Origin: Candidatus Eiseniibacteriota bacterium | Lineage (GTDB): Bacteria; Eisenbacteria; RBG-16-71-46 | Direction: 5' to 3' | Assembly: GCA_031370785.1 (NCBI GenBank) | Contig: JANMQY010000054.1 | Location: forward strand, 1 to 24,249 | Length of the DNA: 24,249 bases | Part shown: positions 1 to 24,249 of the stretch, piece after piece | How positions within the stretch are numbered: the stretch's first letter is position 1 | Layout: every line of letters begins with the position of its first letter | Program-made: the position numbers and the translations under genes | Notes under the pieces: generated by a model | What the model was told of the DNA's origin: nothing | The model's input: the letters and a program-made list of their open reading frames with translations, nothing else | Databases searched by the model: none

Positions 1-47
1 AGGGCAAGCGTGACGAGCAACCAACGGCGTGGGGCGGCGCGGGTCAT
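1..47 (-). CDS. 5' end of a gene running off the window; N-terminal signal-peptide-like sequence MTRAAPRRWLLVTLA...
   Basis: ATG at 47 (minus), with GGAG 8 nt upstream. Basic residues are followed by a hydrophobic stretch. The product cannot be identified from 15 codons. Confidence 0.65.
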   Translation of the reverse strand, partial: MTRAAPRRWLLVTLA

Positions 48-86
48 GAGGTCTGCTCCGGGCAGGAAGGGACTCAGGACCGCGCC

Positions 87-115
87 ACGATAGAGTGGGC
101 TTCCGCGAGGCGCAA
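87..115 (-). promoter_or_regulatory. sigma70-type promoter for the partial gene at 1-47
   Basis: Minus strand TTGCGC (115-110), 17-nt spacer, TATCGT (92-87). Confidence 0.5.
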
Positions 116-138
116 TGACGGTGGTTGGCCCCCTGCCG

Positions 139-1542
139 CTATCGCACGACGACGACCCGCCGCGTCACCGTCGCCGCGCTGATCCTCGCGCGCACGAGAT
201 AGACGCCGGCATCGACGCGGCGTCCGGTCGCGTCGGCGAGATCCCACGCCACGCTCGAGACTCCGGCGTTGCGCACTTCGTCCGCCAGTGTGCTTACGCG
301 GCGCCCCGCGAGATCGAAGGCCTCGACATGCACCGTCGCCCGTTCCGCGAGCGACAGTGTGAATCGCACGTCGTGCTGCGCCGGGTTCGGCCGCGGGTTC
401 GAGAGCGCAAGCGCGCCCGCTCGAGGCGCGACGCCCGCCACCTCGCCTCGCGCCTCATCGAACGCAATCTGGTTCGGCGGCAGTCCGGTGCTGATCGGGC
501 CCGCGATCAGCGTGTCGATGCCGGCGCGGTACACGTAGAGCCCGGGCGCGCTGAACCCGTTGTTCGCGAGGTACAGCTCGCCGCGGTCGTTGAGTGCGCA
601 GTCGCTGAGGCTGAAGCCGCCGGGCGACGCGATCGTGGTGAGCTTGAGATGCGTGGTGGGATTCCACGAGACGAGCTGCGTGTTGAACGATGCGTCGCTC
701 ACGATCGCGTAGGCGTGAGTCGCGCTCAGCACTTCAAAGTCGCCGAGGTCGCCGCCCAGGGCCCCTTCGCCGATGACGCTGCCCTGAGCCGTGAGTGTGT
801 TGACGTCGATCGCTTCGATACCGCCGTCGGTGGCACCGAACGCGCCCACGCATCCGATCATCAGTCGCCCGGTGTTGCGGTCGTAGCTGAACGTGGTGAC
901 CGGATCCTTGTAGGTGAGCGTGATGCCCTGCACTCCGGGCAGAGCGGGATTCACATCGAGCACGGTGTCCACATCGGTGTCGATCACCACGACCAAGCTG
1001 TATGCGGTCGGTGAGTAGCCTGCATTCCGGTTCAGGCGCTGCACCGCGACGAACAGACGGTGTCCAACGATCGCAAGGTGCGCCATCTCGGGCAGGCCGT
1101 CGGCATCGGCGAACGCTGCGAGCGAGATGGTGCCGAGCTGAGCTCCAGTCGAAGGGTTGCACACCAGCAGGCTCGGGCTGTCGTAGCGCGAGACGTAGGC
1201 CCTGGTCGGGCTGGCCATCGCGATGTCCTGCGGATTGGTGCCGTTGCCGACCGAGAATTGATAGGCGGTGTGGAAGCCGCTCGCGGGATCGAGCACCTGG
1301 ATGTTGTCCGCGCCGGCGCGGTTGATCACGTAGACCATTCCCTCGTACCAGCGCAGCGTCGCATCCGAGTGAACCGTGGTGACGTCGTTGTGCGTGGCTC
1401 GCGTGTCGAGATCGAGCCAGCTGAAGGCGCCCGAGACGAAGTCGCTGGTGACCACGAGCGCGCGTGACTGCGCCGCGGTGGACGGGCTCGCACCGGCGAG
1501 CAGTGCGAGCAGGGTGAGGACAGATGCGGATGCGCGAAGCAT
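139..1542 (-). CDS. Secreted YncE/BtuG-like beta-propeller protein with C-terminal FlgD-Ig/T9SS-CTD-like domain; probable cobalamin-capture protein
   Basis: Signal peptide without Cys (LLALLAGASPSTAA|Q). Propeller-blade repeats (VYVINR, NPQDIA...AYVS, LFVAVQRL). Tail PRPNP...DLAGRRV...WDL...GVYLVR. SD GAGGAG. Lies directly downstream of the TBDR in the riboswitch operon. Confidence 0.8.
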   Translation of the reverse strand: MLRASASVLTLLALLAGASPSTAAQSRALVVTSDFVSGAFSWLDLDTRATHNDVTTVHSDATLRWYEGMVYVINRAGADNIQVLDPASGFHTAYQFSVGNGTNPQDIAMASPTRAYVSRYDSPSLLVCNPSTGAQLGTISLAAFADADGLPEMAHLAIVGHRLFVAVQRLNRNAGYSPTAYSLVVVIDTDVDTVLDVNPALPGVQGITLTYKDPVTTFSYDRNTGRLMIGCVGAFGATDGGIEAIDVNTLTAQGSVIGEGALGGDLGDFEVLSATHAYAIVSDASFNTQLVSWNPTTHLKLTTIASPGGFSLSDCALNDRGELYLANNGFSAPGLYVYRAGIDTLIAGPISTGLPPNQIAFDEARGEVAGVAPRAGALALSNPRPNPAQHDVRFTLSLAERATVHVEAFDLAGRRVSTLADEVRNAGVSSVAWDLADATGRRVDAGVYLVRARISAATVTRRVVVVR

Positions 1543-1554
1543 GATCGTTCTCCT

Positions 1555-3624
1555 CTAGTTTCGGATTGAGCCCGTCGGACCGAGACGCAGTTCGCAGGCG
1601 ACCCACACGCTCCGCCCGGGCAGCGGGAAACCGCCCACGTCGGACACGTGGTTGTCGCCGAGATTCTTCCCCTCGATCACGAGCCGTGCGCCCGCCATCA
1701 GCCAGGTCGATACCGACGCGCCGACCAGCGTGCGACTCGTGACCCGATACAGGTTGTAGGGATCGAGATAGTTGTCCGCGATGTACTGGACGTCTCCGCT
1801 CACCCGCCAGGGTCCGCGCGAGAGATCGCAGCGCGAGTACGCCTGCCGGCCCGGGCGCTGCGGAAGGCGCTTGCCGCGCCAGTAGCTGATCGATCCATCG
1901 TCGAGCGCCGACTGCCACGTGAACGAGCCGGAGAGCGCGACGCCCGGCGCGGCGGAGGCGCGCACGCTCAGCTCTTCTCCATGAATGAGTGCGCTTGTGA
2001 CGTTCATGGCCCGCGCGGTGTTCTGCGAGCTGCGCACGTACAAGATCAGATCGCGCGGGCGCGAGACGAAGTGCATCCACTCGAGCGAAACGTCACGGCC
2101 GTGAGCCCGGGTCCTGCTCCACGCCGCGCCGGCGTCCCAGTTCTCCGCGTGCTCGGGTCGCAGGCCCGGATTGCCGAGCACGCTTCCCTGATTTCCGAAC
2201 AGCTCCATGAAGTCGGGCACGCGCTCCGCAGTCGCCCAGTTGGCGCGCAGCTCGATCCCGAGCGGCGCGACCACGCGCGCGCCGAGCTGCGGCGAGCTCA
2301 GCTCGCGCACGGCGTCAGTCGTGGTCAGCACGTTCGCGACCCCGACCGAGCGCAGATGATCCGCGATCCGGTCCCAGCGCTTCGCCGCATGGAACGTCAC
2401 GCGCTCGCCGAACGACCGCCACTGGAGCGCGGCCATGACGCCTTGCGTGCGGCGGCGGCTCTCCGGCGGATCGGTATAGCCGTCGGCGGGATCGCGCAGC
2501 AGCGCACGCTCGCCACGCTCGGACGCGCTCGTCTCGAGCGAGACTCCGGGCACGAGCGACGGCCATTCGAGATCGAGCCCGCCACTCTCGCTGTCCAGGC
2601 GGTCGTCGGTGTCGTGGCGCGTCGGCCCCAGCTCATAGGGTTTCGGCGCGTTCACCATGTCGCGAAAGCGCGTGCGCTCGCGCTCGAGCGCGCCGCGCGC
2701 GGTGAGATTGGGCACAAGGCCCGAGCCGGTGCGCGTCGCCTCGAGCTGACTCAGCGAACGCAGCAGCGTGAGGCGCGCATGCAAGGCAGGCGTCGCGCCC
2801 ATGCCGGGGATGCCCTGCGCCTTGTGGAACGCATCTTCGCGCGCGGTCACCCGCCATTCTGGCGCGGGCGACCAGTGCAGCGTTCCGAGCGCGGTGGTCG
2901 CATCGAAGCGGTTGTTCCAGCGCTCGTGCACCTCGTCGTCGGCCGGGTTGAGCGGCGTGCCGTTGTCGTCCAGGTAGTCGAAGTTGCCGTGCGACGACTG
3001 GACCCCGAGGTGAAGGAGCCCCGAGAAATCGCCGCGCACCGCGCCGCCGGTCGCGCGCCCCTCCCAGGTGTCGAAAGCGCCGCGCGCCAGGCGCAGCTCG
3101 CGCACCGCGGGCGAGGATGCGGTGACGAGGTTGATGGCACCGCCCGGCGTCGCGACGCCGAGACCGAGCGGCGCGAGCCCGCGATACACCTCGACGCGCT
3201 CGATCGCTGTGACCGGCAGGTCCGCGAGGTTGACCGCCCCGTGCGCCGCCGAGCTGAGCGGCACGCCATCGAGGAACACGGTGACCTGGCCCGCCGGCGC
3301 GCCGCGCAGCGAGAGGGTGCTGAACGCGCCGAGGCCGCCGTACTGCTGGACGTGAACGCCCGCCGCTTCGGCGAGCACTTCGGAAAGCGACTCCAGCGCG
3401 CGATTCGATGAGCCGGTGTGGAGATCGGTCACCGAAGCCGTAGGCAGGCGGCGGCGCGCGTCCAAGAGCGCGCGCTCGCGCTCGACGCGCACCTCGGGCA
3501 GCGTCACGACCGGACGCGGAGCGGGCGCGACGATCGCGGGCGTGACCGAATCGGGTGCGGCCGCGCCCACCGACAGACTGTCGGGAGCCACAGCCAGCAG
3601 CGGCAGAAGCAGCAGGGCGATCAC
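1555..3624 (-). CDS. btuB: TonB-dependent outer membrane receptor, BtuB-like (cobalamin)
   Basis: TonB box (TLPEVRV), plug motifs (QYGGLGAFSTLSLRG, VFLDGVP, IERVEVYRG, GGAINLVT) and C-terminal NLGD...PGRS motif. The substrate is inferred from the upstream cobalamin riboswitch. Confidence 0.85.
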   Translation of the reverse strand: MIALLLLPLLAVAPDSLSVGAAAPDSVTPAIVAPAPRPVVTLPEVRVERERALLDARRRLPTASVTDLHTGSSNRALESLSEVLAEAAGVHVQQYGGLGAFSTLSLRGAPAGQVTVFLDGVPLSSAAHGAVNLADLPVTAIERVEVYRGLAPLGLGVATPGGAINLVTASSPAVRELRLARGAFDTWEGRATGGAVRGDFSGLLHLGVQSSHGNFDYLDDNGTPLNPADDEVHERWNNRFDATTALGTLHWSPAPEWRVTAREDAFHKAQGIPGMGATPALHARLTLLRSLSQLEATRTGSGLVPNLTARGALERERTRFRDMVNAPKPYELGPTRHDTDDRLDSESGGLDLEWPSLVPGVSLETSASERGERALLRDPADGYTDPPESRRRTQGVMAALQWRSFGERVTFHAAKRWDRIADHLRSVGVANVLTTTDAVRELSSPQLGARVVAPLGIELRANWATAERVPDFMELFGNQGSVLGNPGLRPEHAENWDAGAAWSRTRAHGRDVSLEWMHFVSRPRDLILYVRSSQNTARAMNVTSALIHGEELSVRASAAPGVALSGSFTWQSALDDGSISYWRGKRLPQRPGRQAYSRCDLSRGPWRVSGDVQYIADNYLDPYNLYRVTSRTLVGASVSTWLMAGARLVIEGKNLGDNHVSDVGGFPLPGRSVWVACELRLGPTGSIRN

Positions 3625-3739
3625 GGCGTCTCGCGCGCCTCAATCGAAAGGCCCTGCCTCGCGTGGGAGCTCGGGAGGAAGGGCCATGCGGACGCCGTCC
3701 ACCCTGCGTGCTCTCTCGCGGAGCATCACGGGCCGATAG

Positions 3740-3896
3740 CTTCCGGGCAGGTTTCCTGACTCAGGGCCGCGTGGATCCCGCCATCCCGATCTTTCGATCA
3801 GTGGCGATTGGATCCTGGGAGCCCATCACAGTGGCGGGACCGTGGGGGAATCTCACCCCCTTCCCTATTACCCCACGCGATGTGGGCACCCGGAAG
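3740..3896 (-). promoter_or_regulatory. Cobalamin (B12) riboswitch aptamer
   Basis: Minus strand reads CTTCCGGGTGCCC...TAATAGGGAAGGGGGTGAGATTCCCCCACGGTCCCGCCACTGTG...GCCACTG...GGGATGG...GAGTCAGGAAACCTGCCCGGAAG. It contains the AGGGAA, CCCGCCACTG and B12-box motifs and is closed by a perfect CTTCCGGG/CCCGGAAG stem. It sits upstream of a TBDR. Confidence 0.95.
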
Positions 3897-3907
3897 ATGT
3901 CGTCGGC

Positions 3908-3936
3908 AATGTGTTCCGAGTTGCCTCGAGCGTCAA
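3908..3936 (-). promoter_or_regulatory. sigma70-type promoter for the riboswitch-btuB operon
   Basis: Minus strand TTGACG (3936-3931), 17 nt, CACATT (3913-3908). This predicts a TSS near 3901, just before the aptamer. Confidence 0.6.
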
Positions 3937-3973
3937 GTCAATTTGTCTACGAACGGTGAGGTCGCTCGCGACC

Positions 3974-4699
3974 TCACTTCTCGTTGATGAGTTGCTGCGC
4001 TCTTCGGAATCCGGCGTACCACATTTCGCGCGTCAGCCTGCCGGTGTTCGTGTTCTGGCGGCTGGGGTGGTAGGAGCTGATCAGAGTCACTCCGTCGGGC
4101 AGCGTGGTTTCGGCGGCGTGCGCGAACTTCGGGCGCTCGCGAGGCGAGAGCTTTTCCCACCAGCCGGCGGCGCGAAGCCAGGATTCGTGCGCAATCGAGC
4201 CGAGCGCCAGCACCACGCGCACGCGGGTCAGCAGTCGGATCTCGGTTTCGAGGTACAGCCTGCAGTTCGCCAGCTCGTCGCGGGTGGGCTTGTTGTCGGG
4301 CGGTGCGCAGCGGCCGCTCGCGGTTATCCAGCAGTCGATGAGGCGCATGCCGTCATCGCGGTCGATCGAGCGCGGCTGGCTCGCGAAGTCGTGACGATTG
4401 AGCACTTCGTAGAGCCAGTCGCCGCTCGAATCGCCGGTGAACACGCGGCCGGTTCGATTTCCACCATGCGCGGCCGGAGCAAGCCCGACCACGAGCAGAC
4501 GAGCATCCGGATCGCCAAAGCCGGGCACCGGAAGCCCCCAGTACGTCTGATCGCGGAACTCCCGCTTCTTCTCGCGCGCCACGCCCGCGCAATACTTCCG
4601 CAATCGCGGGCAGAGCTCGCAGGTGACAATGACCTTCTCGAGCTCCGCGAGAGTCGCAGGCGGCCCGGCCGGCGCCGGGCTCAGCGCGCGCCGAGCCAT
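3974..4699 (-). CDS. udgB: Uracil-DNA glycosylase family 5 (UdgB-type, [4Fe-4S])
   Basis: CELCPRL, GLAPAAHGGNRTGRVFTGDSSG, RCAPPDNKP and HPSRQNT motifs. The start was moved to ATG 4699 because the longer ORF overlaps the upstream gene. Confidence 0.9.
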   Translation of the reverse strand: MARRALSPAPAGPPATLAELEKVIVTCELCPRLRKYCAGVAREKKREFRDQTYWGLPVPGFGDPDARLLVVGLAPAAHGGNRTGRVFTGDSSGDWLYEVLNRHDFASQPRSIDRDDGMRLIDCWITASGRCAPPDNKPTRDELANCRLYLETEIRLLTRVRVVLALGSIAHESWLRAAGWWEKLSPRERPKFAHAAETTLPDGVTLISSYHPSRQNTNTGRLTREMWYAGFRRAQQLINEK

Positions 4700-6285
4700 G
4701 TCAGCCGCGCGACGCTGACGCCACGCACGTCTTCGGCTCGCACGAAGTAGAGACCGGCTCGCGCGATGCCACCCTGATCGCGCTCGCCCTGCCACTCCCG
4801 CGCGCTGATTCCTGGCGCGAGGGAACGCGACCAGACGCGCCGGCCGCCGGCGTCGAGAATCTCGATTCGTCCGCGCGCGCCAACGTTTCCGAGTGCGAGC
4901 GTGATCCTGCGATTCGCGGGGTTGGGCGCCAGGCGAAGCGCGGGGCCCTTGCTCGCGGGGAGTGCGCTCCACTCTCCGATCAGGCGAAGGAGCGTGAACT
5001 CACCGGCTGCGAGATCGAGCGCGAGCGCGAAGCCGCGCGAGCTGGGTGCGCCCGACGCAGGCGCGAACCAGAGGCCGCTCGCCGCATCGAACCGCTCGAC
5101 CGATTGCGTGAACGGAAAGACAAGGTCGATCGTGCGCGCGCTCGCCGAGTCGGGATTCACGACCACCAGGTAACGCGTGCCGGTCGAGTCCGCGAACTCA
5201 CCGAGCATGGCGCGGCCTCTGACGTCGAGCACCCAGGGATCGGGCGTGAACGCGATGGCGCCGAACGGCACACTCCCTGCGTGCTTGGTCGCGAGTCGAG
5301 TGAGATCGGCGAGAATCTCTCCGACCGGCGCGACCTTCTCGTTCAGCGCGGCAACCGTCCCATACCAGTGAGTCCGCTGGCCGTCCCAGCTGATGAGGCC
5401 CTCCTGCCAGTTGAAGATCGGATTCGGCGCTGGCGTCCAGTAGGTGAAGTAGCCCACGCCACGCGCGCCGTAGGCGAGCAGCGTGCTCACCTGCCAGCGC
5501 AACTCGGCATCGGTGAGCGGGCGGTAGTCCTGGTGCGCGACGAGCTGCACGATCGCCCAGAACGGAATGCCGCGCTCGCGCGCCACGACCGCGAGCGTTG
5601 CCGCGTTGTCCACGAATCGCCCGCGATCACCGCTGGTGAGGAAGTCGTATTCGTTGTCGCACAGCACCGCGGCGCCGGTGCTGTCGAGATAGGCGCGCAT
5701 GTGGCTCGACCATTCCTCGCGGGTCGCGAAGGCGTAGGGTGGACTGAGATCGTTCCACGCCGGATGCTCGGGATCGCGCTGGCGCAGCGCCCGGTGCAGC
5801 TTCCCCAGGAGCTCGAACTGGTCCGCGGGAGGCTCATCGCCCAGGTAGTAGCCCGCAAACGCGGGATGATCCCTGTATGTGCTCACGATCGAATCGAGCA
5901 ATGCCGAGCCCACCGGCGAATCCACATCGAGCGTCACGAAGCTCTCGAAGCGATCATCGAAGACGAGCCCGCGAATGCCGTTCGCGGCGTCGAGATCGAG
6001 CCTGAGGAGGTTATCCGCCGCGCGGCCCTGGTCTTCCCACGGAGGCATCGTCAGGTTGAGTCCGGCGCCGGCGAGCTCGCCGATGCGGGCAGCGTTGGTG
6101 GAGTCGGCAGGAGGGCTGACCCAGCCGAACAACGCGAACTTGGGCAGCCCGGACGCCAGCCGCACGCGGGTCGCGGCGGCGCCGCCCAGCGCCCGGATCG
6201 AAGGCGGCCGCCGGTCGTCGGGCGCGGCCAGCGCCACGCCGGTCAGCGCCATCACCGCCAGCAGCTCGAAAGCCCTCAGCGACAT
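4681..6285 (-). CDS. Secreted TIM-barrel glycoside-hydrolase-like protein with C-terminal FlgD-Ig/T9SS-CTD-like domain
   Basis: Signal peptide; motifs FAGYYLGDEP, PFWAIVQ, LAYGARGVGYFTYW, YLVVVN; tail LAPNP...DAGGRRV...W.G...GLYFVR. Alternative start GTG 6312. Confidence 0.7.
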   Translation of the reverse strand: MSLRAFELLAVMALTGVALAAPDDRRPPSIRALGGAAATRVRLASGLPKFALFGWVSPPADSTNAARIGELAGAGLNLTMPPWEDQGRAADNLLRLDLDAANGIRGLVFDDRFESFVTLDVDSPVGSALLDSIVSTYRDHPAFAGYYLGDEPPADQFELLGKLHRALRQRDPEHPAWNDLSPPYAFATREEWSSHMRAYLDSTGAAVLCDNEYDFLTSGDRGRFVDNAATLAVVARERGIPFWAIVQLVAHQDYRPLTDAELRWQVSTLLAYGARGVGYFTYWTPAPNPIFNWQEGLISWDGQRTHWYGTVAALNEKVAPVGEILADLTRLATKHAGSVPFGAIAFTPDPWVLDVRGRAMLGEFADSTGTRYLVVVNPDSASARTIDLVFPFTQSVERFDAASGLWFAPASGAPSSRGFALALDLAAGEFTLLRLIGEWSALPASKGPALRLAPNPANRRITLALGNVGARGRIEILDAGGRRVWSRSLAPGISAREWQGERDQGGIARAGLYFVRAEDVRGVSVARLTWLGAR

Positions 6286-6344
6286 GGCAACACGCCGCCT
6301 CACGCGGCGCACCCGCAGGAATTGTCACGCGGGCCCGGACCGGC

Positions 6345-6373
6345 TTGATTCATTCCTGACAAGTCTCTAGATT
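6345..6373 (+). promoter_or_regulatory. sigma70-type promoter, predicted leaderless transcript for the KimA-like gene
   Basis: TTGATT (6345-6350), 17 nt, TAGATT (6368-6373). The predicted TSS falls on the GTG at 6380 and there is no SD. Confidence 0.65.
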
Positions 6374-6379
6374 CCCCCG

Positions 6380-8359
6380 GTGCTCGAACGATGGCGCGGC
6401 ATTCTGCTGGGCGGCCCCAAGAATCTCCTCGACCCGCGCATCCACCACAACCTGGCCCTGGTCGCGTTCTTCGCGTGGGTTGGCCTCGGTTCCGACGGCC
6501 TTTCCTCGTCGTGCTACGGACCGCAGGCGGCTTTCCTCGAGCTGGGCAGCCATCGCCATCTCGCCTTCTACCTGATCGCGGCCACAGTCCTGACCGTGTT
6601 CCTGATTTCGGCCTCGTACAGCCAGATCATCGAGCTGTTCCCGAGCGGCGGCGGCGGCTACCTGGTCGCCACCAAACTGCTCGGCCCCACCCCCGGCATC
6701 GTCTCCGGCTGCGCGCTGGTCATCGACTACGTGCTCACCATCTCGACCTCGGTCGCGGCCGGATGTGACGCGATCTTCTCCGGAATGCCGCCCGAGTTGC
6801 AGGGCATGAAGCTTACCATCGAGCTGATCGTGATCACCGGATTGAGCGCGCTCAACCTGCGCGGCGTCAAGGAGTCGGTGGTAGTGCTGACCCCGATCTT
6901 CCTTGCCTTCATGCTGACCCACATCGCGCTGATCGCGGTCGGCATCTTCGCCCACACCTCGAGCTTCGCCAACATCGGGGTCGACACCATGCGCGACACG
7001 CACATGGCGATCAGCGATCTCGGCATGTTCGGCGTGCTGTTCGTGTTCCTGCGCGCCTTCTCGATGGGCGGCGGCACCTTCACCGGAATCGAGGCGGTGA
7101 GCAACAGCACCGACATCCTGCGCGAGCCGCGCGTCGTGACCGGCAAGCGCACGATGCTCTACATGGCGTGCTCGCTGGCATTCACCGCCGGCGGCATCAT
7201 GCTGGCCTACGTTCTCAACGACGTGCACGCCCAGACCAACAAGACTCTCAACGCTTCTCTGTGGGAGATCCTGACCAACGGCTGGCACGTCGGCAGCCTG
7301 CGCATCGGACCGGCGTTCGTGTGGATCACCCTGCTCTCGGAAGGCGCGCTGCTGTTCGTCGCCGCGCAGACCGGCTTCGTCGCCGGGCCGCGCACGCTGG
7401 CGGCGATGGCGGTGGACCAGTGGGTGCCCAAGCGCTTCGCCCACCTTTCCGAGCAGTTGGTGACGCAGAACGGCGTGCTCTCGATGGGCCTCGCCGCTGC
7501 GCTCGTGCTGCTGTACACGCGCGGCGCGATCGAAACCCTGCTGGTCATGTACTCGATCAACGTGTTCATGACCTTCACCCTCACCCAGATGGGAATGGTG
7601 CGGCACTGGTGGAACAAGCGCGGCGAGCTTCCGCACTGGCGGCGGCGCTTCATGGTCGCCTCGCTCGGCACGCTCGTGACCGGCGGCATCCTGATCGCGA
7701 CCGCCGCACTGAAGTTCCGGCACGGCGGCTGGATCACGCTGCTTGCGACCGGAGCGATGATCGGATTCTGCTTCGTGGTGCGCTCCCACTACCGGCGCGT
7801 GAAGCGCATGATGTCGTCGCTCGACGAGGTGCTCACCAACCTGCCGTTGCCTGAGCCGAAGGAGATTCCCGAGCTCGCCCCTGACGGGCCGACCGCGATC
7901 GTGCTGGTCGAATCCTACGCCGGGCTCGGCATTCACACCCTGCTCTCGATCCAGCGCATGTTCCCGCGCCACTACAAGAACTTCGTTTTCTGTTCGGTCG
8001 GCCTCGTGGACTCGGGCCAGTTCAAGGGCGTGCAGGATCTGCAGGCGCTCGAAGACAAGACTCGCGCCGATCTGGAGAAGTACGTGAACCTGGCGCAGCG
8101 CATGGGCTACTACGCGGAGTATCGCTTCACGCTCGGCACCGACCTCATCGCCGAGCTCGAGGGCATGTGCATGGACCTGATCAAGGAGTTCCGCCGGCCG
8201 GTGGTGTTCGCCGGCCAGCTCGTGTTCCAGCGTGAAAACCTGTTCACCCGCTCGCTGCACCACGAGACGGCGTTCTCGATCCAGCGCCGGCTGCAGTTCA
8301 CCGGCATCCAGGTGATCATCATGCCGATCCGCGTGTGGGAGAAGCAGAGAGCCGCATAG
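6380..8359 (+). CDS. kimA: APC-superfamily permease, KimA/YdaO-like K+/H+ symporter
   Basis: SDGLSSSCYGP, SYSQIIELFPSGGGGY, DYVLT, RAFSMGGGTFTGIEAVSN and LYSINVF-like motifs match the KimA pattern. About 12 TM segments plus a soluble C-terminal domain. Confidence 0.8.
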   Translation: MLERWRGILLGGPKNLLDPRIHHNLALVAFFAWVGLGSDGLSSSCYGPQAAFLELGSHRHLAFYLIAATVLTVFLISASYSQIIELFPSGGGGYLVATKLLGPTPGIVSGCALVIDYVLTISTSVAAGCDAIFSGMPPELQGMKLTIELIVITGLSALNLRGVKESVVVLTPIFLAFMLTHIALIAVGIFAHTSSFANIGVDTMRDTHMAISDLGMFGVLFVFLRAFSMGGGTFTGIEAVSNSTDILREPRVVTGKRTMLYMACSLAFTAGGIMLAYVLNDVHAQTNKTLNASLWEILTNGWHVGSLRIGPAFVWITLLSEGALLFVAAQTGFVAGPRTLAAMAVDQWVPKRFAHLSEQLVTQNGVLSMGLAAALVLLYTRGAIETLLVMYSINVFMTFTLTQMGMVRHWWNKRGELPHWRRRFMVASLGTLVTGGILIATAALKFRHGGWITLLATGAMIGFCFVVRSHYRRVKRMMSSLDEVLTNLPLPEPKEIPELAPDGPTAIVLVESYAGLGIHTLLSIQRMFPRHYKNFVFCSVGLVDSGQFKGVQDLQALEDKTRADLEKYVNLAQRMGYYAEYRFTLGTDLIAELEGMCMDLIKEFRRPVVFAGQLVFQRENLFTRSLHHETAFSIQRRLQFTGIQVIIMPIRVWEKQRAA

Positions 8360-8398
8360 TAGCGTCGGCATTGCCGCACGACGCCTGGGAGGCTGCGG

Positions 8399-9175
8399 AT
8401 GTATCCGATCGATCTGAAGGGCAAGAACGCGCTGGTCATGGGCGTCGCCAACCATCGCAGCCTGTCGTGGGCGATCGCGCAGTGTCTGCATCAGGCGGGC
8501 GCGCGGCTGTGCCTGACCTACGCCGGCGAGCGCTTCAAACCCATGGTCGAAGAGCTGGCGGTGACGGCGCCCGGCACGCTCCTGCTCGAATGCGACGTGA
8601 CTCGCGACGAGACCATCGACGCGGTGGCAAAGCGTCTCACCAGCGAGTGGGGCGCGATCGACGTGCTGGTGCACGGCATCGCGTTCGCGCGCAAGGAGGA
8701 CCTCGAGGGAATGTTCGTCGCCACCCCGCGCGAGGGATTCCAGATGGCGCTGGACGTGAGCGCGTACTCGCTGCTCAACATCACCAACCGCATGCTCCCG
8801 CTGCTCGAGAAGAACGGCGCCTCGATCGTGACCCTCTCCTACCTCGCGGCCGAGCGCGCCGTGCCCTCCTACAACGTGATGGGCAGCGCAAAGGCGGTGC
8901 TCGAGCAGAGCGTGCGCCAGCTCGCGTACGAGCTTGGCCCCAAGAACATCCGCATCAACGCGCTCTCGGCTGGCCCTGTCAGCACGCTCGCCGCGCGCGG
9001 GATCCATGGCTTCACCGACATGCTGAAGAAGCACGCCGAGAAGGCGCCTCTCAAGCGCAACATCTCGAAGGAAGAGGTGGGGAAGGCCGGGCTGTTCCTG
9101 CTCTCCGACCTCTCGAGCGGCATTACCGGCGAGACGCTTTACGTCGACGCGGGCTATCACATCATGGGCTGGTAG
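8399..9175 (+). CDS. fabI: Enoyl-ACP reductase FabI
   Basis: GVANHRSLSWAIA, DVSAYSL, YNVMGSAKA (Y-x6-K), INALSAGPVSTLAA, ITGETLYVDAG; SD GGAGG. Confidence 0.95.
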   Translation: MYPIDLKGKNALVMGVANHRSLSWAIAQCLHQAGARLCLTYAGERFKPMVEELAVTAPGTLLLECDVTRDETIDAVAKRLTSEWGAIDVLVHGIAFARKEDLEGMFVATPREGFQMALDVSAYSLLNITNRMLPLLEKNGASIVTLSYLAAERAVPSYNVMGSAKAVLEQSVRQLAYELGPKNIRINALSAGPVSTLAARGIHGFTDMLKKHAEKAPLKRNISKEEVGKAGLFLLSDLSSGITGETLYVDAGYHIMGW

Positions 9176-9230
9176 AGCGCGCGAGTTGCGGCGAGTCGTC
9201 TGCCGTCGCTCGACGGCACAGGCCCGTGCC

Positions 9231-10832
9231 TCAGAACCTGGTCGTCAGCCTCAGCTCCGCACCCTTGAACGCAAGCACCTGGTAACACGTGCCAGCCGTG
9301 CACGCGAGCCCACCGCGGCGCTCGCCGTAGAACAGCGTAGCCTCGTGTTTCTCGGAAACCCGCGCGTGGACGGTCGCCGCGACGAAATCGCGCGGATCCA
9401 CCGCACCGCCGAACTTCGCCGGGTCTTCTTCGAGCGGATCGTTGGTGTGCTCCCAGATCATCGCCACGCTCCCCCACTCCGCGCGTGCGGCTTCGGCTGA
9501 GAGGTAGCGATCGACGAATGTGGTCTTGCCGCGCATCGCACGCTGCTGCTGCACGTCGAGGCTCGTGGACCAGCGGGGCGTCACGCGCCAGGTCGCCGAT
9601 CCACCCATGACGCGTCGCGCTCTGAGGCCGACGAACTCGTCCCGGCCGCGGTCGTAGAATAGCGCACCTTCGATCGTCGCTCGCGCTGGCCTCATGCGCA
9701 GTTCGAAGAATCGCTCCTCGAATCGTTTCGGCGTGATCGACCGCTTCGTGTCCGCGCGCGTGAGATTCGCGGTCGCAGTCAACCCGAGCGGCGCGGCCCA
9801 CGCGCCTTCGAGCTGAAAGCCACGCTCGTCGTCAGCATTCAGCACGTGCGTGCCGCGATTCAGGAGGTGCGCCGACTGCTCGCGCACCAGCGAAGGCGGA
9901 TCGTTCGTGCCGAGCCGGAAGTGCTGATAGTCCTTCCACTCGGCCGAGAAGCTGACCGTGTTCCAGATGAGATTCGCGGACGCGTACAGCGCATGCGTAT
10001 CGCGCGTCGCGGTCGAGAACGATGTCCACTGAGAAGCCTTGCGACCGAGCTGCGCGTACTCGAAGTAGAGTGGCAGCGAGACCGCGTGAATGGCGAACGC
10101 ATCGAGCGGATCGATGCCCGCGAATCCCGAACCCAGCTCCTGCTGCTGCGCGCCGGTGCTGGTCGAGCGCAGGTAGGCGGCGCCGACCGTGCCGCTGCCA
10201 TGAAAGTCGAGCGAGGTCTGTCCGCCGGCGAGCTCTCCGGCGTAGCGGACCGAGCCCGTGCCCGGCGACGAGAGCCCGGTGTTCGCCGTGCCGGCGAGGA
10301 GCCGCGTGCTCCAGGGTCCGAGCGACGCCTCGACCAGTGCCCCGTCCACGTCGCGCGAAGGTCCGTAGCGCGAAAGCGTGCTCTGCTCGTTCAGGATGAC
10401 TCCCGGCAGCTCGAACGAGCGATGGATCATTCCGCGCCCGAGCAGCGTATAGACGGTTCCGACACGCGCGCGCAGGTGGTTGTCGCTCCACTCGACGAAG
10501 CGCCGGGTGAACGTCGCGTACGCGAGCGTATTGTCGCTGCTGCGATCGGTCTCGAAGCGTCCGCCGATTCGCCCCCACGACGTGCGCACGTCCAGATCGA
10601 GGGCATCGTAGAGTGAGGTGCGATTGGGCGGATTCAGGAACGGCACGTTGCCGGCCTGTGCCTCGAGCAGGTTGGTGCCCTGGATCTGCGTCTGTGCCAG
10701 GCTCATGCTGCAGGACGCCAGAAGGAATGCGGCGCCGAACGTGAGAACTCGCAGCGTCGGCACCGACACGTGCGCCAGCACACGCGCCGTCGCGGCCCAG
10801 GCGAGGGTGGCGCGAGCGAGATCGTGAATCAA
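9231..10832 (-). CDS. Outer-membrane beta-barrel protein, DUF6029-like, with C-terminal CxxGxC
   Basis: Amphipathic beta-strand pattern and terminal Phe (…LRLTTRF). Motifs G.VYTLLGRG, EWKDY, NDPPSL and GERRGGLACTAGTC recall DUF6029. TTG 10832 overlaps the TlpA stop (TTGA); GTG 10769 is an alternative start. Confidence 0.7.
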   Translation of the reverse strand: MIHDLARATLAWAATARVLAHVSVPTLRVLTFGAAFLLASCSMSLAQTQIQGTNLLEAQAGNVPFLNPPNRTSLYDALDLDVRTSWGRIGGRFETDRSSDNTLAYATFTRRFVEWSDNHLRARVGTVYTLLGRGMIHRSFELPGVILNEQSTLSRYGPSRDVDGALVEASLGPWSTRLLAGTANTGLSSPGTGSVRYAGELAGGQTSLDFHGSGTVGAAYLRSTSTGAQQQELGSGFAGIDPLDAFAIHAVSLPLYFEYAQLGRKASQWTSFSTATRDTHALYASANLIWNTVSFSAEWKDYQHFRLGTNDPPSLVREQSAHLLNRGTHVLNADDERGFQLEGAWAAPLGLTATANLTRADTKRSITPKRFEERFFELRMRPARATIEGALFYDRGRDEFVGLRARRVMGGSATWRVTPRWSTSLDVQQQRAMRGKTTFVDRYLSAEAARAEWGSVAMIWEHTNDPLEEDPAKFGGAVDPRDFVAATVHARVSEKHEATLFYGERRGGLACTAGTCYQVLAFKGAELRLTTRF

Positions 10833-11491
10833 CGACCGCCCGCCGAATCCGCTGCGGCCGAGTCTGCATGCACGGCGGGCGCCGCCATCGCGCCGGGATT
10901 TTGCAAGGAGTCGATCGCCGCCGAGTCTGCGCGCGCCGCAAGCAGCGTACGAACCGCGGCCTCGAGCGAGGCGATCTCGCCGGGGTGATAGCCTTCAGTC
11001 ACGCGCACCATCGCACCGCTTCGATCGATGAGCACGGTGGTCGGCATGGCGCGCACCGCGAAGCGCTGCGACAGACTTCCGTCCGCATCGAGAGCGATGG
11101 GATAGGTGATGCCGAGCTTCGAGGCAAATGGCCGCACGCGCGCGAAGTTGCGAGGTCCGTCGACCGAGATGCCGATAACGGTGAGCCCCCGGGCCGAATA
11201 GGTGCGATGGAGGCGCTGCAACTCGGGAATCTCTTCGAGGCACGGCTTGCACCACGTTGCCCAGAAGTCGACCAGCACCGGACCATGCGCGCGCAGCCTG
11301 TCGAGATCGAGCATCTCGCCCGAGACACTGCGAACGTGGAAGGCTGGAGCTTCCGCAGCGCGCGAGTGTGAAGCGATCGCGACCGCCATGGCCAGCGCCG
11401 CGCACGCGACCGCCAGCACCATTCGTGCACGGATCGCGCGCCAGGGCGAGCGGGGCCGGCGCATGAGGGCGACCGATCGGCGTGCGCTCAT
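10829..11491 (-). CDS. Exported TlpA/ResA-family thiol-disulfide reductase
   Basis: VDFWATWCKPC, GISVD and cis-Pro MPTT motifs; signal peptide; ATGA overlap with the upstream gene. Confidence 0.9.
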   Translation of the reverse strand: MSARRSVALMRRPRSPWRAIRARMVLAVACAALAMAVAIASHSRAAEAPAFHVRSVSGEMLDLDRLRAHGPVLVDFWATWCKPCLEEIPELQRLHRTYSARGLTVIGISVDGPRNFARVRPFASKLGITYPIALDADGSLSQRFAVRAMPTTVLIDRSGAMVRVTEGYHPGEIASLEAAVRTLLAARADSAAIDSLQNPGAMAAPAVHADSAAADSAGGR

Positions 11492-12330
11492 GGCACGAGC
11501 GCGATGCGACGCAGGACCCGCATGCCGCCGCGCTGTGCGCGAATCAGGTAGATCCCCGCCGCAACTTTCGCCCCCTCGTCGGTGCGCGCGTTCCAGGTCA
11601 CGCGCAGCACACCGCCGGGGATGGGCCGGTTCCAGAGCGTCGCGATGCGTCGTCCGTCGAGGCCGAAGACCTCGACGCGTGCAGCCGCCGCGTCATCTGC
11701 GGGAGCGCGGAACTCGATGGAAACGTCTCCGTGTGAAGGATTGGGCGACGCCGCAAGAGCCAGAGATCCCAGCGTTCCCGGGCCGACTCCCGCATTGCTG
11801 CTCACGAGCGAATCCACAGCGCCACGGATTTCATTCAGGTGGTAGCGATTTCCATGAGGCCACGTGAGCGCAGCGTGGTAGCGAACGATGCCTTGCTTGT
11901 TGATGACAATGAAGTTGTCGAACGGTCCATAGAGCGCGTCGAGGTTGCCGCCGGTCGAACTCGAGCCGTAGTTGAGCAGGGGGAACGTCACCCCGGTCGC
12001 GTCCTGAAAGGTCTGCAGTTTCGCCGGATTGGTGTCGGTGTAGAGATCGGCGCCGAGCACGACCACCTGGCCCGGGTTCATGCTCTGGTAATGCTGAAGG
12101 ATGTCGGCTTCGACCGAAGGACCATTCTGGAGACAGAACGGGCAGCTGTACCCGAGCAGGAACAACACGACCACCTTGCCGGAATAATCCGAGAGCGACC
12201 GCGAAACGGAATTCAGATCGGTCTTGGTGAATTCGGGCGCCGTCGCTCCGTTCGGGATCAGCGCGTGCGCCGGGGTCGCAGCGACGCACGTCGCCAGCGC
12301 GATCAGAAGTCGGGAAACGACAGGTCTCAT
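11488..12330 (-). CDS. Secreted redoxin (AhpC/TSA-TlpA fold, CPFC) fused to C-terminal FlgD-Ig/T9SS-CTD-like domain
   Basis: ATG 12330 with SD GGAGGT; signal peptide ending AHA; APEFTKTDL...SLSDYSGKVVVL...SCPFC; tail SPNP...GLDGRRIATL...WN...GIYLIR. Confidence 0.85.
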   Translation of the reverse strand: MRPVVSRLLIALATCVAATPAHALIPNGATAPEFTKTDLNSVSRSLSDYSGKVVVLFLLGYSCPFCLQNGPSVEADILQHYQSMNPGQVVVLGADLYTDTNPAKLQTFQDATGVTFPLLNYGSSSTGGNLDALYGPFDNFIVINKQGIVRYHAALTWPHGNRYHLNEIRGAVDSLVSSNAGVGPGTLGSLALAASPNPSHGDVSIEFRAPADDAAAARVEVFGLDGRRIATLWNRPIPGGVLRVTWNARTDEGAKVAAGIYLIRAQRGGMRVLRRIALVP

Positions 12331-12369
12331 GAAAGCCACCTCCATGGAGTCGCGTGTGGGCGCGCAACG

Positions 12370-12552
12370 TCGCGCGATCGGCCTGAGTCTATCAGGGAGC
12401 CGTTCAGCGGATGGTTGGGTGCGGGAGATACGTCCCAGGTCCAGCGGATGTGACCCGTTTGCCCGCACTGTTGCACGCACGCCGCACCCACCCCATACGC
12501 CTGCTGAATCCGGGCGGTTCAGGCCCGGGCGAATCACGCCGAGATCGTGCGA
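12370..12552 (+). ncRNA. Candidate 6S-RNA-like structured ncRNA (~183 nt rod with central internal loop)
   Basis: Nested helices: 12370-79/12543-52, 12380-87/12518-25, 12403-10/12501-08, 12411-14/12493-96, 12416-24/12482-90. Three of them contain a G-U pair on the + strand. It carries the 6S-like CCTGAG and CTGAATC-N5-GGTTCAGG elements. Confidence 0.4.
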
Positions 12553-12585
12553 TTTCAGGGTCCAGGCTCGAGTTCGAGCGCCCCG

Positions 12586-12610
12586 GGAATAGCACCCTCC
12601 CTCTGGCGTA
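12586..12610 (+). promoter_or_regulatory. Putative ECF sigma-factor promoter
   Basis: GGAAT (12586-90), 16 nt, CGTA (12607-10), about 56 nt upstream of ATG 12667. Confidence 0.45.
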
Positions 12611-12666
12611 ATCCATGCGAAGCCCACGCTGAGACCCGACCCGGATTCGCCAAACGGAGGAACGTC

Positions 12667-13680
12667 ATGAACCTCACGCTACTCGTCCAGAACCTGCGCA
12701 GTGCGATCCACTGGCTGCGCGCCAGTCTTGCACTCGCATCGCTCGCGGGTCGGGAGCCCGAACGAATTCCGGTGCCCGTTCCCGTGCGTCGTCCCTCGCC
12801 CTACGCGAGAGTGATCGCCTGCACGCTCGGGCTGTCGCTGGTCGCGATCGCGCCCCAGGCGCACGCGGCTCAGTGGCGGCCGGCCTCCAACACCCATGTG
12901 CGCGGCCAGCTGGTGGACGTGCAGATGGTGGTGGACGGCAGCGCCGCACCGCTGTTTCAGCGTCGTGGCCAGTGGGACAAGAGCTACTTCGAAGCATTCA
13001 CCGGTCGCAACTATTCGATTCGCCTGCACAACCTGACCAGCGAGCGGATCGGCGTGCTGATCACGGTGGACGGCCTCAATGTCGTGAACGGTGAGCGCAC
13101 CGGCCTCGGCAACAACGAGTCGATGTACGTGCTCGACCCGTACGAGAGCAGCAGCATCCGCGGATGGCGGAGCTCGCTCGATGAGGTGCGCCGCTTCGTC
13201 TTCGTCGACGAGGAGCGGTCCTACGCCTCGCGCACCAATCAGGCGAATGGTGACATGGGCTGGATCCGCGTGGTCACGTTCCGGGAGAACCGGCCGATCA
13301 GCCGCTGGGGCCAGATCAAGGGAGGCTACCGCGATGGCGGCGGGAGCGACGGCGCGGTGCCCTACGACTCGAGCCCGCAGAGCGGCGAGGAGTCGCGCAC
13401 TCAGGAGCGCGCACCGCGCAGCGCGGCGCCGGATGCGGCGAAAGACTACGCCTACAACCACGACGAGTCGGCGCCCGGCACGGGCTGGGGCGAGCGGAGC
13501 CGCGATCCGGTGAACCGCACCGTCTTCAACGCCAACGCCGACGCCTCGGACATGATCGTGCTGCGTTACGAGTACGAGTCTGGCCTGCGCGCGCTGGGCA
13601 TCTACCCGCGCCGCGACCGGAACCGGACGTGGGAGCGCGAGCAGGGCGATCTGGGATTCGCGAAGCCGCCGCGCTGGTAG
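12667..13680 (+). CDS. Hypothetical, probably exported beta-sandwich protein
   Basis: SD GGAGG at 12656-60 and ATG 12667. Internal signal-like segment ending AHA. Conserved-looking YSIRLHN...VDGLNVVNG...YVLDP...IRGWR...FVF...SYASRT core. Followed by a terminator. Confidence 0.8.
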   Translation: MNLTLLVQNLRSAIHWLRASLALASLAGREPERIPVPVPVRRPSPYARVIACTLGLSLVAIAPQAHAAQWRPASNTHVRGQLVDVQMVVDGSAAPLFQRRGQWDKSYFEAFTGRNYSIRLHNLTSERIGVLITVDGLNVVNGERTGLGNNESMYVLDPYESSSIRGWRSSLDEVRRFVFVDEERSYASRTNQANGDMGWIRVVTFRENRPISRWGQIKGGYRDGGGSDGAVPYDSSPQSGEESRTQERAPRSAAPDAAKDYAYNHDESAPGTGWGERSRDPVNRTVFNANADASDMIVLRYEYESGLRALGIYPRRDRNRTWEREQGDLGFAKPPRW

Positions 13681-13702
13681 TGGCCGAGAGCGGAGCGAAC
13701 GA

Positions 13703-13732
13703 GCGGCGGGCCCAAAAGGACCCGCCGTTTTT
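13703..13732 (+). terminator. Rho-independent terminator
   Basis: GCGGCGGG-CCC-AAAA-GGA-CCCGCCG followed by TTTTT, between convergent genes. Confidence 0.8.
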
Positions 13733-13735
13733 CGT

Positions 13736-14776
13736 TCATGCGTAGACGCGGAACGCGGTCGCCTTGATCGAAGCCCACACGCGCTGACCCGGCGCGAGGA
13801 ACAGCGCCTCCGCCGCCTGGCGCGTCACCTCGGCGCTGAGCGGCACTCCCGCATCGAGCCGCACCCGCACCCGGCTGCCCAGCACGAGCAGGTCGCGCAC
13901 GGTCGCCTCGAGCACGTTGCGCGCCGAGCCGTGCGGCGCTTCGCGCGCGAGCGTCACCTCTTCGGGGTCGAGCGCGAGGTAGACCTCGCCCTCGAGATCG
14001 TCGGCCAGAACGTGGAACTCGACCGCGCCGACCCGTGCCGCGCGCAGGCCACGGCCGGGATCGAGACGCGCATTCCAGAAGTTGAGCCCGGCGAGCCCGG
14101 CCGCGAACGGACCACGCGGCGCGGCTTCGATCTCGCTCCAGGTGCCGGTCTGCACGATGCGGCCCGCTTCCATCACCGCGACGCGCTCGCCGAACACGCG
14201 CGCATCCAGCGGATCGTGGGTCACGATCACGGTCGGTACGCGCGCCTCCTCGAGAAACGCGCGAAGCTCGTGGCGCACGGCGCCGCGCGTCGTGACATCG
14301 AGCGCGCCGAACGGCTCATCGAGCAGCAGCGCCGCGGGCTTGGAGGCGAGCGCCCGGGCCAGCGCGACGCGCTGGCGCTCGCCGCCCGAGATCTCGCGCG
14401 GCCGGCGCGCGGCGAGCGCGGCGAGCCCGAGCCGCTCCAGCCACTCCATCGCGCCGCTCCCGCCCCGCGCTCCGTAGGCGACGTTCTCGCGCACCGTCAG
14501 GTGCGGGAACAGCGCCCCATCCTGAAACATCAGCGCGATCCTGCGCCGCGACGGCGGCACGTCCACTCCGCGCGCGGTATCGCACAGAGGACGGCCGTCG
14601 AGCGTGACGATGCCGCGGTCCGGCGCGCTCAGCCCGGCGATCAGGCTGAGCAGGGTGCTCTTCCCCGCCCCGCTCGGCCCGAACAGCGCCATGCGTTCCC
14701 CGGCGTGCGCTTCGAGCGTCGCGTCGAGGGCGAAGCCGGGCAGCGCGAGGGCGGCCTCGACGCTGAGCACGTTCAT
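13736..14776 (-). CDS. modC: Molybdate ABC transporter ATPase ModC with TOBE domain
   Basis: Walker A GPSGAGKS, signature ISGGERQR, Walker B LLLDEP, H-loop VTHD; TOBE SARN...IKAT; ATG 14776 overlaps the modB stop (ATGA). Confidence 0.9.
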   Translation of the reverse strand: MNVLSVEAALALPGFALDATLEAHAGERMALFGPSGAGKSTLLSLIAGLSAPDRGIVTLDGRPLCDTARGVDVPPSRRRIALMFQDGALFPHLTVRENVAYGARGGSGAMEWLERLGLAALAARRPREISGGERQRVALARALASKPAALLLDEPFGALDVTTRGAVRHELRAFLEEARVPTVIVTHDPLDARVFGERVAVMEAGRIVQTGTWSEIEAAPRGPFAAGLAGLNFWNARLDPGRGLRAARVGAVEFHVLADDLEGEVYLALDPEEVTLAREAPHGSARNVLEATVRDLLVLGSRVRVRLDAGVPLSAEVTRQAAEALFLAPGQRVWASIKATAFRVYA

Positions 14777-15582
14777 GGGCCGGTCCCCCGCCACGAGCGC
14801 GCCACCAGCCGCGCCGCGGTGAGCGCCACCAGCGCCAGCAGCAGCGAGAGCGCGGACACCGCGAGCGCGGTGTCGATGTCGCTCTCCATCAGGCTCATCA
14901 CCGCGAGCGCCAGCGTCTGGGTTTTCCCCGGCAGATTGCCGGCGAACATCATGGTGGCGCCGAACTCGCTGAGCGCGCGCGCCCACGCGAGCAGCGCGCC
15001 CGCAATCAGCGATGGGCGGGCGAGCGGCACGGCCACGGTCCAGAACGCGCGCCATCGCCCCGCCCCGAGCGTCCAGGCCGCCTGCTCCAGGCGCACGTCC
15101 ACCGACTCGAACCCGGCGCGTGCGGCGCGCACGAAGAACGGCGCCGCGATCGTGACCTGCGCCAGCACCACCGCGGCAGTCGTGAACGGAAGGCGCACAC
15201 CCGCCGGCGCGAGGAAACGCCCGAACCATCCTTCACGCCCGAACGCGAGCAGGAGCGCCAGCCCCGCGACCACCGGCGGAATCGCGATCGGAAGATCGAC
15301 CAGCACGTCGAGCGCGGCGCGCCCGCGGAAGCGATAGCGGGCGAGCAGGTAGGCGACCGGCAGCCCGAGCGCGATGCACAGCAGAGTCGACACCGTGCTG
15401 GTGATCAAGGTCAGCGCGAGCGCGCGGCGCGCCGCCTCGGACCCGAGCTGGGCCAGCCAGTGCGCCGGATCGGGACGGAGCGCGAGCGCGAGAAGCGGCA
15501 GCGCGGTGAACAGCGCGAGAGGAAGCGAGGCCGCGAGAAGCGGGGCGAGACCCTCGCGGCGTCCGCGGCCGGGATCACTCAC
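14773..15582 (-). CDS. modB: Molybdate ABC transporter permease ModB
   Basis: LVDLPIAIPPVVAGLALL, EAA loop LEQAAWTLGA, WARALSEFGAT, GNLPGKTQT; GTG 15582 lies 1 nt after the modA stop. Confidence 0.9.
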   Translation of the reverse strand: MSDPGRGRREGLAPLLAASLPLALFTALPLLALALRPDPAHWLAQLGSEAARRALALTLITSTVSTLLCIALGLPVAYLLARYRFRGRAALDVLVDLPIAIPPVVAGLALLLAFGREGWFGRFLAPAGVRLPFTTAAVVLAQVTIAAPFFVRAARAGFESVDVRLEQAAWTLGAGRWRAFWTVAVPLARPSLIAGALLAWARALSEFGATMMFAGNLPGKTQTLALAVMSLMESDIDTALAVSALSLLLALVALTAARLVARSWRGTGP

Positions 15583-15583
15583 G

Positions 15584-16390
15584 TCAATGCCGGAAGCCGT
15601 GACGCGCGAGGATCGCGCGGCCTTCGGGGCCAAGCGCGAAGCGCACGAACGCCGCGGCCTCCGGCCCCGCGTTTCCGCGCACCGTCGCGATCCAGTAGGT
15701 GGCATCGACGTTGAGCCGATCCGGGATCTCCACGACGCGCACCCGGCCCTTCGCCCCTTCCACATCGGTCGCGTACACGATCCCGGCGTCAGCCTCGCCG
15801 AGCGCGACCTTGGCGAGCACCGCACGCACGTCGGCCTCTCGACTCACCACGTTGGCTTCGATCGCGCGGCGCAGATTCTCTCCGAGCGCGCGGTCGGCGC
15901 CGATGTTGGCCAGCACCCGGTCGGCGTAGCGACCCGCGGGAGCCGCGGAGACCGCGAGCAGCACGCGCACGCCCGGCCGACCGAGATCGGCAATCGAGCG
16001 CACCGCGCGCGTGCGGACCGGCGCCACGAGCACCATCCGGCTGCGCGCCAGCTCCTGCGGAGCATCGATGAGTTTGGCGCGTGCCAGCGCGTTCATGGGC
16101 GTCGAGTCCGCGAGCGCGATCACGTCGAACCCCGCGCCGTGCTCGAGCTGCGTGCGCAGCGTCTGGCTGCCCGCGAAGCTGAACTCGACTCTTGTCTGTC
16201 CGCTCGCGTGCCTGCCGAGCTCCTCGAACGCATCGGTGAGCGATGCCGCTCCAGCCACTGTGATCGGTCTGGCAGCGCACGCCTCGCCCGCGACGGCGGC
16301 AACGAACAGGCATGATGCCGCGAGCCACACGATGTGCCGTGCGCGGCGCGTGCGTCGATCAGGGCCGGCCTGCCTTCCGTCCGCGATCAC
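15584..16390 (-). CDS. modA: Molybdate ABC transporter substrate-binding protein ModA
   Basis: GAASLTDAF, FAGSQTLRTQLEHGA, PAGRYA, DVRAVLAKVALGEADAGIVYATD; GTG 16390 overlaps the upstream stop (GTGA). Confidence 0.9.
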   Translation of the reverse strand: MIADGRQAGPDRRTRRARHIVWLAASCLFVAAVAGEACAARPITVAGAASLTDAFEELGRHASGQTRVEFSFAGSQTLRTQLEHGAGFDVIALADSTPMNALARAKLIDAPQELARSRMVLVAPVRTRAVRSIADLGRPGVRVLLAVSAAPAGRYADRVLANIGADRALGENLRRAIEANVVSREADVRAVLAKVALGEADAGIVYATDVEGAKGRVRVVEIPDRLNVDATYWIATVRGNAGPEAAAFVRFALGPEGRAILARHGFRH

Positions 16391-17433
16391 AGCCTTCCCG
16401 CGCGCGCCGCGAGCACGAGCGCGATCTGCTCGGCGAAGCTGATTCCGCTGAGGTAGGCGCCTTCCAGTCCGGCGTCCGCCGCAAACGCGTCGCCGATCAG
16501 CGCCACGCTTCCGCCGCCGCCCGACTCGAACGCCAGCGCGTCGGTCAGGCGCTGCGCATCGGGAATACGCGCGTCGTGCCAGACATGGGTCTGTGCCCAG
16601 CGCGGCGACTCCGCGCGGGGTTCGAGGATCTCGCCCAGCTCCCACAGAAGCTCGGCCTGCCACTCGGCCGGAGGATCGGCCAGCCGCTCGCGTGAGTAGC
16701 CGGGGCGCGCGTGCAGCACCAGCACACGCTCGGCCGGATGCTCGCGCTTGCTCGAGTCGTGAACGATCACGTGCAGCATGGTGGTCTCGAGCGGGTTCCA
16801 CAGGTGGAACGGCGCATCGAACGCGGCCGGGTCGTAGCCGGCCATCACGGTCAGCGTCGGGATCGGCTCGATCGCAGTCAGCGCTTCGAGCTTGGAGCGC
16901 GAGTTCGACCAGCCGCTCACCAGCGGCTCGGCGAGGCGCAGGCTCTCGCGCACGTGGCACGCCAGCACCACGAACGGAGCGGCGGCGTGCGAGCCGTCCG
17001 CGAAGCGCACCTCGACGCGATCGCCGCGATCGGCGAGCGCGGTCGCCTCGTGCCCGAGCCGCACGTCGACGGTGTGCCCGAGCCACTTCGGGAACTCGCT
17101 CACTCCGGCGCGGCGCGCCATGCGCCGGCGGCCGGGCTTGAGCGCGTCGGGATGGAACAGCAGGCGCGGCTCACGCACTTCGGTCGGCCAGCCCAATACC
17201 TTCCCCGCCGGGTCCAGCTCGTTGAGCGCTTCGCCGAACTCGCCGCTCTTCGCGTGCAGGAACGGCAGGCCGTGGTCGACCGGCTGGCCATTGATGCGCC
17301 GGGTCGCGCAGCGCCCGCCCACGCCGCGAGCGCGCTCGAAGACCACGTTCGAGATGCCGCGCGCGTTCAGCTCGCGGGCACATGAGAGGCCGGCGACGCC
17401 GGCTCCGACGATGATGACGCTGGGCTCGCTCAC
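16387..17433 (-). CDS. Renalase-like FAD-dependent oxidoreductase (COG3380-type)
   Basis: GAGVAG dinucleotide fold, FERARGVGGRCATRR, DHG, C-terminal GD...EGAYLSG. Start GTG 17433. Confidence 0.85.
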   Translation of the reverse strand: MSEPSVIIVGAGVAGLSCARELNARGISNVVFERARGVGGRCATRRINGQPVDHGLPFLHAKSGEFGEALNELDPAGKVLGWPTEVREPRLLFHPDALKPGRRRMARRAGVSEFPKWLGHTVDVRLGHEATALADRGDRVEVRFADGSHAAAPFVVLACHVRESLRLAEPLVSGWSNSRSKLEALTAIEPIPTLTVMAGYDPAAFDAPFHLWNPLETTMLHVIVHDSSKREHPAERVLVLHARPGYSRERLADPPAEWQAELLWELGEILEPRAESPRWAQTHVWHDARIPDAQRLTDALAFESGGGGSVALIGDAFAADAGLEGAYLSGISFAEQIALVLAARAGRL

Positions 17434-17441
17434 GGACGTCG

Positions 17442-17470
17442 AATATACCACCGCGATTGTGATAACAATC
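17442..17470. promoter_or_regulatory. Divergent control region: extended -10 (minus) and palindromic operator-like site
   Basis: Minus strand TG-G-TATATT (-10 at 17447-17442) is 8 nt from GTG 17433. Palindrome GATTGT-GATA-ACAATC at 17455-17470. Confidence 0.55.
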
Positions 17471-17503
17471 CCGCATGCCCCCCTGCGCCCGGCTGGCCGC
17501 GGC

Positions 17504-18808
17504 ATGAAGACTCCCGGCGCCGCATCCGCGCCCACCGACGCCGCCAGGCGCCGCGCGATCCGGGCGTGGTGCTGGTACGACTGGGCCAACTCCGCGTTCG
17601 CCACCAGCGTCAGCGTGGCGATCCTTCCGCCGTTCTTCGCCTCGGTCGCGAAGGGCGAGGGGTTAGCCGCGAATGTCGCGACCGCGTACTGGGGCTACGC
17701 GTGCGCCGCGGGACTCCTCATCGCCGCGTTCGGTGGACCGATCCTGGGTTCGCTCGCCGATCATCTCGGAGCGCGCAAGCGCATCCTGTTCTGCTGCGTC
17801 GTGGTCGGCGCGCTCATGACCGCGGTGATCGGGCTCGTACCGTGGGCGGGATGGCGCGGGCTGCTCGCGCTGTTCGGCGTCGCGTTCATCGCGTACGCAA
17901 TGGCCAACGTGCTCTACGACTCGCTGCTCCCGACGGTGACGGGACCCGAGCAAGTCCACCGCGTCTCGGCCCGTGGCTTTGCGTACGGCTATATCGGGGG
18001 CGGCATTCTGCTCGCGCTCAATCTCGCGTGGATCATGCGCCCTGCGATGTTTCACCTGGCGAGCGCGGACTTTGCGACCCGGCTCTCGTTCGTCAGCGTG
18101 GCGGTGTGGTGGCTCGGGTTCTCGATCCCGCTGTTCCGTGATGTGCCGGAGCCGCCACCGGTGCACGAGCCGATCCCCGCGAACAAGCTCATGCAGGCCG
18201 TGCTCGGCCGCATCTGGCAGACGCTGCTCAGCCTGCGGCGCCAGCCCGAGCTCTTCCGGTTCCTGATCGCATTCTGGCTCTACAGCGACGGAATCGGGAC
18301 CGTGATCAAGATGTCGACGATCTACGGCAGCGAACTCGGGATCGGCACCGGCAGCCTGATCGGCGCGCTGCTGATGGTGCAGATTCTCGCGGCTCCCGCG
18401 AGCATCGTGTTCGGGCGAATCGGGCAGCGCTACGACCCGCGACTCGCGGTCGCGATAGGACTCGGCGGCTACGTCGTGATCACGATGATCGGCTACTTCC
18501 TCTCGAAGCCGTGGCACTTCTGGCTTCTCGCAGGCCTGGTCGCGATGTTCCAGGGCGGGACCCAGGCGCTGTCGCGCTCCATGTTCTCGCGCCTCGTGCC
18601 ACGCCGGCAGCAGGGCGAGATGTTCGGCTTCTACTCGGTGAGCGAGAAGCTCGCCGGGGTGGTCGGCCCGATCCTGTTCGGCGTGGTGGCCCAGCTCACC
18701 GGCTCGGGAAGGCTGGCGGTGCTCACCCTGCTCCCGTTCTTCATCATCGGCGCCTGGCTGCTGATGACCGTCGATCTCGAGAAAGGCGCGGAGCGGGCAG
18801 GAAACTGA
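17504..18808 (+). CDS. MFS transporter, UMF1/YxiO (Atg22/BtlA-like) family
   Basis: AWCWYDWANSAF, YDSLLP, GYIGGG, YSDGIGT, GGTQALSRS, FGFY motifs; about 12 TM; in-frame ATG 17504. Confidence 0.9.
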   Translation: MKTPGAASAPTDAARRRAIRAWCWYDWANSAFATSVSVAILPPFFASVAKGEGLAANVATAYWGYACAAGLLIAAFGGPILGSLADHLGARKRILFCCVVVGALMTAVIGLVPWAGWRGLLALFGVAFIAYAMANVLYDSLLPTVTGPEQVHRVSARGFAYGYIGGGILLALNLAWIMRPAMFHLASADFATRLSFVSVAVWWLGFSIPLFRDVPEPPPVHEPIPANKLMQAVLGRIWQTLLSLRRQPELFRFLIAFWLYSDGIGTVIKMSTIYGSELGIGTGSLIGALLMVQILAAPASIVFGRIGQRYDPRLAVAIGLGGYVVITMIGYFLSKPWHFWLLAGLVAMFQGGTQALSRSMFSRLVPRRQQGEMFGFYSVSEKLAGVVGPILFGVVAQLTGSGRLAVLTLLPFFIIGAWLLMTVDLEKGAERAGN

Positions 18809-18810
18809 GG

Positions 18811-19824
18811 TCAGCGCTTCTTCTTCATCGCGCTCTTCTTCACCGCCTTCTTCTTGCCCGCCGCCTTGGGCCCGGCGATCACCGCTTCGACTTCCTTCCA
18901 CTCGGCGGCACTCAGCTGAACCTCGGCGTATTTGAGGTTCTCTTCGAGCTGCTCGATGCGTGAGGCGCCGATGATCGCGCTCGAAACCTGTGGCTGGCGC
19001 AGCACCCATGCCAGTGCGACCGGAGCGGGCTTGAGGGTGCGCTTCTCGCACCAGGCTGCGAAGCGCTCGGCGGCCGCGACGTTCTCGGGCGTCAGCGCGT
19101 GCTCGGAGGTAAGGAAGTGCCCGAATTTCGTCTTGGCGCGGCTTCCCTCGGGCGTCGCGCCGGCGGCGTACTTGTTGGTGAGCACGCCCTGCGCGAGCGG
19201 CGAATATACGATCATGCCGATGCCGTTCGCCTTGCAGAACGCGGCGTGGCCCTTCTCGACGTGGCGATCGAGCAGGCTGTAGCGCGGCTGGCTCGAAACG
19301 AAGCGGGTCCAGCCACGCGCCTTCTGGATCGCGGCGGCACGGCGCGCCAGCGCCGGATCGCGATCGAAGTTGGAGAAGCCGAGGTAGCGCACCTTGCCGG
19401 CGCGCACCAGATCCTCGAACGCCTCGAGCGTCTCTTCGATCGGCGCATCATTGTCGGGCGCGTGCGCCTGATAGATGTCGACATACTCGACTCCGAGCCG
19501 CCTCAGGCTCTGATCCATCGCATCGAAGATGTGCTTGCGCGAGAGTCCGGCGCCGAGCGGCCCCTCCCACACCCGACCCATGCACTTGGTCGCAACCACC
19601 ACCTGCTCACGCGGCAGAGTGCGGAGCGCCTTGCCGAGCACGGTTTCGGCAGCGCCGCGCACGTACACGTCGGCGGTGTCGAACAGGTTGACGCCGAGCT
19701 CGAAGGCGCGATGAACGATGCGGATCGCCTCGGTGTCGTCGACCGAGCCGCCGTAGGTGGTCCACGAACCGAGCGCGAGTTCCGAGACCTTGAGGCCGGA
19801 GTTGCCGAGACGGCGGTAGTTCAT
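18811..19824 (-). CDS. Aldo/keto reductase (Kv-beta/Tas-like) with Lys-rich C-terminal tail
   Basis: YRRLGNSGLKVS, FDTADVY, ATK, YQAH, YSPLAQGVLT, IIGASRIEQLEEN. ATG 19824 with GGAG; minus -10 TATCAT at 19875-19870. Confidence 0.92.
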   Translation of the reverse strand: MNYRRLGNSGLKVSELALGSWTTYGGSVDDTEAIRIVHRAFELGVNLFDTADVYVRGAAETVLGKALRTLPREQVVVATKCMGRVWEGPLGAGLSRKHIFDAMDQSLRRLGVEYVDIYQAHAPDNDAPIEETLEAFEDLVRAGKVRYLGFSNFDRDPALARRAAAIQKARGWTRFVSSQPRYSLLDRHVEKGHAAFCKANGIGMIVYSPLAQGVLTNKYAAGATPEGSRAKTKFGHFLTSEHALTPENVAAAERFAAWCEKRTLKPAPVALAWVLRQPQVSSAIIGASRIEQLEENLKYAEVQLSAAEWKEVEAVIAGPKAAGKKKAVKKSAMKKKR

Positions 19825-19914
19825 CGAGGGACTCCGTGTGAGATCGAAGGGGCGGCGCAGGAGTCGCGCATGATAACGGGGGCCGCGGGGGCGCACCAGC
19901 GCGCTTCCGTGACC

Positions 19915-19943
19915 TTTCACCCATGCGGAATCAGGGTTAAGCT
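19915..19943 (+). promoter_or_regulatory. sigma70-type promoter, predicted leaderless transcript for the FdhF/YdeP gene
   Basis: TTTCAC (19915-20), 17 nt, TAAGCT (19938-43); ATG follows 6 nt later at 19950 with no SD. Confidence 0.5.
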
Positions 19944-19949
19944 GCGCAC

Positions 19950-22262
19950 ATGTCCCATCCCATGGACTCGAGCGGGGGCCGCTTCCGCCTGCGCGACCTG
20001 ATTCCGTTCGGTCCAGGACGCCATCCGCGCCCGCGGCCTTTCCTCGAGATGGCCGAGGTGCTGTGGGAGAACCGCGACAACCTTCCCTACGCATGGCGCA
20101 TTCTCAATCACGGGGTGTGCGACGGCTGCTCGCTCGGGCCGCGCGGGCTGCGCGACGATGTGATCGACGGCATCCACCTGTGCATGACGCGCCTGAAGCT
20201 GCTCCGCCTGAACACCATGGGGCCGGCTCCGGACGACGCGCTGCGCTCGCTCGCTCCGTTGCGCGCGCGCAGCAACGAAGAGCTGCACCGACTCGGGCGC
20301 CTTCCCTACCCGATGATCCACCGCGCCGGGAGCGACGCGCTCCATCGCCTGTCGTGGGATGAAGCGCTCGGGATCATCGGCGAGACGCTGAAAGACGTGC
20401 CCGGCGAGCGGATGGGATTCTTCGCGACCTCGCGCGGGATCGTGAACGAGACCTATTACGCGTTCACCAAGGTCGCGCGCCTGATGGGCACGAACCACGT
20501 CGACCTGTGCTCGCGGATGTGCCACGCGGCAAGCGTGGCCGGGCTCAAGGACACGCTCGGCGTGCCCGCGCCCACCTGCTCGCTCAAGGACATGATCGGC
20601 AGCGACCTCGTGGTGATCTGGGGCTCGCACCTCGCGAACAATCAGCCGGTCACCACCAAGTATCTGACCTACGCGAAGCGCCAGGGCACACGCATCCTGG
20701 TGGTGAATCCGATGCGCGAGCCCGGACTCGAGCGCTACTGGGTGCCGAGCGACATTCGCAGCGCGTTGTTCGGCACGAAACTCATGGACGACTTCTTCCA
20801 GGTGGGCGTGGGCGGAGACATCGCGTTCATGCACGGCGTGCTCAAGCACCTGATCGAGCGCGGCTGGTGCGACGATGGGTTTGTGAGCCAGCGCACCACG
20901 GGCTTCGACGAGTTGAGCGCGTACGTGGCCGCACTCGACTGGACGACGCTCGAGAAGATGGCGGGCCAGACGCGCGCCGAAATGCTGCGCTTCGCCGAAT
21001 ATCTCCACAATGCGAAGAGCTGCGTGTTCGTGTACAGCATGGGATTGACCCAGCACCGATTCGGCGTGGACAACGTGAAGGCGCTGGTCAATCTTGCGCT
21101 CGCGCGCGGATTCCTGGGCCGCGAGAAGTGCGGCATCATGCCGATCCGCGGACACTCTGGGGTTCAGGGCGGCGGTGAGTGCGGCGTCGATCCGGAGAAG
21201 CTGCCCGGCGGGTTCGAGGTCGCCAACGACGCCGATCGCGCTCGCTTCGAAAAGCTCTGGGGCGCGCCGATCCCGGCATGGCCGGGACACCGGACGTTGC
21301 AGATGCTCGAGGCCGCGCACCGCGGCGAGACCGACTTCTTCTACTCGCTCGGCGGCAACCTGCTCGAGACCATGCCCGACCGCGCCTACATGCAGGAAGC
21401 GCTCTCGCGGGTAAAGCTGCGCGTGCACCAGGACATCGTGCTCAACACCTCCGCCCTCCTGCCGGGCCAGATCGTCGTGCTGCTGCCCGCGCAGACGCGC
21501 TACGAGACGCCGGGCGGCGGTACCGCGACCAGCACCGAGCGCCGCATCCGCTTTACCCCAGAGATCGAAGGCCCGCGCATTCACGAGGCGCGGCCGGAGT
21601 GGCAGATCCCGGTCGAGGTCGCGCTCGCCGCGCGGCCCGAGCTGGCGCACGCGTTCGCGTGGAAGGGCACGCCCGAGATCCGCGCCGAGATGGTGAAGGC
21701 CATGCCGCTCTATGCGGGAGTCGAAACGCTGGAGAAGGAAGGGCAGTGGGTGCAGTGGGGCGGCGAGCGTCTGTTCAGCGACGGGTTCACCCGCATGAGC
21801 GGAGGGCGCGCGCGATTCACCTGTGTGACGCTGCCCGCGATCGAGATCCCGCCCGGCAAGTTCTACCTGACTACGCGGCGCGGGAAGCAGTTCAACAGCA
21901 TGAGCTACGGACAGAAGGATTACCTGATGGGCGCGGGCGATCGGCGCGACGTGCTCATCAATCCTGAGGATGCGGCCGCGCTCGGGGTAAACGACGGCGC
22001 CGAAATTCTTCTGCGCTCGGACGTGGCCGAGTGGGTCGCCATCGCGCGCAAGGCGCCGATGAAGGCGCGCCACGTGCAGGCCTACTGGCCCGAGGCCAAC
22101 GTGCTCATCCCGCGCCGATTCGACCCGGTCAGCGGCGAGCCGGACTACAACTGCTACGTGACCGTGGACCCGGTGGTCGAGCTCGGCGGAACGACGCCGG
22201 CGCTGGTCGCCGAGCCGCGGATCACGGGCGACCCAAGGCGCGTGGAGGCGCAACCTGCATGA
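19950..22262 (+). CDS. FdhF/YdeP-family molybdopterin oxidoreductase (CbbBc/Fdh4-like)
   Basis: CDGCSLG...HLC, GRLPYPM, SWDEAL, DLCSRMCH, SMGLTQH, PIRGHSGVQG, TERRIRF; C-terminal molybdopterin-binding domain TRRGKQFNSM...PEANVL...PDY. Confidence 0.9.
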   Translation: MSHPMDSSGGRFRLRDLIPFGPGRHPRPRPFLEMAEVLWENRDNLPYAWRILNHGVCDGCSLGPRGLRDDVIDGIHLCMTRLKLLRLNTMGPAPDDALRSLAPLRARSNEELHRLGRLPYPMIHRAGSDALHRLSWDEALGIIGETLKDVPGERMGFFATSRGIVNETYYAFTKVARLMGTNHVDLCSRMCHAASVAGLKDTLGVPAPTCSLKDMIGSDLVVIWGSHLANNQPVTTKYLTYAKRQGTRILVVNPMREPGLERYWVPSDIRSALFGTKLMDDFFQVGVGGDIAFMHGVLKHLIERGWCDDGFVSQRTTGFDELSAYVAALDWTTLEKMAGQTRAEMLRFAEYLHNAKSCVFVYSMGLTQHRFGVDNVKALVNLALARGFLGREKCGIMPIRGHSGVQGGGECGVDPEKLPGGFEVANDADRARFEKLWGAPIPAWPGHRTLQMLEAAHRGETDFFYSLGGNLLETMPDRAYMQEALSRVKLRVHQDIVLNTSALLPGQIVVLLPAQTRYETPGGGTATSTERRIRFTPEIEGPRIHEARPEWQIPVEVALAARPELAHAFAWKGTPEIRAEMVKAMPLYAGVETLEKEGQWVQWGGERLFSDGFTRMSGGRARFTCVTLPAIEIPPGKFYLTTRRGKQFNSMSYGQKDYLMGAGDRRDVLINPEDAAALGVNDGAEILLRSDVAEWVAIARKAPMKARHVQAYWPEANVLIPRRFDPVSGEPDYNCYVTVDPVVELGGTTPALVAEPRITGDPRRVEAQPA

Positions 22263-23299
22263 CGGAACGAAAGATTCCCGGGGCGGCATGGTTGGGCCAG
22301 CATCGGACCCTGGCCCTGCGAGTGTTGATCGTTCTGCTGCTCATCGTCGTCGGCGTCGAGAGCTTCCTTCTCTATCAGCAGCGCCTGGTCAATCGCGCCA
22401 CCGCCACACATACCGCCAAACTGCTCACTGCATTCCTGCAGGGCGACACCGCGAAGGCCGCTTCGGCGTCGGGTGTCTCCATGCGGCTCGAGAACGTGCG
22501 GTTCAAGTGGTCGGACAAGGTCTATATCGATGCCGGCAACATGGCGGTCCGGGCAGTGCCGGTGAAGGGCACGGTGGTCGATTTCGACGATCTCGAATCT
22601 TTTCATCTCGCGCTTCAGCAGTCGGTCGTGCTGATCGGACCCGACGTCCTCGAAGGAATGATGAACGAGAGCGTCTTCAATTTCCCTGGATCCAGGGTGC
22701 GCGACCTCAAGGTGAAGCTGCTTCTGGACGACAAGGGGCAGCACGCGGTGCGTCTCTCCGGAAAGGTGAATACAGGGGTCTGGATTCCGTTTGAAATGCT
22801 CACCCACCTGTTGGTGGACTCCAGGACGAACACGCTGGTGATCGATGTCGACCACGTCAAGGCATTCGGAATCGTTCCGGCGACCAAGTTCCTCAACTGG
22901 ACTCCGTTTCACCTGGACCGATTGGTCGCCATGCCGCCGAACAACAGCATGATGATCGACGGCAAGAAGATCATGGTGAAGCCATTCGCGCTGTTTCCAC
23001 CGCCGCGGATCCAGGGGCAGATGACCGAGGTCACGGTGGACGACAAGAACCTCCGCCTGACCTTCGCCGGCAATCCGATCCCGGCTCCGAAGTCGTCCGC
23101 GAAGAACTACATCTACCTGAAGGGCGGCACGTCGCAATTCGGCAACTTCCGCATGTACGACACCGACGTGCTGATCGTGGATCAGGATCAGTCCGACCCG
23201 TACGTCTTTTCACTGCTGCACTACGCCGACATGATCCCGAAGAGCAATGTGGAGGTTCACGACACCCGTTCGGTCCGGATCACGATGCCGGACTTCTGA
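22259..23299 (+). CDS. Hypothetical single-TM-anchored, beta-rich exported protein
   Basis: ATG 22259 overlaps the upstream stop (ATGA). TM segment LALRVLIVLLLIVVGV is followed by a soluble beta-rich domain; normal protein-like composition. Confidence 0.8.
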   Translation: MTERKIPGAAWLGQHRTLALRVLIVLLLIVVGVESFLLYQQRLVNRATATHTAKLLTAFLQGDTAKAASASGVSMRLENVRFKWSDKVYIDAGNMAVRAVPVKGTVVDFDDLESFHLALQQSVVLIGPDVLEGMMNESVFNFPGSRVRDLKVKLLLDDKGQHAVRLSGKVNTGVWIPFEMLTHLLVDSRTNTLVIDVDHVKAFGIVPATKFLNWTPFHLDRLVAMPPNNSMMIDGKKIMVKPFALFPPPRIQGQMTEVTVDDKNLRLTFAGNPIPAPKSSAKNYIYLKGGTSQFGNFRMYDTDVLIVDQDQSDPYVFSLLHYADMIPKSNVEVHDTRSVRITMPDF

Positions 23300-23344
23300 G
23301 TTCCGTCGTTCGCGCTGAAGCAGGCTTCGCAAGGAGGACGCAGC

Positions 23345-23986
23345 ATGAAGGTCGGCATACTGGGCACCGGGGATGTCGGGCGTGCGCTTGGAGGGGGTTT
23401 CGTCACCCTCGGGCACGAAGTGAAAATGGGATCGCGAGATCCGGACAACCCGAAGGCCAGGGAATGGGCAGGCGCCGTGGGACCCGCCGCCTCGGCGGGG
23501 GCGTTCGCCGATGCCGCGGCGTTCGGCGAGATCCTCGTGCTGGCCACGCTAGGAGCCGCGAACGAGAGCGTGATCCGCGCGGCGGGCCAGAAGAACTTCT
23601 CGAACAAGGTCGTGATCGACGCGACCAATCCGCTCGATCATTCGAGCGGTACTCTCCGGCTCTTCGTGGGTCACACGGATTCGGGCGGCGAGCAGGTGCA
23701 GCGCTGGATCCCGGATGCCCACGTGGTGAAGGCGTTCAACACCGCGGGCAACGCTCACATGTTTCAGCCGCAGTTTCCGGGCGGCCCGCCCGACATGTTC
23801 ATCGCCGGCAATCAGGAAGCGGCCAAGCGCGCGGTGGGCGGAATACTCAAGGACTTCGGGTGGGGCGTCGTGGACCTCGGCGGCATCGAAGCGTCGCGCG
23901 CGCTCGAGGAGATGTGCATGGCGTGGTGCTTCTACGGCTTCAAGACCGGCGGCTGGAACCACGCGTTCAAGCTGTTGCGGAAGTAA
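23345..23986 (+). CDS. F420-dependent NADP oxidoreductase-family (COG2085) dinucleotide-binding protein
   Basis: GILGTGDVG, GSR, VIDATNPL, SGGEQVQ, VVKAFNT, DLGGIEASRALE; SD AGGAGG. Confidence 0.88.
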   Translation: MKVGILGTGDVGRALGGGFVTLGHEVKMGSRDPDNPKAREWAGAVGPAASAGAFADAAAFGEILVLATLGAANESVIRAAGQKNFSNKVVIDATNPLDHSSGTLRLFVGHTDSGGEQVQRWIPDAHVVKAFNTAGNAHMFQPQFPGGPPDMFIAGNQEAAKRAVGGILKDFGWGVVDLGGIEASRALEEMCMAWCFYGFKTGGWNHAFKLLRK

Positions 23987-23998
23987 CAGCCCCTACCT

Positions 23999-24117
23999 GT
24001 AGGGACGGATCGGCGGGTGCTCGCTGGCTCGCGGGGGCCCCCGTCGCCCCCACCCCTCCGAAAACCCCACCGCTCCTGGCCCCACTCGCCTTCGAGCACC
24101 CGCCGATCCGTCCCTCC
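23999..24117. repeat. REP/MITE-like element with 23-bp perfect inverted repeats
   Basis: AGGGACGGATCGGCGGGTGCTCG (24001-24023) and its exact reverse complement (24093-24115), separated by a 69-nt C-rich spacer. The outer ends read GTAG/GGAG. Confidence 0.75.
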
Positions 24118-24168
24118 TCGCGCGCCACTGCTCTCCCCGCCCCGCACGTAACCCCTATTTGCCGCCTT

Positions 24169-24249
24169 TCAGTTGCCTCGCAGGAGCACGACACGTTGGA
24201 GCTGGGTGCGCCCGTCGGTGACGCAGCGGACGAAGTAGATGCCGTCGCG
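24169..24249 (-). CDS. 3' end of a protein entering from outside the window; FlgD-Ig/T9SS-CTD-like C-terminus
   Basis: Translates RDGIYFVRCVTDGRTQLQRVVLLRGN*, matching the G-x-Y-x-x-R tail of three other proteins in the window. Confidence 0.8.
   Translation of the reverse strand, partial: RDGIYFVRCVTDGRTQLQRVVLLRGN

Follow-up and report, generated by a model that had tools for sequence, protein, structure and literature searches.

In the MtrCAB porin-cytochrome complex of Shewanella, electrons cross the outer membrane through a surface redox protein, a large barrel, and a periplasmic redox protein that sits inside this barrel. In LptD-LptE, in ushers and in TonB-dependent receptors, too, the lumen of a large barrel is occupied by a folded plug, which is either a separate protein or a domain. 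The known bacterial thiol-reducing pathways, to our knowledge, end in the periplasm, and we know of no system that carries reducing power across the outer membrane with thiols. We analysed a stretch of 24,249 nucleotides from an Eisenbacteria genome (the window), in which three tightly packed genes on the minus strand (9231-12330) encode a redoxin, a TlpA and a DUF6029 barrel. We put at about even odds (roughly 0.5) the reading that these three genes encode one envelope machine, built like MtrCAB, which would supply the cell surface with reducing power in the form of thiols. Our literature searches on TlpA with an outer-membrane barrel, on Omp28 with thioredoxin, and on selenoproteins with type IX secretion returned no description of this module.

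The redoxin gene (11488..12330, minus strand) encodes 280 amino acids comprising a signal peptide, a ResA-like thioredoxin domain with a CPFC site, a flexible linker and a C-terminal beta-sandwich sorting domain. It is followed by the gene for a TlpA/ResA-like thiol-disulfide oxidoreductase (10829..11491, minus strand; 220 amino acids, with a signal peptide and a low-complexity C-terminal tail), and by that for the DUF6029 outer-membrane beta-barrel (9231..10832, minus strand; 533 amino acids, about 24 strands and a C-terminal Phe). The ATGA overlap at the redoxin/TlpA junction is real, and a TTGA overlap is present at the TlpA/barrel junction; alternative in-frame GTG starts for the barrel lie 17-23 codons downstream and keep its signal peptide (...FLLASCSMSLA/QTQ, with the slash at the cleavage site). 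The redoxin N-terminus also looks like a signal peptide (...TPAHA/LIP); signal peptides were assigned here by inspecting the sequences and the helices at the N-termini of the structure models. Cysteines are found at positions 15, 63 and 66 of the redoxin, 30, 81 and 84 of TlpA, and 41, 511 and 516 of the barrel. They include the redoxin CPFC active site (C63 and C66; residues 63-66, 12133..12144, minus strand), the TlpA WCKPC active site (W80-C84; residues 80-84, 11240..11254, minus strand), and the barrel hairpin C511-T-A-G-T-C516 (9285..9302, minus strand), which sits between strand 23 and the last strand. The positions and two 4-nt overlaps of the three genes, as well as the three cysteine pairs, with CTAGTC as the only mature cysteines of the barrel, are thus as described in the initial annotation, which was made from the sequence alone.

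The neighbour genes of the operon encode FabI, an amino-acid permease and ModABC-like proteins, and no polysaccharide genes are found beside it. A scan of 8900-12900 returned no promoter-like sites, and two terminator-like sites versus 1.8 expected. This stretch is present in four metatranscriptome runs, all from one study. Two of them contain 9-kb contigs from a strain about 97% identical that span all of 8900-12900, and the other two contain contigs of 151-273 nt (depth 2-4) on the redoxin gene, the redoxin/TlpA junction and the 3' end of the barrel gene; such contigs prove neither transcription nor a single transcript, and the uncovered parts carry no meaning.

The barrel matches DUF6029 (PF19494), the family that had been suspected for 9231-10832, in two stretches with a total of 45.4 bits (cut-off 27); these scored 20.4 and 20.9 bits separately in a six-frame search of the genome. 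Core Bacteroidota members of the family score 475-716 bits, and the barrel in the window represents a divergent branch. Its AlphaFold2 (AF2) model (pLDDT 91.2, pTM 0.84) is a 24-stranded barrel with the cysteine hairpin in the last outer loop, where C511 and C516 are predicted to face each other across a mini-hairpin of strands 508-512 and 515-519. The closest structures in a Foldseek search are the 24-strand ushers FimD and PapC (TM-score about 0.5), and porins, AlgE and OprC are also matched, none with a TM-score above 0.5; as judged from the model, this is generic barrel likeness only. The protein ends in ...TTRF, C41 is located in the signal region, and before the last strand we found the pattern G-x-R-x-G-x-x-C-x4-C (RRGGLACTAGTCY), which was derived in the present analysis and is not part of the Pfam text of PF19494. 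We also tried to read the barrel as a lipoprotein from LLASC at residue 41, and rejected this reading because its homologues mostly lack this Cys and keep the A-x-A/Q cleavage site.

Conservation of the barrel cysteine pair, on which the initial annotation had staked its relay, proved to be family-wide. The C-x4-C pair occurs within the last 45 residues in 120 of 120 close homologues among the matches listed, in all 30 core Bacteroidota DUF6029 members, and in 123 of the 144 family representatives; of the 21 without the pair, 20 do not extend to the C-terminal end of the profile. In P0243, a representative of full length, the two hairpin cysteines are replaced by Tyr and Phe. The pair is also found in Cloacimonetes, in Calditrichaeota and in one deltaproteobacterial MAG. 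DUF6029 itself was detected in 102 of 401 sampled Bacteroidota genomes, and the family counts 917 representatives. No fusions of the barrel into longer proteins (934-2665 amino acids) turned up in a search that carries little weight. Some Wzi-like barrels have been described as HHpred-similar to DUF6029, and polysaccharide export was suggested for them (PMC9603273).

The TlpA in the window has the WCKPC site, an export signal and a thioredoxin fold, and matches the Pfam models AhpC-TSA (80.4 bits) and Redoxin (70.4 bits). Its best NCBIfam match is ResA-like; however, it stays under the equivalog cut-offs for the ResA subfamily (98.9 bits versus 170), the TlpA equivalog (56.7 versus 230) and DsbE (51.4 versus 123). 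Judged by its sequence, it belongs to a separate, barrel-linked subfamily that is not ResA, DsbE/CcmG or the rhizobial TlpA equivalog. This subfamily is marked by the motif FWATWCKPC ... DGPRNxxxVRPF, which also occurs in the TlpAs linked to barrels in Bacteroidota, whereas five other thioredoxin-fold ORFs of the genome, among those listed, lack it. The closest solved relatives are ResA and thioredoxin-family proteins (1e-19 to 1e-21); PDB entry 2m72 is matched by a Bacteroidota barrel-linked TlpA at 5e-39, and by the TlpA in the window at 3e-19. A full three-domain DsbD is encoded in the same genome.

We examined the neighbourhoods of the barrel across phyla in 49 loci, two of which begin inside the barrel gene, leaving 47 assessable. 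A same-strand TlpA gene adjoins the barrel in 46 of these 47 loci, so the co-occurrence with thioredoxin-fold genes that the initial annotation had counted on is borne out. Among the 30 Bacteroidota core loci, TlpA lies directly upstream of the barrel in 24, and in the other six no upstream TlpA was found at the threshold used. One natural TlpA-DUF6029 fusion (P0048) lacks a second signal peptide, in one locus (L057) DsbD is encoded directly downstream of the barrel, and a Calditrichaeota locus (L050) has no thioredoxin-fold neighbour. The third component varies: redoxins with a C-terminal sorting domain (CTD) are present in 36 of 37 assessable Eisenbacteria-type loci, lipoprotein redoxins in four of four Bacteroidota loci of the subfamily to which the window belongs, and Omp28-family CxxC lipoproteins directly downstream of the Bacteroidota barrel in 16 of 20 ORFs scanned (22 of 30 loci by motif); Cloacimonetes have the TlpA and barrel pair without the first redoxin. 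With its gene order repeated in different phyla, the three-gene arrangement is, as read from these genomes, far beyond chance.

The redoxin exceeds the cut-offs of the Pfam models AhpC-TSA (42.3 bits) and Redoxin (35.3 bits). Its AF2 model (pLDDT 92.6) consists of a thioredoxin fold (24-175), a linker (181-187, pLDDT below 50) and a seven-strand domain (191-278). In a comparison with solved structures, oxidoreductases of the ResA type come first (TM-score by target 0.83-0.87), ahead of AhpE and Bcp. Neither it nor TlpA carries the PxxxTxxC motif of the AhpC/BCP peroxiredoxins, the respective active sites being GYSCPFC and ATWCKPC. Most Eisenbacteria copies of the redoxin have a selenocysteine (UxxC): 30 homologous genes carry an in-frame TGA at the codon for the first Cys of CxxC and, downstream of it, a conserved hairpin that shows compensatory changes, and the genome of the window encodes SelB (348 bits, cut-off 242). 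The redoxin in the window has TGC at Cys63 and is therefore the Cys form, lacking the combination of an in-frame TGA and a SECIS hairpin that marks a selenoprotein. UxxC selenoproteins of the redoxin family also appear in a table of PMC13188914.

The C-terminal sorting domain of the redoxin (residues about 191-280; 11491..11760, minus strand) is probably a type IX secretion (T9SS) CTD. Its match to FlgD_ig is just under the cut-off (26.3 bits versus 27), and those to the type A CTD models Por_Secre_tail (PF18962; 14.5 bits versus 27) and TIGR04183 (17.6 bits versus 23) are also below theirs; its architecture is that of a T9SS CTD, a C-terminal beta-sandwich of about 80 residues common to many exported proteins in a genome with T9SS. 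The CTD part of the PorU model matches the tail at 11536-11760. The tail matches about 65 ORFs of the genome, and in each of the 45 matches listed out of these 65 the main match ends 0-11 residues from the C-terminus. The genome also encodes PorU (466.8 bits, cut-off 420), with an adjoining PorV-like gene, and SprA (387.4 bits, cut-off 200). Because the tail recurs in about 65 ORFs and the genome has PorU and SprA, the redoxin is probably a T9SS cargo, and its location is probably the cell surface; export is the most likely reading of what had been noted as a secretion-CTD-like tail.

We then considered a predicted complex of the barrel with TlpA. The three runs gave ipSAE values of 0.88, 0.87 and 0.88, with 0.45 as the best of three controls. 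Of 157 solved complexes, 116 pass the mark used for this score, as do 2 of 215 mismatched pairs; these counts apply only roughly here, as custom alignments were used. The models have 139-152 contacts with at least 94% agreement between runs and a partner pLDDT of at least 86. The control at 0.45 is an unrelated protein with 69 confident contacts with the barrel; therefore, the model has some tendency to put small proteins into the lumen. In the barrel-TlpA model, TlpA is placed inside the lumen, and the residues of its active site are predicted to share an interface with the tip of the cysteine hairpin; modelling such a complex had been suggested earlier as a check. On the barrel side, the modelled interface comprises the periplasmic strand ends all round, loops 128-144 and 311-320, and the hairpin tip 512-514; on the TlpA side, it comprises residues 78-82 (ATWCK) and 110-127, which hold the subfamily-specific DGPRN..VRPF motif. 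This interface is a list of residues (barrel 512-514, TlpA 78-82) and not a contact or distance between C81 and C511 or C516.

These results suggest the following electron path. The DUF6029 protein would be an outer-membrane barrel of about 24 strands, which the TlpA domain would enter from the periplasmic side, plugging the lower lumen. L3, L7 and the final loop with C511/C516, all of them long and conserved outer loops, would fold down onto TlpA. The DsbD of the cell, directly or via a shuttle, would pass electrons to TlpA, whose exposed C81 would reduce the cross-strand disulfide C511-C516. This pair, or TlpA itself, would then reduce the CPFC redoxin (UxxC in most relatives) placed on the surface by T9SS, and the surface redoxin would in turn reduce extracellular or surface targets. 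The gene anatomy, the family-wide conservation of the Cys pair and of the TlpA-barrel pairing, the secretion genes and the models are what we observed; each transfer of electrons along the path, the place of the redoxin on the surface and what it reduces are inferred. Of the TlpA-to-barrel-to-redoxin relay that the initial annotation had put forward, the conserved cysteine pair, the TlpA-barrel pairing and the lumen model favour the path, while TlpA is predicted to be a lumen plug rather than the free periplasmic donor envisaged there. Outcomes named in advance as fatal to the relay (a barrel pair that is not conserved or is a buried structural disulfide, homologues that do not co-occur with thioredoxin-fold genes, or a redoxin that stays in the periplasm) were examined, and none of them overturned it. 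Several considerations weigh against the path: two cysteines spaced C-x4-C on a hairpin may serve only to staple the structure, a TlpA seated in the outer membrane would have to be re-reduced by a DsbD in the inner membrane, and feeding electrons to an oxidising exterior would be costly for the cell. The exceptions given above (P0243, L050 and the six Bacteroidota loci), the CTD scores under the cut-offs and the control at 0.45 also count against it.

The same data can be read in other ways. The barrel might anchor or export thioredoxin-fold surface proteins, with a structural disulfide in the hairpin and TlpA as an assembly factor keeping the cysteines of the barrel or its cargo in the right state. 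The Omp28-type lipoproteins encoded directly downstream of the barrel fit such a role, and barrel and lipoprotein pairs are common in Bacteroidota. However, the redoxin in the window carries its own T9SS-type tail, and therefore needs no other export route; the TlpA motif conserved from Eisenbacteria to Bacteroidota falls in the predicted interface; and the natural fusion suggests that TlpA stays with the barrel permanently and does not act as a transient assembly factor, so we regard this explanation as unlikely. We find it less probable still that the pair is a redox-gated channel, in which TlpA would be a removable plug, the redox state of C511-C516 would open or close the pore, and the redoxin would be a client or an unrelated neighbour. 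A TlpA that is modelled in the lumen and touched by the hairpin tip, about 24 strands as in usher pores (themselves plugged protein channels), and the Cloacimonetes pair would all suit a gate; but a simple gate needs no third surface-directed thioredoxin-type protein, which is present in most loci of two phyla, and the neighbour genes listed above suggest no transported substrate.

A periplasmic detoxification system, where the barrel only admits an oxidised substrate (peroxide, disulfide or metalloid) and both redoxins reduce it in the periplasm or the lumen, seems to us very improbable. Both proteins do match the AhpC/TSA and Redoxin models, and selenocysteine forms, such as the 30 TGA genes and those tabulated in PMC13188914, typify fast redox catalysts. 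Yet the fold and CxxC site of the redoxin are ResA-type, the peroxidatic PxxxTxxC motif is missing, the surface-sorting signals (a CTD, or a lipoprotein signal followed by an acidic stretch) conflict with a periplasmic site, and the lumen is filled by TlpA in the model.

Returning to the surface-reducing machine, we tentatively extend it beyond the window, in a form that is quite possible: DUF6029 barrels with their TlpA plug may constitute a thiol/selenol "porin-thioredoxin complex", occurring widely across the FCB group (Eisenbacteria, Bacteroidota and allies) and fed by DsbD, that keeps surface Cys/Sec redoxins, either secreted or lipid-anchored, reduced as a thiol counterpart of MtrCAB. 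If true, disulfide-exchange chemistry would for the first time have a route across an outer membrane, DUF6029 would gain a function, and the exported UxxC selenoproteins would be explained. The module may also help to explain how, in organisms with type IX secretion, cysteine enzymes at the surface remain active in an oxidising environment.

Compared with the described systems, the module shares with the DsbD/CcdA pathways to TlpA, ResA and CcmG the membership of its TlpA in that family and the idea of a CxxC cascade through a membrane-embedded cysteine pair; however, DsbD spans the inner membrane with helices, whereas here a beta-barrel bearing the C-x4-C hairpin spans the outer membrane, and the proposed acceptor lies outside the cell. 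Unlike in LptD-LptE, ushers and TonB-dependent receptors, the modelled plug is a redox enzyme whose gene precedes that of the barrel, and the resemblance is that of barrels in general (TM-score about 0.5) and not one of homology. A precedent for a surface thiol enzyme is HBP35 of Porphyromonas gingivalis, a hemin-binding T9SS cargo with a thioredoxin domain and reported thioredoxin activity (cited in PMC13744359 and PMC7712824), but it is not known to have a barrel or a TlpA partner of its own. P. gingivalis proteome papers place PG2174, PG2175 and Omp28 among outer-membrane vesicle proteins. The Bacteroidota TlpA-DUF6029-Omp28 module has the same TlpA subfamily, a DUF6029 barrel with the Cys hairpin and a CxxC partner; its third partner is a downstream Omp28-family lipoprotein, whereas that in the window is an upstream CTD-tailed ResA-like redoxin. 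MtrCAB differs in sequence and in chemistry: no CxxCH occurs in the three translations and no MtrB-type family match was found in Pfam or NCBIfam, so that the likeness is one of architecture only, the module being without hemes, with cysteine/selenocysteine pairs as putative carriers and a DUF6029 barrel of about 24 strands. Nevertheless, its three parts and their gene order correspond to mtrC-mtrA-mtrB, and the modelled TlpA in the barrel resembles MtrA in MtrB more than it does DsbD.

Coordinates, translations and the ATGA and TTGA junctions confirm that three consecutive minus-strand genes overlap in the window as the initial annotation had claimed, namely, a redoxin gene (11488-12330, -; 280 aa), a TlpA gene (10829-11491, -; 220 aa, TlpA/ResA-like, with FWATWCKPC) and a barrel gene (9231-10832, -; 533 aa). 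The redoxin carries a signal-like helix at its N-terminus and the site GYSCPFC, and exceeds the cut-offs of the Pfam profiles AhpC-TSA and Redoxin; its tail of ~90 residues falls just below those of FlgD_ig, Por_Secre_tail and TIGR04183 in the HMM search, and GGAGG lies 8 bases 5' of its ATG. The suspected DUF6029 identity of the barrel is borne out by the HMM search (45.4 bits, cut-off 27), and its translation ends in Phe and has, beyond the C41 of the signal region, only C511 and C516, as described earlier; a GTG in frame, a few codons downstream, may be an alternative start. The nearest relatives of the barrel (43-53% identity) are almost all in MAGs labelled Candidatus Eisenbacteria. The window is one entire contig of a 3.44-Mb genome of 147 contigs, and none of the flanking genes, FabI (convergent), an amino-acid permease, a ModABC-like transporter and a divergent gene without Pfam match, is relevant to thiol chemistry. 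Since the divergent gene (12547-13680, +; 377 aa) has relatives in 17 fetched Eisenbacteria barrel loci, it may share a control region with the trio. Moreover, in a ~97% identical strain, represented by contigs from two metatranscriptome runs, 63 bases (10857-10919) are missing in frame from the TlpA gene, within the low-complexity tail at the C-terminus of the protein (around residues 191-211), thus this tail looks dispensable.

The cysteine pair of the barrel, whose conservation was one of the points on which the earlier interpretation depended, is retained throughout the family. The motif RRGGxAC-T-[AG]-G-T-C-Y is present in 120/120 close homologues among the matches listed. When 1.84 billion representatives were searched with the profile, 917 members of the DUF6029-type barrel family were detected at E <= 1e-3, and C-x4-C lies within the last 45 residues of 123 of the 144 new representatives among the matches listed; 20 of the 21 listed ones without it end short of the profile's C-terminal part. 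The sole full-length listed representative without the pair, P0243 (492 aa), has YTSGIF in place of CTSGIC, both cysteines being lost together. The pair takes the form CNAGIC or CSAGVC in Bacteroidota of the window's subfamily, CNGAVC in Cloacimonetes, CIGGVC in Calditrichaeota and CSGGVC in a deltaproteobacterial MAG; each of 30 core DUF6029 proteins of Bacteroidota has it as C[VI]GG[VI]C. DUF6029 itself was detected in 102 of 401 sampled Bacteroidota genomes.

The barrel also co-occurs with thioredoxin-fold genes, as the earlier reading demanded. We fetched 49 loci from species-representative genomes, two of which start inside the barrel; a TlpA-like gene adjoins the barrel on the same strand in 46 of the 47 assessable loci, and lies directly upstream of it in 24 of 30 core Bacteroidota loci. 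The one exception among the 47 comes from a Calditrichaeota MAG (L050), where YidC, MnmE, an LPG-synthase-like protein and GreA surround the barrel. This barrel (L050:5227-6834) keeps the Cys pair and scores 199.7 bits to Pfam DUF6029, well over the window's barrel, with no thioredoxin-fold neighbour among the genes examined. From Eisenbacteria to Bacteroidota, the barrel-linked TlpAs have FWATWC[KSAVL]PC and D-[GD]-x-R-x-x-x-[KR]-V-x-P in common, both absent from five other thioredoxin-fold ORFs compared in the window's genome, and among solved structures PDB 2m72 is by far the closest match to a Bacteroidota member (5e-39; next best 2e-13). In a natural fusion, the metagenomic protein P0048 (666 aa), a signal peptide and TlpA are followed after ~10 residues by the mature barrel, which has no signal peptide of its own. 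A DsbD gene (DsbD_N + DsbD_TM; L057:2-1468, -) directly follows the DUF6029 barrel in one Bacteroidota genome, and in two others the barrel is followed by a rhodanese-domain protein of ~360-380 aa (L061:3265-4335 and L062:3286-4437).

A third thioredoxin-type partner recurs at these loci. In 36 of the 37 Eisenbacteria-type loci that could be assessed, the window's redoxin is found ahead of TlpA, in one to three copies, three further loci without upstream sequence being left out; L026 has no copy in 1.9 kb of upstream sequence. One locus has a copy after the barrel, and another has copies on both sides. At the four Bacteroidota loci that belong to the window's subfamily, the redoxin lacks the tail and is a lipoprotein with an acidic stretch after its Cys (e.g. 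CSDSGDD), a mark of surface lipoproteins in Bacteroidota. In core Bacteroidota, 22 of 30 loci have a CxxC lipoprotein of 266-313 aa directly downstream of the barrel; 16 of 20 scanned downstream ORFs belong to the Omp28 family, and one of these matches PDB 2r2c (named Omp28) at 5e-05. Judging from these neighbourhoods, the predicted general layout combines a barrel with a TlpA in the periplasm and a thioredoxin-type protein that carries a signal for surface sorting.

The first active-site Cys codon of CxxC is an in-frame TGA in 30 homologous redoxin genes (L003-L042, e.g. L006:3865-3919), one of the 31 adjacent frame pairs compared being a gene boundary. A conserved GCCGACGGTCCGTCGGT hairpin lies 3' of the TGA at positions 15-33 from its first base, with 7 pairs, 3 of them showing compensatory changes. 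Most Eisenbacteria CTD redoxin copies are thus predicted selenoproteins; the first position of CxxC is Cys in eleven full-length copies and also in that of the window (12133-12144, -), although the window's genome encodes SelB. A switch between Sec and Cys at the attacking position is a sign of a catalytic redox site. A table of PMC13188914 lists UxxC redoxin-family selenoproteins, with no function entered for them.

The proposal that the redoxin is secreted or surface-exposed through its CTD-like tail also gains ground. The tail (residues 191-280) matches 65 stop-to-stop ORFs when searched against the window's genome, and among the best 45 of these 65 the main match always ends 0-11 residues from the ORF end. 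PorU, the T9SS sortase, and SprA both exceed their cut-offs in a profile search of this genome, and at G000:C142:9950-14319 PorU is followed after ~230 bases by a PorV-like gene (115.8 bits, below the cut-off of 250). In the AF2 model of the redoxin (pLDDT 92.6), a floppy linker joins a thioredoxin domain to a seven-strand sandwich. On these grounds, the redoxin is probably a type IX cargo. Its thioredoxin domain is nearest to structures of ResA-type reductases rather than peroxiredoxins. A second protein with this C-terminal sorting tail is encoded in the window (139-1542, -), immediately after the gene of a TonB-dependent receptor (1555-3624, -).

In the barrel model (pLDDT 91.2, pTM 0.84, about 24 strands), C511 and C516 stand face to face across a mini-hairpin (508-512 / 515-519) between strand 23 and the last strand, which by usual barrel topology would be the last extracellular loop. 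The most conserved parts are three long loops, 127-159, 303-336 and 505-522. We modelled the barrel with TlpA as the universal pair, and obtained ipSAE values of 0.88, 0.87 and 0.88 in three runs (controls 0.00, 0.45 and 0.00); 116 of 157 solved complexes attain the ipSAE mark, as against 2 of 215 mismatched pairs, counts that are rough here as our own alignments were used. The 139-152 contacts agree by at least 94% from run to run, with a partner pLDDT of at least 86. They involve the periplasmic end of nearly every strand, loops 128-144 and 311-320 and the hairpin tip 512-514 of the barrel, and, on TlpA, the active site A78-K82 and the subfamily motif at 110-127. The model thus seats TlpA within the lumen, which it enters at the periplasmic end, and the Cys hairpin and the conserved loops are folded down over it. 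We know of no similar solved complex, therefore recall by the structure model is unlikely, and the model supports barrel-TlpA binding.

The idea of the initial annotation, that electrons pass from periplasmic TlpA via the barrel's Cys pair to a surface or secreted redoxin, survives these computational tests and gains a concrete structural form. A full DsbD is encoded elsewhere in the window's genome, and the parts fit a proposed path in which electrons would pass from DsbD to TlpA in the barrel, then to the hairpin Cys pair and finally to the surface redoxin. Alternatively, the trio may be a redox-gated channel, a scaffold or a route of export whose disulfide is structural, or a unit for periplasmic detoxification. 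Our literature searches found no description of a module of TlpA, DUF6029 barrel and surface thioredoxin-type protein; P. gingivalis proteome papers list PG2174, PG2175 (named thioredoxin-domain protein) and Omp28 in their tallies of outer-membrane vesicles. As for known systems, the proposed relay through redoxin, TlpA and barrel recalls MtrC-MtrA-MtrB in both architecture and gene order; however, since the trio has no hemes and no homology to MtrC-MtrA-MtrB, the likeness is functional only.
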